Assembly: GCA_963812605.1 (NCBI GenBank)
Contig: CAWEWF010000001.1
Location: 576,001-640,000, forward strand
Direction: 5' to 3'
From: an uncultured Verrucomicrobiae bacterium
GTDB lineage: Bacteria > Verrucomicrobiota > Verrucomicrobiia > Palsa-1439
Length of the DNA stretch: 64,000 bases
Shown: in pieces, positions 1 through 64,000 of the stretch
Numbering within the stretch: position 1 is the stretch's first letter
Layout of the letters: each line of letters opens with the position of its first letter
Translations under genes and position numbers: made by a program
Notes under the pieces: model-generated
What the model saw: only the letters and a program-made list of their open reading frames with translations
The model's database searches: none
What the model was told of the DNA's origin: nothing

Positions 1-17
1 ATTTTGTAAATAGACAA

Positions 18-215
18 ATGAGCAGTCCTTCAAAAAATCGTCTCTGGGAAACCCTGACCCGTCCCATTCCTCTAAAATGGACGTGGAAGGACGGGGTGGC
101 GCTCGCCATCCTGGCCTTGATCGTCCTGATCAAGAATGCCCTTTCCAAGTCGGGCACAAGCGGCCATCGCCTGCTTGCTTTTCCACCCGTGTACGTTATA
201 TTCGCACTGCCATAA
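18..215 (+). CDS. small hypothetical membrane protein
   Basis: 65-aa ORF with one hydrophobic stretch (GVALAILALIVLI); no recognised family. Confidence 0.3.
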   Translation: MSSPSKNRLWETLTRPIPLKWTWKDGVALAILALIVLIKNALSKSGTSGHRLLAFPPVYVIFALP

Positions 216-221
216 CACGGC

Positions 222-227
222 TATATT
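222..227 (+). promoter_or_regulatory. candidate -10 element for ssrA
   Basis: TATATT ending 5 nt upstream of the tmRNA 5' end; no convincing -35. Confidence 0.35.
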
Positions 228-232
228 CTCAT

Positions 233-587
233 GGGGGCGAAACGGATTCGACTTTGTGGGGTGAGCGTGAGCGGCATGCCGAGGTTGTCAGGAGGCCTCG
301 TTAAAAACCTGGCAAAAACATAACTGCGAATCACGAACTCGCACTCGCGGCTTAATTGTCCGCGACGTTCCGCCTGCGACACCTGCTGGTGGGGTCGGAA
401 CGACGATAGCAGGTTAGTCTATGGATGTCGTCTTCAGGTCCATGGATGAAACACTAACTGGAGGCTGGCGCGGCGGGTGGCCTGTCCATTGGCAGCACGC
501 CGGGCGAGACCCAAAGATGGAATAAGCATGTAGTCACTTGCGTGCGCTTTGCAGAGGACGTGGGTTCAACTCCCACCGCCTCCACCA
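233..587 (+). ncRNA. ssrA: tmRNA (transfer-messenger RNA)
   Basis: 5' GGGGGCGAAACGGATTCGAC; 3' GTGGGTTCAACTCCCACCGCCTCCACCA with T-arm and CCA; acceptor stem GGGGGCG/CGCCTCC with G3.U wobble; tag frame 326-355 encodes ANHELALAA-stop after TAACT. Confidence 0.97.
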
Positions 588-2087
588 CTTTGAACTTGGC
601 GTGAAATCATCGACCGCGCTCGGCGCGGCAACGGTGGTTTCAGCCAAGAAATTCCAGGGTTTTCTGAAGGTAACAGTTAAGGTCTGCTCGCGTAAAAGGC
701 GGTTCGAGCAGACCTTTTTAAGGAACCCTTTCATTTCTAACCAGTTTTGGTCAGTCAGCCATTCTTCGGCCTTGTTTGCCTCAAAAAGCCAGTTTTTGAG
801 GGGTTCGAGCCGATGAGCATGGTTTGACTCCAAAGTGGTGATTTGACCCTCCAATTCGACCTTGCGGGGCAGGAGGGGGTTTTTGAGTTCCTTGAACTCC
901 TCAATATCGAGTGACCCGTCGGCAAAGCCGTTGTTGATGCGGTCGATCTTGGTCTTGATCGCCGCCAACTCGGCTTTGAGTCGGTCGATCTGTATTTGCC
1001 TCCGTACCGTCTCCTCCTCTTCCCACGTTTCAACTTTGGCGAGAAACCGTTCCTTCCATTCGATGGGAAGGGCGACTAGCTGCGTGTTCCGTTTCACTTC
1101 ATCGGCGAACGTGTCTTTGCGAATGTACGAGCGGTCTTCGCAATGCACCTTCTTGTTCTTGTGGGTGCATCGGTAGTAGTCGAAGCGAAGGCCGCTCTTT
1201 TTGATATGCCGTTCGCCGGTGATACAATGGCCACAGGAACCGCAGGTAGCGAAATTCAGGAAGAGAAATCCTTTGTCGTCGCGATGCTTGCGAGGCTTCG
1301 CGACGGCAACAAGCGCTTCTTGAATCTGATCGAAGGTTTTCTTCGAAATCATGGGCTGGTGCACGCCGTGGTGCACTTCGCCCTTGTGCAGAAAAACGCC
1401 ATAGTAGAAGTGGCAGCGGAGCAGGTTGCCGACGGAAGAAAGTGGTAGTGGCTTGCCATTCTGTCGGCCTAGAATACCAAGCTTGGTTGACTCTTTCTGG
1501 ATGGCGGTGAGCGAATATTCGCCTGTGGCGAATAGCTCCAAAAGCCGCTTCACCTTGGGAAAAAGCTCTGGATGGGGTTCGATGGTGCGGAGGCGTGGTT
1601 CATTTACATAGCCAAGTGGTGCTCTGCCGGACCATACGCCGCGTCGAACCTTCTCGCGGATGCCCCTGCGGATATTTACGGAGAGATCGCGGACGTATTG
1701 GTTCGCCATGCCGAGTTCAACTGCTATCATGAGCACGTTGTCGGATGGCAGGTACGTTCTTTCAAAGGCGCGGATTTCCTGAATGACGCCTCGCTGGAGC
1801 AACCCGATGATCTTTCCCCCGTCATCGAAGTTGCGGGCGAGTCTATCGAGCTTCCATGAAAGAATGGCATTCGCCTCGCCGCGTTCGATGCGGGCTAGCA
1901 TGTCGTTGAAGATTGGTCGGCCAGGCTCCTTGGCGCTCCGACTTTCGGTAAATGTTTCGACGATCACCAAGCCGTCTTGCCGCGCGATCGAGTTCAATTC
2001 GGAAAGCTGGGCTTCGATGGAAAGAATTTGTCTGTCTTCATCCTCCGTCGATTTGCGCGCATATACGAAGTATTTCAGCATGGACAT
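534..2087 (-). CDS. large serine recombinase (integrase)
   Basis: YARKS catalytic motif, WKLDRLAR, recombinase domain (APLGY), Zn ribbon (CGSC...C...C), coiled coil; the last 54 nt overlap tmRNA antisense. Confidence 0.95.
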   Translation of the reverse strand: MSMLKYFVYARKSTEDEDRQILSIEAQLSELNSIARQDGLVIVETFTESRSAKEPGRPIFNDMLARIERGEANAILSWKLDRLARNFDDGGKIIGLLQRGVIQEIRAFERTYLPSDNVLMIAVELGMANQYVRDLSVNIRRGIREKVRRGVWSGRAPLGYVNEPRLRTIEPHPELFPKVKRLLELFATGEYSLTAIQKESTKLGILGRQNGKPLPLSSVGNLLRCHFYYGVFLHKGEVHHGVHQPMISKKTFDQIQEALVAVAKPRKHRDDKGFLFLNFATCGSCGHCITGERHIKKSGLRFDYYRCTHKNKKVHCEDRSYIRKDTFADEVKRNTQLVALPIEWKERFLAKVETWEEEETVRRQIQIDRLKAELAAIKTKIDRINNGFADGSLDIEEFKELKNPLLPRKVELEGQITTLESNHAHRLEPLKNWLFEANKAEEWLTDQNWLEMKGFLKKVCSNRLLREQTLTVTFRKPWNFLAETTVAAPSAVDDFTPSSKWWRRWELNPRPLQSARK

Positions 2088-2123
2088 AGTCTAGCAGATT
2101 TCATAAATGATTGCGATATAAAA

Positions 2124-2531
2124 ATGAAGCGTCAGAAACATTTTACAATACCGAAAGCACTGCTCAAGAAACTGCGGGGTAATTCCTCGTCGGAGCGCCT
2201 GCTGCATCGCCTGCATGCCGTCGCGCTCGTTGCTGGCGGGCTTTCGGCTAGTGAAGTCGGGCAAATCTACGGTGATTCCCCCCGTGCTGTGGCCTATTGG
2301 GTGACTCAATACAGGAAGAGCGGCTTTGAAGGACTACAGGAGGAGGATCGCCCTGGTCGTCCGGCGCAATTAAGCCCAACGCAGATGAAGAAGCTGCAAA
2401 CTTTTGTGGAACAATCTCGTGCGAGATCACGAACGGTGAATGCGAACATCCTCTCCAAGTATATCAAAGAAGAGTTCGGCATTTCTCTTAGCACCCCTCA
2501 GTGTTGGCGGATTCTTAATCGATTGAAATGA
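2124..2531 (+). CDS. HTH DNA-binding protein resembling the N-terminal region of IS630 transposases, with no DDE domain
   Basis: RLHAVAL...SASEVGQIYG...YWVTQYRKSGFEGL...RPGRPAQLS...IKEEFGISLS...WRILNRL; 135 aa; divergent from the integrase across 36 bp. Confidence 0.8.
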   Translation: MKRQKHFTIPKALLKKLRGNSSSERLLHRLHAVALVAGGLSASEVGQIYGDSPRAVAYWVTQYRKSGFEGLQEEDRPGRPAQLSPTQMKKLQTFVEQSRARSRTVNANILSKYIKEEFGISLSTPQCWRILNRLK

Positions 2532-2603
2532 GTGAGTGTTGTGGTTGTCGGGTGTTTCTTTAGGCTCGATGGTGCGTATGCGGCGCCAGCAGTGAAGCTG
2601 GTC

Positions 2604-2780
2604 CCGCCTTTTACGCGAGCAGACCTTAACTGTTACCTTCAGAAAACCCTGGAATTTCTTGGCTGAAACCACCGTTGCCGCGCCGAGCGCGGTCGATGAT
2701 TTCACGCCAAGTTCAAAGTGGTGGTGCCTTCTGGAGAAAGTTCGTACCTTTTTTAATGAAAATCCAGTCTGATTTGGGTA
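2604..2780. repeat. internal inverted copy of reconstituted attP (177 bp)
   Basis: 2604-2724 is the exact reverse complement of 582-702 (121 bp); 2719-2780 is the exact reverse complement of 3386-3447 (62 bp); the two overlap at TGGTGG. Confidence 0.95.
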
Positions 2781-3447
2781 AGGGAGCAATGGCTCCGTGA
2801 AGAGATCCGCGCGAACCGAATCATGATTCTTGAACTGATGAAATGGGGGGTAGTAGTTCTGTCCGGCGTTACGTCATCGCTATATTTTGTTCGGCGTAAC
2901 GTGGCGAAGCACTTGGCGGCACTCGGTGCACACCTTCGCCGTCGATGGGGTAAGAGGGGTATCGACGTAGCACAAGGGGGGTGTAGCCGAAGCGTATGTA
3001 ACCCGAGCCGATCCATCTGCGTAGCTGCGAAACGGGAGGGGAAAAGGTGTCGAGAGGAAACCTGGGGAGGCTTCCTCCCTGTTTTCCTGCGAACCCGTTT
3101 CCGGGTTCTTGTCTCCCGCGTAAGCGGGCTGTCCCACCCGTGTTCGACCCGTTAAAGGACATTGTCCTTTAACACGTTCCCGTGCGTGGGTGAACCCGTT
3201 GTGTCGCCTCTGCGACGAGCGCGAGCACGGCCTGCCCTGAGGCCGCGCGCAGCCCGATTCCGCGTGAGCGGAAAACCTATGGAAGTAGGGGATGTCAAAC
3301 GAGGGGTGAACCACGACAAAACCGTTGTAAACATTGACTCATCTGGGATCAGCACCCCTCCCCACAGTGGGGAAGGGTGTGGGGATACCCAAATCAGACT
3401 GGATTTTCATTAAAAAAGGTACGAACTTTCTCCAGAAGGCACCACCA

Positions 3448-3493
3448 TTCGACGCGCCCTTCGCTCAAGCGAAGGGCTTGCTCATGGCAGGCC
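3448..3493 (+). repeat. REP-like palindrome / hairpin downstream of the right junction
   Basis: TTCGAC...GCCCTTCGC-TCAA-GCGAAGGGC...GCTCATGGC; 9-bp perfect stem at 3456-3477. Confidence 0.6.
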
Positions 3494-3545
3494 ATTCCAC
3501 TAAATTCGACACAGACTCTTTGCACGCCAGCGCGGCGAATGGGCG

Positions 3546-3833
3546 ATGAACTCCTACACCTATATTCTTCTCTGTGCCGATGATTCTCTGTATGTTGGGC
3601 ACACGCACGATTTGAGTTTGCGGGTCGATGCACACGACACAGGTCGCGGCGCTCTTCACACCGCCAAACATGGAGTTGCTCGACTGGTCTACTCAGAAGA
3701 ACATGCCACCGAAGCGCTAGCCGTGGCACGCGAACTTCAGATCAAGAAATGGAGTCGTGCGAAGAAGATGGCGCTCATCAATGGGGATTTTGAGCGACTA
3801 CGCGAACTCAGCCGGAGCCGAGACAAATTCTAA
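3546..3833 (+). CDS. GIY-YIG nuclease family protein (UPF0213-like)
   Basis: YTYILLCADDSLYVGHT...R...H...ARELQIKKWSRAKKMALI. Confidence 0.9.
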   Translation: MNSYTYILLCADDSLYVGHTHDLSLRVDAHDTGRGALHTAKHGVARLVYSEEHATEALAVARELQIKKWSRAKKMALINGDFERLRELSRSRDKF

Positions 3834-3876
3834 AGCGTTGCGAAAGGCTGCTCAAAGGCGGTGGAACATCCTGCGG

Positions 3877-4683
3877 ATGACCGTCATGTTCGAGGGAAAG
3901 ACCCGGCGGCGTAATCGGCTTCAGGCACAAACCTTCCCCGCATTGTGGGGGGCCATCCTGCAGCAAAACGTCTCGTACTATCAGCGGCTCACCCCGTCCG
4001 AGCGCAAGGAATTGCACGGTGACATTCAGGTGTTCATCGCGGAGAAAAACTTCGAAGGGTGCGGCGGCCTGGAAATTACCGAGGAGATCAAAGTCACTAT
4101 TGCCGCTTACGCCTGCATCCTGTTGCTGAACCGCCGGCACGATTTTTATCCGCGTCTGCGATCCATCCTCGTCTATCCTGATGCCTATCCCGCGGCGGTG
4201 GTGCGAATCGCGCCGGGAAACATCGCAATCGAAGGCCACGAGATGCGCGCCGGGGAATCCTGGCGGACTGGGGCGGTGGTCCTATCGTGGAACCATGTCC
4301 TGCGTCGCCCGGCGGCGGTTCCGGAGGGCCGAAATGTGGCGCTCCATGAGTTCGCGCATCAGCTCGACCACGAGAATGGCTTTACCAACGGCGCCCCGGT
4401 CTTGCCGACAACTTCCCAATATGCCACGTGGGCCCGCGTTCTCGGGAGTGAGTTCGCTACCTTGTCCAAACAAACCGCGGCTGAACAGCCGACGCTCATC
4501 GATAAGTATGGCGCAACCGAACCGGCCGAGTTCTTCGCTGTCGTCACGGAATATTTCTTTGAAAAATCGGCCCAGCTCCAACAGCGGCATCCCGAACTTT
4601 ACGAGGAGTTAAGGCGTTTCTACCGCCAGGACCCGGTCAGCACGGATCGCATGGAATCACCAACGCGCCAGACCCCAAAATAA
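3877..4683 (+). CDS. zinc metallopeptidase, M90/MtfA family
   Basis: FIAEKNFEGCGGLEIT, ILVYP, GESW, NVALHEFAHQLD, YGATEPAEFFAV. Confidence 0.9.
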   Translation: MTVMFEGKTRRRNRLQAQTFPALWGAILQQNVSYYQRLTPSERKELHGDIQVFIAEKNFEGCGGLEITEEIKVTIAAYACILLLNRRHDFYPRLRSILVYPDAYPAAVVRIAPGNIAIEGHEMRAGESWRTGAVVLSWNHVLRRPAAVPEGRNVALHEFAHQLDHENGFTNGAPVLPTTSQYATWARVLGSEFATLSKQTAAEQPTLIDKYGATEPAEFFAVVTEYFFEKSAQLQQRHPELYEELRRFYRQDPVSTDRMESPTRQTPK

Positions 4684-4746
4684 ATGCACCCCAACGGCCA
4701 CGCAGGGCCGCCGGGGTGCATGGAACTGCTTGGCCTTTGGGAAGGC

Positions 4747-4983
4747 TTACTTCCGTTTTTGCGCGGCCTTGATCTTGGCCCAACGAGCGCGCTGTGCCGC
4801 CGCGATCCGCTCACGAGCGGCCGCCGAAAACCTCGGCTTGCGCCGGGTTATCAACTTGGAACCGGTAACTCCTCCATCCAGGGATGAAAGCGCCTTGAGC
4901 GCGAGGTTGAGCTTTTCGAGTTCGTGCTCTGCGTGTCGGCGTTGAATCTGCAACTGCTGAACAACTTGATTGATACTAGACAT
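4747..4983 (-). CDS. small basic coiled-coil protein, possibly nucleoid-associated
   Basis: N-terminal coiled coil plus FSAAARERIAAAQRARWAKIK; GGAGGA RBS. Confidence 0.7.
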   Translation of the reverse strand: MSSINQVVQQLQIQRRHAEHELEKLNLALKALSSLDGGVTGSKLITRRKPRFSAAARERIAAAQRARWAKIKAAQKRK

Positions 4984-5188
4984 GATCCTCCGGGACTGGT
5001 TATTGCTCACATGACAATTTCACTCACGCGAATAGTGTAACAACATCGTAGCGTTAGTTCAACTGTTTCGTGTGACGATCGGTCCTAAGGATCCATGAGG
5101 CGATGTTGTTTGATTTCAACCCCAATGGGTTTATAATGCCGGGAAAGAAATTGGCAAGTGTTGGCGGTCAGCAAAGGAATACCATTCG

Positions 5189-5518
5189 ATGAAGAAGCGG
5201 ATTTTATTGATGATAACAGCCGTGGCGACATTCGCGGGAATTGGCTGCGAGGAGCCGCGTCCACGGCCTGTGCCACCTCCTCCCCAGTATCGCACCCAGC
5301 CGATGGGCCTGGCGGACATCAAGATGCTCGCGAAATCGGGTGTCAGCGACGAAGTCATCCTTAGCCAGATTCGCAACTCGCGTACCGTCTACCACCTCAG
5401 CGCAGCGGAGATCTTGGACCTGAAGGACGCCGGTGTGAGCGAGAAAGTGATCGACTTTATGATCAACACGGCGAGCCAGTATCGTCCCCCGGGCCCTCCT
5501 CCTCCGCCGTCTTATTGA
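5189..5518 (+). CDS. hypothetical lipoprotein
   Basis: signal peptide ending GIGC; repeated DIKMLAKSGVSDEVI / EILDLKDAGVSEKVI motif. Confidence 0.75.
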   Translation: MKKRILLMITAVATFAGIGCEEPRPRPVPPPPQYRTQPMGLADIKMLAKSGVSDEVILSQIRNSRTVYHLSAAEILDLKDAGVSEKVIDFMINTASQYRPPGPPPPPSY

Positions 5519-5611
5519 GGAACGACCGGTTGCCATTTGTTCGACGTGTTGCCTCGGTGCGGTCCCGCGCGGGTTCCGGCTCGGATTGGTTGTGCCGTTG
5601 AGACGATAGGG

Positions 5612-6967
5612 ATGCTGAAACACCGTTTCACGTTGGTTTACCGCTGGGTGAGAAATCTGCTTTCGGTGGCGGTCGCCGTGGTCTTTTTGCTGCTGCCGGG
5701 TCTGACGACCATCCGGGACCTTGCGGATCCAGGCCTGAGGCGACCGGGTATCCCGGAGAAAGCCTGGCGGATGCATCGTTATCTGACGCCGCTTATCCAG
5801 CGGTGGGCGCGGGAGCGCATCGCGTCCAAGCGCGCGGCGCACTTGAATCTCTACGATGTTCCCAGCACCGAGTGGCCGATGTTCACCTGCGTGTTTTATT
5901 TGCGGGCGACCGAAGCCTTGCAGGCGGCGTGGGAAAAGGACCATCAACTGTCCCGCGAGGCCCCGTTAACCTACTCACGGGACACGGTGGAAGCCGCGAA
6001 GGACCTGCTGCTCGATCCCAACCATCACACGTGGGTGCGCCAGCATTGGGGGGACGACTACTGGCACACCCAGAATGTGTTTTTTCGCTCGTTGGTTATT
6101 TCAGGAATCACCAGCTACGAGCAACTCGACGGGCGGGGTCAGTACCGACCGTTCTTACGGGACCAGGTGGACACGTTATCGGCGTCGCTGGATCAGTCGA
6201 AACTGGGTTTGTTGGAAGATTACCCGAATGAATGTTATCCGATTGATGTCGTCGCGGCGATTGCGTGGATCAAACGCGCGGATGAGTTGCTCGGCATCGA
6301 TCGCTCGGAATTCTATGCGCGGTCGTTGCGGGCTTTTGTGGGGGCGCAGTCGGATGGACGGGGATTGGTTCCCTACACGGTTGACTATTTGAAGGGAAGG
6401 GTGGATGAACCGTCGCGCGGGATTGGCAATTCGCACGTCCTGATGTCCGCTCCCGATCTGTGGCCCGCACAAGCGGAAACCTGGTATGATCTTTATGAAA
6501 AACATTTCTGGCAGGAACGCTGGTGGGCGGCCGGCTTTCGCGAGTATCCAAAGGATGTCACGGACTACAGTTGGTACGATGTGGATTCGGGGCCGATTGT
6601 CGATGGCTTCAGCATTTCCGGCAACGCATTCGCGGTCGCGGCATCGCGGATCAACGGACGCTTCGATCATGCCTTCACGATCAGCGCCCAGGTGCTGACC
6701 GCGTGCTGGCCTTTGCCCAACGGCCTGCAACTTGGCCCGCGCCTCATTTGTCTGTCCGCCGGCGATCACGCACCCTATCTCGGCGAATCCGCGATCATGT
6801 TCTTCCTTACGCAAAACCCAAAAGAAGGCATCCCGGTGAGGACCGGCGGACATCTGGTTGGTTCCGTGTACCTTGGTCTGTTATTCTACCTCGGATTTGG
6901 CGGACTCATGCTGTGGTTGTCCATCCGCGATATGCAAAAGTTGTGGCGAGAAAAGCATCCCCATTAG
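5612..6967 (+). CDS. membrane-anchored protein, possibly linalool dehydratase/isomerase-like
   Basis: N- and C-terminal TM segments; LLEDYPNECYPIDV, GFREYP and DVDSGP motifs; function uncertain. Confidence 0.55.
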   Translation: MLKHRFTLVYRWVRNLLSVAVAVVFLLLPGLTTIRDLADPGLRRPGIPEKAWRMHRYLTPLIQRWARERIASKRAAHLNLYDVPSTEWPMFTCVFYLRATEALQAAWEKDHQLSREAPLTYSRDTVEAAKDLLLDPNHHTWVRQHWGDDYWHTQNVFFRSLVISGITSYEQLDGRGQYRPFLRDQVDTLSASLDQSKLGLLEDYPNECYPIDVVAAIAWIKRADELLGIDRSEFYARSLRAFVGAQSDGRGLVPYTVDYLKGRVDEPSRGIGNSHVLMSAPDLWPAQAETWYDLYEKHFWQERWWAAGFREYPKDVTDYSWYDVDSGPIVDGFSISGNAFAVAASRINGRFDHAFTISAQVLTACWPLPNGLQLGPRLICLSAGDHAPYLGESAIMFFLTQNPKEGIPVRTGGHLVGSVYLGLLFYLGFGGLMLWLSIRDMQKLWREKHPH

Positions 6968-7070
6968 CGTCGCTGAAAATCTTCCGACCCATTTTCGCCC
7001 TTTCGGTATTGCGCCCATCGACAAGATTTGCATTGATTTTATGGTCGGTTTGCACGAGACGTTAGGGACA

Positions 7071-8108
7071 ATGAGGTGGTTGGTGGCTTTCTTCACGGTC
7101 GGATTTTGCTGTGCCCTGTCGCTGGTCGCATTGGCAGCGGACCCCGGGCCGGTCGAGTCCCTGAAGAGCTTCAGTGACTTCACGGAGGTCGATTTCAACC
7201 GTCTGCTGAACGGGGATGTGCTCTCGGAACGCGGTTCGTTGATGGATTTTCCCAACGGGATTTCGGCGCAAACCTGTTTCGTGGTGCCGCTATCGGCGGA
7301 AGAAACCGCGAGGCGACTGCAATTGTGGGACCCATCACCGCATCCCGAGTTGAAAGTTTTCGCCTTCCACTCGCTCCATACGCCCTGTGAATTGGCGGAC
7401 TTTCAGCCATTGGATTTCAAGACCAGCCAGCACCCGGTGCGCTGGTTGTTCGACAAAATCGTCGCTTCAACCCCGGCCAAGTCCGATCTGAATCTGACGC
7501 ATACCGAAGCCCAGCAACTGTCTGGTTGCATCGCGAAGCACGCTGATCCGCAGAAAGTGTCCGAGTGCATGGCAGCGTTCCTGCTGGGCCGCGCGTCGGC
7601 ATTTCAGCAAAAAGGGCTCGACGGGGTCCAACCTTACGAGACAGAGGGAGCGTCGATCTCGCCGGTCGTCCAGTTGCGCGCCATGCTGCGCGAACAACTC
7701 GCCATCGCCCACGAATTCTCGCCCATTCTGAAGAAGATCGGGCTGCTGGGGAATGAGACCGTCCCCTCGCTGACGCCGTTCTACTACTGGACTCTCTTCG
7801 ACGCCGACTATCACGGGACGATCAGTTTGGGGGCGGTGTATCAGTTGGCGGTGGGCGATCATTTCCAACTCGTGGATATGGAGTATTACGTCAGCGGCAA
7901 CTACTACACCTCGGCTACGGTTTTTGAAGTTTGGCCGATACGTGTCGGCGGGAAGCCCGGGGCGTTGGTGTGGCGCGGTGATTTCTTTGCGGCGCCGATG
8001 CTGGCCTTCACCAAGGGGACCGAGCGTATCGCCTACGGCGCGCTCATGCTGCAAGACATCAAAAAAGAGATTCACTGTTTTCAGGATGAGGCAAAGACGA
8101 GGAAATGA
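7071..8108 (+). CDS. hypothetical exported protein
   Basis: signal peptide; long ORF overlapping the next gene (ATGA). Confidence 0.7.
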   Translation: MRWLVAFFTVGFCCALSLVALAADPGPVESLKSFSDFTEVDFNRLLNGDVLSERGSLMDFPNGISAQTCFVVPLSAEETARRLQLWDPSPHPELKVFAFHSLHTPCELADFQPLDFKTSQHPVRWLFDKIVASTPAKSDLNLTHTEAQQLSGCIAKHADPQKVSECMAAFLLGRASAFQQKGLDGVQPYETEGASISPVVQLRAMLREQLAIAHEFSPILKKIGLLGNETVPSLTPFYYWTLFDADYHGTISLGAVYQLAVGDHFQLVDMEYYVSGNYYTSATVFEVWPIRVGGKPGALVWRGDFFAAPMLAFTKGTERIAYGALMLQDIKKEIHCFQDEAKTRK

Positions 8109-8977
8109 AACTGAGGCTGGTCGCCATGCTTGTCCTGCTGCCGACTGCTGCCGCTTGGGCGGCCAACTCGATGAGCATCTCGCAGGAATTGGACACCGAA
8201 TACGGTTACACCGGCGGCGTGACCACGCGCGGCGGCGGCGTGAGTATCCACTCGGTTGACGAACAAAGCGCTGACGTCCGCTACGTTATCTCCCCGCAAG
8301 TTAACAAAGACCTGCTCTTGCGGCTGGGAGTCGAATGGCAGCGTTTCTCTTTCGGCGTGCCGGATCATGCACCCGTGCCCAGTGTTTTACAGCAAGCCAG
8401 CCTGGTGCTGGGGTTTGACTATCAGCTTGCGGACGAATGGCTGATGCGCGTGGAGGCGCAACCCGGCATTTACAGTGATTTCCGGAACATCACCTGGCGC
8501 GATGTCGACATGCCAGTTGTCGTTGGCTTGGTGTATTTGGCCAGTCCCGATTTGCAGTGGGTCTTCGGGTTGAGAGTTGACGCGCGCACTCAGTACCCCG
8601 TCTTGCCGGCGGCTGGCGTCCGTTGGAAGTTCTCCGACCAGTGGACGCTGGATTTCATGCTGCCCAAACCGCGGCTCGAATACGACGTGACCGAGAAACT
8701 GCAACTCTATGTCGGCGCGGAAGTGCAGGCGGGAACCTTTGCCGTGGGACAGAATTTTGGCACACCACGCGGCCAGCCAAAACTGAACGACGCTATCGTC
8801 GATTATCTGGAGTTGCACCTCGGTTCGGGTTGTTCGTGGAAGATAACGCCGAACGTCACGATCGAGGCGGAAGCGGGCCTCATGCCCTATCGTAGCTTCG
8901 ATTTCTTCGACCCGAACATCGTCTTTCGGAGCCACAACGCCCCGTACGGCCAGATCGCCTGCCACGCCCGATTTTAA
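8105..8977 (+). CDS. outer-membrane beta-barrel protein (DUF6268-like)
   Basis: signal peptide, alternating beta-strand pattern, PVLPAAGVRW, C-terminal Phe. Confidence 0.75.
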   Translation: MKLRLVAMLVLLPTAAAWAANSMSISQELDTEYGYTGGVTTRGGGVSIHSVDEQSADVRYVISPQVNKDLLLRLGVEWQRFSFGVPDHAPVPSVLQQASLVLGFDYQLADEWLMRVEAQPGIYSDFRNITWRDVDMPVVVGLVYLASPDLQWVFGLRVDARTQYPVLPAAGVRWKFSDQWTLDFMLPKPRLEYDVTEKLQLYVGAEVQAGTFAVGQNFGTPRGQPKLNDAIVDYLELHLGSGCSWKITPNVTIEAEAGLMPYRSFDFFDPNIVFRSHNAPYGQIACHARF

Positions 8978-9169
8978 TCGGATGCTTCCCGGCGGTGGAC
9001 AAGGAAAAGAGCGCGATCGACAATTAGTCCACCGAGTCGTGAACGCAGGCCTGTTATTGTTTGCCCACTGTTTGAACGATCGCGCTCTTGCATAACTCTT
9101 TTCGCCCGCGGTGAACCAGGCGATGTTTTCCTATTTTGTTGCCCAATTTGTAAGGAAGCCCTCCCGCAC

Positions 9170-9189
9170 GGATCGGGCGCGCCCGATCC
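9170..9189. terminator. perfect palindrome between convergent genes
   Basis: GGATCGGGCGCGCCCGATCC; no U-tract. Confidence 0.4.
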
Positions 9190-9210
9190 ATGCGGTCCCG
9201 GACGCTTGTT

Positions 9211-10077
9211 TCAAGTCGACTTACGACGACGAAGGCCCAACATCCCTAAAACCCCCATCCCAACCATGGCCACCGTCGACGGCTCGGGAACCACGGCAGT
9301 ACCCGAAATCGCCACGTTATCGAAACGCCAATTGCCTGAATTGTTGTTCAAGGCCGTTCCTTTGGTGCTGACATCGTCAACGCCCGTTGAGGCGTTCACG
9401 ATTCGAATGGCGAAGTTCGTATTATTCCCTGCCAACGGATCGGAAATGTTCGCGGTCAAACCGGTGAACCAATCCTGCCCGGCCAGTGCCCCTTGCCCGG
9501 GGTTCGAACCACTATCGCTGACAAACCACCCATTAACCGTATTGGCGGAGGTGGTGTTGTTCGAAAGCACGAGTCCGGCGTCGGACCCGCCCAGTGTCAG
9601 CTTAACATTGTTCCATGTGCTGCCATCGGTGGTGTATTGGAGTTGCATATTCGCCTCGCCCTGAGTCGTCGCATACCAATCGAGGCTAACAGTAACATTG
9701 CTGAACCCGAGGGTGCTCACAGCGAACTGGGCTCCCTGCGAGCCAATCGGCGCCAAGCTCGACCAGCCGTTGGCGGCGGGGTTGCCCTGCGCCCGGATGC
9801 GCCATATCTGAGTGAGATTGGCAACACCGTTCGACCCTGTGTCTCCGGTCACGCCTTGGAGGACATCGTCGGCGTTCGTGCCGACATTCGGGGTTGGGTA
9901 AACGCCCATGCCAAGGGCGCTGGCGGTGCCCGAGCCGGTAGTGGGACTCGGGCTGTTGTTAGCCGCGATCGCGTTGGTCTCGAAAGTCCAAGCGGCGATA
10001 GTGGTTTGCGCCTGACCGTTTGTTTGAATGAGTAATGCCAGGGCCCCGGCCAATGCAAATGATAGGTGTTTTCTCAC
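9211..10077 (-). CDS. PEP-CTERM sorting domain protein
   Basis: signal peptide; C-terminal VPEPST + TM helix + RRRK. Confidence 0.93.
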   Translation of the reverse strand: MRKHLSFALAGALALLIQTNGQAQTTIAAWTFETNAIAANNSPSPTTGSGTASALGMGVYPTPNVGTNADDVLQGVTGDTGSNGVANLTQIWRIRAQGNPAANGWSSLAPIGSQGAQFAVSTLGFSNVTVSLDWYATTQGEANMQLQYTTDGSTWNNVKLTLGGSDAGLVLSNNTTSANTVNGWFVSDSGSNPGQGALAGQDWFTGLTANISDPLAGNNTNFAIRIVNASTGVDDVSTKGTALNNNSGNWRFDNVAISGTAVVPEPSTVAMVGMGVLGMLGLRRRKST

Positions 10078-10470
10078 GCTTCAGTCCTCCAGTTTTCTCG
10101 CTAATAGGTTTACGGTTTAAACTCGCTGCCAAAGTGTTTACCCCGCAAGGAAGGCAAACCAAGGGCGCTACCGTTACAATCACGCAACGCCATGGCGCAC
10201 CCGGGGAATATTACATCCCGTCGGGGTCAAACGGATTCCGGATGACGGCTCGACTAACTGCACCTTGACCAAATCTTCCCTGACTTATCGCCACCAATTC
10301 GTGACACAAGCGTTTCGTTTTCTGCCTTTGTTTGTCACGTGGCCCGGCCATCGTGCGTTGCGTGCAGGGTCGCAGGAACTCACGGCGAGTTCACGCGAAC
10401 AAACTACCAGGGGAGCGCTGTCCTGCGCGTTCGACGCGCGGGGGAACAATTCACGCAAGGAGAAGACACG

Positions 10471-11286
10471 ATGCGGCAGTCCCGTCGAATAAGTGGGGCG
10501 TTCACGTTGATTGAACTGCTGGTGGTCATCGCCATCATCGGAATTCTTGCGGGCATGCTGTTGCCGGCGCTGTCCAAAGCGCGGGCTCGGGCAACACTGG
10601 CACAGTGCGTCTCGAATTTGCGGCAGTGGGGCCTCGCCGCAACCATGTATTTCGATGACGCCAACAGCTACATTCCCCTGGACGATTACGACAGCGCCGG
10701 GAACGATATGCCCAGTTGGTCGGATCTCTCCAATCCCCAATCCGCGTCCTGCTGGTATATCGTCCTGCCGCCCTATGTCCAGAAGCCCGCCATGACAAGT
10801 TTCCATAGCTTCAACGGTTTTAACTACCTCTATCACACCAAGAATATCTTCGAGTGCCCGGCGGTCAATTGGGCCCAGATGGAAAGTCCCACAAAACGCC
10901 CGTACTTCAGCTACGCCATTAATTCCAAACTCAATGAGACCGTGTCGGTAGACACCATCAAGCAACTAGATCAGGGAACAAGCGGTCCGAATAACAGCAA
11001 TCACCGCCCGGTCAATACCACGACGGTCGCCATGTTCCTCGACACCATCGCGCAACTTTCCGAACCAAGGGCTTTCGTCGGCCAAAGCTCGGGATCATCA
11101 CCGAAATACGCCAGTCCCAAGTCCTACACGACGCGAATTTCCGCCCGACATGCTGGTTCTTGCAACATCTGTTTCTTTGATGGCCACGTGGAGAACGTCC
11201 AATTGGTGAACCTATTCGACAGCTCGGGCAAAAATATTAAGACCTCACCGGTGATCTGGGATCCGTTTGATCCCGACATACCGTAG
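10471..11286 (+). CDS. prepilin-type N-terminal cleavage/methylation protein with H-X9-DG C-terminal motif
   Basis: [29 protein letters not shown]; CVSNLRQWG; [15 protein letters not shown]. Confidence 0.93.
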
Positions 11287-11434
11287 GCGCTGTATGGGCC
11301 CTGGGTGGAAGAGTTGCTGCGGGGTTGTGACATCCTCGCTTTTTGTTCGTTGCATTGGCTTTGTACAAAGTTAGGCGGGCGAGATTCAAGTCAACATTAT
11401 TAATCAGGGAAGAAATCGATTGAGGGAAATTACC

Positions 11435-14400
11435 ATGAATAAGAAAGCACTCATTGCAATTGCCGGTGCGCTGTCCTTGCTCGTCCAGACCAACAGTCAG
11501 GCGCAAACCATCACCGCCTGGACCTTTGACAATCTCGCCGCTGCTCAAAATCAGAGTCCGGCGCCGTCTTTCGGCTTGGGACTGGCGACCCCGCTCGGCA
11601 TGTCGAACACCTATAACGGTGTCGCTAATCAGACCACCAATTTCTGCGATGTGTTGTCCGACCCTGGCAGTTCGGATGCCAGCGGCCCCAACGCCTGGCG
11701 CGTTCGCGGGGGATGGAACGGCAACAACCCACCCAACGGCTGGTCAACCAATGCGCCGATCGCCAGCCAGGGAGCCGAGTTCGATGTCAGCACCGTGGGC
11801 ATCCACACCAATATCGTGGTGACGTTTGACATCCACACGACCAAACAAATCGAAGCCAACATGGCCGTTTTATACACCACCGACGGCGTCAACTGGATTA
11901 ACTCGTTCATGATGCTGACGAACGCGGGTACCGCCGACGCGGTGGTTCTGAGCACAAACAGCCCCAACACGATTTCCGGCCCCTTCATTCAATTCCGAGA
12001 CTCGAATGCTCCCTGGTACAATAGCCTCACCGCGGTCATCACAAATCGAGCAGCCCAAAATAACCCCAACTTCGGCATCCGGCTGGTCAATGCCTCGACC
12101 GGCCCGGACTGCATCAATCAGTCGGGTCTTCCCTTCAACAGCTCGTCCGGCAACTTTCGGTATGATAACGTGTCAATTTCCGCGGGCAGCTTGGCTCCAG
12201 CCATTCCGTTCACCCCGGGCGACCTCGTCGTCTACCGGGTCGGTAATGGGATCAACACGCTTTCGAGCAACGGCAACGTTGTTTTCCTTGACGAGTACAC
12301 GACCAATGGCACCTTCGTCCAATCGGTCCCCTTACCCAGCACGCAGACTGGAAGTAACTCGGCGTTCGTCGCCAGCGGCACGGTTGTGTCCGAAGGCGGT
12401 CTATCGCTTTCGACGAATGGCTTGTACTTGCTGGCCACCGGTTATGCGACGAATACCCAATCCGGCGCCTCGCTGACCGGTACCTCCTCCGTCACGGTGC
12501 CGCGCCTGGTGGCGCGGGTGGACTACGCGGCCACCGTTGATACGACAACCGTCTTGTCGAATTGGTCCAGTGGCAGCAGTCCGCGCTCCGCCGTCTCACC
12601 GGATGGCCTCAACATTTGGGTCGGTGCCGGGACCGGCGGCGTCGGTTACACGACTTTCGGCGGTACGTTCGTGACCGTGCTGAACACGAATCCGCCCTCC
12701 GATACTCAGCGGCTCGGCATCTACGGCGGTCAACTTTATGCGATGACGGACCGCGGCATGAATGGCCTCTATGCCATCGGCTCGGGATTGCCCAATACCG
12801 GCAACCAGCTCGCGACCATCCTCGCCGGATCGCCCGGCAACGGTGCGCTTTCCAATAACGCGGCGGCCGGCTACAACTTTGTGTTCCTCACTTTGCAAGG
12901 CGGTGGCTCCTCGCCCGACACCCTCTACTACGCGGACAACGGCAGTAACGGCGAAAATGGCAACAAGGGTGGAATCCTGAAGTACTCGCTGGTCAGTGGC
13001 ACGTGGACCTCCAACGGAACCATCAACGCCTTTGGGGTTACGGGATTGACTGCGAAAAAGCAAATTACCGGTAGCACAACCAATGTTCTCCTTTACGCCA
13101 CCAGCACGAATAACACGATCTATGCCATGGTCAACTCGACCGGCTACAACGGAAATCCGTCGGGGGTGGCGGTCGCCACGCTCGCCAACGCTCCCACGGG
13201 CACGGCATTCCGTGACATTGCCTTTGTTCCAATCTTCACCACAGCGGAATGCGTGCTCACAGTGGATAGTACGCAAATCAACGCTCCGGCCTCTGGGGGC
13301 ACCGCATTTACCATCAATGTGACCGCCAATTCGAACCTATGCACATGGACGGCTTCCACGGATGTGAGTTGGATCACCAGTCTGTCCCCGACCAGCACGA
13401 ATGGCAGCGCCGCCCTCACCTTCAACCTGTCCAGCAACGCCGGCGGATTGGTGCGGACCGGCCACGTCGTCGCCGCGGGCTTGACCAATACAATCATCCA
13501 GACTGGCGCCACGAATGTTGCCTTCACCGCCGGCAACATCGCCGTTGTCCGGGCGGGCGACGGCATTGAGGATCTCTCGACTTCGGGACTTCCTATCTTC
13601 CTCGACGAGTACACCACGAACGGAACCCTCGTTCAGTCAATTCCCCTGCCCAGGACGTCTTACAGCGGCAACTTTCCGTTCACCTTCAGCGGTACAGCCA
13701 GGACCGAGGGCGGCCTTTCCCTGACTGCAGACGGCCGGTATTTGCTCGCGGTCGGCTACGGCGGCACAACCGCCGGCGCTACCGTGCCCGGGGTGGTGGC
13801 GCGGGTGAATTCCGGCGGCAACGTGGATACCTCGACGAACCCAACCAATTGGATAAGTGGTAATCCTCGCGACGCGGTTTCGCCCGATGGCACCAACATT
13901 TGGCTGGGTTGCAATGGCCTCGGCGTTGGTTTCACGACGTTCGGCAGTCGCTCCGAGACCACATTGGTCACGAATGAGGGCAGTTGGAACATCGAGCGCA
14001 TCGGCTTGTTCGGAGGCCAGGTCTACGGGATGACGGGCAAGACCACGAATGGCCTGTATGCCATCGGCACGGGCTCGCCCACGACTGGCAACCAGATAGC
14101 GACCATTCTGCCTGGTAAACCTGGCTTCGGCGCCAGCGGGAGCCTGGTAGGGGACGGCTTTAAATTCGTGTTCTTCACCCTGAAGGCCGGTAACACTAAC
14201 TTCGATACCCTGTATTACGCTGACGATGGCAACAACAACGAATTTGGCGGCTACGGTGGCATCCTGAAGTACTCGCTGATCGGCGGTGTCTGGACGATCA
14301 CCGGCGACGGGAGTGGCGACGGAACCGGCGCCATCGGCGCTTTGGGAGACGACGTAGGCCGAACACCGCGAGTTACGGGGCTGACCGGGAAACTGCAAAT

Positions 14401-15049
14401 CGCCGGGAACACAACGAATGTCATCTTGTACGCAACAAGCTTTTCGAACAACGTGATTTACGCTGTTACCGACAACACCGGGTTCAACGGCGATCCGTCG
14501 GGATTGACGCTTACGACTCTTGTCGGGCCGGCCACGAACAAGAGCATCCGTGATATCGCCTTCGTGCCGACTGGCTCGGGTGGAGTCGCGCCGACGGATC
14601 CGTTCATCACATGGCAGAACCAGTACTTCACGATAAGCCAAATGATGAACCCAGCGATAAGCGGGCCAAATGCGGATTACCTGGGCAAGGGGATGAGCAA
14701 CACCAACCAGTTCCTGGCGGGATTCAATCCCACCAATGCTGCGGCTTACGTCCATATCACCAGTATTTCCAAGACGAATGGCGGCACGGACGTTCGGGTG
14801 GATTACCTGGGAGCCAGCGGGGACAGCAGCCGCGCGCAGCCGGGGCCCTTGTTGTCCCGTACCAACGTGCTGGAGTTCACCACGGGTACGGCCAGTGGCG
14901 GCTATAGCAGTACTAACTTCGCGAGCACCGGTGTCATGCAAATCCTCAGCAACGGTGTCGGGCTCGGCACATTGACCAACATCGTGGATCCGGGCGGGGC
15001 GACGAATGGTCCATCGCGATATTATCGCGTCCGCGTGCTGGTGCCGTAG
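11435..15049 (+). CDS. large secreted/surface protein with two internal repeats of about 340 aa and a BACON-like Ig domain
   Basis: signal peptide; repeats running from FT(P/A)G..V.R.G through FLDEYTTNGT and GGILKYSL to RDIAFVP; WTASTDVSWIT linker domain; C-terminal RYYRVRVLVP. Confidence 0.85.
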   Translation: MNKKALIAIAGALSLLVQTNSQAQTITAWTFDNLAAAQNQSPAPSFGLGLATPLGMSNTYNGVANQTTNFCDVLSDPGSSDASGPNAWRVRGGWNGNNPPNGWSTNAPIASQGAEFDVSTVGIHTNIVVTFDIHTTKQIEANMAVLYTTDGVNWINSFMMLTNAGTADAVVLSTNSPNTISGPFIQFRDSNAPWYNSLTAVITNRAAQNNPNFGIRLVNASTGPDCINQSGLPFNSSSGNFRYDNVSISAGSLAPAIPFTPGDLVVYRVGNGINTLSSNGNVVFLDEYTTNGTFVQSVPLPSTQTGSNSAFVASGTVVSEGGLSLSTNGLYLLATGYATNTQSGASLTGTSSVTVPRLVARVDYAATVDTTTVLSNWSSGSSPRSAVSPDGLNIWVGAGTGGVGYTTFGGTFVTVLNTNPPSDTQRLGIYGGQLYAMTDRGMNGLYAIGSGLPNTGNQLATILAGSPGNGALSNNAAAGYNFVFLTLQGGGSSPDTLYYADNGSNGENGNKGGILKYSLVSGTWTSNGTINAFGVTGLTAKKQITGSTTNVLLYATSTNNTIYAMVNSTGYNGNPSGVAVATLANAPTGTAFRDIAFVPIFTTAECVLTVDSTQINAPASGGTAFTINVTANSNLCTWTASTDVSWITSLSPTSTNGSAALTFNLSSNAGGLVRTGHVVAAGLTNTIIQTGATNVAFTAGNIAVVRAGDGIEDLSTSGLPIFLDEYTTNGTLVQSIPLPRTSYSGNFPFTFSGTARTEGGLSLTADGRYLLAVGYGGTTAGATVPGVVARVNSGGNVDTSTNPTNWISGNPRDAVSPDGTNIWLGCNGLGVGFTTFGSRSETTLVTNEGSWNIERIGLFGGQVYGMTGKTTNGLYAIGTGSPTTGNQIATILPGKPGFGASGSLVGDGFKFVFFTLKAGNTNFDTLYYADDGNNNEFGGYGGILKYSLIGGVWTITGDGSGDGTGAIGALGDDVGRTPRVTGLTGKLQIAGNTTNVILYATSFSNNVIYAVTDNTGFNGDPSGLTLTTLVGPATNKSIRDIAFVPTGSGGVAPTDPFITWQNQYFTISQMMNPAISGPNADYLGKGMSNTNQFLAGFNPTNAAAYVHITSISKTNGGTDVRVDYLGASGDSSRAQPGPLLSRTNVLEFTTGTASGGYSSTNFASTGVMQILSNGVGLGTLTNIVDPGGATNGPSRYYRVRVLVP

Positions 15050-15077
15050 GAAATGGGTGGAAACGTAACAGCGCGGA

Positions 15078-16172
15078 TCAAGAGGTCTTTTGTGAGGATC
15101 TCGACAGATACGTGTCAGACAGCAATTCCAGTTGCGCGCCGGCTGGTCGTCGAAACGCCGCTGTCGAAAGCTGTGGTCCATGCTCGGGAATGCCGGCGCG
15201 GCGGCAGGCGACGGCAAACATCTTCGCGAGTTGTTCGGCGAGGATCCCTTTTCCCTGCATGCGTGAGCCGAAATCGGGATCATTCAGTTTCCCGTCGCGG
15301 ATTGCCCGAATTTGCGCGAGCACTTTTTCTTTGCGCTCGGGCAAATGGCGCGCCAGCCATTGCTGGAACAGGTCGGCCACGCCGTAGGGCAGGCGGATCG
15401 GCACCATGCCGGCGCAGCACGCGCCCGCTTCCGCCGCTGCCTTGAGGATGGCAGGTAATTCGTGATCGGTAAGCCCGGGAATCACTGGGGCCACCATTAC
15501 TCCCGCGGGCACACCGGCTTTCGTTAACTCCCGGATCGCCCGCAAACGCGCGGCCGGTTGCGCCGTGCGCGGTTCCATAATCCGCGCCAGGTTCGCATCC
15601 AATGTGGTGACAGAGAGAAACACGGCGGCTGCGTGGTCGCGCGCCAGGTCGGCCAGCAGGTCAATATCGCGCGTAACCAGGAGATTTTTTGTGATGATCG
15701 CGACCGGGTTGCGGAATTCCGCAAGCACCTGCAAACATTTGCGGGTGACTTGCAGCCGGCGTTCGATGGGCTGGTAGCAATCGGTCACGCCGCTCATGGC
15801 CAGCACCTGCGGTTTCCACTTCGGCGCTGACAATTCCCGACGCAATAACTCCGGCGCGTTCTCCTTGACGACGATTTTCGTCTCGAAGTCGAGCCCGGCT
15901 GAAAAGCCGAGGTATTCGTGATAAGGCCGGGCGTAGCAATAGACGCAGCCGTGCTCGCAGCCGCGGTAGGGATTGATGCTCGCTTTGAAGCCGACGTTGG
16001 GGCTGGTGTTGCGGGTAATAATGGAAACGCTGGCATCCCGATAAAACTGCGTCTTCGGCGCGGGATCGTCCGGCTCGTCCCACTCCGCATCGCGCTCGTA
16101 CGCGGTATGCTCGAAGCGATTGGTCGGATTCTCCGCCGCCCCCCGCCCATGAATGGATTTACCTGCGCTCAT
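15078..16172 (-). CDS. radical SAM protein, PA0069 family
   Basis: GRGA, SINPYRGCEHGCVYCYARP (CxxxCxxC), TDCYQPIER. Confidence 0.92.
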   Translation of the reverse strand: MSAGKSIHGRGAAENPTNRFEHTAYERDAEWDEPDDPAPKTQFYRDASVSIITRNTSPNVGFKASINPYRGCEHGCVYCYARPYHEYLGFSAGLDFETKIVVKENAPELLRRELSAPKWKPQVLAMSGVTDCYQPIERRLQVTRKCLQVLAEFRNPVAIITKNLLVTRDIDLLADLARDHAAAVFLSVTTLDANLARIMEPRTAQPAARLRAIRELTKAGVPAGVMVAPVIPGLTDHELPAILKAAAEAGACCAGMVPIRLPYGVADLFQQWLARHLPERKEKVLAQIRAIRDGKLNDPDFGSRMQGKGILAEQLAKMFAVACRRAGIPEHGPQLSTAAFRRPAGAQLELLSDTYLSRSSQKTS

Positions 16173-16235
16173 CTGCACGACGATAGCACTTGCAGTCAGG
16201 CTGTCAAAGTAGGAGGCGCCCGGGTTTGCCAAACT

Positions 16236-16415
16236 TCACGCCGGCTGAACTTCCACGGAATCAATTTCCCCGGAGCGCACGCGTACCGCGACCGTCATGG
16301 GACGGCAGCACACTTCGCAGTCGATAATAAACTCCGAGCCGCCGTCAGTTGGGTCGAACGAAATCTCGAAATCTTCCCCGCAATGAGGACAGGTGATTGT
16401 CAGAAATTCGCTCAT
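16236..16415 (-). CDS. CPXCG-motif cysteine-rich protein
   Basis: CPHCGE...DCEVCCRP. Confidence 0.88.
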   Translation of the reverse strand: MSEFLTITCPHCGEDFEISFDPTDGGSEFIIDCEVCCRPMTVAVRVRSGEIDSVEVQPA

Positions 16416-16567
16416 GGACCAACTGTAGCCTACCGGAGCAGTTGAGACGATTTTGGTCCAAGTGTCACTTATGTAAGTCGCTCTAATCAAGCATCTTAAA
16501 CAGGGCGCTGGCTCGTGTGAAACCCTTGTGGTATGTTAGACTAAGCCCGCAGGGTAGGAAGACCGTT

Positions 16568-18091
16568 ATGGATGAGAAGATTCCAGAAGTGACGCAGTCG
16601 CAAGGGACAACAGTGGTAGCAACGTCTCCTTCGACCCAGGCATCTCGCGAAGCGCCGAAGGCTCCCAAGCTTGAGGAGATCCGGCGCAAGTCAGCGGACT
16701 ACCTGGAAACCGTCAGCAGCGGAAAAAAACTCGATCCCGAGGACAAGAATCGGATCATCACCCACACGCTGGAGAATTTCGACGACTACTTTAATCGCGG
16801 TTTTCTCCACTACCGCAAATCCGTCGCGGAAGCCGAGGACTTTGCCGCCATCGAATGGACGGGCCAGGGTTCGATCATCGAGGACATCATGGGCCGCAAG
16901 TTCATCGATTGCCTCGGCGGTTTCGGCGTTTACAACATGGGGATTCGCCACCCGAAAATTATCGCGGCGGTCAAGGCCCAACTCGAACGGATGCCGCTTT
17001 CTTCCCAGGAACTGCTCGACCCGTTGCGTGGTTTTCTCGCCGAGTTGCTGGGCGAACTCGCGCCGGGCGACCTGCAGGAATGTTTCTTCATCAGCAACGG
17101 GACCGATGCGGTCGAAGGCGCGCTGAAACTGGCGCGGCTCTACACAAAGAAAGCCGGCTTCATCTCGACCACAGGCGGTTTCCACGGCAAATCGATGGGT
17201 TCGCTCTCCGTGATGGGTCGCGCGGTATATCGCAAGCCGTTCCAACCGCTGTTGTCGAACGTTCATTTCGTGGACTACGGCGACATGAAAGACCTTGAAC
17301 GCGAACTCAAGAAACTGACCGATCTTGGCGAGGACATCGCCGCGATCATCCTGGAGCCCGTCCAGGGTGAGGCGGGCGCCGTGGTGCCGCCGGACGATTA
17401 TTTGCCGCGGGTGCGGCAGCTCTGCGATGAGTTTGGTGTTCTGTTGATCTTTGACGAAGTGCAGACCGGCATGGGCCGCACGGGCCGGGTGTTTGCCTGC
17501 GAGCATTGGAACGTGGTGCCGGACATTCTCTGCCTCGGGAAAGCGCTCGGTGGCGGCGTGATGCCGCTCAGCGCTTTCATGAGCACACCAAAAATCTGGA
17601 AGGTGCTTGAAGACAATCCGTTTCTTCACAGTTCCACTTTTGGCGGCAATCCGCTCGCCTGCGCCGCCGGCATTGCCGCGATCAATGTGTTGCTGGAGGA
17701 GGACCTTGCGCAACAGGCCGCGGAAAAGGGCCAATACCTCATGAAGCGACTCGGTTCGCTGCAGTCGACATATCCCGATATCCTCAAACAAGTGCGGGGC
17801 AAAGGACTGCTCATCGGGCTGGAATTTACGGATCGATTTATTGGCTATCGCGTGGCCGCGTCCTTGTTCAAGCGCGGCGTGCTCGTCGCGGGCACACTGC
17901 TCAGCGCCCGCACCCTTCGCATCGAGCCGGCGCTGAACATCAGCTATGCGCTTCTCGACGAGATGCTCGACAAGCTGGCGGACGCATTGAAGCAGATTGA
18001 GAAACAACTCGAGAAGGAAGCGCGGGAAAAAACGCCCAAGGACAAAGACGCCAAGGAATCGAAGGACGGGAAAGACGGCAAAGGAGATTAG
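16568..18091 (+). CDS. patA: putrescine aminotransferase (class III PLP)
   Basis: FIDCLGGFG, SSQELLDPLR, FHGKS, EPVQGE, DEVQTGMGRTG, KALGGGVMP. Confidence 0.88.
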   Translation: MDEKIPEVTQSQGTTVVATSPSTQASREAPKAPKLEEIRRKSADYLETVSSGKKLDPEDKNRIITHTLENFDDYFNRGFLHYRKSVAEAEDFAAIEWTGQGSIIEDIMGRKFIDCLGGFGVYNMGIRHPKIIAAVKAQLERMPLSSQELLDPLRGFLAELLGELAPGDLQECFFISNGTDAVEGALKLARLYTKKAGFISTTGGFHGKSMGSLSVMGRAVYRKPFQPLLSNVHFVDYGDMKDLERELKKLTDLGEDIAAIILEPVQGEAGAVVPPDDYLPRVRQLCDEFGVLLIFDEVQTGMGRTGRVFACEHWNVVPDILCLGKALGGGVMPLSAFMSTPKIWKVLEDNPFLHSSTFGGNPLACAAGIAAINVLLEEDLAQQAAEKGQYLMKRLGSLQSTYPDILKQVRGKGLLIGLEFTDRFIGYRVAASLFKRGVLVAGTLLSARTLRIEPALNISYALLDEMLDKLADALKQIEKQLEKEAREKTPKDKDAKESKDGKDGKGD

Positions 18092-18094
18092 GCC

Positions 18095-19576
18095 ATGAGA
18101 CACCAGTGGATCGGGGGCCAATGGCTCAAATCCAGCCGCGATCGCATCCCGGTCGTCAATCCCGCCACCGAAGAAGTCATCGACCACATTCCGCGCGGCA
18201 CCGCTGCGGACGCCGATCGGGCCGTGCAAGCCGCCCGCGAAGCCTTCAAAATTTGGCGTTGGATGCCCGCTGTTGAAAAGGCGCAACTGCTTCATGCCAT
18301 CGCTCGCGATCTGCGGGCCCGTCACAAGGAACTGGCAACTGTCATGACCGAGGAGGGCGGCAAACCTTTCTGCGAAAATCGCGATGAGGTCGAATGGGTG
18401 GCAGCGTGCTTTGATTATTACGGCGAAATTGGGCGGAACTCGCGCGGCAGTTCGCTCCCGCCGGTCGCCCATCATCAAGTCAATTTCACGATCAAGGAGC
18501 CGTACGGCGTGGTCGTCGGCATTATTCCGTGGAACTATCCGCTGCTGCTGATGGCGTGGAAGGTCGCGCCCGCGTTGATGGCCGGTAACACGGTCATCCT
18601 CAAGCCGAGCGAAGAGACACCACTTTCCACGCTCGATATTGCCGACATTTTTGGCGCGCATCTCCCGAAGGGTGTCGTCAACATCGTGACGGGTTTCGGT
18701 GAGGAAATCGGGGAGGCGCTGGTGAGACATCCCGGCACCGATCTGGTCGCGCTGACCGGCTCGGTGGAAACGGGCAAGCACGTCGGACAACTCTGTGCGG
18801 CGCAGGTGAAGAAATTTCACGGCGAACTCGGCGGCAACGATCCGTTTATCGTTTGCAGCGACGCGGACCTGGAAATTGCGAGTCGCGCGTGTTGCTGGGC
18901 CGCATTTCTCAACACCGGCCAGGTTTGCACCAGCGCCAAGCGCATTTACGTATTCGACGACATCGCGGAGGAATTTACGAAACGAGTTGTCAAGGTCGCA
19001 GAATCGCTGCGGCTGGGGAATGGACTCGATCCCGAGACAGAGATTGGGCCGCTGATCAACCGGAAGCAATTGGCGGATGTCGAATCGCGTGTGAGGGATG
19101 CGGTGCGTGATGGCGCCAAGGTGCTTTGCGGCGGACGCCGCTCGCCGAAGTTCAAAAAAGGTTTTTTCTACGAGCCGACCGTCATGGTGAACGTGAAACA
19201 GAAAATGCGGCTGGTCCACACTGAGACTTTCGGCCCGATTTTGCCCATCATGCGCGTCAAGGGAATCGATCACGCCATCGAATTGGCCAATGATAGCGTA
19301 TACGGCCTCGGCGCGAACATTTACACGAACAACATGGAATGGGCGATGGCCGCGATGGAGCGGATCACCGCCGGTACGTTCTGGATCAATGACCCGCTCA
19401 CCGACAACGATGCCGGTCCGTTCGGCGGAATGCGGCAAACGGGCCACTCGCGCGAACTGGGCGAGGAAGGCATCGATGAGTTCCGTGAAACCAAGCACGT
19501 GCATCTCGATTACAAACAGGAACTCAAGCCGTATTGGTACGGCAAGCGGTACAATAAGGATGCGCCGGGTGTTTAG
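18095..19576 (+). CDS. aldehyde dehydrogenase, likely aminoaldehyde substrate
   Basis: PWNYP, KPSE, ELGG, GQVC, ETFGP; directly downstream of patA. Confidence 0.9.
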   Translation: MRHQWIGGQWLKSSRDRIPVVNPATEEVIDHIPRGTAADADRAVQAAREAFKIWRWMPAVEKAQLLHAIARDLRARHKELATVMTEEGGKPFCENRDEVEWVAACFDYYGEIGRNSRGSSLPPVAHHQVNFTIKEPYGVVVGIIPWNYPLLLMAWKVAPALMAGNTVILKPSEETPLSTLDIADIFGAHLPKGVVNIVTGFGEEIGEALVRHPGTDLVALTGSVETGKHVGQLCAAQVKKFHGELGGNDPFIVCSDADLEIASRACCWAAFLNTGQVCTSAKRIYVFDDIAEEFTKRVVKVAESLRLGNGLDPETEIGPLINRKQLADVESRVRDAVRDGAKVLCGGRRSPKFKKGFFYEPTVMVNVKQKMRLVHTETFGPILPIMRVKGIDHAIELANDSVYGLGANIYTNNMEWAMAAMERITAGTFWINDPLTDNDAGPFGGMRQTGHSRELGEEGIDEFRETKHVHLDYKQELKPYWYGKRYNKDAPGV

Positions 19577-20558
19577 CGGGAGGGGAAACGTCTTTGCGTC
19601 GCTCTTTGTTCTTACAGCCCTGTTGCTTTCCACGAGTTGTACGGTTGTAGAGCACGTCGGCATCGCCCTGCTTTATAAAAAGGCGCCGCTTCCGGATGCG
19701 CAGGTGAGGTACGATGTGCCTTATGTCGACCACAGCCTGCTCGCGGAACAGCGGCTGGATCTGTTTCTTCCCGCAGGAACGAACTGGCCGGTCTTTATTT
19801 TTGTGCATGGCGGGAATTGGGACGCGGGCGACAAGGGTCTGCGCGTGGGTGGAGCGGATGTTTATGACAACATCGGACGCTTCTATGCGGCGCGGGGCAT
19901 CGGCGTGGCCGTCATCAATTATCGCCTGCAGCCAACGGTCAGTTGGCGCGAACAGGTCAAAGACGTAGCGGCGGCGACGGCCTGGATTCATGCTCACATT
20001 GCGGAGTATGGCGGAAATCCTCACCGGATATTCCTGGGCGGGCATTCCGCCGGCGCACAACTCGCCTGTCATGTAACCTTGAATCCAAAACCACTGGCGG
20101 AGGAGGGTCTTTCGCCTTCGATTATTAGCGGTGTGATTTCGGTGAGCGGCGCGGGGCTTGACCTCGCGGACCAGAAGACCTACGACCTGGGGGCGAAGCG
20201 GGCCTTCTATGCCGTTCGGTTTGGTAATAAAGGTCCCCGCGAGGTCTGGCAGCAAGAGGCATCGCCGGTAAGTTACGTCACTTCCAATGCCCCGCCCTTT
20301 CTCATCTTGTACGCGGCAGGGGAGAGCAAAGCACTGCAACGGCAAGCGCAGCGATTACGAGAAGTCCTGGAGGACGAGCATGTTTCCAATCAACTGGTCG
20401 TCGTGCCGGGTCAAAGTCATGAGCGCATGGTTCTTACCCTGAGCCAGCCGGATCGGACTTCGGCGAGCGCCATTCTTGATTTTATTCACGAAACCGCGCA
20501 AAAGAACTTCGAAGCGCAACCACTGAGGAGATTAACGCATGTTGATCCTGGCCATTGA
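19560..20558 (+). CDS. alpha/beta hydrolase (HSL-like esterase), probably exported
   Basis: HGGNW, GHSAG nucleophile, terminal His; hydrophobic N-terminus with Cys. Confidence 0.85.
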   Translation: MRRVFSGRGNVFASLFVLTALLLSTSCTVVEHVGIALLYKKAPLPDAQVRYDVPYVDHSLLAEQRLDLFLPAGTNWPVFIFVHGGNWDAGDKGLRVGGADVYDNIGRFYAARGIGVAVINYRLQPTVSWREQVKDVAAATAWIHAHIAEYGGNPHRIFLGGHSAGAQLACHVTLNPKPLAEEGLSPSIISGVISVSGAGLDLADQKTYDLGAKRAFYAVRFGNKGPREVWQQEASPVSYVTSNAPPFLILYAAGESKALQRQAQRLREVLEDEHVSNQLVVVPGQSHERMVLTLSQPDRTSASAILDFIHETAQKNFEAQPLRRLTHVDPGH

Positions 20559-21996
20559 TCTTGGCACCACGGGCAATCGCGCCATCGTATTCAACCATGA
20601 GACGCGCGTGCTCGCGAAAAGCCATCGCGAATTTCGGCAACTCTTTCCGCAACCAGGGTGGGTCGAGCACGATCCTATGGAAATCTGGGAGACCACCCGT
20701 GCCGTAATCGCGGAGGTTGTGGCCCGGGTGGACGCCGGGCAAATTGCGGCGGTAGGCATTACCAACCAGCGAGAGACCATCGTTTCCTGGGACCCGGAGA
20801 CCGGGGAACCGTTGCACAATGCCATCGTCTGGCAGGACCGTCGCACCAGTGCGCGCTGCGCGGGAATCAAGCGCGAGGGCTTTGAAGGGGAAATCCGCCA
20901 GCGTACCGGGCTGGTCTGTGATCCGTATTTCTCCGCGACGAAAATCGAATGGTTGCTGCAAAATGTGCCCGCTATACGGCGTGGGATTTTCGGGACGATT
21001 GATTCCTGGATCCTTTCGAAACTCACCGGCGGCCGGGTCCACGCCACGGATGTGAGCAACGCCTCGCGCACGATGCTCTTCAATCTTCAAGAGCGCCGTT
21101 GGGATGGCAAATTGCTGGAGTATTTCGGCGTGTCGCGGGAAGCACTACCCGAAGTGCGCGCCAGTTCCGGGGAGTTTGGCATGCTGGATCCGGGCTTGTT
21201 CGGTTTTTCGGCGCCGATTTGCGGCGTGGTGGGCGACCAGCAAGGCGCGATGTTTGCGCAGGGTTGTTACGAATCGGGGATCATCAAGAACACGTATGGC
21301 ACCGGTTTGTTCCTGATGATGAATACGGGAGCGACGCCGAGGACCTCGAATCACCTGCTCGCCACGATTGCGTGGCAGATCGGCGACAAGGTTGATTACG
21401 CGCTGGAAGGCAGCGTTTTTGTTGGCGGCGCGGCCATTCAATGGCTGCGCGACCACTTGCAGATCATCACGGCCTCTCACGAAACGGAATCACTGGCCGC
21501 CAGTCTTTCCTCCAACGACGGCGTCTATTTTGTCCCGGCGTTGACGGGGCTCGGCGCGCCGCATTGGGATGCGGGCGCGCGCGGGACGATCCTCGGTCTG
21601 ACCCGCGCCACCACCCGGGCGCATCTGGTCCGGGCCGCGTTGGAGGCCATCGCGTACCAAACGCGGGACCTGGTGGACGCGATGTGCGCGGAACTCGACA
21701 CGCCCCTGCGCAAGCTACAAGTGGATGGCGGCGCCTGTGCCAACAATTTCTTAATGCAATTCCAAGCGGACATTTTGGGCGTGCCCGTCGAGCGGCCGGC
21801 GATGATTGAAATGACCGCGTTGGGCGCGGCCGGCCTGGCGGGACTTCATGCCGGGGCATGGTCGAGTCCATCCGATTTCCTGTCGCATCGCATCGTCGAA
21901 CGCGTGTTCCAACCGGCGATGCTCGCGCCGTTGCGCGAGAGTTTGTACGCGAAATGGCAGGAAGCGGTAGCGCGGTCGCGTGGCTGGGCGACTTAA
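20539..21996 (+). CDS. glpK: glycerol kinase
   Basis: DLGTT, GITNQRET, WQDRRT, TDVSNASRT, GDQQ, KNTYGTG. Confidence 0.95.
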   Translation: MLILAIDLGTTGNRAIVFNHETRVLAKSHREFRQLFPQPGWVEHDPMEIWETTRAVIAEVVARVDAGQIAAVGITNQRETIVSWDPETGEPLHNAIVWQDRRTSARCAGIKREGFEGEIRQRTGLVCDPYFSATKIEWLLQNVPAIRRGIFGTIDSWILSKLTGGRVHATDVSNASRTMLFNLQERRWDGKLLEYFGVSREALPEVRASSGEFGMLDPGLFGFSAPICGVVGDQQGAMFAQGCYESGIIKNTYGTGLFLMMNTGATPRTSNHLLATIAWQIGDKVDYALEGSVFVGGAAIQWLRDHLQIITASHETESLAASLSSNDGVYFVPALTGLGAPHWDAGARGTILGLTRATTRAHLVRAALEAIAYQTRDLVDAMCAELDTPLRKLQVDGGACANNFLMQFQADILGVPVERPAMIEMTALGAAGLAGLHAGAWSSPSDFLSHRIVERVFQPAMLAPLRESLYAKWQEAVARSRGWAT

Positions 21997-22017
21997 GGTA
22001 GGGGTTTCGTTTCGCTT

Positions 22018-22046
22018 CTGTAACACTGCGGTGACCCATTCGTCAC
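22018..22046 (+). promoter_or_regulatory. candidate Pho box (three direct repeats with 11-bp period)
   Basis: CTGTAAC-N4-CGGTGAC-N4-TCGTCAC, followed by CATAGT/TAGAAT just before the ATG. Confidence 0.5.
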
Positions 22047-22071
22047 CAGCGACAGGCATAGTAGAATTACA

Positions 22072-22878
22072 ATGGAATATCGAACTGTCTGGATGTCCGA
22101 TCTGCACCTGGGCACTCGCGGCAGCGACGTCGCGGGCGTGCTGGATTTTCTCAAGCACAACGAGTTCGAGACGCTGTACCTGGTCGGGGATATCATCGAC
22201 ATCTGGCGATTGCGCCGGGAGCGCTATTGGCCGCAGTCCCACAACGACGTGATCCAGAAGATCCTGCGCAAGGCGCGCAAAGGGACGGAGGTCGTGGTCA
22301 TTCCCGGCAATCACGACGAGTTTTGCCTCAACTTCCTCGGAGTCTACGGCAATATCCTCGTGAAGGAACAACACGTGCACACCACGGCGGACGGCGTGCG
22401 GCTGCTGGTGTTGCACGGGCACGAGTTCGACTCCGTCACCATGCACGCGAAGTGGATGGCCCATTTGGGGGACGCCGGCTATACCTTGTTGCTGCAGTTG
22501 AATCGTCCGCTGAACCTGGTGCGCCGTTTGTTCGGGTTCGGTTATTGGTCGTTTAGCGCTTACGTGAAACAAAGCGTCAAAAAAGTCGTCAACGTGGTCA
22601 GCCGATTCGAGGAGGCCGTGGCCCACTACGCCGAACTGCATCACGTCGACGGGATCGTCTGCGGGCACATCCACACCCCGGCGGTGCGGCAGATTCGCGG
22701 CGTGAATTACTATAACACGGGTGACTGGGTTGAGAGCAGCACCGCGTTGGTTGAGCATTTTGACGGGCGCCTGGAACTGGTGTACTGGCGCGAGGAAAGC
22801 GCAGGCAACACGATGGAGATCGAGGCCACTCCATCGGATCTGGCGGACAAATCCGGACTGATCACCGCTGCGCGCTAG
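22072..22878 (+). CDS. metallophosphoesterase, PlcP/LpxH-like
   Basis: SDLHLG, GDIID, WPQSHNDVIQKILRKARKG, GNHD, HGHEFD, GHIH, NTGDWVES. Confidence 0.85.
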   Translation: MEYRTVWMSDLHLGTRGSDVAGVLDFLKHNEFETLYLVGDIIDIWRLRRERYWPQSHNDVIQKILRKARKGTEVVVIPGNHDEFCLNFLGVYGNILVKEQHVHTTADGVRLLVLHGHEFDSVTMHAKWMAHLGDAGYTLLLQLNRPLNLVRRLFGFGYWSFSAYVKQSVKKVVNVVSRFEEAVAHYAELHHVDGIVCGHIHTPAVRQIRGVNYYNTGDWVESSTALVEHFDGRLELVYWREESAGNTMEIEATPSDLADKSGLITAAR

Positions 22879-23040
22879 AATTCCCTCGTAAATGGCAGCA
22901 TGCGCTTTCGCGCTGTCGTCCTTGGAATTCAATTCTTTCGGCCTTGCTTGTCACTCCCCAAAACCTGATATACGTAGCAGCACCTTGCAGGAAAGCTGTT
23001 AACGGTTGACGTTGTATTATTCAACGGGAGGGACGACGAG

Positions 23041-24498
23041 ATGAAGACTTACAAGAACTACGTCAACAACGAATGGGTCAGCGGCGCGGGTACCCGCGAT
23101 GTTTTCAATCCCGCCACGGGCGAGCCGTTTGCGGTCGTCCCGGAGACTGACAATGCGGACGTGGATCGCGCGGTGCAGGCGGCGCGCGCGGCGTTCGACA
23201 CCACGAACTGGCGTGACTCTTCCCAGGCGATGGCCCGCGGCCGCGTGCTGTTCAAGATGGCCGAACTTGTCCGCAAGAACGCCGCGATGCTGGCCGAGTT
23301 GGAGACGCTGAATGGCGGCAAGCCAATTGTCGAAAGTGAATTCGACATGAATGACGTCGCGACGTGCTTCGAGTATTTCGGCGGCCTGGCGACGAAAGTG
23401 CATGGGGAAACGCTGGCTGTTCCCGATAACGCGCTGAACTTCACCTTGCGCGAACCCGTCGGCGTCGCCGCCCTCATTATTCCCTGGAATTATCCGCTGA
23501 TGATGGCCGCGTGGAAACTCGGCCCCGCGCTGGCGGCGGGCTGCGCCGTGATTCTCAAACCCGCCGAGCAAACGCCACTCACCGCGCTCGAATTCGCGAA
23601 GCTGGTGCAGAAGCACATCCCCGAATTGCCCGCGGGCATTTTCAACGTCGTGACCGGCGACGTGGTGGCGGGCCGGGCGCTCGTCGAATCGGCGCACGTC
23701 GACAAGGTCGCGTTCACGGGCGGTGCCGACACCGGCAAGGCCATCCTGCGCAGCATCGGCAGCACGCACCTGAAGAAGGTTTCGCTCGAACTCGGCGGCA
23801 AATCGCCCAACATCTTTTTCGCCGATGCGGATCTCGACGCCGCCACCGACGGCGCGCTGTTCGGCGTCTTTATCAACCAGGGCGAAGTGTGCAGCGCGGG
23901 ATCGCGCGTGCTCGTCCAGCAGGACATCTTCAAGAAATTCATGGAGCGCATGAAAGAGAAGACCAAGCGCATCAAGTTGGGCGACCCGCGGAAACGCGAG
24001 ACGAAGATGGGGCCGCTGGTTAGTGAAGAGCACCTCGAAAAAGTCGCGAGCTACATCGAGATCGGCAAGAAGGAGGCGAAGCTCCTTGCCGGCGGCAATC
24101 GCCCGAAGAATTTCAAAAAAGGCTACTACCTCGAACCGACGATCTTTGAGACCGACAACACGACGCGCATTGCCCGCGAGGAAATTTTCGGCCCGGTTGT
24201 GGCGTGCATTCCCTTCAAGGACGAAGCCGACGCGCTCCAGATCGCCAACGACACACCCTACGGTCTCGCCGCCGCCGTGTGGTCCCGCGACATCTTCAAG
24301 TGCTTGCGCGTCGTGAAAAATCTCCGCGCCGGCATCGTCTGGGTCAACACCATGCAACCGTGCTACGTCGAGTCCCCGTGGGGCGGCTACAAAGCCAGTG
24401 GCCAGGGCCGCGAGCTGTCCCTGCACGGCATGGACGAGTTTTTGGAGACGAAACAGGTCCACATCAACCTCAGCGAAACGCCGATTGGGTGGTATTAG
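23041..24498 (+). CDS. aldehyde dehydrogenase (betaine/aminoaldehyde type)
   Basis: PWNYP, KPAEQTP, LELGGKSP, NQGEVC, EEIFGP. Confidence 0.92.
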   Translation: MKTYKNYVNNEWVSGAGTRDVFNPATGEPFAVVPETDNADVDRAVQAARAAFDTTNWRDSSQAMARGRVLFKMAELVRKNAAMLAELETLNGGKPIVESEFDMNDVATCFEYFGGLATKVHGETLAVPDNALNFTLREPVGVAALIIPWNYPLMMAAWKLGPALAAGCAVILKPAEQTPLTALEFAKLVQKHIPELPAGIFNVVTGDVVAGRALVESAHVDKVAFTGGADTGKAILRSIGSTHLKKVSLELGGKSPNIFFADADLDAATDGALFGVFINQGEVCSAGSRVLVQQDIFKKFMERMKEKTKRIKLGDPRKRETKMGPLVSEEHLEKVASYIEIGKKEAKLLAGGNRPKNFKKGYYLEPTIFETDNTTRIAREEIFGPVVACIPFKDEADALQIANDTPYGLAAAVWSRDIFKCLRVVKNLRAGIVWVNTMQPCYVESPWGGYKASGQGRELSLHGMDEFLETKQVHINLSETPIGWY

Positions 24499-24609
24499 CC
24501 GGGTCTTTATTGCTATCCTAAGTCAGTCGAGGAATATCTGCCGCGGCCTGTGGGCCGGTGAGATGATGTGTTCTTGAAAACTCAGCAACCTCGCCCCATA
24601 CTCATCGCG

Positions 24610-25591
24610 ATGTCTGCTCATTCAACGGACGCAACCAGCGCTTTGTCGGGCCTCACGACTGCTCGAACGGATGCAGTAGTACAGGATTCAATCGTCTCAA
24701 AGTCTTACAGGACACGGGGTGGCATCATGTATCAGGGCCACGCGGAAGCCGCGCTTACATCTGCAGGATTCGAGCAGTATCGTGGCAAAGTGCAGATGAT
24801 TTTTACTTCGCCGCCATTCCCGCTGAATAGAAAAAAGAAGTACGGCAACTTCCAAGGCGAGGCATACTCGAAGTGGCTCGCGAGCTTCGCACCAATTTTC
24901 CGCGATCTATTGAAGAAGGACGGCTCGATTGTGATGGAGATGGGCAATGCTTGGGAGCCGGGCAAGCCAGTTATGTCCACACTGGCACTCCGTGCACTGC
25001 TCACCTTTCTCGATGCTGGCAGGTTTCACCTTTGTCAGCAATTCGTTTGCTATAACCCCGCTAGGCTACCCAGCCGGACAGTGGGTAAACGTCGAGAGAA
25101 TTAGGGTGAAGGATGCATTCACTCACGTCTGGTGGATGTCCCCGTCGGAGCGTCCGAAAGCCAACAATCGCGGTGTCCTACAAGAATACAGCTCGTCCAT
25201 GAAGAAACTGCTTGCCTCGAAGAAATATAACTCAGGTAAGCGACCCTCTGAGCATCACATCGGCGTATCCTCCTTTCTCAAGAACAACGACGGCGCGATA
25301 CCGCCGAATGTGCTGACTTACGCGAACACGAGTGCAAGTGATGACTACCTAAAGTACTGTCGCAAAAATGGATTGCAGCTTCATCCGGCGCGAATGCCTG
25401 CGAAATTGCCTGAGTTCTTTATCAAGCTTCTAACCAACCCTAAGAATCTCGTTCTCGATCCGTTCGCTGGCAGCAACACGACTGGTGCTGCTGCCGAGCG
25501 GCTGAAACGCCGGTGGATGTCGATTGAACTCAATCCAACGTATGTCGCGGGATCAAGAGGACGCTTTGACAACATCCTCCCGGAGAAGTAA
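24610..25591 (+). CDS. beta-class N4-C/N6-A DNA methyltransferase (M.PvuII-like), with one frameshift near 25072
   Basis: FTSPPF (motif IV) in the first frame; HPARMP and DPFAGSNTTG (motif I) in the second; frames join at NPARLP/QWVN. Confidence 0.85.
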
Positions 25592-25594
25592 CAG

Positions 25595-27895
25595 ATGACG
25601 ACACGAGAGTTCTACGACGCGCTCGTAACAGCATCGACAGTTAAAGACGTAAGCGAAGCTCTCCGTGCTTTTGAATTGAGCCACAGCGGTGAGGAGCGTT
25701 GGGTGCCGGTTGGTGCGCGTGACAACAACCGAGGTGCAATCGAAGCATCAGCAGATCCCGGTCGGTCTCTTGTCGAACGACTCACCAACGGAATCGATGC
25801 AGTGCTTGAAGCCGAGCATAATAGCCATGACGGCCTTCCTCTGTGCCGCAGTCCCAAAGAAGCGGCAGCAGCTTGGTTGAATGTAGCGGAAGGCGGCTTA
25901 AGTGAGATGACAGCCGCACAAAGACGATCTCTTGCACTACGTGCGGCGGTAATCCTCCGTGATGGGGACGGAAAAGATGGACGGTTGGTGGAAGTAAGAG
26001 ACAATGGAATTGGCCTTACTCCTGACCAAATGCCAACAACGATCCTCAGTCTCAATGAAAGCAACAAGATGCAGAAGCACTATCTTGCCGGCACTTACGG
26101 GCAGGGCGGTTCGAGCACTTACGCAGTCAGCAAGTACACGCTCATCGCCAGTCGTTGCAATGGCTATCCAACCGTTGGCTTCACCTTGGTTTGCTTCTTA
26201 GATTTGCCGCCGGAGCAATTCAAGACCGGCCACTACGTGTACCTGACATTAAACGGTTCTGTTCTCCAGATGGAACTACCGCTGGAGGAATTTGCGACAG
26301 GCACGGTCGTTAAGCACTTCGGGTACGACCTCAGCAATTATGCCTCTCCGATTGGGCCGAACAGCGTGTACGGATTGCTGAACCAAATTCTATTCGATCC
26401 AGTAATGCCCGTGTGGCTTGACAACCAAGTTCACGGATACCGACGGGTTATCAAAGGGTCTCGGAATGCATTGAACGGCGCGGTCGATGATGGTGACGAA
26501 AACCGGCGTGGCCCACCTTTGTCACACAATGTTCGCATGTTTCATATATCTCTTGGCGACTACGGTCGGATCGGCATTGAATACTGGGTGTTGGAGCGAC
26601 CATCGAAAGAGAACAAGAACCCGATAGCTGCGTTTGTGAATCCCTCTCGGCCGATTGTATTAACTCTTCATGGTCAAAATCATGCCGAGCTGGGCCGAAC
26701 GCTTGTAAAGAAGGACGCCGAGCTGCCTTATCTGACCCAGCGGCTGATCTGCCACGTAGACTGCAACTCGCTGACGCCATATGCGAAGCGTGTTCTGTTC
26801 GTCTCAAACCGGGAAGAAGTGCGGCGTGGCGCTGTCTACAACCTCATCGAGCAAGAAGTGGTACGGGCATTGCGTTCTGACGATGAACTTGTTCGTTTGA
26901 ATAACGAAGCTCGCGAGCATAGCCTTCGGGAGCGTGATGAAACCGCAGTTCAGGAGATGCAACGGGAAGTTGCGCGACTTCTGCGGATTTATGGAATCAA
27001 TCTTGCCGAGGCTGTTGGTAGCGAAGCAGGGGGGCAGGAAGCTGGCCAAGTTCGTCCTACGCGCCCACACCCGCCTCGTCCACCACCGGTACCAATTGAA
27101 TTGCACGACCCTCCAACATACATTCGATTTCGTTGGTCGGATGGTGAGCCGATTCGGTTTCATCCTGAACAGAGACGTTTCATCAGAGTTGAGACAGACG
27201 CAAATAGCCTCTACCATAATCCAAACAACCCAACAGCCTCGCAAGTTAACATCATCCTCTCGTGCGCCGGTGTGAAGCTTTGCGGATCGACGCCATTGCA
27301 GGGAGGGAGGATGCGTGCGATTTGTGAAGCAAGTTCAACCGCGAGAGTGGGCGACGTGGGAACAATTCGTATCGAACTGACCCGACCCGGGCTATCCACA
27401 TTGTCCGATGAGCGCCCCATTTCGATAGTGCAGCAGCCGCTTGTACGCCCAGCTGCGCGACAGACTAGTCTACCCCCATTCGAGATTCGACCTGTCGAAG
27501 GACCAGACGTTGAGCAGTGGAACGTTTTGGGGTGGCCTGAGAACGTCAACTCCGTGGCTTCGTCTGCTGTCATGGAGAGTGGCACGCTCATCATCTACTA
27601 CTCGACAGTATATCCGAAATACGCGAGTCAGTTCATGTCATTTGAGGGGCGCGACCCTGCGCTCGCCAACTCATTTAGGAAGCGATACGAGATCTGGCTC
27701 GCGACACATTCGCTGCTTTACTACCAAGATCAGCAAACCGCATCTGCTGAAGCAGCGCAACGCGGCCAACCGGAAGAGAACGATGATTTGGCAGAAGCCA
27801 GAGAACGACAAGAGCGTTGTCGAATCGCGACACTCGCCACGCTGTTTGGAGCACGCGAAGTGCAGATTCCAGGAGCGCTCACAGAAACGGACTAA
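25595..27895 (+). CDS. GHKL-family ATPase (MORC/TopoVI-B-like) with long uncharacterised C-terminal region
   Basis: ERLTNGIDA (N box), DNGIG (G1), GTYGQGG (G2), TGT. Confidence 0.8.
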   Translation: MTTREFYDALVTASTVKDVSEALRAFELSHSGEERWVPVGARDNNRGAIEASADPGRSLVERLTNGIDAVLEAEHNSHDGLPLCRSPKEAAAAWLNVAEGGLSEMTAAQRRSLALRAAVILRDGDGKDGRLVEVRDNGIGLTPDQMPTTILSLNESNKMQKHYLAGTYGQGGSSTYAVSKYTLIASRCNGYPTVGFTLVCFLDLPPEQFKTGHYVYLTLNGSVLQMELPLEEFATGTVVKHFGYDLSNYASPIGPNSVYGLLNQILFDPVMPVWLDNQVHGYRRVIKGSRNALNGAVDDGDENRRGPPLSHNVRMFHISLGDYGRIGIEYWVLERPSKENKNPIAAFVNPSRPIVLTLHGQNHAELGRTLVKKDAELPYLTQRLICHVDCNSLTPYAKRVLFVSNREEVRRGAVYNLIEQEVVRALRSDDELVRLNNEAREHSLRERDETAVQEMQREVARLLRIYGINLAEAVGSEAGGQEAGQVRPTRPHPPRPPPVPIELHDPPTYIRFRWSDGEPIRFHPEQRRFIRVETDANSLYHNPNNPTASQVNIILSCAGVKLCGSTPLQGGRMRAICEASSTARVGDVGTIRIELTRPGLSTLSDERPISIVQQPLVRPAARQTSLPPFEIRPVEGPDVEQWNVLGWPENVNSVASSAVMESGTLIIYYSTVYPKYASQFMSFEGRDPALANSFRKRYEIWLATHSLLYYQDQQTASAEAAQRGQPEENDDLAEARERQERCRIATLATLFGAREVQIPGALTETD

Positions 27896-27907
27896 TCCAA
27901 AGCATTC

Positions 27908-29269
27908 ATGTGTTATAAAACCGTTTCCCTCAAGACACCAATTCCTGGTCCCAAAAGCCAGGCGTTGCTGGCGCGGCGGAAGGCGGCGGTGCCGCAGGGG
28001 CCGTTTAACATTGCGCCGATCTTCGTGGAACGCGGCGAGGGCGTAACTGTCACTGATGTTGATGGAAACGTGTTTCTGGATTTCTCGGGCGGGCTTGGGT
28101 CGCTGAATGCGGGGCATGCCAACCCGAAAGTTGTGGAGGCGGTGACGGCGCAGGCGCGAAAGTATCTGCACACCTGTTTCCACATTGCCCAGTACGAGCC
28201 GTACATCGCTTTGGCGGAGAAACTGAATGCCATCACGCCCGGCAAGTTCGCGAAGAAGACATTGCTTCTCAATAGCGGCGCGGAAGCAGTCGAGAACGCG
28301 GTGAAGATTGCGCGGTATTACACGAAACGACCAGCGGTGATTGGTTTCGAACACGGGTTTGCCGGACGCACACTCCTGGCGATGACGCTGACCAGCAAGG
28401 TAATGCCCTACAAGTTTGGATTCGGCCCGTTCGCGCCCGAAGTGTATCGGCTGCCGTACCCGTATACGTATCGAAGTGGATTTGACGAAACGACCACAGG
28501 CAGGGACGCCTGTGCCACCAAGGGTTTTGAGGCTTTTGCAATCGAACAGATGCACGAGTTCTTTCACACCCACGTTGACTCGAAGCAGGTCGCTTGTGTG
28601 GTCATGGAACTGGTGTTGGGCGAAGGCGGTTTCGTTGTCGCGCCGAAACCGTATGTGCAGGCGCTGGCGAAGTTTTGCAGGGAAAACGGCATTCTATTCA
28701 TTGCGGACGAAATCCAGACGGGCTTTGCGCGCACGGGTAAAATGTTCGCGACGGAGCATTATGATTTCGAGCCAGATTTGATTACCACCGCAAAATCGCT
28801 GGCGGGCGGAATGCCGTTGTCGGCGGTGACCGGTCGGGCGGAGATCATGGACAGCGTGCACGTCGGCGGCCTGGGCGGCACGTACGGCGGCAACCCCGTG
28901 GCCTGCGCGGCGGCGTTGGCGACGATTGACGAGATCGAACGGATGAACCTGCCGGCGCGCGCGGAGAAAATTGGCGAGAAATTGCGGGGCCGCGCGTTGG
29001 CCTGGCAGAAGAAACACCCGCTGATCGGCGATGTGCGCGGGTTGGGTGCGATGGTGGCGATGGAATTCGTCAAGGACCGCCAGACCAGAGAGCCGGCCAG
29101 GGAATTCACCGTGAAGTTGATCCAGCGCTGCGTCGAGAACGGCGTGATCCTTATTTATGCCGGCACGCACAGCAACGTCCTGCGGTATCTCGTCCCGCTG
29201 ATCATCACCGATGAACAGCTTGAGGAAGGGCTTGATGTGATTGAGAAGCAGTTGTTCAACCGCGAATGA
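27908..29269 (+). CDS. gabT: 4-aminobutyrate aminotransferase
   Basis: DVDGN, HTCF, NSGAEAVENAVKIAR, GEGGF, DEIQTGFARTG, AKSLAGGMPL, GGTYGGNP. Confidence 0.9.
   Translation: MCYKTVSLKTPIPGPKSQALLARRKAAVPQGPFNIAPIFVERGEGVTVTDVDGNVFLDFSGGLGSLNAGHANPKVVEAVTAQARKYLHTCFHIAQYEPYIALAEKLNAITPGKFAKKTLLLNSGAEAVENAVKIARYYTKRPAVIGFEHGFAGRTLLAMTLTSKVMPYKFGFGPFAPEVYRLPYPYTYRSGFDETTTGRDACATKGFEAFAIEQMHEFFHTHVDSKQVACVVMELVLGEGGFVVAPKPYVQALAKFCRENGILFIADEIQTGFARTGKMFATEHYDFEPDLITTAKSLAGGMPLSAVTGRAEIMDSVHVGGLGGTYGGNPVACAAALATIDEIERMNLPARAEKIGEKLRGRALAWQKKHPLIGDVRGLGAMVAMEFVKDRQTREPAREFTVKLIQRCVENGVILIYAGTHSNVLRYLVPLIITDEQLEEGLDVIEKQLFNRE
28495..28518 (+). repeat. REP-like palindrome inside gabT
   Basis: CACAGGC-AGGGAC-GCCTGTG-CCAC. 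Confidence 0.65.
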
Positions 29270-29290
29270 ACGCGAATGGCCGCGAATCGA
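29261..29290 (+). repeat. 3 x 10-bp tandem repeat CGCGAATnnn
   Basis: CGCGAATGAA CGCGAATGGC CGCGAATCGA. Confidence 0.85.
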
Positions 29291-30385
29291 AATTTCGTTG
29301 TTCTTGGTGGCGTGGGCGCGATTGGGCGGGTGGTGGTGCGCGATTTGTTTGAATCGCATCCGCGGAACCACATCCTAATTGTGGACTACAACGAAGTGGG
29401 CGCGCGCGCGTATGCGCGTTCGTTTCACGGGCGGCGCGTTACGGCGGCCTTTGCGGATGCCGGGCAGTCGAAACAACTTGCGAAACTCTTCCGCGGCCAC
29501 GCCGTCGTCATCAATTGCACGCAGCACGACTTCAACCTGAAGGTGATGCGCGCGGCGCTGGCGGCGAAAGTCCACTATCTTGACCTGGGGGGATTGTTTC
29601 ACTGGACGCGCCGGCAATTGAAACTTAACCGCCAGTTCCAGCACGCAGGATTGACGGCGATTCTCGGCGCGGGCTGCGCGCCGGGCATCACCAATGTGAT
29701 GACGCGCGCGGTCGCTGACCGGCTCGACCGCGTCACGTCCGTGCGCATTCGCGTTGGCGCAAAAGATTTGAACGCCAAGCCCGCCGATTTCTTCTTCCCG
29801 TATTCCGCGCAGACGATTGTGGAGGAACTGACCCTCAAGCCGTGGGTGTTCGTGCGCGGAAGATTCAAGCAAGTGAAACCCCGTACGGGTTGGGAGCGAG
29901 TTGGTTTTTCAAGGCCGGTTGGCGCTCAGTCGGTGGTGTTGACGCGACATAGTGAGGTCGCGACAATTCCATTGACGTTTCGGGCGAAAAGTCTGCGGGA
30001 ATGCGACTTCAAAGTCGGTTTTGATCGCAAGTTTGTGCGCGAAGTGACCAGACGACTGAAAGCGGGCTGGAGAGTCCAGGATTTCGCGAAGCTACCAGTA
30101 CCACGGGGCAAGCCGAACGATTATGAAGTGTCCCGTGTGATTGTTGGCGGGAACAGGAAAACAGTCACGATGGATTGCCATGCAAAAGCGAATCGCCGCT
30201 GGCACGCCAGCGCGGGCGACATCGACACGGGCTGTCCGCCGTCGATCATTGCGCAGATGATTGTAACGGGCCTGGTTGCGCGACGAGGAGTGCTGCCACC
30301 GGAAGTGGCGGTGCCGGTCGAGCCGTTCTTCGCGGAATTGCGCAAGCGCGGGATGAAGATCGTCGTGAAGGAGAGCAAACCATGA
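29276..30385 (+). CDS. saccharopine dehydrogenase-like oxidoreductase
   Basis: GGVGAIG Rossmann motif, HYLDLGG, GCAPGITN, HSEVATIP, GVLPPE. Confidence 0.85.
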   Translation: MAANRNFVVLGGVGAIGRVVVRDLFESHPRNHILIVDYNEVGARAYARSFHGRRVTAAFADAGQSKQLAKLFRGHAVVINCTQHDFNLKVMRAALAAKVHYLDLGGLFHWTRRQLKLNRQFQHAGLTAILGAGCAPGITNVMTRAVADRLDRVTSVRIRVGAKDLNAKPADFFFPYSAQTIVEELTLKPWVFVRGRFKQVKPRTGWERVGFSRPVGAQSVVLTRHSEVATIPLTFRAKSLRECDFKVGFDRKFVREVTRRLKAGWRVQDFAKLPVPRGKPNDYEVSRVIVGGNRKTVTMDCHAKANRRWHASAGDIDTGCPPSIIAQMIVTGLVARRGVLPPEVAVPVEPFFAELRKRGMKIVVKESKP

Positions 30386-31800
30386 AAATGTGCGTGGGCG
30401 GCAAATGGGTCGAGACGGACGAAAAAATCGAAGTGCTGAATCCATACGACAATACGGTGGTGGACACGGTACCGCACGCCCGGGCCGCGGACATTGAAGC
30501 GGCGCTTGCGGCGGCGGTGCGCGGAGCGAAGATCATGGCGAAGCTCACGGCGTGGGAGCGTTATCAGATCCTGAAGAAGACGGCCGAGAAACTCGAAGCC
30601 CGGGCGGAGGAATCCGCACGCACCATCACGTTGGAGGAAGGGAAGGCGATCAGTGAAGGTCGATTCGAGGTGGGTCGCGCGGCGGAAACGCTGACACTGT
30701 CCGCCGAGGAAGCGCGACGGATTCACGGGGAAACCGTGCCGCTGGATGCCTCGCCGGGAGGGGCGGGCAAGATGGGTTTTACGTTGCGGGTGCCGTGCGG
30801 CGTGGTGGTGGCGATCAGCCCGTTCAACTTTCCGTTGAATCTCGTGGTGCACAAAGTGGGGCCAGCCATCGCGGCGGGCAACGCCGTGATCATCAAACCG
30901 CCGTCGAACACCCCGCTTTCGGCGCTGAAGCTGACGGAACTGCTCCTGGAATGCGGGTTGCCGTCCGAAGCGATCTCGTGTTTGACGGGACCCGGCGGCG
31001 AACTCGGCGATGCGCTCTGTCGCGACCAACGGGTGCGGAAAATCACATTCACCGGCAGCGTGCCCGTCGGGGAACGGATCTGCCGGACGGCCGGCATCAA
31101 GAAGGTGACGATGGAACTCGGCAGCAACTCGCCGATCATCGTCATGCCCGACGCGGATTTGGAAACAGTGGCGGAGGCGGTCGCGGCGACCGGCTATTCG
31201 AATGCGGGCCAGGTCTGCATCTCGACCCAGCGCGTGATTGCGCAGCAAGCGGTCTACGAGGATGTGTTGGCTGCGACGAAATTGAAAGTCGAGGCGTTGA
31301 CGATCGGCAATCCGCTGGACGAGAAGACGAAGGTCGGGCCAATGATTCGCGAACACGAGGCGATACGCGTCGAACAGTGGGTGCAGGAAGCCGTGAAGGG
31401 TGGTGGACGCGTGGTCACGGGAGGCGTTCGACGTGGGGCGATTTACATGCCGACAATTATTGCCGACGTGAAGCCCGAGATGCGGATCTCCTGTGAGGAG
31501 TTGTTCGGTCCGGCGGTGGCGTTTACACCATTCCATGATGTCGAAGAGGCGCTCGCGCTTGCCAACGACAGCCCCTTCGGCCTGGCGGCGGGCGTGTTCA
31601 CGGAGAGCCTGGATACCGCGATGAAGTTTGCCCGGGAACTGGAAACGGGCAACATCCATATCAATTGGGGACCGCAATGGCGCGCGGACCTGATGCCCTA
31701 TGGCGGCCTGAAAAACAGTGGTTTTGGGAAGGAAGGCCCGCGGTACGCGGTCGAAGAAATGACCGAACTGAAAATGGTGGTTTTTCACCTGAAATATTGA
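30382..31800 (+). CDS. aldehyde dehydrogenase
   Basis: PFNFPLNL, FTGS, MELGSN, NAGQVC, EELFGP. Confidence 0.92.
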   Translation: MKMCVGGKWVETDEKIEVLNPYDNTVVDTVPHARAADIEAALAAAVRGAKIMAKLTAWERYQILKKTAEKLEARAEESARTITLEEGKAISEGRFEVGRAAETLTLSAEEARRIHGETVPLDASPGGAGKMGFTLRVPCGVVVAISPFNFPLNLVVHKVGPAIAAGNAVIIKPPSNTPLSALKLTELLLECGLPSEAISCLTGPGGELGDALCRDQRVRKITFTGSVPVGERICRTAGIKKVTMELGSNSPIIVMPDADLETVAEAVAATGYSNAGQVCISTQRVIAQQAVYEDVLAATKLKVEALTIGNPLDEKTKVGPMIREHEAIRVEQWVQEAVKGGGRVVTGGVRRGAIYMPTIIADVKPEMRISCEELFGPAVAFTPFHDVEEALALANDSPFGLAAGVFTESLDTAMKFARELETGNIHINWGPQWRADLMPYGGLKNSGFGKEGPRYAVEEMTELKMVVFHLKY

Positions 31801-31925
31801 TGTGTTGACCTTATTTTGGGGTCTGTGCTACAAGTTCGGCGACGTTCAGGAGGAGGAAGGTGACGTTCCGGTAACGATCGACCATGCGAACGGTGTCACA
31901 GCCAAGATCGGGAGGCGCGTCAGTT

Positions 31926-32141
31926 GTGGACACGCAGTTACAGAACAATAATATCAGAGTCGAACGGAAGCATTTCACGTTTGACCTGAGAGAGAACCCG
32001 CGAGGCCGTTTCTTGAGGATCATCGAGGAGGTTAATGGTCGCCGTGACGCCATCATCATCCCCCTGACGGGACTCGAAGATTTCCGCGATCAGCTGAACG
32101 AGATCATTAAGTTCAGCAAAACTCTCACTCCACAGCCTTAG
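31926..32141 (+). CDS. PUR-family ssDNA/RNA-binding protein
   Basis: ERKHFTFDLRENPRGRFLRIIE...RDAIIIP (single PUR repeat); GGAGG upstream of GTG. Confidence 0.85.
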   Translation: MDTQLQNNNIRVERKHFTFDLRENPRGRFLRIIEEVNGRRDAIIIPLTGLEDFRDQLNEIIKFSKTLTPQP

Positions 32142-32217
32142 GCATCCGGCGCTTGCAGTGGACGGCGGGCGGGCAACCGCAGCACGCCCTTACAAGCCAG
32201 GATCTCCTGAGGTTTCG

Positions 32218-33126
32218 CTATGGCTTCCTGTGCTCATCGATCCGGTCAATCGCTTTCTGCGCCAGCGCTCTCACCGCGGGATCAGGATCCATGAGAAAAA
32301 TGGCAAGCGCATTGGTGCCTTCGGCAAGACCGCATTCGCCGAGGGCGGCCGCCGCCCGGCGTCGGACCTCGACGTCGTTATTCTTGACGGCGTTGCCCAG
32401 TGGCGCCAACGCCGCCGGGTCGTGAAGCCTGGCCAGCGCCACCGCGATCCCAAATTGGTGCGCTGGCGGCGTCGCTGCCAGCGCGCGCAGGAGCAGCGGA
32501 TGAGACGACGGCGTGGCCAGATCGTAGAGGGCGCTGGTGGCGCTGTAGCGCACGTAGCCGTCCATGTCCGGTAGCAATTGAACCAACCAACCGATGGCGC
32601 GCGCGTCACCCATCTTGCCGAGCGCGATGGCCGCCTCCGCGCGCACGAACCAATTGTCGTCGGACAGCAGTCGAAACAAAGGCTTGAGCGCCGCCGGGTT
32701 GCCGAGTTGTCCCAGAGCGTGCGCGCAATCGCGGCGAACCTCGGGATCGCTGTCTTCGAGAGCACGGACAATCTCACGGAAATCGCCCGCGTTGGGCTGG
32801 TCGGCAATCAGCTTGGCTGCGTTCTCACGAACGATCCGGTCGCGATGGCGCAGCAATTCGGCCGTGAGCGATTTGCCGGCGGGGACTTGTTGCAACGCCT
32901 GCGCCGCCAGATCGGGTTTCTCGGCGCGAAGCAGCACGACCACGCGCATACGCAAAAGCGCCGCGGAATCAGGGTGTTTTTGGAGATAGGCCTCGACCGT
33001 GTCCGAGGCGGCACGCACCTGGCCGTCGTCCAGCAACTTGTTGGCCTGGTTGAGCGCAGCCTGTTCGGGAGTTCGCGCGCAACCGGCAAGCAGAAGAACG
33101 GACATCAACAGAGCGATGCGTAACAT
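32218..33126 (-). CDS. HEAT-repeat lipoprotein
   Basis: lipobox LAGC; repeated L.D.D..VR..AA.ALG units. Confidence 0.88.
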   Translation of the reverse strand: MLRIALLMSVLLLAGCARTPEQAALNQANKLLDDGQVRAASDTVEAYLQKHPDSAALLRMRVVVLLRAEKPDLAAQALQQVPAGKSLTAELLRHRDRIVRENAAKLIADQPNAGDFREIVRALEDSDPEVRRDCAHALGQLGNPAALKPLFRLLSDDNWFVRAEAAIALGKMGDARAIGWLVQLLPDMDGYVRYSATSALYDLATPSSHPLLLRALAATPPAHQFGIAVALARLHDPAALAPLGNAVKNNDVEVRRRAAAALGECGLAEGTNALAIFLMDPDPAVRALAQKAIDRIDEHRKP

Positions 33127-33249
33127 GATGAGTAACTGACGGACCGATCCCACTGTAGCCGGTGATTATCACTGACCTACGCCTTGTATCTTTGTCTTTG
33201 GCAGCGAAGTGGTCAAGAGGGAAACAAAGGCAATCACAGGGCTTCGGGG

Positions 33250-33278
33250 TTGACACCCTTTCGGGTGGCCCGTAGAGT
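33250..33278 (+). promoter_or_regulatory. sigma70-type promoter giving a near-leaderless transcript
   Basis: TTGACA-17 nt-TAGAGT; ATG at 33288. Confidence 0.6.
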
Positions 33279-33287
33279 AACAATACT

Positions 33288-34334
33288 ATGCTGGCGTCGA
33301 CATTGCGTGCTGGAGCTTCTCTCACGGCAGATTCTGGCGGCAATCTTCTGGAACTGTTGGAACCGATTGCGGCTGAATTGCCTCGGGTTGAAGTCGCTTT
33401 GGCGAACCAAGTCAGCGGTTTTGATTCGCGCTTGGGCGAGCAGATTCACTACATCCTGGGGGGCACAGGCAAGCGTCTGCGTCCGAGTCTCGCACTTTTG
33501 GCTGGGGGGACAACGGGGGGGGTTACCGAACAGCACATTACCCTGGCGGTAATCGTCGAACTGATCCACGTTGCCACATTGGTGCATGACGACGTTTTGG
33601 ATGAAGCCGACCTAAGGCATCGTATTCCAACCTCTAACTCGCGGTGGGGCAATGAGATAAGTGTTTTGCTTGGCGATTGCCTGTTCGCCCATGCGCTGCG
33701 CCTGGCTGCAAGTTACCCAACCACAGAGGTCTGCCGCAGGGTCAGCGAAGCGACGAATACCGTGTGTTCCGGCGAGATAGTCCAGACGCAACACCGTTTT
33801 GACCTGGATTTGACCCTCGAACAGTACCTGGACATCATCAATATGAAGACGGGGGCCCTTTTCGCGGTCAGTTGCGAATTGGGCGCTTTTTTGAACGGTG
33901 CGCCCTCCGCCATCGTCAAACGTATGAATGAATTCGGAACCAATTTGGGGATTGCCTACCAGATTTACGACGATTGTGTGGATATTTTTGGACAAGAGCG
34001 GCAAGCGGGGAAATCCCTTGGAACGGACATGAAAAAGGGCAAGCTCACACTTCCATTTCTCTTGCTCCTGCAGCACGTCAGTTCCGAGAATCGCCAGGAA
34101 CTGGGAGCGATGATTCTTCGCCACGGCCAGCAGGAGCAGCAGGATTTGCTCCGGCTCGTGCTGGGCAACGGCGTGGTGGGCGAGTCGCTCGCGACGATTG
34201 ACAGCTACATTTCCCGCGCTCGGACGAATCTCGCGGCGTTGCCGCCGAATGTTTACACCAGGACGTTGGCGGCCCTCACCGATTATCTTTGGGGACAAAG
34301 CCGGTCGCTTCTCAAGGAAGCTGCCGCTACGTAA
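33288..34334 (+). CDS. polyprenyl diphosphate synthase
   Basis: GKRLRP, LVHDDVLD, KTGALF, QIYDDCVD. Confidence 0.93.
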   Translation: MLASTLRAGASLTADSGGNLLELLEPIAAELPRVEVALANQVSGFDSRLGEQIHYILGGTGKRLRPSLALLAGGTTGGVTEQHITLAVIVELIHVATLVHDDVLDEADLRHRIPTSNSRWGNEISVLLGDCLFAHALRLAASYPTTEVCRRVSEATNTVCSGEIVQTQHRFDLDLTLEQYLDIINMKTGALFAVSCELGAFLNGAPSAIVKRMNEFGTNLGIAYQIYDDCVDIFGQERQAGKSLGTDMKKGKLTLPFLLLLQHVSSENRQELGAMILRHGQQEQQDLLRLVLGNGVVGESLATIDSYISRARTNLAALPPNVYTRTLAALTDYLWGQSRSLLKEAAAT

Positions 34335-34364
34335 CAGATTATTGATTACCGGGCCCAAGGGACA

Positions 34365-35039
34365 TTGATTGTGATCACTGCGAAACTAAAAGAAAAACTC
34401 GGATTCCGCGGGGTCTCGCCGCGCTCGACGAGCACGCCCGCGCCCGCCGCGGAGCGCGAGATCGATTTGCGACATGAAGAAGATGAGGCGCTCGTGCGCC
34501 GCAGCCAGAAGGGCGAGAGCGCCGCGTTCGACGTCCTGGTCGAGCGCTATAAGGAGCGGCTCTACGCCACCGTTTACCACATGACTTCCAACCACGAGGA
34601 CGCCAACGATCTCGTGCAGGAAACCTTCATCAAGGCGTACAAAAGCCTCCAGAGTTTTCGCGGCCAATCCAGTTTCTACACCTGGGTTTATCGCATCGCC
34701 GTGAACCGCACGATCAACTTCGTCAAGCGCCGCAAGAACCGCAACCAATACAGCCTCGACGACCTGGACAGTTCAATCCAGTCTGATCCGGACCTGGTGG
34801 AGATGCAGTCTCATGCCACGCCCCGGCGCGAGGTCGGATTGAACGAGCTTCAGCAAAAGCTGAACGAAGCGCTGCAAAAACTGTCGGAATCGCATCGGGC
34901 GGTGGTGACCCTGCACGACATCCAGGGCATGACGCACGCGGACATTGCGAAAGTGGTGGGATGCTCGGAAGGCACTGTGCGGTCGCGGCTTTTCTACGCG
35001 CGACAACAGTTGCAAGGATTGCTCAGCGAATATTTGTAG
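34365..35039 (+). CDS. ECF sigma factor (RpoE-like)
   Basis: DLVQETFIKAY, SFYTWVYRIAVN, GTVRSRLFYAR; start codon uncertain. Confidence 0.93.
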   Translation: MIVITAKLKEKLGFRGVSPRSTSTPAPAAEREIDLRHEEDEALVRRSQKGESAAFDVLVERYKERLYATVYHMTSNHEDANDLVQETFIKAYKSLQSFRGQSSFYTWVYRIAVNRTINFVKRRKNRNQYSLDDLDSSIQSDPDLVEMQSHATPRREVGLNELQQKLNEALQKLSESHRAVVTLHDIQGMTHADIAKVVGCSEGTVRSRLFYARQQLQGLLSEYL

Positions 35040-35045
35040 ACCGTC

Positions 35046-35702
35046 ATGGATTGCCAAAAGACACAACAGTTGTTCGATGATCTCGCGCACGAGCGGCTCG
35101 CGCCGGCGACCGCCGCGCAGGTGCGCCAGCACCTGGCCGATTGCACCGACTGCCGGGTGGTGGAACAACGCACCAGTCGCCTGCAGCGGTTGCTCGCGCT
35201 CAAGCGCCATGAGCGGCCGACACCGGAGTATTTCGACAATTTCCTTTCCGAATTTCATGGGCGGGTCTTGGCCGAAGCGCGAAAAATCGGCTGGTGGGAA
35301 AGAACGCTGGGACGCGTGGACGATTTTCTGGCGGTCGAATCGATGCGCGTGTGGCGTTTCAGCTTCACCAACGCGCTGGGCGTGGCGGCGGCTGTGGGCC
35401 TGGCGTGGATGGGCTTGCGCCAGACGGGTGATCCCGTGATTGCCGCGATGGACCAGACGACCACCGCCAACTCCTCGCTGGCCGCTGCCGAGACAATGCT
35501 TCCCCCGCCGCATTCCACGCCCCAAACGATCGTCGCATCGCTCCCGTTGTCGGCGGCTTCGGCGGATTACCCGTCGGCGTCGGCAGGCAATGTGGTTTTG
35601 GTTCCGGCCCAGGCACACACGGATTCTTCGACGCCGCGTTACATGCTGGATCGCATCCCGGTCACACCGGCCAGTTATGACGTACCGAGCGTCCATTTCT
35701 AA
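35046..35702 (+). CDS. zinc-binding anti-sigma factor
   Basis: HLADCTDC (HxxxCxxC), one TM helix, directly after the sigma gene. Confidence 0.88.
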   Translation: MDCQKTQQLFDDLAHERLAPATAAQVRQHLADCTDCRVVEQRTSRLQRLLALKRHERPTPEYFDNFLSEFHGRVLAEARKIGWWERTLGRVDDFLAVESMRVWRFSFTNALGVAAAVGLAWMGLRQTGDPVIAAMDQTTTANSSLAAAETMLPPPHSTPQTIVASLPLSAASADYPSASAGNVVLVPAQAHTDSSTPRYMLDRIPVTPASYDVPSVHF

Positions 35703-36786
35703 GTGGCGGTACATCCCCGGTATCGCATTCCTCGTTATCGCCGCCACGACAGCGGCCTTCGCGGCCGGGTTGCTGGAAACCATTGACCAGGAAGTCAGCT
35801 CGATTTACGAGAAGTCCAGGGACACTGTCGTCAAGGTCCATGCCCAACGCCAACTTCAAATCGGCAATCTACCGTTCAGTTCCTCACATCGTGTGGGCAC
35901 GGGTTTTTTCATCGACACGGACGGCCATCTGCTGACCGCCGCCACGGTGGTGGAAGACGCGGACAGTTGCTGGATCGAGTGGCGCGGCCAGAAGATCGAC
36001 GCGCGCGTCATCGGACGTGATCCACAAACAAACCTTGCCCTGTTGAAGATCAATCCGGCCCCCGGCAACCCGACGCCCTTCCTGCCGCAAGGGAATTCGG
36101 ATGAACTGCGCGTCGGGTCGATGATCATCACCATTGGATTTCCCTACGACCTGCCGAGCGCACCGGTGGTGGGCTTCGTCAACGGGATCGACATTCACTG
36201 CGGTAATCACGTCTTCGCTACCAGCCACATTCGCGCCGGATGCCGGCTGAGCCCGGGACAGGGGGGCGGCCCGATGCTGAACGCGCGCGGGGAAGTCATT
36301 GGTGTCGCCGTTGCCGCGCACGCGGATGACCAATGCTATGGCTTGCCGATCAACGCCGCGCACAAAATCTGGACGGACATCCTGCAATTTGGCCGGCCGC
36401 AATACACCTGGGTGGGTCTTGGCGTTTCGGAGAGGCAATTGGCCGTCAACCCGACAGTTTCCAATCAATGGCAGGTATTCGTCCAGCAGATTTATTCGAA
36501 TACGCCGGCGGCGGCGGCGGGTTTCCGCAATGGCGACACGCTGGTGAGTATCACGAGCAATGAAGTGCATCGCTCGGCGGACGTTCTCAATACGATGTTC
36601 TGCCACCGCGTTGGCGACACTGTCGAGTTCGTCGTGCTGCGAGATGGGCAGGAGCAGAAACTCCTGCTGGTGGTCGCCGCGCGTCCTCCCCAAGAGTCGT
36701 TCGGGACCCAGGCTACGCTGCCACCCGGGCCGTTTACGCCCCCAGGCCAGTCGCTGACCCTTGTCCCGGCGTCACAAGAGCACTAA
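35677..36786 (+). CDS. HtrA/DegP-like trypsin + PDZ protein with degenerate catalytic triad
   Basis: GTGFFID..G, LGV-type PDZ loop (WVGLGV), PAAAAG; triad positions read TAAT, TNLA, PGQGGG. Confidence 0.85.
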   Translation: MTYRASISKWRYIPGIAFLVIAATTAAFAAGLLETIDQEVSSIYEKSRDTVVKVHAQRQLQIGNLPFSSSHRVGTGFFIDTDGHLLTAATVVEDADSCWIEWRGQKIDARVIGRDPQTNLALLKINPAPGNPTPFLPQGNSDELRVGSMIITIGFPYDLPSAPVVGFVNGIDIHCGNHVFATSHIRAGCRLSPGQGGGPMLNARGEVIGVAVAAHADDQCYGLPINAAHKIWTDILQFGRPQYTWVGLGVSERQLAVNPTVSNQWQVFVQQIYSNTPAAAAGFRNGDTLVSITSNEVHRSADVLNTMFCHRVGDTVEFVVLRDGQEQKLLLVVAARPPQESFGTQATLPPGPFTPPGQSLTLVPASQEH

Positions 36787-36998
36787 CCCGGCTGCTACGA
36801 TTTCCGGAACGGGTTAGTATCCTGCGGCATTGCCGCGCGCGCGAATTCCTTGGCTTCGGACCAACTCGGCGGTAATGTTCCGGTAATCCTGATTCTGCGA
36901 GCATTGAAACGGTTTTGGCTCCCCGTGCGTCCGTGTTCATGGATAATGTGGGCAACCACGTTTGGCAATCTCGCGGAGGGAGTGCGGGCTACGATTTC

Positions 36999-38324
36999 AT
37001 GCAACGCTTTTTTAAAGCACCCGTTGTTACGATACTTCTGGCCGCAGTGGCCGGCGGAGCCGGCGTCTGGCGGTGGCACGAGCGAAATGGGCACAAATGG
37101 CTGTTCCGCTCGGCGCTGGTGAATCGTGGCGACCTCGTGGCCACCATCAACGCCACGGGAACGATTGAACCGGTGGAGGTCGTGGACATCGGCGCGCAGG
37201 TGGCTGGTCTGGTCACTTCCTTTGGCCAGGATACCGATGGCAAAACGATTGATTATGGCTCCATCGTTGAGGAGGGAGCCACTCTGGCAAAGATCGACGA
37301 GTCGGTGTATGTCGCCGATCTTGCCGTGTCCAAGGCGCAATTGGAGGAAGACAAAGCCGGCGAAGCGAGCGCCGCCGCCAATGTCGAAGAGATGAAGGCC
37401 AAGCTCGTCCAGGCCGACGCCGACTGGAAAAGGACGCAGGACCTCGTCCATTCCCAGTTGCTGCCGCTTTCAACGTATGATTCCACCAAGGCCAACTACG
37501 AGGTCGCCAAGGCGAGCGTCGCTGTCGCGGAAGCGGCCCTGGCCCAGGCCAGGGCGACCACGCTGCAGGCCGAAGCGCTGCTCAGCAAGGCGCAGCGGAA
37601 CGTGGATTTCTGCACGATCAAGTCACCCGTCAAAGGGGTCATCATCGACCGCCGCGTGAATATCGGACAAACCGTGGTGTCCAGTCTCAATGCGCCCAGC
37701 CTGTTTTTGATTGCGAGGGATTTGACGAAGATGCAGATCTGGGTCGCGGTGAACGAAGCCGATGTCGGCCGCATCACTCCCGGCGCGCCCGTGACGTTTG
37801 CCTGCGATGCGTTTCCGGGAAGAGAATTCAGCGGGACCGTTGGCAAGGTCCGCCTTAACGCGACCATGACACAAAACGTCGTGATGTACACCGTGGAGGT
37901 CAATACGGAGAATCCCGAGAGCATTTTGCTGCCGTACCTGACCGCCAATGTCCGTTTCGTGGTGCGAAAGGAGTCCGATGCGCTTCTGGTTCCCAACGCT
38001 GCGTTGCGATGGTCCCCGTCTTCGTTATCCGAGATCGCGCCCGAGGCCCGCTCGTGGAAACCGACGGACACGACGGAGGGAAGTGGTTCCGGCAGCGGGC
38101 CCAAGCAGAAGCAAGGCTCGAAGAAACATTTTGGCGTCGTCTGGTTGAAAGCCGGCGAGGTTGTTCGACCTCTCGAAGTGGAGCTCGGACCTTCGGACGG
38201 CGCCAGCACGGCCATTATTTCCGATAATCTGCGAGAGGGGCAGGAAATCGTGACGGGGGAGACCACGGAGATCGCCCAGGCCGGCATCCAAAATCCCTTT
38301 CTCCCACAAATCCGCAGGCGTTGA
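36999..38324 (+). CDS. efflux periplasmic adaptor (MacA-like)
   Basis: [34 protein letters not shown]. Confidence 0.9.
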
Positions 38325-38334
38325 ACGAACGGAG

Positions 38335-39714
38335 GTGAAACCTGTTGTGAAGAATGCTTACCGAATCCTGCGAATGGCCCTTCGCGCGCTGCGCCGGAAT
38401 GTCATGCGATCGGTGCTGACCTGTTTGGGGATCATTATCGGCATCGCCGCCGTCATCGCCATGATGGAAATCGGACGGGGTTCTTCCTACTCGATTGAAC
38501 AGACCATTGCCAGCCTCGGGGCCAACGTCATCCAGGTCGATCCCAATGACGCCGTGATCGGTGGAGTGAGCTCGGGAGGCGGCGGGCGGGTGACGCTCAC
38601 CCCGGCGGACGCGGAAGCGATCGTCCGGGATTGCAGTGCCGTTCGCTGGGTCGCGCCCAGCGTGGATTGCCGCGCGCAAATTGTTTACGGCAACCACAAC
38701 TGGTTTCCCAACAACGTCCTCGGCACCACCCCGGATTATCTGGTGATCCGCAAGTGGGATCTTTCCGCGGGCGAGCCATTTACCTATGACGACGTTCGCA
38801 ACGCCGCCGCGGTGTGCATCATCGGGCAAACAATTGTCCGTCAATTGTTCGGCGACGAGCCGCCGCTCGGCAAAGTGATCCGCATCAAGAATGTCGCGAC
38901 AAAAGTGGTCGGCGTCCTCAGTCGGAAAGGGGCGAACATGATGGGAAGGGACCAGGACGATTTTATTGTGGCTCCCTGGACCACCATCAAATTCCGGGTG
39001 ACTGGTTCGAGGCAGTCGGTCCAGGCGGCCGCGGCCTCGCCGGCCTCCACGTCCGTCAATACGCTCAGCCAGCTTTATCCGAATCAGCAGACGCAATTGT
39101 ATCCGCAGCAATCCGCGATTCAAGCGGCGGACACGTTGCAAATGACGCGGTTCTCCGACCTTGACGACATTTGGATATCGGCGGCGACCGCGCAGGAAAT
39201 CCCGGTGGCGATAAGCCAAATCACCGGTCTGATGCGGGACCGACATCGAATCCAGTCCGGAACACCGGATGACTTCCGGATTCGCGACCTGACCGAACTT
39301 TCCCAGGCGTTGGCGTCCACCAGCCGGGTCATGACCAATTTGCTCTTGATCGTGGCGCTGATTTCACTGGTGGTGGGAGGGGTCGGCATCATGAATATCA
39401 TGCTGGTGTCAGTGACCGAACGGACGCGCGAGATCGGGATCCGCATGGCCGTGGGAGGGCGCGCGCGCGATATCCTGAGACAATTTCTGGTCGAGGCGGT
39501 CGTGCTTTGCGTTGCCGGCGGTATCGTCGGGATTCTGTTGGGTCGCGGGGTATCGGTCGCGGTGACCGCATTCCTCCACTGGCCGACCATGCCCTCGGTG
39601 CCCGCGATCATCGCCGCCGTTGCGGTATCGATGACCGTCGGCATTGTGTTCGGCTTTTATCCGGCCTGGAAAGCATCGCGCCTCGACCCGATTGAGGCCC
39701 TGCGCTACGAATAA
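38335..39714 (+). CDS. MacB-family ABC permease
   Basis: [49 protein letters not shown]. Confidence 0.93.
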
Positions 39715-39750
39715 TCGGCGCCGGCGTGTTGGCTAAACAAAAGAGATTGC

Positions 39751-40709
39751 CTACTTCTTCCCAAGTTTTGCGCGCACATCGTCGAGCTGTCCGGCGGAGC
39801 CGAGCGCCTGGTTCTTGTGCGCGATCATCTTGGCGTACTCTTCGATGTAAATCTTGCCCGGATCACGGAGGTCGAATTTGTCGGGATGGTCGCGGAAGAA
39901 CTCGCGATGCACGCGCGTCCAAACGAGGCGGCCGTCGGTGTCGATGTTGACCTTGCAGACGCCGAGCTTGGCGGCCGGGAGGAAATCTCCCTCGGGTACG
40001 CCGCTGGTCTCTTCCATCTTGCCGCCCGCCTTGTTGATGCGATCCACTTCGTCCTTCGGCACGCTCGAGCTGCCGTGCATGACCATCGGGAACACCGGGG
40101 AGCAACTTCTGGATCTTTTCGATGACGTCAAAATGCAGGCCGAATTTCTTGCCGGGTTCGGCCTTGAACTTGTAAGCGCCATGGCTGGTGCCGATGGCCA
40201 CGGCGAGGGAATCGCACTTCGTCGTCTCGACAAAGGTCTTCGCTTCGTCGGGGTTGGTGAGGGAGACGTGGCCGACGATGTCTTCCTCGACGCCGCCCAG
40301 CATGCCCAGTTCCGCTTCGACCGACACGCCGCGGGCGTGTGCCTTGTCCACGACGCGTTTGGTGATTTCGGCGTTTTTATCGAAGGGTTCGTGACTGGCA
40401 TCAATCATCACCGAGCTGTAGAAGCCGGACGCGATGCAGTCGTAACAGGTCGGCTCGTCGCCGTGGTCGAGATGGACCGCAAAAATCGCCTCCGGGAAGA
40501 CTTCCTGGGAGGTGCGGATCATCGCTTCGAGATAGCGTTTGTCGGTGTATTTCCGCGCGCCCGCGGCTGAGTTGGATGATGAAGGGCGCCTTGCTCTGGA
40601 CATTGCCCTGGAACAGGCCGACGGTTTGTTCCAAATTATTGATGTTGTAAGCGCCGAGGGCATATTTGCCGTAGGCGATCTTGAACAGTTGTGCGGTGGT
40701 GACGATCAT
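39751..40709 (-). CDS. fba: class II fructose-bisphosphate aldolase, with two apparent frameshifts (near 40561 and 40089)
   Basis: GAYNINN, HLDHG, VEAELG, IGTSHGAYK, VMHGSS and KVNIDTD spread over three frames. Confidence 0.9.
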
Positions 40710-40761
40710 TGCAAATTCTCCTTATAAAACAACAAGTGCGCCTGGCGTGCTCGCCACTGGG

Positions 40762-40790
40762 ACAGTAGCGAACACGCGCCCGCGCGTCAA
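40762..40790 (-). promoter_or_regulatory. sigma70-type promoter for fba, overlapped by an inverted repeat
   Basis: minus strand TTGACG-17 nt-TACTGT; inverted repeat with 15-bp arms at 40745-40777. Confidence 0.55.
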
Positions 40791-40805
40791 ACTTGATTTC
40801 CGTTG

Positions 40806-41150
40806 TTACTCGGCGGCCTCGAACAGGTCAAACTGATTGCCGTCGGGGTCCAGGACAGTGATGAGTTTGCCGAAGGGCTCGTCCTTGACGTCACCGCTGA
40901 ATTCCACGCCGCGTTCCTTGAGCGTGGCCACGGTGGCATTGATGTCATCGACCAGCAGGCTCAGGAACGGATTGCGGGCGCCGCCGGCCGGCTCGGCTTG
41001 CATCAGGCCGAGATGGACGGCGTTGAGATCGACCTCCGCCCAATTCGCTTCGCGATAGGCGATCTTCAAGCCAAGTTTCTTCTCGAAGAAGTCGCAGGAG
41101 CGATTGATGTCGGAGACTTTGAAAACGATAGTGGCAATGCCTTTAATCAT
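40806..41150 (-). CDS. VOC/glyoxalase family protein
   Basis: VSDINRSCDFF...LGL...VDDINA...DPDGNQF. Confidence 0.9.
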   Translation of the reverse strand: MIKGIATIVFKVSDINRSCDFFEKKLGLKIAYREANWAEVDLNAVHLGLMQAEPAGGARNPFLSLLVDDINATVATLKERGVEFSGDVKDEPFGKLITVLDPDGNQFDLFEAAE

Positions 41151-41159
41151 TTGGATTCC

Positions 41160-43379
41160 TTAGTAGGGTAGGGGGAACTTCGCGGTTATGGCCCGGACTT
41201 TTTCCTTTACGTTGGCCTGGACGGTTGCATCGTCGGGTTTTTCCAGCACTTCGGTGATGAGCGCGGCGATTTGCTCCATCTCGATTTCCTTCATCCCGCG
41301 GGTGGTAACGGCCGGCGTGCCGAGACGGATGCCGCTGGTGACCAGCGGTTTTTCGGGATCGTAGGGGATGAGGTTTTTGTTCGTGGTGATCCCGGCGCGA
41401 TCGAGTGATTCCTGGGCGATCTTGCCCGTGAGTTTCTTCGGGCGCAGGTCCACGAGCATCAAATGGTTGTCGGTCCCGCCACTGACAATGCGGAAACCGA
41501 GCGTCGCCAGGGCCGCCGCGAGGGACTTCGCGTTCTTCACGATCTGCCGCTGGTAATCCTGGAAATCGGGTTTCATCGCTTCGAGGAAACAGACGGCCTT
41601 GGCGGCGATGATGTGCATGAGCGGGCCGCCCTGGATGCCGGGGAGGACCCAACTGTCGATGTCCTTGGCGTATTTTGCCTTGCAGAGGATCAAGCCCGCC
41701 CGTGGCCCGCGCAGGGTCTTGTGGGTCGTGGTGGTGACGAAATCAGCGAGCGGCACCGGGCTGGGATGGATCCCGGCGGCGACCAGGCCCGCGATGTGGG
41801 CCATGTCGACGAACAGCAACGCGCCGACGCTATCGGCAATCTCGCGCATCCGCTTGAAATCGATGATGCGCGAATAGGCGCTGGCGCCGGCGGTGATCAT
41901 TTTCGGACGACAATCCTGCGCGAGTTTCGCGAGTTGATCGTAGTCGATGGTTTCATTGTCCTGGCGCACGCCGTAGTGGACAACTTTGTAAAAGCGCCCG
42001 GAAAAGTTGCGCGGCGAACCGTGCGTGAGATGGCCGCCGTGGGCGAGTTCCATCGTCAGGATCGTGTCGCCGTGCTGGAGCGAGGCGAAATACACGGCCA
42101 TGTTCGCCTGCGAACCCGAGTGCGGCTGGACGTTGGCATGTTCGGCCCCGAAAAGTTGTTTGGCGCGGTCGATGGCGAGTTGCTCGGCAATGTCCACGTA
42201 TTCACAGCCGCCATAATAGCGGCGGCCGGGATAACCTTCCGCGTATTTATTCGTCAGTACCGTACCGGCGGCTTCGAGGATGGCCGGCGAGACGAAATTC
42301 TCGCTGGCAATCAATTCGATATTTTCCTGCTGCCGTTGTTTCTCGCGCTGGACGGCATTGAAAATTTCGGGATCGGCCACGGCGAGCGCGGAATTTTTTT
42401 TCGCGGGCAGGGAGGTTGGGTTCATGATGGGTGGATGGTCCATTTCGTCAACGCGGCGCGCGTGGCGGCCGCCATCAAAGCTTGTGTGCAGCCAGACATC
42501 CAGGAGTTGTTTGGCCTGCTCGGCATCGAGATCGATCCCGGACAGCACGAGGACATTGGCATCGTTGTGCTCGCGGCTGAGGCGGGCCCAATGCTCGTTG
42601 CTGACCATGGCGGCGCGCACGCCGGGAAAACGGTTGGCGGCAATGCTCATGCCGATGCCACTCTTGCAGATCAACACGCCGCGGTCGAAATTGCCGGCGA
42701 GCAGTTCGCGCGCGACGATAAACGCGTATTCGGGGTAATCGACAGGGTCGGTGGTGTGCGTGCCGAAATCCGCGAACACATACCCTTGTTGCGCTAGCCA
42801 GTCTTTCAAGGCGGCTTTGATCTCGACGCCGCCGTGGTCGCCGGCCAGGGCGATGCGCAGGGCGCGCGCCTCATCGCTCGTGGCGGCGGTGACTTCCCGG
42901 GTCGCCTGGCCGGTCGTGCCGGCGGTCTGCTCGATAAAGACGATCAGGCTCGGCAACGCGTCGCGGATTTGGTCGCGGGTGCGACGGTACACGTCGATCG
43001 ATTGGCCAATCGGGTCGGCAATGTCCTTGTTCTCGGTCGTGCGCAATTCCTCGAATTCCCGGACGAGAAACGTTTTCTCGGCCGCCCCGGGATGGAGCGC
43101 CTGGATCGCATCGTAGTGCTGGCGGGTCATGGTCAGGATAAAATCGGCCTGGCGCACGAGTTCACTGCCGAGGGGTTGGCTGACATGCGAGGAAATGTCG
43201 ATCCCGAGTTCCGCCATCACGTCGATGGCCGCATCCGTGGCCGCCATGCCTTCCAGCGCGCCCAAACCGGCCGAAGCGACCTGGATATCGGTGTGGCCGC
43301 GCAACATGTGCCGGAGCAAGCCCTCCGCCATGGGGCTGCGGCAAACATTACCGGTGCAAACGAAGAGAATCTTCTTCAT
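41160..43379 (-). CDS. glyA: fusion of LMW phosphatase, ribose-5-phosphate isomerase B and serine hydroxymethyltransferase
   Basis: [14 protein letters not shown]...DPIG; GDHGG...DYP...SGIG...HNDAN...GGRH; LIASEN...NKYAEGYPG...[11 protein letters not shown], all in one 739-aa frame. Confidence 0.93.
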
Positions 43380-43428
43380 GGATTTTGTTGGCCTGCCAGG
43401 CAGGCTGGCCGGGTCGTTTCGACGGGTC

Positions 43429-44577
43429 TCATTGCCAGGTCAGCAGGACGCGGATGCCCTTCAAAATGTCCACGGCGCGCTGCAGCACCACGTCGCGCAC
43501 GTTTTGGATCTCATCTTCCTCTTCATGTTCCTTGTCCGTCGCCGACTGGTCGGCGTTCGTCGATGCTGCACGGATTGGCAGCTCGCTATCGATCGACTGG
43601 CCGTGGAATACCTTGACCAACTCGGCTTCCGTCAGCCCCTTCTTGTTCACACGGGGCTGCAGGCTCGCGGTCAGGGTTTCATTGGTCTGCACGGTCAGCA
43701 CCACGTCGCGCTCCGTCTTTGGATCGATCTTCACGGCAACGTCCGGTGTGAGGCCGTCAGGGAACAGGTTGACAGGTTGCGTCGCGTCCTGCGGGGGCGC
43801 GAGCACGATCTTCGCGGTGGCGATGCGCAGGATCCGTCCATCGCTCAGCTTCACCTCTTGCCAGGCGGCGGCGGAACCGGCGGTTTTGGAGCCGATAACG
43901 ATCCCGCGATCCTCGGTGCGCAACGCCCCGGCCAGGGCTTCGGCGCTGCCGCGCGTTTCCTTGTTTACCAGCAACATCAGCGGGGCGGAAGTCAGGTCCA
44001 TCCCCCCCAGTGAGGCCGGTTTGACATCCGCGCCGGCGTGAAAGACTTGCGGGGCCTTTTCCGAACTTTTCAGCGTGAACAACTCCTGTCCGTCGTTCAA
44101 GAAGCGGCTGGCGATGGCAGCGGTGGCGGCGAAATTCGTGCCGTCCGCATAACGCAGATCGAGCACGAAGCCGGTGACTTTCTGGTCAGCGAATTTCTTC
44201 AGTTCCGCATCCAGCGCGGCGGGCGTTCCATCGGTCACCTCCGCGAGGCGGATGTAGCCGATGTCGGGGCCGATGACTTCCGCGCGCGCGAGGGGTACAG
44301 TCGGCTGCGGCTCGGCCGCGGCATTTGTCGACGGTGATTCCGGTTCGACAATCACGACACCGCGTCCCATGGCTTCGAGGATGCCCGTGACCGTGGCTTC
44401 GTTCAGCAGTTTCTCATTGAGTTTGTCGCGGTCGACATAATTCGATTTGAGAATGCTGATGACTTCCGCCGTCGGTCGCAACGACGCGCCGGCATCGGCG
44501 GCGCGGCACGGCGGAGCGGCGCCGGTCACCACCAACAAAAGACCCGCGGTAATTCCAACAACAATTGTCTTCATCAT
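43429..44577 (-). CDS. S41 peptidase-like exported protein with apparently degenerate active site
   Basis: [46 protein letters not shown]. Confidence 0.75.
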
Positions 44578-44623
44578 ACCTCGTAAGATCAAGCTTTGCT
44601 CCGACAGCCCCTGGCTGTCGGCG

Positions 44624-45895
44624 TTATGTTCGTATCGCCCGGGCCGCAATATCGCGGCGAAACTGCATGCCGTCAAAGTGAATTCTCTGGACCGCTTCAT
44701 ACGCCCGGCGCGCGGCGCTCTCAATGCTCCCGCCGAGCGCGGTGACGCCCAGGACCCGTCCGCCATCCGTGACGATTTGGCCGGCGGCGTTCTGCCGTGT
44801 ACCCCCGTGGAACACGCAAACCTTATCCAACTCGGCGGCATCTTTCAACCCCGCAATCGGCTGGTCGCGTTCGTACAGTCCGGGATAGCCGCCGGCGGCC
44901 AGCACCACACAGACGGCGGATTCCTTCTTCCATGCCAGCGGCAGACGGTCAAGCCGGCCGTCGATTGTGGCTTCCGCCGCATCGAGCAGGTCGAAATCCA
45001 TTCGCGGCAGCACGACCTGGGTTTCGGGATCGCCGAAACGGCAATTGAATTCGAGCACCTGCGGCCCGCGCTCGGTGATCATGAGTCCCGCGTACAACAC
45101 GCCGCGGTATTCGATGCCTTCGGCCCGCAATCCCGCCAGTGTTTGCCGAAAAATCCCGTCAATCTGCTTTGTAAGCAACTCGTTCAGCAGCGGCGTGGGC
45201 GAATATGCCCCCATGCCGCCGGTGTTCGGGCCGCGGTCGCCGTCCAGCGCGCGTTTGTGGTCCTGCGCCGACGCCAGCACCTGGAAGGATTGGCCGTCGA
45301 CAAGCGCCATGACGGAAAGTTCTTCACCGCGCAGGCATTCCTCGAGAATGATTTGCGCGCCCGCCGCGCCAAAGATTCTGCGTTCCATGATTTCCGTGAT
45401 GGCTTGCTCGGCTTCAGCAGTTGTGGACGCGACGATCACGCCTTTGCCGGCGGCCAGGCCATCGGCCTTGACGACCACCGGCGCACCGATCTTGCGCAGA
45501 TGGGCGCGGGCGGCGTCTGTGTCATCGAAGATGGCTGCGGCGGCGGTGGGAACGTGGTGCTTGAGAAGAATCTGCTTGCTGAAAACCTTGCTGCCTTCCA
45601 ATTGGGCCGCGCGCTGGTTGGGGCCGAACACACGGAGGCCCCGACGTTGAAAAACATCAACAATGCCGGCGCACAAGGGTCCCTCGGGGCCGACCACGGT
45701 AAGATCGACCTTCTGTGCGACGGCGAACGCCGCCAACTGGTCGATCTCCATGGCCGGGATGGGCACGCATTCGGCCAGGGCGGCAATGCCGGCGTTGCCC
45801 GGCGCGCAAAAGAGTTTGGTAACGCGCGGGCTTTGGGTGATTTTCCATGCGAGCGCGTGTTCGCGCCCGCCGCTGCCAATGATCAGGATTCTCAT
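44624..45895 (-). CDS. purD: phosphoribosylamine--glycine ligase
   Basis: GSGGREHAL, KADGLAAGKGV, QDHKR, GPNTGGMG, EFNCRFGDPE. Confidence 0.97.
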   Translation of the reverse strand: MRILIIGSGGREHALAWKITQSPRVTKLFCAPGNAGIAALAECVPIPAMEIDQLAAFAVAQKVDLTVVGPEGPLCAGIVDVFQRRGLRVFGPNQRAAQLEGSKVFSKQILLKHHVPTAAAAIFDDTDAARAHLRKIGAPVVVKADGLAAGKGVIVASTTAEAEQAITEIMERRIFGAAGAQIILEECLRGEELSVMALVDGQSFQVLASAQDHKRALDGDRGPNTGGMGAYSPTPLLNELLTKQIDGIFRQTLAGLRAEGIEYRGVLYAGLMITERGPQVLEFNCRFGDPETQVVLPRMDFDLLDAAEATIDGRLDRLPLAWKKESAVCVVLAAGGYPGLYERDQPIAGLKDAAELDKVCVFHGGTRQNAAGQIVTDGGRVLGVTALGGSIESAARRAYEAVQRIHFDGMQFRRDIAARAIRT

Positions 45896-45963
45896 CGCGA
45901 GGCCAAGCGCCACTGTAGGTGAAACTTTCCGCGACGGTCAATCCCGGAAACCATGACGGCTGG

Positions 45964-46680
45964 CTATTGGATCGCCTTGATTTTCAGGGGCGCATCGGTT
46001 TGATCGGAACCATGCAGCACCATGGTCGGCTTCCCGTGTTTGAATGTCCCCGACAGCGAACTGTGAACGGTGTCTGGCCCGGGAAACGTGCGATCGATGG
46101 ATACGGTAAGCTTGTCGTGCGAAGTGGCGATAATTACGCCGCTCAAGGTGTAGGAGCCGGTATCACTGAGTCCCTGGCCCGTCACGTCGAAGACCGCCGG
46201 GAAATTCGTTGCCGGAGAGATCGTGTAGGTTTCGGCGAGGGTCTTTCCCAAACGGGAAACCTCTGCGGTCCAAAAGCCGCTGAGATCGGGAAAGTCTGTC
46301 GCCTTTTCTCCCTGGTAGCGGAAGCGGTGAGCGGTGCCCTTGCCCTTGGCGACGAAGCGGGTCGCACTCGTCAAATGCGCGGTCAGGCTGGCGGCGGTAT
46401 TGGTGCCCCCGAACGATTGGAGAGAGGCGACCACAACATCGCCGTGACTATCGAAGCCCCAATTGCCCGTAAGCGTAAAGAGGCCCGATTCCTTCCGCGT
46501 AATTCCATAGCCGCTGACCGTGAAATCGTTGGAGAAGGTCAGCATCTCGTTGCCCCGATCCACGCCCAGGATGGTGATTTCCCACGAACCGACGGGTGTA
46601 AGACTCTGTCCGCGAGCGATAGCCGGCTGGAAAACCAAAACGGCCGCAAACAGGCCAAAAATCAAAATCGACTGCTTCAT
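45964..46680 (-). CDS. hypothetical exported beta-rich protein
   Basis: GGAGG RBS, signal peptide, two similar halves (G.W...F.V.G.G...TL.G). Confidence 0.7.
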   Translation of the reverse strand: MKQSILIFGLFAAVLVFQPAIARGQSLTPVGSWEITILGVDRGNEMLTFSNDFTVSGYGITRKESGLFTLTGNWGFDSHGDVVVASLQSFGGTNTAASLTAHLTSATRFVAKGKGTAHRFRYQGEKATDFPDLSGFWTAEVSRLGKTLAETYTISPATNFPAVFDVTGQGLSDTGSYTLSGVIIATSHDKLTVSIDRTFPGPDTVHSSLSGTFKHGKPTMVLHGSDQTDAPLKIKAIQ

Positions 46681-46786
46681 TACTTCCTCCTTGTTGTTAC
46701 GAACGTCCCCAAAGAAGTTTGTAATATTTTTGGCGCGAGGTGGCAACCGAAAAGAATGGCGAGAGCCGCGTTGGGGACAGTCTGAT

Positions 46787-47878
46787 TCAGGGCGAATTTT
46801 TCCCAAGAATGGCCACGGCCATCGCCAGCGCCTTCTCGTAGACCTTATCGCGCGAGCCCCGGTCGAGTTCCTGCGACAAGAGCGAGGCGTCGTCGGTTGG
46901 CCAGAAGGCGCGCTTGCGCGGCAGGCCGCAGGCGTTGGGCATGTCAATCGTCGCGCTGGCGGTGCTCTCACCGTGGTTCTTGCGGATCGAAAACGTGGCG
47001 TTGTCCGTCTGGATGGCGATCGACAGGAGGCCCACCGAGGTTGCGTCACGGTCCTCGCGAGCGGAGAGGTGGATTTTCTCCGCAGCCTCGTCCACGGGCC
47101 AGTTCAATTGCGCGGCGATCCAGGAACTGTACAGGAGCGCCCGCAGCCCGGCACCGGGACCGCGACCGTGGACGATGTCGACGGCGCGAATCTGCGCCAG
47201 CTCGATCCGACAGTTTGGTTCGTCGAAGAATTCCGCGGCGAGACGGCGCCACAAACCGAGGCGGGTCCAACTCAGGTCGGCGAAACTGCCACGGGGGTGC
47301 TCGGCGATGGCGCGGGCCAGGGCGGCCAACTGCGATTGTGGATCTGTCCAGGTCGACGTGTCGTAAATCACCCGGTCGGCCACGGCCACGAGGCGACGGA
47401 AGAGAGCGATTCTCTTCAGGAAATCACCCTGCCACCAAATAACGGTGGGCAGGTCGGATTCCAGCAGGGGCAGGACCGCCGCGCCCAGGTGCACGATGGC
47501 CGGGCCGCTGGCATGAATCGCGATTTGTTCGCAGCAAACTTGTTTTTGCCCGGTGCCGGCGAGATGGCAATGGGCGGAGATCGAAGCCGACAGTTCCGCT
47601 GTCGCAACATCCGGCTGCACCACCAGCACGATCGCCCGGCACGGATGCTGGCTGGTGAGCGTGCTAATCACCTCGCCGGCGTGCGCGGATTCCTCGTCGG
47701 TTTCGCAGAACACGATGAAATTGAAAAGGCAGGCACGGGTGATCTGGCGTTGCGACGGGTCTTTCTCGGATTCCGCCGCGAGTTGCCAGAGTTCGTGAAG
47801 CTGGCGCTCGATCTGCGCCACGTCCACGGCGGTCTCAACGCCGGCGGTGAAGGTTTCGAGTTGGGCATTGTTGGGCAT
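46787..47878 (-). CDS. opcA: glucose-6-phosphate dehydrogenase assembly protein
   Basis: HPCRAI, VCCEQI, LLESDLPTVIWW, DLSWTRL; downstream of zwf. Confidence 0.9.
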   Translation of the reverse strand: MPNNAQLETFTAGVETAVDVAQIERQLHELWQLAAESEKDPSQRQITRACLFNFIVFCETDEESAHAGEVISTLTSQHPCRAIVLVVQPDVATAELSASISAHCHLAGTGQKQVCCEQIAIHASGPAIVHLGAAVLPLLESDLPTVIWWQGDFLKRIALFRRLVAVADRVIYDTSTWTDPQSQLAALARAIAEHPRGSFADLSWTRLGLWRRLAAEFFDEPNCRIELAQIRAVDIVHGRGPGAGLRALLYSSWIAAQLNWPVDEAAEKIHLSAREDRDATSVGLLSIAIQTDNATFSIRKNHGESTASATIDMPNACGLPRKRAFWPTDDASLLSQELDRGSRDKVYEKALAMAVAILGKNSP

Positions 47879-47881
47879 GGC

Positions 47882-49424
47882 TTACGGGCGTCTCCATTCG
47901 CGTCCATCCTTTTCGATAAACTTGTCCGCCTCGGGCGGGCCCCAGGTACCGGATTCGTAGAGGTAGGGCGCCGGCGCAGTGTTCCAGCCCTCGATGATTG
48001 CGTCGATGATCTGCCACGAGCGCTCGACTTCGTCGCGGCGCGTGAACAAGGTCGAATCGCCGAGGATCGCGTCGTGGAGGAGCCGCTCATACGCCTCCGG
48101 GGAGTGCGCGCCGAAGCTGCCACCGTAACGGAAATCCATCTTCACGGGCTGCAAGTTCATCTCGTTGCCCGGCACCTTCGCGTTCATGCGGATGGCGATG
48201 CCTTCGTCGGGCTGAATGCGCATCACCAGCGCGTTCGGCTGGAGCGGCGCGGTCGAGTCGGCGGCGAAGAGGACGGCCGGCGGCGCCTGAAACTGGATGG
48301 CGATCTCGGCGACGCCCTTCGGGAGCCGCTTGCCGTGACGAAGATAAAACGGCACGCCGGCCCAGCGCCAGTTTTCGATGTACAGCTTCAGGGCGACGAA
48401 GGTCTCGGTTCGGGAGTCGGGGGCCACGCTTTTTTCCTCGCGGTAGGCGGGAACCGCCTGGCCGGCCATCGAGCCGCGCCCGTATTGGCCGCGCAAGGTG
48501 AATTGATGGACCTGCTCCGGAGTCATCGGGCGGATCGCGCGCAGGACCTTGACCTTTTCATCGTGAATGGCCGCGCCATCCAGTGTGCTGGGCGGCTCCA
48601 TGGCGACGAGCGAGAGCAACTGCATCATGTGATTCTGCACCATGTCACGGAGCGCGCCGGAGCCGTCGTAGTAGCCGCCGCGGCCTTCCACGCCGAGCGA
48701 CTCGGCGACCGTGATTTGGATGTGATCCACGTATTTCTGGTTCCAGAGCGGCTCGAAGATTTCATTGGCGAACCGGAGCGCGGCGATGTTCTGGACGGTC
48801 TCCTTGCCGAGATAATGGTCGATGCGGAAAATCTGCCGTTCGGCGAACACGCCGGCCAGCGTCTGGTTCAACTCCTCGGCCGTGGCCAGGCTGCGCCCGA
48901 AAGGTTTCTCGACGATGATGCGCTGGGACGCGGTGGGGGGCTGCTTCTTGATCGACGAGACCATTGGCGCCGAGTTGTTCGATGATGCCGATGAACTCCG
49001 TGGGCGCGGTGGCGAGATAGAAGAGACGATTGCCCGCGGTGCCGCGTTCGGTGTCCAGCTTTTGCAGGAACGTCTTGAGTTTCTGGTAGCCCTGGGCGTC
49101 GGCAAACTCCGATTGATGGTAGAAGATTCCCTGGGCCAGCGAGTCCCAGACAGCGGGGTTGATCGGCTGGAAACGCGAGAACTGCGCGACCGCCTCGCGC
49201 AACTCCGCGCGGAACTGGTCGTGGGTCTTCGGCCGGCGCGCGAACCCGACGATGGCAAAGGATTGCGGGAGCTGGCCTTCGTGGGCGAGATTATAGAGCG
49301 CCGGGACGAGCTTGCGGTGGGTGAGGTCGCCAGTCGCGCCGAAAATAACGAGCGCGCACGGTTCCGGCGCCTGCCGCGTGCTGAGACCTTCCTGGAGCGG
49401 ATTCTTCGAGAGTGCGGTCTGCAT
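47882..49424 (-). CDS. zwf: glucose-6-phosphate 1-dehydrogenase, with a frameshift in the G6 run at 48935-48940
   Basis: FGATGDL (first frame); EKPFG, RIDHYLGKE and DMVQNH (second frame). Confidence 0.93.
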
Positions 49425-49492
49425 AATTGGTTACCAGCGTCGAAACTACCACATCGGCGCCGCGCAACGGAAGCGGACAATTTCGGCAGGTC

Positions 49493-49527
49493 CACGAATT
49501 GCACGAAGGAGACACGAAGGACACGAG
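49493..49527 (+). repeat. CACGAA short tandem array
   Basis: CACGAA at 49493, 49502 and 49513, CACGAG at 49522. Confidence 0.7.
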
Positions 49528-49557
49528 GCGAGGGGATGCGGTGGTGCAATTGGCCGA

Positions 49558-49884
49558 TTAGACTGCACGAACCAAGTCTCTGAACTTATCCTCAACATTG
49601 TAAATGACTTCGCAATCACAGTAACCGCCTTGTTGACGAAAACCGCCTTGTTGACGAAGCCACGGCAGTATTTTGTCCGCTGGGAGGTTGCGCTCGCGCA
49701 GAAACCGAATTGTTTCTTCCAGCGTATGGTCACAAGGAGGCACATTCTTACGTTTGAGGAAATCAAAAAGGCCGCGCAAATCCTGTTTGCTCAGAGGCAT
49801 GGACTGCTCAATCTGCTTGCTCTGCTGCCTCTTCCACGCCTCCCACGCCTTCTTCGGCTCGTTCTCGCTGGTGCCCTTGCTCAT
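49558..49884 (-). CDS. DUF2695-like protein
   Basis: CDHTL...WL...GGYCDCEVIYNV; contains an 18-bp tandem duplication. Confidence 0.75.
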   Translation of the reverse strand: MSKGTSENEPKKAWEAWKRQQSKQIEQSMPLSKQDLRGLFDFLKRKNVPPCDHTLEETIRFLRERNLPADKILPWLRQQGGFRQQGGYCDCEVIYNVEDKFRDLVRAV

Positions 49885-49913
49885 GATTGATACCTTTCAG
49901 CCAAGTCGTTTCG

Positions 49914-50710
49914 CTAACACTGCATCTGAAACTTGCGCTTGCGATGCTGCTCGAAAAAATTCTTTTCAGGCCAGAACTTATCGGGCAGTCGCAGATCCCT
50001 ATTGTCGTATTGCATAAAGTCGAAATCCACGACAGCGTTTGGAAGATAGTTGCGCACGTGAGACACAGATGGTATAGGACTCGTTTTGCCCCACCGAAAT
50101 CGAACGCAGCATGGTGGAGGGCGCAGAAGACAAAGTCCGTTCCGTGGGTTTACGCGCAAATCTTCTCTCTCCGACCATCCGACAATGTGAGCCGCCGTCA
50201 ACACCTCTGGAATCGGATTGCCACACACACAGCACGCACAACCGTAGGAGGCGAGAACGGTGTCGCGAAAAAATCTCTGATAGAGCCGCACCCGAACCTC
50301 ACGCGTTATTTCAGTGGGTGGTATAATTGACGTTCGACGGGAATGAACCTGCGTCTAGGTCTCGGGCCGATTTTGGGTGCGACTTCGAGTTCTTGACCTT
50401 CTTCACCAAGAAGCTTGGTCGAAGCGACTTCACTTTCGACTGCGAGCGTTTCCCAGTTCTTGTGAAACTCATTCCAAATCGCCTTGTCCGCCTTGCTGGC
50501 ACGCGTCAATCCGGTAATTCCTTGGGCTTTGAGAGCGGGGTCAAATGAGCCGAAGTTGCCGAGTTTCATGGCTACTGCAGCAGGAGAACGTCCAATGAGC
50601 TTGGCAACTTCAATGACAGCGGGATTGTTGGCTTTCGTCTTTGCGAACGGTATTCGGCAATAGAGGTTAAAGGTTACAAGCAGTTCTTCTCGTGACCATT
50701 CTTTCGTCAT
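49914..50710 (-). pseudogene. HNH putative restriction endonuclease, frameshifted
   Basis: WSREE..FNLYCRIPF...GRSP.AVAMKLGNF; Q.FFR..VLASY...CCVCG...AAHI...NPRNGLCL; split over several frames. Confidence 0.8.
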
Positions 50711-51140
50711 TGGTGCGCTGCCTCAGTTGATCTGAGGACTTCCATTGTGTCGATCAGTCGGAAACGAATCCCGTCCGCCAAGAGCTTTCCTTGCTGACGG
50801 GCATTGTACACCGCCTCATCATCAAGTCGGTAAGTCGAAGCGCCTTCGCGGACAGAAGTCCGGCGTAGCTTACTTTTGGCGGAGTACCGGAGCGCTGTCT
50901 TCCTTCTGTTTTGTGTCTTCGCCTGAATCACGACTACTTCTATTAACCCAGATGAGGTGCAACTATCAAGTTTAGGATGTTGAGAAGCGGCAAATTGTAG
51001 ATCAATGGGGTCGAACCCGTGTTTGCAGGGGATTTCCGTCTCCGTATCGTAAATCGATAATTTGGCTGGACGCGGTGTGGTGGGAGGGGTATGATAGGCG
51101 GGAAACAAATGCATGTTGTGAGCCTACAGTTCGCAGACAG

Positions 51141-51483
51141 CACGGCGACAGAGCGCCGTGGCTACAGGAAAAAGGCGGTGGGTGGATCGCAGCTACAGCC
51201 AGCAAGGGGGGCCGCCTTCGCCAGGGCTTCGGCGCGACTCGCTGCTGTGGGCAGCTCGGGGCCTGTAAAACATGCGTTTCTGCGAAACGAACCCGATTTG
51301 CTGAATAGAATTTGTGAGTGCATCTGTCGAAATGAAAGGCGGTTATGAAAACAGAAATGGATTTTCAAGACGGGTTCGTTTGGGGAAAACGAACCCATTT
51401 TGGAGGGAGCAGAACGGCGGTCATAGACCGCCGCTACAAGGGCAGGTGACCGGTTGGAGTCGCGATGGTAACGTTGCTCCCAC
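51141..51483. repeat. cluster of REP-like palindromes and AAACGAACCC repeats
   Basis: CACGGCG-ACAGAG-CGCCGTG-GCTAC (51141); CGGCGGTC-ATA-GACCGCCG-CTAC (51415); AAACGAACCC at 51285 and 51387, inverted at 51372. Confidence 0.75.
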
Positions 51484-51581
51484 GTTCCGGAGGGAATTGA
51501 AGGGTTTCCTTGTGAAAATCAAGCTTGACGCGGGGCGGGCTGTTGCAAATTTGGCTCGCAATCGACCGTGGCGGGGGCAGA

Positions 51582-52655
51582 ATGGGGAACGTGGCGCGAC
51601 CGGGCACTTCCATCGTCCGTCTCAAGGACATTGCGCGGAGGCTCAACATCTCGGTGTCGACTGTTTCCCGGGCTTTGGGCAAGGACACGTGCGAGATGGT
51701 CGCGCCGGAGTTGCGGAAGAAAATCCTCGAATTGGCCGAGCAGGCCAACTATGTGCCGGACCCGGCCGCGCAGTTGATGCGCAAACCGAAGGTCCACCTC
51801 ATCACGGTGTTGTTGCCGCGGGAGACGCGCACTTTCATGAGCGAGTACTACGGCGTGGTCTTGTCCGGTATCATTTCCGCCGCACGCGATCGGGGAACGG
51901 AAACACGCATCGCGTTGATCGATCCCGGCGGCGACGATATCCTGGAGCAGATGCAGCGGGTGGCGATCGGCGCGGGCGGGCTGCTCTACATGGCGCTGCC
52001 GTTGACCGCGCGGCAATTGGTGAAGCTCGAGGAGTTTGCCCGACCCATGGTGGTGATGGGCGGGAGCCTGCCGCCACGAGTCGATCTCTCGAGCAGCCGC
52101 GTCAATACGGTCGCGGTGGACAATTTCGCGGCGACGCGCGAGTTGACGACCCGCTTGTTGGAACTGGGCCATCGCCAGATCGGATTGATCGGCGGCCCCA
52201 CAACGGTGCGCGACGCGTGGGAGCGCGAGCAGGGGTTTCTCGAGGCGATGAAGGAAGGCCGGGGGGTAATCGATCCGCAGGCGATCATTCACGCTGAATT
52301 CACCGTGGAAGCCGGGGTGCAAGGCTGGCAGCAGTTGGAGAAATGCGAGCCGCGCCCGACCGCGGTGGTTTGCGGGAATGACGAGATAGCCTTTGGCGTG
52401 CTGGAAACCCTGGCGAACCGGAAGATCCATTGTCCCGTGGAAATCTCGGTCGTGGGCTTCGACGATTCGCGAGGGGCGACACGGATCTCGCCGCCGCTGA
52501 CGACGGCGCGACAACCGATGGCGCAACTGGGTCAAACTGCTGCCGAATTGCTCGTGGACCGATTGCAAGACGCAGGCGAGCCAAAAGTCGAACACCGCCT
52601 GTTTCCAGTCGAGATTATCGAGCGGCAGTCTGTGGCCGCACCTGCCCGATTGTGA
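51582..52655 (+). CDS. LacI-family transcriptional regulator
   Basis: LKDIARRLNISVSTVSRAL, YVPD, VDN, NDEIAFG, SVVGFDD, PPLTT. Confidence 0.95.
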   Translation: MGNVARPGTSIVRLKDIARRLNISVSTVSRALGKDTCEMVAPELRKKILELAEQANYVPDPAAQLMRKPKVHLITVLLPRETRTFMSEYYGVVLSGIISAARDRGTETRIALIDPGGDDILEQMQRVAIGAGGLLYMALPLTARQLVKLEEFARPMVVMGGSLPPRVDLSSSRVNTVAVDNFAATRELTTRLLELGHRQIGLIGGPTTVRDAWEREQGFLEAMKEGRGVIDPQAIIHAEFTVEAGVQGWQQLEKCEPRPTAVVCGNDEIAFGVLETLANRKIHCPVEISVVGFDDSRGATRISPPLTTARQPMAQLGQTAAELLVDRLQDAGEPKVEHRLFPVEIIERQSVAAPARL

Positions 52656-52765
52656 TTTACAATTGACCGCGCGCGAAAGCCTGTGCAACGTGCCGCGTGC
52701 TGAGGAGGATGGTTTGTCGAACTGACGGCAAGCGGAGACCGGATAATTTGCAGTTGCTTTAAGAG

Positions 52766-54403
52766 ATGACTTCCGACATACCCAATACGAATCGTGCGTC
52801 CCCGCCCACCGGCAGTCGATGGCGTTTCCCTTTATCGGTTAGCCTGGTCTTTCTGGTCTGTTGCGTGTGGGTCAATGGCAAAAAGCCGTTTTGGGCTGAC
52901 GAGTTGACCTGCGTCTATTTGATCCAGGACCACTCGCTGGGACACATGCTGCGCGCCCTGGCGGGAGGCGCGGACGTTGTTCCCCCTCTTTACTATCTGT
53001 CGGCGTGGACCTGGGCGCGGGTGGCAGGCGTATCGCAGTTGTCCCTGCGCCTGCATTCCTGGCTCTGGATCAGCATTGCCTTCGCGTTGATTTGGGCGGT
53101 GCTTCGCCGCCGGTACGGTTACTGGCCGGCGTCGGCAGGTTGCGCCGCGGCATTTTGTTTATCGAGGCTGGTGATCTTTCACAACACCGAGACGCGATTT
53201 TACGGATTTTTCCTGGGAGTGGTGGCTTTTGCGGTGTGGGTATTTGACCGCGTCCACGAATCGGACCGTCTCCGCGCGGGCCAGATGGCGCTGATTGCGG
53301 TGGCCCATGCGTGCATGGTTTACGCCCATGTGTTCGGGGTGTTGTACAGCGGCAGCATCCTGCTGGCCTGGATAGTGACCGATGCCTGGCAACATCGTTG
53401 GCGGCCGGCGGTGTATGCATCGGTGGTGATTGGCTGGCTGGCTTTCCTGCCCTGGCTCCCGATTTTCCGCCAACAGACAGCAATCTTTCAGCATGGTTCC
53501 TGGATCCCGATACCCACAGTCACGGACCTGCTGGAGGCGGCCGGGCTTAAGATCAACCTTCCGCTGGCCTTGATATTCATTATCGGATTTGTGCTGGTAA
53601 ACCAGCGGCAGCGACCAGGCAGGACGCTGCGGCCACAAACCTCCGCGCAGGAAGCCCTGCTCGTGCTGAGCATCCTCTTCATTGTGCTGGTGCCGCTGGC
53701 GCTGTGGGTCTTCTCGCAGATATCTCGATCGGTTTTTTGGGACCGGTAGATGATTGCGAGCACGCTTGGTTGGGCGATTCTCTTGAGTTTCCTCTGCGAG
53801 GAACTCGGGGTGGGAGCAACTGAAGACGGGAAATTGGACGCACGAACATGGTCTACTGGACGGTCCGAGCAGGGATCGTTTAGCCCAGTGTGGCTATTGG
53901 CTTTATTTCTCGCGTTTCCGCTGTTCCATGCGCTGACGCATCCCCGTATTCCGCAGCCGAATGCCGAGCGGCTGCCAGCCAGTTTGGAAGGGTTGCCCGT
54001 CGCGCTGCAAACACCGCATGCCTTTCTGCCGCGCATGTATTACCTCGGCACCAACAATAATTACTATTACGTCTTCGATTGGGACGCATCCATCGATCCT
54101 CGAAGCAAGCCCGGCGCGAGTGTCTACGATAAGACCATTGATGGCCTCCGCCGTTTCTACCCGTTGGCGCATGTCGTCAATACCCCGGATTTTCTTTCAC
54201 AGCACCCGCGGTTCCTCTATTTCGATCAGCACGAGACGGCCTGGTTTGATCTGCGCGTGCGGCAGAGTGGTCAATACAAACTGACTTTCATCCCGCGGGA
54301 CGCCCCGGGGATGTTTCTGGTCAATAGTGATGACACAGATGTCTGGTTGGTCGAACGGATTGGTGATACGAAGGCACCAACTGATTCGGCGCGGCATCTT
54401 TGA
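52766..54403 (+). pseudogene. GT-C type (family 39-like) membrane glycosyltransferase with in-frame TAG at 53747-53749
   Basis: FWADE, PPLYY, LRL, ETRFY and many TM helices; the same frame continues directly after DR-stop. Confidence 0.7.
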
Positions 54404-54549
54404 CGTTCGGCAGTGACAGCGTAATAATGTCCCAATTCCACAGGCAGCGCCTTGCCTCAGGGTTTTTCCTAGAGTACGACCAGCAAAAAAGTGCGCCGTG
54501 CCGGCTTGTGGTTCGATTTATCGGATGCCAGATTGCGTCTGTGCATTCG

Positions 54550-56556
54550 ATGAAAGATCGAACTGGTTCCACTCGTTTCGCGGTTGTTGCCGTACTTTCC
54601 CTCGCCTTCGGTTTTCAGATCGCGTCGTCGCGCGCGCAGATGACGGACGTTCTGACTTATCACAACGACAACGCGCGGACGGGACAGGCCCTGCACGAGG
54701 AAGTGTTGAGGCCGGCCAATGTCAACACTAACCATTTCGGCAAGCTGTGGGTTCTTCCCACCGATGGCCTGGTGGATGCCCAACCGCTGTACGCGGCCGG
54801 TGTTTTGATTCCGGGCAAGGGAATGCACAACGTGTTGGTCGTAGCCACCGAGCACGACAGCGTGTATGCGTTCGATGCGGACTGCACGAACATCCTCTGG
54901 CAGGTTTCGCTGCTGGGCGGCGGCGAAACCACTTCCGATGACCACGGCTGTGGCCAGGTAACACCGGAGATCGGCATCACCGACACGCCGGTAATTGACC
55001 GGCAGCTTGGGACCAATGGCACGATCTTCGTCGTGGCGATGAGCAAGAGCGGGTCGAGCGCATATTTTCAGCGGATACACGCGTTGGACCTCGCCACCGG
55101 GGCCGACCGTATTCCCGCCGTCACCGTCACCGCCAGTTACCCGGCACCGGCGACAATAGCAGTGGCGGCAATGTCATCTTTGATCCCGCCAAATACAAAG
55201 AACGGCCCGGCCTGTTGCTGTTGAATGGCGTGATCTACACGGCATGGGCGTCGCATTGCGACGCCCGGCCCTACACGGGCTGGATCATGGGGTACGCTGA
55301 ACAAACGCTGGCGCAAACCAGTGTGCTGAACGTCACCCCGAATGGCAATGAAGGCGCGATCTGGATGGCCGGCGACGGTTTGGCCGCCGATGCCAATGCC
55401 AACATTTATTTTCTGGATGCCAACGGCCTCTTAGACACAAGTTTCAACGCGAGCGGTTTCCCCACCAATGGCGATTACGGCAACGCATTTATGAAGCTCT
55501 CCACGACCAGCAATGCGCTGGCGGTGGCTGATTATTTTGACATGTCCAACACCGTCGCGGAAAATAGTACGGACGAGGATCTGGGTTCCGGTGGCGAATT
55601 CTGTTGCCGGACATGCTCGACGCGCAAAATAATACGCGCCAGCTCGCGGTCGGAGCCGGCAAGGACCAGATCATCTACCTTGTCGACCGGATGAATATGG
55701 GGAAGTTCAGTCCCAGCACGAACGCCATTTACCAGCAGGTCAACGGTGTGCTCGCTGGCAAGCAGTATTCTACGCCCGCCTACTTCGACGGCATCCTTTA
55801 TTATGGCGCTGTCGGCGACCACATCAAAGCGCTCCCGTTCCAAAATGCCCGACTGGCGGCCGTATCATCGCAAACGCCCGGTACCTTCGCTTTCCCAGGC
55901 GCGACGCCGAGTATTTCGGCCAACGGCACATCCAACGGCATCGTGTGGGCCACGGAGAACAATACCACGGCGGTCTTGCACGCGTATAATGCGACCAATC
56001 TCGCCAACGAACTCTATAACAGCAGCCAGGCCGCCGGTAATCGCGATAACTTTGGCGTCGGCAACAAATTCATCACCCCAACGATCGCCAGCGCCCGCGT
56101 CTATGTCGGCACGACGAATGGTGTCGGCGTCTTCGGCCTGCTCGATCAGTCCACATTGACCCCGCTACAAACGTGGCGCAATAACCACTTTGGCAATCCG
56201 TCGAACGTCGGCGCGGGCGCCGACACCGCCAGCCCGGCGGAGACGGCGTGCCGAACCTGATCAAATACGCCCTCGGGTTGGATCCGTATACGCCCGCGGC
56301 CACCAGCCAGTTGCCGAGCGGAAGCATCCAGCCGGACGGTGGCCAGAACTATCTCACGCTGACAGCCAACTATGTCGCGCAGGCGCCGGATGTCACCTAC
56401 GCAGTCGAGGTCTCCGGCGATCTCCGAAGCTGGACGTTCGGCCCGCCATTTACCGTGACCCTCACCAACACCGCGACGCAGCTTACCGTGCGCGACAACG
56501 TACCCTTTGGCAGCGCGCCCATGCGCTTCATTCACCTACGGATCTCGGATCCGTAG
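54550..56556 (+). CDS. secreted PQQ-like beta-propeller protein, with three apparent frameshifts (near 55140, 55600, 56240)
   Basis: VLTYHNDNARTG, DAQPLY, ATEHDSVYAFDAD, RPGLLL, DEDLGSGG, TPSISANG and KFITPT across consecutive frames. Confidence 0.75.
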
Positions 56557-56601
56557 CGGGATCGGCGCCGTCTTGATTGAAGAACAGTTCGCCCCTGTAG
56601 G

Positions 56602-57696
56602 CTATTTCACCGGCTTGTCGCTCAAGAACACCGCGATGAACTTGAGCTCCGGAACATATTTGGCGATCACCGCCAGGCAGGCGGTCAACGGTGTCGCCAG
56701 CAACAGGCCGATCGGCCCCCATAGCCACGCCCAGAAGGCAATGGAGATGAGCATGGCCAGTTTCGAAATCCCAATGGTGCGGCCAAAAAAAATGGGTTCC
56801 AGGATCATTCCTACCAACGGCTCGAACACAACAAATATCCCGATAATAGCCAGGGGCTGTGTCCAGTTCGGTGACGTGGCCAAACTGACCGAGAGCGGAA
56901 GCGTCGCGGCAATCCAAATGCCGATGTAGGGAATGAACCGCAAGATCGCAATCGAGAAACCCCACAGCAACGCATACGGCACGCCGAGGAAGAACAAACT
57001 CACCCCAATCGTTGTCGCCACACAAGCGTTGACGACTGATTGCGCGACGAGATACTGCCCGACGAGCTGGCCCGCTTCATCCAGCGCCTTGCTCGCCGAA
57101 CTTCCTCGTTTGTCGCCCATCGACTGAATCATGCGAGCATGGAACTCGTCCCGTTCCAAGAGCATAAAAACCACCAGGACGATTACCAGCAGGATGTTAA
57201 AGAGCGATCCCAACACAGGTGAAACGATGGACAACAAGGAATGTGCCGTGTCATTTTGCACGGTCACCGGCACCGGTTGAGCACCTGATTTCTTGGGGGG
57301 CGTGTTGGTGGTTACGTCTCCAATCACTTCCTCCACCGTATCACGGGCCTTGGCCAGGGCCGTGCCTTTGCCGTCCCAGCGCAGGTCTTCGACCCGCTTC
57401 TTGATGTTTCCCTTGTAGGTCGGCAGTTTGTCGGCAAATTCTTTTACTTGTCCCGTGATCCCCCAGGCAATGACAACGATCAGTGAAAGGGCCAGGAACA
57501 TCACCAACACGACCGATAGGCTTCGCGGTAAACCAACTCGCTGAAAAGCCTTATCCACGGGAGCCAGGAGAAACGTGATTAATACGGCCAGGGCAATCGG
57601 CACCGCGACCTCACGGGCCAGCGAGAGACAAACAACCACCAGCACCAGGGCGGCCAGAATGATGAGGGAAGATAGTTTTCGGGAAACGATTTGCAT
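56602..57696 (-). CDS. AI-2E family transporter
   Basis: PIALAVLITFLLAP, LRFIPYIG, WAWLWGPIGLLLATPLT. Confidence 0.92.
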   Translation of the reverse strand: MQIVSRKLSSLIILAALVLVVVCLSLAREVAVPIALAVLITFLLAPVDKAFQRVGLPRSLSVVLVMFLALSLIVVIAWGITGQVKEFADKLPTYKGNIKKRVEDLRWDGKGTALAKARDTVEEVIGDVTTNTPPKKSGAQPVPVTVQNDTAHSLLSIVSPVLGSLFNILLVIVLVVFMLLERDEFHARMIQSMGDKRGSSASKALDEAGQLVGQYLVAQSVVNACVATTIGVSLFFLGVPYALLWGFSIAILRFIPYIGIWIAATLPLSVSLATSPNWTQPLAIIGIFVVFEPLVGMILEPIFFGRTIGISKLAMLISIAFWAWLWGPIGLLLATPLTACLAVIAKYVPELKFIAVFLSDKPVK

Positions 57697-57823
57697 TAGA
57701 CGCTATTTCCGGGATTGCTCTTCTCCATATATTTCAATCTTCCACATTTTCTTATGGTAAAACAATTGGGCACACTCCTGACGATTTCCTAAGCAATCAT
57801 CGGCTCGCTGGAGTAGGAGGTTG

Positions 57824-59507
<1,684 letters not shown>

Positions 59508-59653
59508 CTCCTTAGGAAAACTGACTAGGCTGTGGCCAGCACTGTTCTGAGGGCGCAATCAGGTTGGCTGCCAATTGTTGCACCACAAGCGTTGTGTCAC
59601 GATACACCCACACAGCAATGCGGAAAATCGACGGAAGAAGAAAGGAAATCAGC

Positions 59654-60232
59654 ATGAAGGCAATTGTCCTAAGCTCATTGATCGGAATTACCGGCTGCGC
59701 CATCGCGATAACAGTAACGGGGTGCGCCAGTACGCCGACCCACGAAAGCACCGGCGAGGTCATTGATGACAGTACGATCACGGCAAAAATCAAGGCGAAA
59801 TACGCTACGGACAAGGACGTCAGCGCAATGCAGGTGGGTGTTGAAACGTACAAGGGGGTCGTTCAATTGAGCGGCTTCGTTGACAACGATTACGCCAAGA
59901 AGAGAGCCGGTCAGTTGGCCAAGCAGGTGGCTGGAGTGACCCGTGTTGAAAACAATCTCATCATCAAGCCATTGTCCGGCAATGAGACGGTTCTTTCCGG
60001 AACCAATTCCGTTTCCGAGTACGAAGGCGAAGTGACCGCGGTTGATCCGACCAACAACACGATCACCGTCAAGAAGATGCTCATCAGCCACACCTTCCAG
60101 AATGCCACCGGACTGGACCGTCTCGGGGTGCATGTCGGCGACCAGGTTAAAGTTTCCTATCAGGATAAAGACGGGCAGAATAGTGTTGTCCGTATCGATG
60201 AAGTGAAGCCGAAGGACGCTCCCGCACAATAA
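59654..60232 (+). CDS. BON-domain lipoprotein with extra C-terminal beta domain
   Basis: TGCAST...GEVIDDSTITAKIKA...VETYKGVVQLSGFV...GVTRVENNL. Confidence 0.9.
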   Translation: MKAIVLSSLIGITGCAIAITVTGCASTPTHESTGEVIDDSTITAKIKAKYATDKDVSAMQVGVETYKGVVQLSGFVDNDYAKKRAGQLAKQVAGVTRVENNLIIKPLSGNETVLSGTNSVSEYEGEVTAVDPTNNTITVKKMLISHTFQNATGLDRLGVHVGDQVKVSYQDKDGQNSVVRIDEVKPKDAPAQ

Positions 60233-60329
60233 AGAAGACTTCATGGAGCGCCATCGCCCAACCCATGTCGATGACATCATGAAACGACGCGCTTTTCGGC
60301 CATCAGACCTTTTGTGATACACTTCTCAC

Positions 60330-63300
60330 GTGGTCTGGGAAACAGTTCAACAAGCATTCCGATTCTGGAACCCGCGCGGGGCCGCGCGGATTCCAGATCG
60401 GGGTGAGCGATCCAGCAAACCTGCCGATCCTCCCTTGCGGGCCGAACTCTTTAATCTCGACCAGCTTCGAGCCCATGCCAGCGAATTGGCGGGTCGCCAT
60501 CAGATCGTTGAAAGTCATGGGCCCAGTAAGCTGCACCGCCGGCTGGCTGAGAACGAGGCCGTCCTGGTCGATGCCTACGAAGTGGCGGCGGCAGCCGTGG
60601 CGGGCGGTCGCCGTGTCAACCTCGCAGTGGAATGGCTGCTGGACAACTTCTATCTCATCAAGGAGCAAATCACCATGGCGCGCCGGCATCTGCCACGCGC
60701 CTACAGCCGGCAATTGCCCCGATTGCAAAACGGGCCGCGGGCCGGCTATCCACGCGTGTACGACATCGCCCTGGAGTTGATTACCCACACGGATGGTCGC
60801 GTCGATGAGGAAAACCTGGCCACATTTGTCTCCGCCTACCAGAGTGTGGCGCCGCTGCGGCTCGGTGAATTGTGGGCGGTACCGATCATGCTTCGGCTGG
60901 CGTTGATTGAGAATATCCAGTGGGTGGCAGCCCACTTGGCCGGTCGGCGCCGCCAGCGTGAACTGGCGGGCGATTGGGCGGACCGTATGCTGGCTGTCGC
61001 CGAACGCGATCCCCGGCGTTTACCGGACCTTCTTGCCGACATGGCGCGGTCGGATCCTCCCTTTACAAGCCCGTTCGTCCAGGAATTCTGTGGCAAGCTG
61101 CAAGGGCAAAGTTCCGCGCTGGCGTTTGTGCTGGGATGGGTGGAGCACCGTCTCAGCGAAGAGGGCCTGAGTATGGAGCATCTGCTCCGTGCCGACAGCC
61201 AGTCATTAGCGGCCGACCAGGTTTCCATTGGTAACAGCATTGCGAGCCTGCGTTTCCTGGGAGCCATGGAATGGCGGGTGTTCATCGAGAAGATGAGCCT
61301 CACCGAACAGGTGCTGCGCCGTGACCCCGCCGGCGTCTATGCCAACATGACCTTCGAAACGCGCGATCGTTACCGTCACTGCATTGAAGAGTTGGCCCAC
61401 CATTCCCGCTCTACAGAACAGGAAGTCGCGAGCGCGGCCATTCAAATTGCCACGACAGCGGCTGACCGTGAGGGACCAACATCGCGAACGGCCCACGTGG
61501 GGTTCTATTTGGTCGATAAAGGTCGGCCGACCCTGGAACGCGCGATCCAGGCGCGGCAATCGGTCAAACAATTCATCGCGCGCTTCGCCCGCCGGTTCCC
61601 GTTATTCTGCTATCTGACGCCCATCCTGTTTCTCACCGTGGGAACAACTGCCTGGGTGATGATGTGTGTCTCGCGGTTCGAATTGAGCCCCTGGAGTTTT
61701 TGGTTTCTGACGGCTTTTACCTTCGTGGCGGTTTCGCAGACGGCGATTTCCGTGGTCAACTTGCTGGCAACATTTTTGATACCTCCCCATTCCCTGCCGC
61801 AATTGGATTTTTCTCGGGGCATACCGACGGAACAGAAGACGATGGTCGTTGTGCCAACGCTGTTAACCAGCGAGGAAGCGGTAGCACAACTGATTGAAGA
61901 TCTTGAGGTCCGTTATCTCGGCAATCGCGATCCGAACCTGCTATTCGCATTGCTCACGGACTTCGCCGATGCCCCGGAAGAAAACCAGCCCACGGATGCG
62001 GAATTACTCGAGCTGGTCCGACACGGTATTCGCACGCTCAACGAAAAATACGCCGCGGAGAAGACAGCCGTTTTCCACCTGTTCCATCGCCCCCGGGTCT
62101 ACAACCCCCACGAACGCATCTGGATGGGCTACGAGCGCAAACGCGGCAAGCTCGAGCAGTTTAATACCCTTCTGCGCAGTGGTTCCCGCGAGCCGTTCTC
62201 CGAGATCATCGGTGATCTTTCGATACTTCCAACGATCCGCTACGTGATCACACTGGACACGGACACCCAGCTTCCTCGAGATACCGCCTATAAACTTGTC
62301 GGAACCATGGCGCATCCCTTGAACCGGCCGCAGATTGACCCGCAAACGGGCCGGGTCTTCGAGGGCTACGCGATCCTGCAACCTCGGGCGGTCGTCGGGC
62401 TGCTGGCCGCGAGCCGTTCCCATTTCTCGCGCCTGAGCGTGGGCGACGCGGGGATCGATCCTTATACCCATGAAGTATCCGACGTCTACCAGGATATTTT
62501 CGGTGAGGGCTCCTATGTGGGCAAGGGGATTTATGACGTGGAAGCCTTTCACCGTTCCGTCGGCGGACGTTTTCCGGAAAACCTGATTCTCAGCCACGAT
62601 CTGGTGGAGAGCGGTTACGCGCGCTCCGCGTTGCTCGGCAGCGTGGAATTGTTCGAGGACCATCCGTCGAGTTATCTGGTTGACGTTAGCCGGCGTCATC
62701 GCTGGATTCGCGGAGACTGGCAAATTGCCGGCTGGCTTCGTTCGCGCGCGCCGGCGGCTGATGGCAAGCGTCAGCCCAACGCGCTGACCCGGTTGGCGCG
62801 ATGGAAGATCTTCGATAATCTGCGGCGGAGCCTCGTGCCGCCGGCGACGTTGCTGTTGCTATTTGTCGGTTGGGTGGTCGCGCCGCAACCGCGCGGATTT
62901 TGGACCTTGCTTGTCGTGGCGTTGACCGCCTTTCCCATGGTGGTGTCGGCACTTCTGGAAGGTCTGCGCAAACCTCCGGAACGGACGTGGCGAATTCACC
63001 TGGATGTCACTGCAAAATCCACAGCCCGGCAATTGGCGCTGGTGGGATTGGCGCTGGCCATGCTGCCCTATCGTGCCTTCATCAATTTTGACGCGATTCT
63101 CTGCTCCGGCGTGCGCATGTGGTTTACGCGACGCGGCCTGCTGCTCTGGCATACTCGTGATAACGCCCGCCGCAATGCGCGAGAGACGCTGGCGGAGTTT
63201 CACCAGGAAATCTGGATCACGCCAGCGTTGGGCTTGGCGGCGCTGGCGCTGTTTTGGACGACGCATCCGGAGGAGTTACTCATCAGCGGGCCCTTATTAC

Positions 63301-63953
63301 TCTCCTGGTTGCTGGCGCCCGCGGCGGCATGGTGGATCAGCCAACCGATTGCCCTTACAACGAGTGTCTTGACGGAAGATCAACGCGCATTTCTTCGGTT
63401 CACCGCACGCCAGACCTGGCGCTACTTTGAAGTGTTCGTCGGGCCGGAGGAGAACTGGCTGCCACCGGATAATTTTCAGGAGATTCCGGTTCCGACCGTC
63501 ACTTCCCGCACATCCCCGACGAATATCGGCATGGCATTGCTGGCCAATTTGGCTGCGTACGATTTTGGGTATATCACGGTTGGGCAGTTACTGGATCGAA
63601 CTGACGAGACAATCTCCGCGATGGAAAAACTGGAACATTACCGCGGCCATTTATACAACTGGTATGACACCCGCGCGATGAAAGCGCTGCATCCCTATTA
63701 CGTGTCGAGTGTCGATAGCGGCAACCTGGCCGGCGCCCTGTTTGCTTTGCGGGCCGGTCTTTGGGAACTCAAATCCCAGCCGGTTTTCTCAACGCGTACT
63801 TTCGACGGTCTCGCGGATACCCTGGCCATCTTGTCGTCCTTGCCGGGTTCGTCCGCTCCTTGGGAACGGTTGCGTGAGAAGCTTCCATCATCAATCCCAA
63901 CCCTCGCCGCTTCCCGGGATCTGCTACAGGAGCTCGAGCCGGGATGCGGCTGA
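60330..63953 (+). CDS. cyclic beta-1,2-glucan synthase (NdvB/ChvB/Cgs), N-terminal part; probably continues past a frameshift or the window edge
   Basis: EWLLDNFY, ELWAVPIMLR, WMGYERKRGKL, TLDTDT, GKGIYD, LSHDLVE, RRHRWIRGDWQ, LPPDNFQE, RTSPTNIG. Confidence 0.9.
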   Translation: MVWETVQQAFRFWNPRGAARIPDRGERSSKPADPPLRAELFNLDQLRAHASELAGRHQIVESHGPSKLHRRLAENEAVLVDAYEVAAAAVAGGRRVNLAVEWLLDNFYLIKEQITMARRHLPRAYSRQLPRLQNGPRAGYPRVYDIALELITHTDGRVDEENLATFVSAYQSVAPLRLGELWAVPIMLRLALIENIQWVAAHLAGRRRQRELAGDWADRMLAVAERDPRRLPDLLADMARSDPPFTSPFVQEFCGKLQGQSSALAFVLGWVEHRLSEEGLSMEHLLRADSQSLAADQVSIGNSIASLRFLGAMEWRVFIEKMSLTEQVLRRDPAGVYANMTFETRDRYRHCIEELAHHSRSTEQEVASAAIQIATTAADREGPTSRTAHVGFYLVDKGRPTLERAIQARQSVKQFIARFARRFPLFCYLTPILFLTVGTTAWVMMCVSRFELSPWSFWFLTAFTFVAVSQTAISVVNLLATFLIPPHSLPQLDFSRGIPTEQKTMVVVPTLLTSEEAVAQLIEDLEVRYLGNRDPNLLFALLTDFADAPEENQPTDAELLELVRHGIRTLNEKYAAEKTAVFHLFHRPRVYNPHERIWMGYERKRGKLEQFNTLLRSGSREPFSEIIGDLSILPTIRYVITLDTDTQLPRDTAYKLVGTMAHPLNRPQIDPQTGRVFEGYAILQPRAVVGLLAASRSHFSRLSVGDAGIDPYTHEVSDVYQDIFGEGSYVGKGIYDVEAFHRSVGGRFPENLILSHDLVESGYARSALLGSVELFEDHPSSYLVDVSRRHRWIRGDWQIAGWLRSRAPAADGKRQPNALTRLARWKIFDNLRRSLVPPATLLLLFVGWVVAPQPRGFWTLLVVALTAFPMVVSALLEGLRKPPERTWRIHLDVTAKSTARQLALVGLALAMLPYRAFINFDAILCSGVRMWFTRRGLLLWHTRDNARRNARETLAEFHQEIWITPALGLAALALFWTTHPEELLISGPLLLSWLLAPAAAWWISQPIALTTSVLTEDQRAFLRFTARQTWRYFEVFVGPEENWLPPDNFQEIPVPTVTSRTSPTNIGMALLANLAAYDFGYITVGQLLDRTDETISAMEKLEHYRGHLYNWYDTRAMKALHPYYVSSVDSGNLAGALFALRAGLWELKSQPVFSTRTFDGLADTLAILSSLPGSSAPWERLREKLPSSIPTLAASRDLLQELEPGCG

Positions 63954-64000
63954 ATTGATCGCCGCTCTCCCGGAAAAGGGGATGCGCAATACAAATGGTG

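Follow-up and report, generated by a model that had tools for sequence, protein, structure and literature searches.

An inverted spare attP carrying the native integrase end in a tmRNA-integrated large-serine-integrase element of Verrucomicrobiota

A 2.87-kb element without cargo occupies the 3′ end of a tmRNA gene (positions 582–3447 of the window, i.e. of the whole 64,000-nt stretch analysed, contig CAWEWF010000001.1 positions 576,001–640,000 of assembly GCA_963812605.1, forward strand). Besides the two ends formed by insertion, it carries a complete inverted copy of its own attP, and with it a second copy of the end of its integrase gene. It belongs to a Verrucomicrobiota family of probably mobilizable islands that use a large serine integrase to insert at tmRNA or tRNA genes; the layout is conserved but apparently undescribed. 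The explanation favoured here, with a chance of being right only a little short of even, is that the common orientation with its clipped integrase is quiescent, and that a rare, most likely homologous flip restores the native tail and hence an integrase competent for mobility.

The target is the tmRNA gene ssrA (233–587, plus strand; ARAGORN, and Rfam RF00023 at 195.3 bits), whose final six nucleotides, CCACCA, form the crossover core at attL. According to Rfam, the tmRNA of the occupied site is complete to its CCA, so that the end of the host gene is restored. The occupant is a serine-recombinase element, as the first-pass annotation had claimed. At the left end, the core (582–587) and the P′ arm make up the left arm of a first inverted repeat (582–702), which also encodes integrase residues about 463–504 on the minus strand. 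At the right end (attR, 3386–3447), the P arm, with the integrase tail on its minus strand, and the core CCACCA (3442–3447) form the right arm of a second repeat. The host side of attR (B′, 3448–3500, plus strand), delimited by sequence inspection, the empty sites of relatives and a weak, sub-threshold Rfam match, contains a hairpin (3457–3496) that is probably the original downstream hairpin of ssrA. Empty sites were seen in two related genomes (G004 and G006) and in a contig of run X3. At the Rfam gathering score, the whole window gave no match besides the tmRNA.

The spare inverted attP lies at 2604–2780. It consists of the right arm of the first repeat (2604–2724) and the left arm of the second (2719–2780), which share TGGTGG (2719–2724), the complement of CCACCA. 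By repeat search and self-BLAST, 582–702 and 2604–2724 are inverted copies over 121 nt at 100% identity (extending to 128 nt at 98%), and 2719–2780 and 3386–3447 over 62 nt, also at 100%. This is far beyond chance, as the first 6 kb contain just one other inverted repeat of at least 20 nt, with a length of 23 nt and 74% identity. The proposal that 2604–2780 is an exact inverted copy of the excision junction (121 + 62 nt, overlapping at CCACCA) was thus borne out. Side-by-side comparison adds that the reverse complement of 2597–2780 reads as right-end P arm, CCACCA and left-end P′ arm, that is, as a full attP. Logan contigs provide independent backing for the junction: one sequencing run has a unitig of exactly 582–702, and a 170-nt unitig of run X1, which may be the source sample, equals 2607–2776 with 0 differences. 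Among the sequencing runs searched, none shared more than 0.24 of its words with the stretch and raw reads were not found; the comparison with four runs covers contigs. The 121-nt repeat brackets the integrase (+HTH) module; the second repeat (62 nt here, about 275 nt in relatives) brackets the cargo position, taken here by a 605-nt non-coding spacer.

The attP and attB sites have only the CCACCA core in common. A T-loop-like motif is found at +13 on the host (B) side in 45 of 46 cases and at +18 on the P side in 21 of 31. For large serine integrases, a half-site motif shifted by 5 bp between attP and attB is described in the pertinent passages of PMC11722253. The 5-bp B-to-P shift of the motif matches this rule, and the sites of the element behave as large-serine-integrase sites.

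The integrase (534–2087, minus strand, 517 aa) has the Pfam domains Resolvase (PF00239, residues 7–152, E 2.5e-18), Recombinase (PF07508, 177–259) and Zn_ribbon_recom (PF13408, 276–332), and matches phrog_95 and the PDB entries of the SPbeta and A118 integrases. Residues C282, C285 and C307 do not vary among 13 sequences. In the predicted fold of a natural relative (L187), long paired helices (340–387 and 393–419) between zinc-ribbon strands correspond to the coiled-coil insertion, and the model aligns over its full length to the SPbeta, Bxb1 and PhiC31 integrase structures (probability 1.0). The reading frame extends across the P′ arm and the core and enters the tmRNA gene, by which the final 13 residues are encoded. 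Since attP lies inside the integrase gene, insertion cuts off a conserved tail of 14–16 residues and a host-gene-encoded end takes over, measuring from 1 to about 24 residues across relatives.

The consensus of the native tail is WW-[CS]-[LF]-L-x3-R-T-x-[FL]-[DE]-E-N-P. In the model of a natural attP-form integrase, the tail forms a helix (residues 495–511, pLDDT about 90 over 501–510). An open frame on the plus strand (2596–2772) contains the last 55 integrase codons a second time, with the attP-type tail WW-CLLEKVRTFFNENPV and a stop. Located at the other end of the integrase (+HTH) module, the spare inverted attP carries the final 38 codons together with the tail. Among the 41 of 48 attP-type flanks that passed a motif filter (seven were dropped), column entropies over codons 3–16 are 0.96, 0.63 and 1.28 at codon positions 1, 2 and 3, and the conserved stretch ends at codon 16. 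The attP-type tail is therefore coding, and it is the conserved native end of the integrase. As attR also retains the P arm that encodes the tail, the spare copy may have been conserved passively.

A search of integrase homologues for the internal inverted attP recovered the layout in 18 of 21 close loci from genome contigs (14 at 100% identity, six of exactly 121 nt) and in 58 of 80 metagenome loci, nine others being without it despite enough sequence and 13 uninformative. At the genus level, four of five related elements have an identical order of parts and a repeat of 121 nt whose two copies match at 100% in every case; between elements, the arms are 76–98% identical (differences up to about 25%). 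Among 59 distant loci (31–48% identity), the repeat occurs in four, three of them from Patescibacteria and one from Omnitrophota. The insertion targets in relatives are tRNA-Ala or tRNA-Val. A scan of viral contigs by pattern and integrase alignment gave no relatives among 36 pattern matches.

Insertion at the CCACCA end of the tmRNA swaps the integrase tail for a tmRNA-encoded end; according to the favoured explanation, the resulting clipped orientation, the one seen here, would be quiescent. Recombination between the 121-nt arms would then invert the integrase module and rejoin the integrase gene with its native tail and terminator. It would also turn the gene co-directional with ssrA, the unflipped arrangement being convergent, and the flipped form would be competent for mobility. 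Given that the arms evolve in concert and by far exceed an integrase half-site in length, such a flip would most likely proceed by homologous (RecA-type) recombination; the same isomer would also be reachable by insertion via the second attP. Decay of the arms starts at their inner end, and near the core they remain identical. The crossover had been proposed to be either integrase-mediated or homologous: arm length and identity point to the second route, whereas integrase-catalysed attL × attP or attR × attP crossover found no support and is opposed by published passages on synapsis.

The geometry allows the four states that had been suggested, and two of the isomers join the integrase to the attP-type end, which is the conserved native tail in relatives. 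Both segments are found flipped among relatives. In one locus (L141), the tmRNA adjoins the HTH side, and its 2106-nt module is 100% identical to that of a locus in the usual orientation (L040); a second pair, L139 and L128, has opposite module orientations with 99.95% identity. The integrase body is joined to an attP-type tail in L159, L187 and the protein P0002, and the non-coding or cargo segment has the other orientation in L118 and in a contig of run X4. The flipped contigs are short-read assemblies through a repeat of about k-mer size, both ending inside the second arm, so that mis-threading is possible. A freely toggling switch is not what the counts suggest: in 101 loci on assembled contigs, the integrase-side flank is host-type in 74, attP-type in two, odd in two and unreadable in 23, and cargo orientation is mostly constant. 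Either flipping is rare or the flipped state is short-lived.

A bolder form of this explanation, possible although somewhat doubtful, is that the integrase clips itself and owns a built-in reset. Its own crossover would strip off a tail that sets activity or direction, so that the element locks itself in on insertion, and an occasional flip of the stored end, perhaps raised by RecA activity after DNA damage, would re-arm excision. If true, direction would be controlled without a dedicated excision factor, and this logic would be common to a very large, unstudied family of serine-integrase islands of Verrucomicrobiota and Patescibacteria.

An unlikely, but still serious, alternative is that the pair of inverted attP sites has its role in the excised circle, which would resemble a 2-micron plasmid in having two identical inverted repeats between a small integrase segment and the cargo, with isomerization or orientation-free insertion being selected and flipped isomers representing insertions via the other attP. 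This geometry follows directly from the sequence, and the two sites, identical over −62 to +121, would be indistinguishable to the integrase. In the X4 contig, the right end (at least 491 nt, 2951–3441) continues directly into 582–702, with no branch at the core, as would be expected of the excised form. A 24-kb relative (G012) carries a primase, a Replic_Relax protein and two coupling-protein-like ATPases as cargo, so that its excised circle may replicate or transfer; however, the cargo-less members (the window element, L157 and L177) have nothing to replicate. Free use of either attP also predicts about half of the loci to be flipped, against 74 versus 2–4 observed, and published passages on the SPbeta integrase report that it synapses two attP sites, with recombination between them considered blocked by the authors.

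The repeat may instead be a relic, an ancestral inverted duplication of attP kept identical through gene conversion and functionless by itself, although we consider this rather improbable. Gene conversion alone would suffice for the concerted evolution of the arms. Three spare copies that have lost the core-proximal 14–52 nt (L041, L045 and L048) still hold remnants of 65–94 nt with 100% identity, and nine relatives with an intact integrase manage without the repeat; the truncated copies and the nine relatives also count against the favoured explanation. Against a relic stand the persistence of the layout, down to 59% integrase identity in Verrucomicrobiota and at 38–44% in Patescibacteria and Omnitrophota, and its near-constant inner boundary, with most arms of 111–126 nt. 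Likewise, the only degenerate integrase examined (G005, four stop codons) has lost its spare site.

Less probable again is a site-specific double invertible switch, the main idea of the first-pass annotation, with integrase-catalysed recombination between the spare attP and attL or attR. The core is common to all three sites, each of which has at least one P-type half-site; their polarity permits inversion only, and both orientations of both segments occur in relatives. Yet a crossover at the core needs half-sites of about 25 nt, and the arms are identical over about 115 nt. As far as the published model is set out in the passages concerned, a coiled-coil contact of its own locks attL, and synapsis of attP with attP is unproductive. 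The strong orientation bias also speaks against such a switch.

We give little credence to the spare attP as a mere binding site, i.e. an operator, decoy or loop that holds integrase and controls read-through between module and cargo. Its position exactly between the HTH gene and the cargo, and the stable tetramers of SPbeta integrase on two attP sites described in published passages, would fit, but the inclusion of 38 integrase codons and of a coding tail is left unexplained. A misassembly or chimera of integrated and excised forms, which the first-pass annotation had considered, has, on the evidence of contigs, a negligible likelihood: repeats of about k-mer length do mislead assemblers and many contigs break there, but >70 assemblies, independent of one another, contain the same junctions, as do Logan unitigs from other runs.

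Two further schemes were rejected. Two separate palindromic circles, one for the integrase cassette and one for the cargo, conflict with the core polarity, which allows only inversion between neighbouring sites. Single-strand fold-back integration, as in CTX phage, was set aside by reasoning only: double-strand cutting by a serine enzyme would give hairpin-capped chromosome ends and not the observed order.

The module also encodes a 135-aa helix-turn-helix protein (2124–2531, plus strand; Pfam HTH_32/28/23; NCBIfam transpos_IS630, positions 2–108 of 299), divergently from the integrase gene. It resembles the DNA-binding N-terminus of IS630-family transposases without their catalytic domain. 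The gene is conserved beside int in 43 distinct sequences and is absent from several repeat-bearing relatives. An IS630-type transposon with terminal repeats was discarded because of the missing catalytic domain and of the relatives that have the repeat but not the gene. The protein is a candidate regulator or directionality factor, and the sole excision-factor candidate of the element. A consensus scan placed a putative promoter-like site within the invertible module, facing the integrase gene (2140–2167, minus strand).

About 27 nt past the tmRNA end, the P′ arm contains a hairpin (614–628, plus strand), for which an alignment of 24 elements provides covariation: 87.5% of the cells are paired versus 22–58% in slid controls, and both sides have changed in 19 cells, a value matched by none of 500 shuffles. 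This hairpin may provide ssrA with a substitute 3′ flank or terminator. A terminator-like structure over the repeat boundary (679–716 with a T run) is clear in the window, but the consensus fold of 24 relatives keeps three pairs, and it was therefore not used as evidence. The non-coding spacer in place of cargo (2781–3385), delimited by sequence comparison, is conserved beside the right end in relatives over 2931–3385, a part with many hairpins. Relatives differ there by indels of 1, 2 and 4 nt, which makes a coding role unlikely. As a possible structured RNA, it was folded: the z-scores are −3.8 on the minus and −1.7 on the plus strand, and six of 34 pairs of the consensus structure show compensatory change; neither the spacer nor the second copy of its 80-nt motif matched an Rfam family.

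One-way DNA insertion in synthetic biology and genome engineering relies chiefly on large serine integrases, and the control of their direction is under active study. If the favoured explanation holds, a tail swapped by crossover and a stored spare would constitute a new, directly testable control logic (tail present or absent, module flipped or not) and could yield compact self-limiting integration cassettes. Contig breaks that recur beside tRNA and tmRNA genes of metagenome-assembled genomes are explained by the layout, which also marks out a widespread family of islands among Verrucomicrobiota of soil and peat.

Among known systems, the large serine integrases (SPbeta SprA, A118/LI, Bxb1 and PhiC31) share with the element their domain order, fold, short core, unrelated arms and the 5-bp P/B motif shift. 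They differ in that here a second complete attP is kept inverted inside the integrated element, and that the crossover falls in the integrase's own last codons, with the CCA end of a tmRNA or tRNA as target. Myxophage Mx8 resembles the element in having attP inside int and an integrase C-terminus changed by insertion, but its integrase is a tyrosine recombinase. In the parts of PMC6070905 concerned with Mx8 (IntP/IntX), the new 3′ end that insertion gives to the integrase is called a molecular switch for prophage excision, and no spare inverted attP is described there. In SPbeta SprA, a near-C-terminal residue, F532, matters for directionality according to the relevant passages of PMC11722253. 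Unlike the tail described here, this C-terminal element is not exchanged by recombination; by analogy, the tail may play a SprA-like role in directionality.

In the yeast 2-micron plasmid, FRT-bearing inverted repeats split the circle into two invertible segments, and the excised circle here would likewise have two inverted repeats that carry the recombinase site. However, FLP acts on pairs of identical sites, a reaction that large serine integrases do not normally carry out. Hin, Gin and Cin are small serine recombinases that work with an enhancer and Fis; the resemblance lies in a segment between inverted recombination sites with a serine recombinase adjoining. Here, by contrast, a 517-aa large integrase lies inside the invertible segment, and the two orientations are not both common (74 versus 2–4). 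A tycheposon preprint (10.1101/2020.12.28.424599) mentions, in the part concerned, a minority of elements with large serine recombinases. In the full-text literature covered, a natural internal inverted attP was not found and only engineered cassettes were. In these MiMIC/RMCE landing pads, two inverted attP sites flank a cassette as they do here, but the arrangement is man-made and needs a donor with two attB sites.

The tmRNA gene (233-587, plus strand; ARAGORN, Rfam 195.3 bits) carries at its 3′ end a serine-integrase island (582-3447), in which two exact inverted repeats, located by repeat search and self-BLAST, meet at the core. The first, of 121 nt (582-702 versus 2604-2724), brackets the integrase and its HTH neighbour; the second, of 62 nt (2719-2780 versus 3386-3447), brackets a spacer. 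They overlap in TGGTGG, the complement of the terminal CCACCA of the tmRNA. In side-by-side comparison, the reverse complement of the internal block (2604-2780) reads right-end arm P, CCACCA, left-end arm P′. The block matches, letter for letter, the attP that would arise on excision, and the first-pass annotation, which had described an exact inverted attP copy here, was correct. Among other inverted repeats of at least 20 nt in the first 6 kb of the window, only one was found (23 nt, 74%), and both repeats are confined to one locus in the 15-contig, 4.17-Mb assembly.

A chimera or misassembly, the alternative raised by that annotation, is countered by the presence of the junctions both in relatives and in Logan contigs of other public runs, none of which contained more than 0.24 of the sampled words. 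One unitig spans exactly 582-702; another, of 170 nt, corresponds to 2607-2776 with zero differences, its run being possibly the source sample; and one contig fuses 2951-3441 straight onto 582-702. The empty site was also found, as tmRNA, 110 nt and the M90 peptidase gene. The layout is not an artefact, and that the spare attP is real and conserved is close to certain.

The integrase (534-2087, minus strand; 517 aa; domains Resolvase, Recombinase and Zn_ribbon_recom) is a canonical large serine integrase. It matches phage family phrog_95 and the solved SPbeta and A118 integrases, and the predicted fold of its natural relative at locus L187 (mean pLDDT 87) aligns over its full length with the SPbeta, Bxb1 and PhiC31 structures (probability 1.0). 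Its reading frame crosses the P′ arm and core and enters the tmRNA gene. The 135-aa product of a divergent ORF (2124-2531) looks like the N-terminal DNA-binding region of IS630-family transposases (positions 2-108 of 299), with no catalytic part detected by domain and family profile searches. A promoter-like site (2140-2167), a consensus match only, moves along with the integrase module. The spacer (2781-3385) is non-coding and hairpin-rich, differs from its relatives by indels of 1, 2 and 4 nt, and folds on the minus strand with z = -3.8. Within it, an 80-nt motif (about 3009-3091; …CGATCCATCTGCG.AGC.GCG…GTCGAGAGG.AA.CTGGGG…) recurs at ∼80% identity elsewhere in the same genome (G000:C3:73651-73729; L006, about 1500-1580) as well as on numerous contigs from the genus, without matching an Rfam family. 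Beyond attR, a 95-aa GIY-YIG ORF (3546-3833) precedes the peptidase gene; as this gene lies only ∼35 nt after the tmRNA or attR in related genomes G004, G006 and G012, the ORF is either a lineage-specific gene or a small insertion in its own right.

Among 40 related genomes, close integrase homologues occur in G012, G016, G003 and G005, the last interrupted by four stop codons. The other three share the order tmRNA/tRNA, P′, integrase, HTH and inverted attP, each with a repeat of 121 nt whose two copies match at 100% in the same element, the arms being 76-98% identical from one element to another. The second repeat measures 276-280 nt (99.3%) in G012 and G003, where it brackets cargo of 21 and 3.8 kb, respectively. 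The G012 cargo encodes two coupling-protein-like ATPases, a DnaG-type primase, a Replic_Relax protein, a methylase with a PD-(D/E)XK protein, and an SRAP peptidase; the full-size, 24-kb element is thus an island of the integrative and probably mobilizable type. The window element is a cargo-less derivative, and similar miniatures occur at L157 and L177.

The conserved internal attP that the first-pass annotation proposed to look for in homologues was found widely. Of the 21 close loci on genome contigs (59-96% identity; all but one labelled Verrucomicrobiota), 18 carry the repeat, 100% identical in 14 and exactly 121 nt long in six. Among 80 metagenome loci it is present in 58, absent despite sufficient sequence in nine, and 13 are uninformative, with two added by hand from the ‘other’ class. 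At distant loci (31-48% identity) it occurs in four of 59, three from Patescibacteria and one from Omnitrophota. The targets are tmRNA or, according to Rfam, true tRNA-Ala/Val genes. Several repeat-bearing relatives do without the HTH protein, which is therefore not required for the layout. Many contigs end 100-136 nt past the spare site, as expected with a second repeat present but unresolved.

Some loci show further peculiarities. The Chthoniobacterales-labelled L054 carries, in addition to the usual repeat, a 150-nt inverted copy (98.7%) of an internal tmRNA part upstream of the integrase (358-507 and 2182-2331). An additional exact 111-nt inverted repeat in L172, between contig start (1-111) and integrase gene interior (4990-5100), may be an assembly fold-back. 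The integrase-side flanks of L156, L147, L178 and L119 show the last 17-20 nt of the tmRNA after the core and then unrelated DNA, as expected for tandem islands, with another island between tmRNA gene and element.

The attachment sites look like ordinary serine-integrase sites. Counting from the core, a T-loop-like motif is found at +13 on the host side in 45 of 46 cases and, taking the first match, at +18 on the P side in 21 of 31; the offset is 5 in 17 of 23 pairs, in agreement with a rule stated in PMC11722253, by which the outer motif lies 5 bp nearer the centre in attB. The P′ arm contains a hairpin ∼27 nt past the tmRNA end, with compensatory changes preserving its pairing: the paired share of cells across 24 elements is 87.5%, versus 22-58% in slid controls, and its covariation was matched by none of 500 shuffles. 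It probably substitutes for the displaced downstream hairpin of ssrA. Separately, the inner boundary of the 121-nt repeat falls within a perfect hairpin of 12 bp with TTTTT behind it (679-721), so that a flip would break the hairpin; weakly kept in relatives, it may act as the terminator of ssrA while the element is clipped.

The native end of the integrase is stored in the spare copy. Past the core-encoded WW, the attP-type frame reads [CS]-[LF]-L-x3-R-T-x-[FL]-[DE]-E-N-P, after which conservation ends. Among 57 attP-type flanks (51 distinct), 48 were long enough, of which a motif filter that itself fixes the arginine kept 41 and dropped seven. In these 41, column entropy over codons 3-16 is 0.96, 0.63 and 1.28 at codon positions 1, 2 and 3, a coding signature. 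Three Patescibacteria loci, read by hand, have R/Q-T-x-F at the equivalent position, and in the L187 model the tail forms a helix (495-511; pLDDT ∼90 over residues 501-510). In the usual integrated state it is swapped for 1 to ∼24 residues set by the host RNA gene. Thus, attP is internal to the integrase gene, and the enzyme is clipped when the element inserts.

Integrase-side flanks at 101 close loci are host-type, running into tRNA or tmRNA, in 74, attP-type in two (L159 and L187), odd in two (L052 and L195) and unreadable in 23. The odd flanks are attP-like rather than tRNA (integrase at 6001-7548 and 5001-6548, respectively). Both loci have an exact 120-nt repeat round the integrase, the P-type motif distance and a short different tail, WWTHTEIHRTV; their neighbours include RHS and Ntox44 fragments and DUF3800. 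On the HTH side, the opposite arrangement occurs in two contigs. In L141 a complete tmRNA (Rfam) abuts the arm beside the HTH gene; the module (2106 nt) matches at 100% the one in L040, which has the usual orientation, and the host flanks are identical save for 23 differences, all clustered in a 150-nt stretch inside the tmRNA gene (L141 1077-1227), which suggests strain mixing or recombination in ssrA. L139 and L128 are likewise opposed, at 99.95% identity. Both flipped contigs come from assemblies of short reads that pass through a repeat about as long as a k-mer, and both end within the second arm. Protein P0002 likewise joins the integrase body to the attP-type tail, and in L187 the tail continues into genes homologous to the G012 cargo. 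In most pairs, the cargo beside the spare site shows the same gene order and orientation; in L118 the spare site adjoins the sequence found beside attR in L055 and the window, a junction repeated in a contig of public run X4. Judging from these contigs, both isomers of both segments appear to exist in relatives. This agrees in part with the possible double invertible switch of the first-pass annotation, but one form dominates.

Because the core is asymmetric, neighbouring sites could only invert, never excise. That annotation left the crossover as integrase-mediated or homologous. A core crossover would need half-sites of only ∼25 nt, yet the arms measure ∼115 nt and evolve in concert, the inner end eroding while the core-proximal part stays identical; moreover, a published model holds attL to be self-locked and attP × attP synapses to form but to be unproductive. 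Inversion by the integrase itself is therefore less favoured than arm-to-arm homologous recombination or insertion via the second attP. By the favoured routes, a flip would reunite the integrase with its native tail and a conserved hairpin past the stop codon, and would turn its gene from convergent to co-directional with ssrA. The clipped state would be stable and the flipped state would presumably proceed to excision, a model that the bias to the clipped form fits. The layout could plausibly serve as a reset switch that is used rarely.

The element belongs with those of the large serine integrases, and its site architecture is undescribed: full-text literature searches for a natural internal inverted attP returned engineered cassettes only. 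Its study contributes tmRNA as a target, a 24-kb, probably mobilizable relative, codon-level evidence for the tail, and two strain-matched pairs in opposite orientation (L141/L040 and L139/L128). Among known systems, the SPbeta integrase has, according to PMC11722253, a residue near the C-terminus important for directionality. A parallel to clipping is the integrase of myxophage Mx8, whose attP, as described in PMC6070905, lies within the integrase gene, so that insertion alters the enzyme's end as in the window family. Inverted attP sites like those of the window element are shared with the engineered cassettes, which, in contrast, are man-made.

Follow-up and report, generated by a model that had tools for sequence, protein, structure and literature searches.

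The segment at positions 534-602 of the window, the 64,000-nucleotide stretch of DNA analysed here, is the attL junction of a large-serine-recombinase element that targets the 3′ ends of tRNA and tmRNA genes. In the integrase family to which it belongs, attP lies within the integrase gene, 15-19 codons before the native stop, and at each integration the protein exchanges its native tail for one read from the antisense strand of the target. Two copies of the native 3′ end persist, one at attR and one in a spare attP that lies inverted beyond the module formed by the integrase and an HTH gene. Judging from the DNA, we think it on balance probable that this tail swap at attL yields an integrated isoform that is functionally altered, most likely weakened or locked, and that the native isoform would be regained by excision or by inversion. 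The features of the element are listed in Table 1.

Table 1. Features of the element and its tmRNA target in the window
Feature	Position	Strand	Basis or remarks
Intact tmRNA gene, left arm (B) of attL	233-587	+	ARAGORN; Rfam RF00023, 195 bits, model 1-374/374
Large serine recombinase (integrase), integrated form, 517 aa	534-2087	-	Resolvase, Recombinase, Zn_ribbon_recom (Pfam)
tmRNA-antisense tail RRWELNPRPLQSARK and stop codon	534-581	-	Read from the sequence; antisense to acceptor and T arms
tmRNA T-arm word GGTTCAAC	563-570	+	Starts 25 nt from core end
attL core CCACCA, integrase WW codons (minus strand)	582-587		Common to both inverted-repeat pairs
X arm, last 122 nt of integrase body, P half of attP	588-709		One arm of the 128-nt inverted repeat
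Conserved GC hairpin in X arm, 27 nt downstream of tmRNA end	614-628		Covariation count; fold
HTH protein gene (HTH_32/28/23), divergent from integrase, inside the inverted-repeat-bounded module	2124-2531	+	Pfam; homologues in 26 loci
Spare inverted complete attP	2597-2780	+	X-arm copy 2597-2718, core 2719-2724, P′ arm 2725-2780 encoding CLLEKVRTFFNENPV*, stop 2770-2772
605-bp cargo-side remnant	2781-3385		2931-3385 homologous to the attR-proximal end of larger relatives
GC-rich hairpin just past the stop of the native integrase, a candidate terminator for the native form of the gene	3353-3379	-	dG -37.6, z -4.2
attR, P′ arm 3386-3441 and core 3442-3447, encoding WW-CLLEKVRTFFNENPV*, stop 3394-3396	3386-3447	-	Sequence reading, repeats
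T-arm-like word GGTACGAAC in attR P′ arm	3418-3426		Starts 30 nt from core end
Flank B′ beyond attR, with terminator-like hairpin 3456-3477	3448-3477	+	Fold z -2.9

The tmRNA gene is undamaged by the insertion; it encodes the CCA at its 3′ end and, according to ARAGORN, the tag peptide ANHELALAA. Its final six bases, CCACCA, read as two Trp codons in the reverse complement, and strand exchange within this hexamer, which comprises the discriminator and the CCA, leaves the tmRNA intact. Reading the integrase towards its end, the WW codons (582-587) are followed by 15 tail codons (537-581) and a stop (534-536), so that the last 18 codons (534-587) lie antisense within the tmRNA gene. The hexamer occurs again at 2719-2724, where it is inverted, and at 3442-3447. 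The preliminary description had placed the core in the WW codons near the 3′ end of the integrase gene, and each of its coordinates and sequences proved correct; the alternative ending that it proposed, SSKWW-CLLEKVRTFFNENPV*, can indeed be read at 2719-2772 (+) and at 3394-3447 (-). Its estimate of an antisense overlap of at least 54 nt likewise agrees with the 54 nt of integrase reading frame found within the tmRNA gene. It also remarked that both tails are 15 aa long, which is true in the window and is a coincidence, given that the integrated-state tails of 112 homologues range from 1 to 77 aa.

The element spans 588-3447 (2.86 kb), immediately past the tmRNA gene, with its parts ordered as tmRNA, core, a first segment (X, integrase, HTH, inverted X), core, a second segment (inverted Y, cargo, Y), core and flank. 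The same layout was seen in genomes G012, G016 and G003. Two inverted repeats underlie it, one of 128 nt (582-709 against 2597-2724, 98% identical) and the other of 62 nt (2719-2780 against 3386-3447, 100% identical), and both matches are far beyond chance. Genomes of the same genus carry unrelated flanks after the tmRNA, and sites without the element were found in G004 and G006. In G012, an integrase 96% identical to that of the window likewise sits at the tmRNA, with its far junction about 24.4 kb away; the sequence past the attR core CCACCA in that genome matches the one found directly after the element-free tmRNA of G004. This match indicates that CCACCA is the crossover core and that the element is a true site-specific insertion.

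Six of the 16 open reading frames scanned in the G012 cargo match a Pfam family: two have a type-IV coupling-protein domain, and the others correspond to a Replic_Relax protein, a DnaG-type primase, a DNA methylase and a CsgG-like protein. From this gene content, the element is integrative conjugative or mobilisable, rather than a phage. The window copy is without the cargo and without part of the outer repeat present in G012 and G003, and is a 2.86-kb cargo-deleted remnant of an element of about 24 kb with conjugation-type genes. No convincing open reading frame and no Rfam match were found in the 605-bp cargo-side segment; the tmRNA was the sole Rfam match over positions 1-6000, and the related locus L006 gave none. 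A conserved word, GGGTATCCCCACACCC, follows the native integrase stop. Searches for an excised copy found none in a viral contig collection, where the best match was a 24%-identical recombinase, or in a plasmid collection, where it was a 25.8%-identical recombinase. Three other readings of the layout were rejected: the 605-bp segment as a MITE with a target-site duplication, since the cores are inverted and not direct; the copy at 2719-2772 as a tandem second element, since tandem copies would be direct repeats; and a hairpin-stem attP on transferred single-stranded DNA, which would leave a hairpin-capped chromosome end.

The exchange of tails was evident across the family. Among the 120 closest protein clusters (64-100% identity), the WW pair is kept near the end in all 120. 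Tails of the tRNA- or tmRNA-antisense type are present in 112 of them, the antisense T-arm signature being recognisable in 109 of these 112 while the remaining three consist of a single residue. The other eight proteins (P0020, P0046, P0051, P0063, P0083, P0103, P0116 and P0119) end in a native-type tail, C[LF]Lxx[VAN]RT[FVH][FL][DE][EG]N..., of the CLLxKxRTFFDENP type. We also fetched and classified 159 loci, 79 from genomes and 80 from metagenomes; the metagenome scan contributed at least 14 close-clade loci among the matches listed. A tRNA or tmRNA gene lies antisense over the 3′ end of the integrase in 88 of the 159 loci, and the rest comprise two with a flipped module, 22 cut by a contig end and 47 unclassified, at least 10 of which end in native-type tails with the RT motif. 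Tails containing RT recur in relatives that are only 33-42% identical (10 loci). The targets include tmRNA and the genes for tRNA-Ala, Val, Ser, Leu, Gln, Arg, Glu and others, and the integrated tails follow the tRNA or tmRNA that was targeted. Related loci come from Verrucomicrobia-labelled records and, at 33-47% identity, from Patescibacteria-labelled ones.

The native tail can also be followed in the spare copies of attP. In 14 of the 17 close-clade loci examined, the reading frame of the integrase body continues across WW in the spare copy and leads into a tail of this family, and in 12 of these 14 a stop follows after 15-19 codons; the remaining three of the 17 diverge before WW. For 12 non-redundant sequences, the entropy at the three codon positions was 0.94/0.70/1.27 over the 14 tail codons and 1.13/1.22/1.05 over the preceding linker. 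Within the tail, synonymous changes occur at the Leu (CTG/TTG/CTT/TTA) and Arg (CGT/CGA/CGG) codons, and wobble-base differences interchange D and E at the acidic positions. In its pattern of substitutions, the native tail looks like a sequence selected as protein.

Part of this conservation has another source. A T-arm-like DNA word in the P′ arm, which reads nGTTCGAnC on the tRNA strand (GGTACGAAC in the window), falls on the V/A-R-T codons. When left half-sites only were compared, GTTC was found at -24..-21 in all 13 tRNA or tmRNA arms, and a like word at -29..-26, that is, 5 bp further out, in all 14 P′ arms, with an exact GTTCGA in eight of the 14. This spacing agrees with the 5-bp offset of DBD2 between attP and attB half-sites described in PMC11722253. 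Because the R-T codons fall on this word, a constraint on the DNA accounts for at least part of the conservation of ‘VRT’. A cleaner signal of selection on protein comes from the distal F-[DE]-E-N-P codons, which lie 30-45 bp from the core, past the usual half-site, and are the only ones with clean wobble-type variation. The preliminary description had suggested asking whether the ‘VRTFF’ tail is conserved while the tmRNA-derived tail varies: the tail is kept in 8 of the 120 homologues and in 14 of the 17 spare copies, and integrated tails do vary, but its R-T part can be explained by the DNA word.

The integrase has an N-terminal resolvase domain (PF00239, 2.5e-18) followed by a recombinase domain (PF07508, 1e-06) and a zinc ribbon (PF13408, 4.2e-06). 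Its reading frame is open in the window, and comparison with locus L064 gave a dN/dS of 0.13, a value that denotes purifying selection. This value and the tolerance of integrated tails of 1-77 aa both fit an integrated isoform that still works, and they count against an altered one. The best solved match to the integrase model was SPbeta YokA (9y66_A; Foldseek E 4.5e-22, VIA Z 17.6), aligned over 460 residues with an rmsd of 15.7, a high value that reflects different domain arrangements; the integrases of Bxb1 and phiC31 also matched. A long coiled coil is inserted in DBD2, with model helices at 340-388 and 403-443 (AlphaFold2, P0116). In most rows, the alignment with solved integrases ends at about residue 478-484 of the model, which indicates that the last two helices are an extension of this integrase family.

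The AlphaFold2 model of P0116, a native-tail protein (mean pLDDT 88.7, pTM 0.54), has a terminal helix at 492-512 whose 10-residue blocks average pLDDT 95-97, the native tail being residues 501-516. In the model of the integrated isoform of the window (mean pLDDT 80.5, pTM 0.41), residues 491-515 have a pLDDT below 50. The models thus place the native tail at the end of a confidently predicted C-terminal helix, past the region where solved integrases align, and they predict disorder from residue 491 in the integrated protein of the window, which lacks that tail. Both runs used the same 120 sequences in the alignment, of which only eight rows carry the native tail, and the contrast is one between two different proteins, 67% identical; the linker of the window protein has two prolines (DDFTPSSK). 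These prolines and the different protein bodies may, alongside the tail, contribute to the lower confidence. The comparison of predicted structures proposed in the preliminary description therefore gave a confident terminal helix with the native tail and a disordered tail in the window protein, in proteins that differ in more than their tails. The complex prediction for the HTH protein with integrase residues 270-515 gave no support for a contact and weighs neither way.

The copy at 2719-2772 had been described as merely the attP form; it was instead found to belong to a spare, inverted and complete attP that occurs family-wide and adjoins a conserved HTH gene. The inverted repeat that carries it is present in 28 of 34 close-clade loci, in 39 of 125 distant loci and in 50 of the 88 form-I loci. 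Within an element, the two arms are 100% identical in 23 of the 28 close-clade loci and at least 97% identical in all of them, whereas the X arms of different elements are only 76-83% identical, which indicates that the two arms evolve in concert. The HTH gene is open, and its dN/dS of 0.31 against L064 denotes purifying selection. Together, the spare attP and the HTH gene offer another route to the native isoform, through inversion, and another candidate regulator.

Flipped modules, the arrangement in which inversion across the repeat would connect the integrase body with the native tail inside the integrated element, were found in two loci, L130 and L174, in which tRNA-Leu is followed by a 3′ fragment and then by the full gene reading away. 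The contigs of both end inside the far arm; the arms of L174 are only 90.6% identical, which makes an assembly mix-up unlikely. This state is rare, with two cases in 90 classifiable loci and none in the 25 of the close clade. Contigs from two read runs (X3 and X4) join 3441 to 582, a junction that the spare attP and an excised circle would have in common and that therefore does not discriminate between them. No strand-changing joint indicative of a flipped module was reported across four sequencing runs; the runs were contig sets, none of them of RNA, and each contained at most 21% of the sampled words.

Several explanations of the tail swap can be weighed against these data. The one given in the preliminary description treats the tail as a built-in directionality factor, the native form only integrating and the tail-swapped form excising without a recombination directionality factor (RDF). 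The form of the gene does change exactly with the state of the DNA, and a Pfam scan of the 2.86-kb element recognised no known RDF family. The tail, in addition, emerges from DBD2 and adjoins the coiled-coil region; in PMC12286644, all known RDFs are predicted to bind the DBD2 coiled-coil region or junction, and C-terminal extensions, which may block the RDF site, are proposed as ‘an alternate solution to directionality’. Residue F532 of the SPbeta integrase, near its C-terminus, is also cited as important for directionality (PMC11722253). We nevertheless consider this explanation unlikely: the integrated tails differ with the target, so that only the loss of the native tail, and not the new tail, could act as a signal, the conserved spare attP is left without a role, and the HTH gene conserved in the same module could itself be the regulator or the RDF.

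The swap might also be a neutral by-product, with attP overlapping a dispensable end of the integrase, both isoforms behaving alike and the tail conserved through binding of the P′-arm DNA. The position of the R-T codons, on a T-arm-like word where DBD2 is expected on an attP half-site, is consistent with this, as are the natural tolerance of tails of any length and the purifying selection on the integrated integrase; in the SPbeta integrase, the last 28 residues are disordered in the maps (PMC11722253), which suggests that the structure of such enzymes can do without the C-terminal tail. Binding of DNA would hardly account, however, for the distal codons, which lie past the usual half-site and vary mainly by wobble changes and D/E exchanges, for a stop position kept in most of the in-frame spare copies, for the recurrence of RT-containing tails in distant relatives or for the confident helix in which AlphaFold2 places the tail. 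We give this possibility little credence. A coupling at the RNA level, in which antisense integrase mRNA or tmRNA read-through would tie integrase expression to tmRNA transcription, seems highly improbable to us. The 54-nt overlap exists, and the strong X-arm hairpin directly after the tmRNA (dG -36.3, z -5.2), in which covariation was seen, could take over from the hairpin of the native flank in the termination or processing of the tmRNA transcript; the same layout, however, recurs at many different tRNA genes, and nothing in it is specific to tmRNA.

The explanation that we prefer is that the integrated isoform is altered by loss of the native tail. Integration replaces the native C-terminal tail with a target-antisense one, and the resulting isoform, most likely weakened or locked, would stabilise the insertion. 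The native isoform could then be regained on excision (attL x attR) or, with the element still integrated, if the integrase-HTH module inverted across the 121-128-nt repeats. We favour loss or weakening for two reasons: the conserved spare attP would then have a function, and the scarcity of integrated genes with a native tail is in keeping with it. A bolder version of this proposal, which we regard as doubtful, is that the C-terminal helix may be a cis-acting control module written into the state of the DNA: integration would generate a locked or excision-type isoform, excision or inversion at the spare attP would restore the native one, and no separate RDF would be needed, in a very large family able to use almost any tRNA gene.

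Serine integrases are leading tools for the insertion of large DNA, and the control of their direction is under active study. In the natural family described here, the C-terminus of the enzyme changes with the state of integration, and the segment that is lost is conserved and has a predicted structure; a direct test is possible with its two natural isoforms and four short DNA sites. Recognition of near-universal tRNA features, the T arm and the CCA end, accounts for the wide range of targets, and may also explain the spread of small elements in Verrucomicrobia-labelled genomes and Patescibacteria. In a literature search that covered few subscription journals, we found no paper on a serine integrase gene that spans attP or on a doubled, inverted attP. 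Genes that span attP are already known, namely the BPs repressor (PMC4557955) and the archaeal SSV-type integrases.

The integrases of SPbeta (SprA/YokA), the Listeria A118/LI integrase, phiC31 and Bxb1 resemble the one described here in having the resolvase and recombinase domains and a zinc ribbon with an inserted coiled coil. In large serine integrases of phages and elements, as here, the attP-type arm has its DBD2-type word 5 bp further out than the attB-type arm (PMC11722253). Unlike them, this family has attP inside the integrase gene and targets many tRNA genes, and the tmRNA gene, at their CCA end; it also has two extra predicted C-terminal helices past the alignment with solved structures, and a spare inverted attP inside the element, with no RDF recognised. 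The doubled, inverted attP is apparent from three observations: the 3′ end of the integrase runs antisense into the tmRNA, an inverted copy of this end with its P′ arm lies upstream of the module, and a second pair of repeats flanks the cargo. Serine integrases normally do not carry out attP x attP recombination. They exchange strands conservatively at a central dinucleotide of 2 bp and require an RDF to excise; in the element, what the sites visibly have in common is a 6-bp core. FLP of the yeast 2-micron plasmid is a tyrosine recombinase that acts on identical FRT sites to amplify copy number; the likeness with the FLP/FRT system is that the excised circle would have two recombination sites, lying within long inverted repeats by which the circle is divided into two segments. 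The SSV-type archaeal integrases are tyrosine recombinases with attP within the integrase gene, which is split into two by integration. There, as in the family described here, the recombinase gene spans its own attachment site and is altered by integration; the present enzyme, however, belongs to the serine recombinases, and integration exchanges no more than the last 15 codons of its gene.

In mycobacteriophage BPs, attP also lies inside a coding gene, and integration changes the C-terminus and the behaviour of the repressor; according to PMC4557955, the integrase is of the tyrosine type, and integration removes 33 repressor residues with an ssrA-like degradation tag. An attP in a coding gene whose C-terminus is altered by integration was likewise found here. 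Unlike in BPs, the altered gene is that of the recombinase itself, whose product receives a new tail instead of only losing the old one; the native tails, with endings such as ...DENP(x) and ...FFNENPV, do not by eye resemble ssrA or ...LAA-type tags. SprA is comparable in that a short element at the C-terminus of this large serine integrase affects directionality (PMC11722253); it differs in acting with a separate RDF, SprB, and in having a gene that integration leaves unchanged.

When the 3′ coding region of the integrase is read as a trailer of the tmRNA, its predicted fold is a long hairpin (dG −36.3, z −5.2). Its central 6-bp stem is conserved with compensatory changes in 23 elements, where 84.8% of the cells are paired, against 16–60% when the pairing was slid as a control. 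This hairpin, which lies in the integrase-side arm of the inverted repeat formed by the integrase 3′ end and its spare copy, may stand in for the target gene's own terminator or processing hairpin. Another strong hairpin was predicted 3′ of the native integrase stop, and the non-coding word GGGTATCCCCACACCC is conserved after this stop in most relatives. Together, the hairpin and the word are likely a terminator or a protein-binding site of the native form of the gene.

Features in and around the element (window coordinates)
Feature	Position	Strand	Details
Hairpin in integrase 3′ coding region	595–647		Fold prediction; core stem 614–628
Integrase–HTH intergenic region	2088–2123		36 nt between divergent start codons
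Integrase-directed promoter-like site	2167–2140		Within HTH coding region
Repeated segment	2992–3071		About 80 nt, in 605-bp remnant
Terminator-like hairpin	3063–3081		Just after repeated segment
GC hairpin 3′ of native integrase stop	3353–3379	−	Fold prediction; dG −37.6, z −4.2
GIY-YIG block	3448–3845		Roughly 400 bp; small GIY-YIG nuclease ORF 3546–3833

The start codons of the integrase and HTH genes are separated by only a short divergent gap, and the sole promoter-like site aimed at the integrase gene falls inside the HTH gene. From this arrangement, we consider that the HTH protein may control integrase expression.

The repeated segment in the remnant of the cargo side shares 80% identity with an unrelated site elsewhere in this genome, on a different contig (locus L006, G000:C3:73651–73729), and comparable short matches were observed in relatives. 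Rfam searches gave no match at either place. The segment could represent either a small RNA or a site related to transfer.

In 10 of the 28 close-clade loci carrying the inverted repeat (L069, L070, L074, L075, L078 and L081 among them), the contig starts less than 200 nt outside the spare attP, and many homologues are carried by contigs of about 2.0–2.3 kb. Contigs of this size and starts at this position are what would be expected if assemblies break in the second, longer repeat; therefore, elements of this type are probably under-assembled in metagenomes.

Beyond attR, sequence comparison revealed that the GIY-YIG block exactly fills the gap separating the attR core from the flank found directly 3′ of the tmRNA in G004, which has an empty tmRNA site, and in G012, a larger relative. 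A GIY-YIG homologue is also found just outside the attR of the tRNA-Ala element of G003, another larger relative (L066:4435–4662), followed about 400 nt further on by a 27-nt duplicate of the tRNA 3′ end, and the genome G021 (L023) carries a GIY-YIG fragment downstream of the tmRNA. One possibility is that the block is a small mobile cassette using these same sites; alternatively, it may be a native neighbour.
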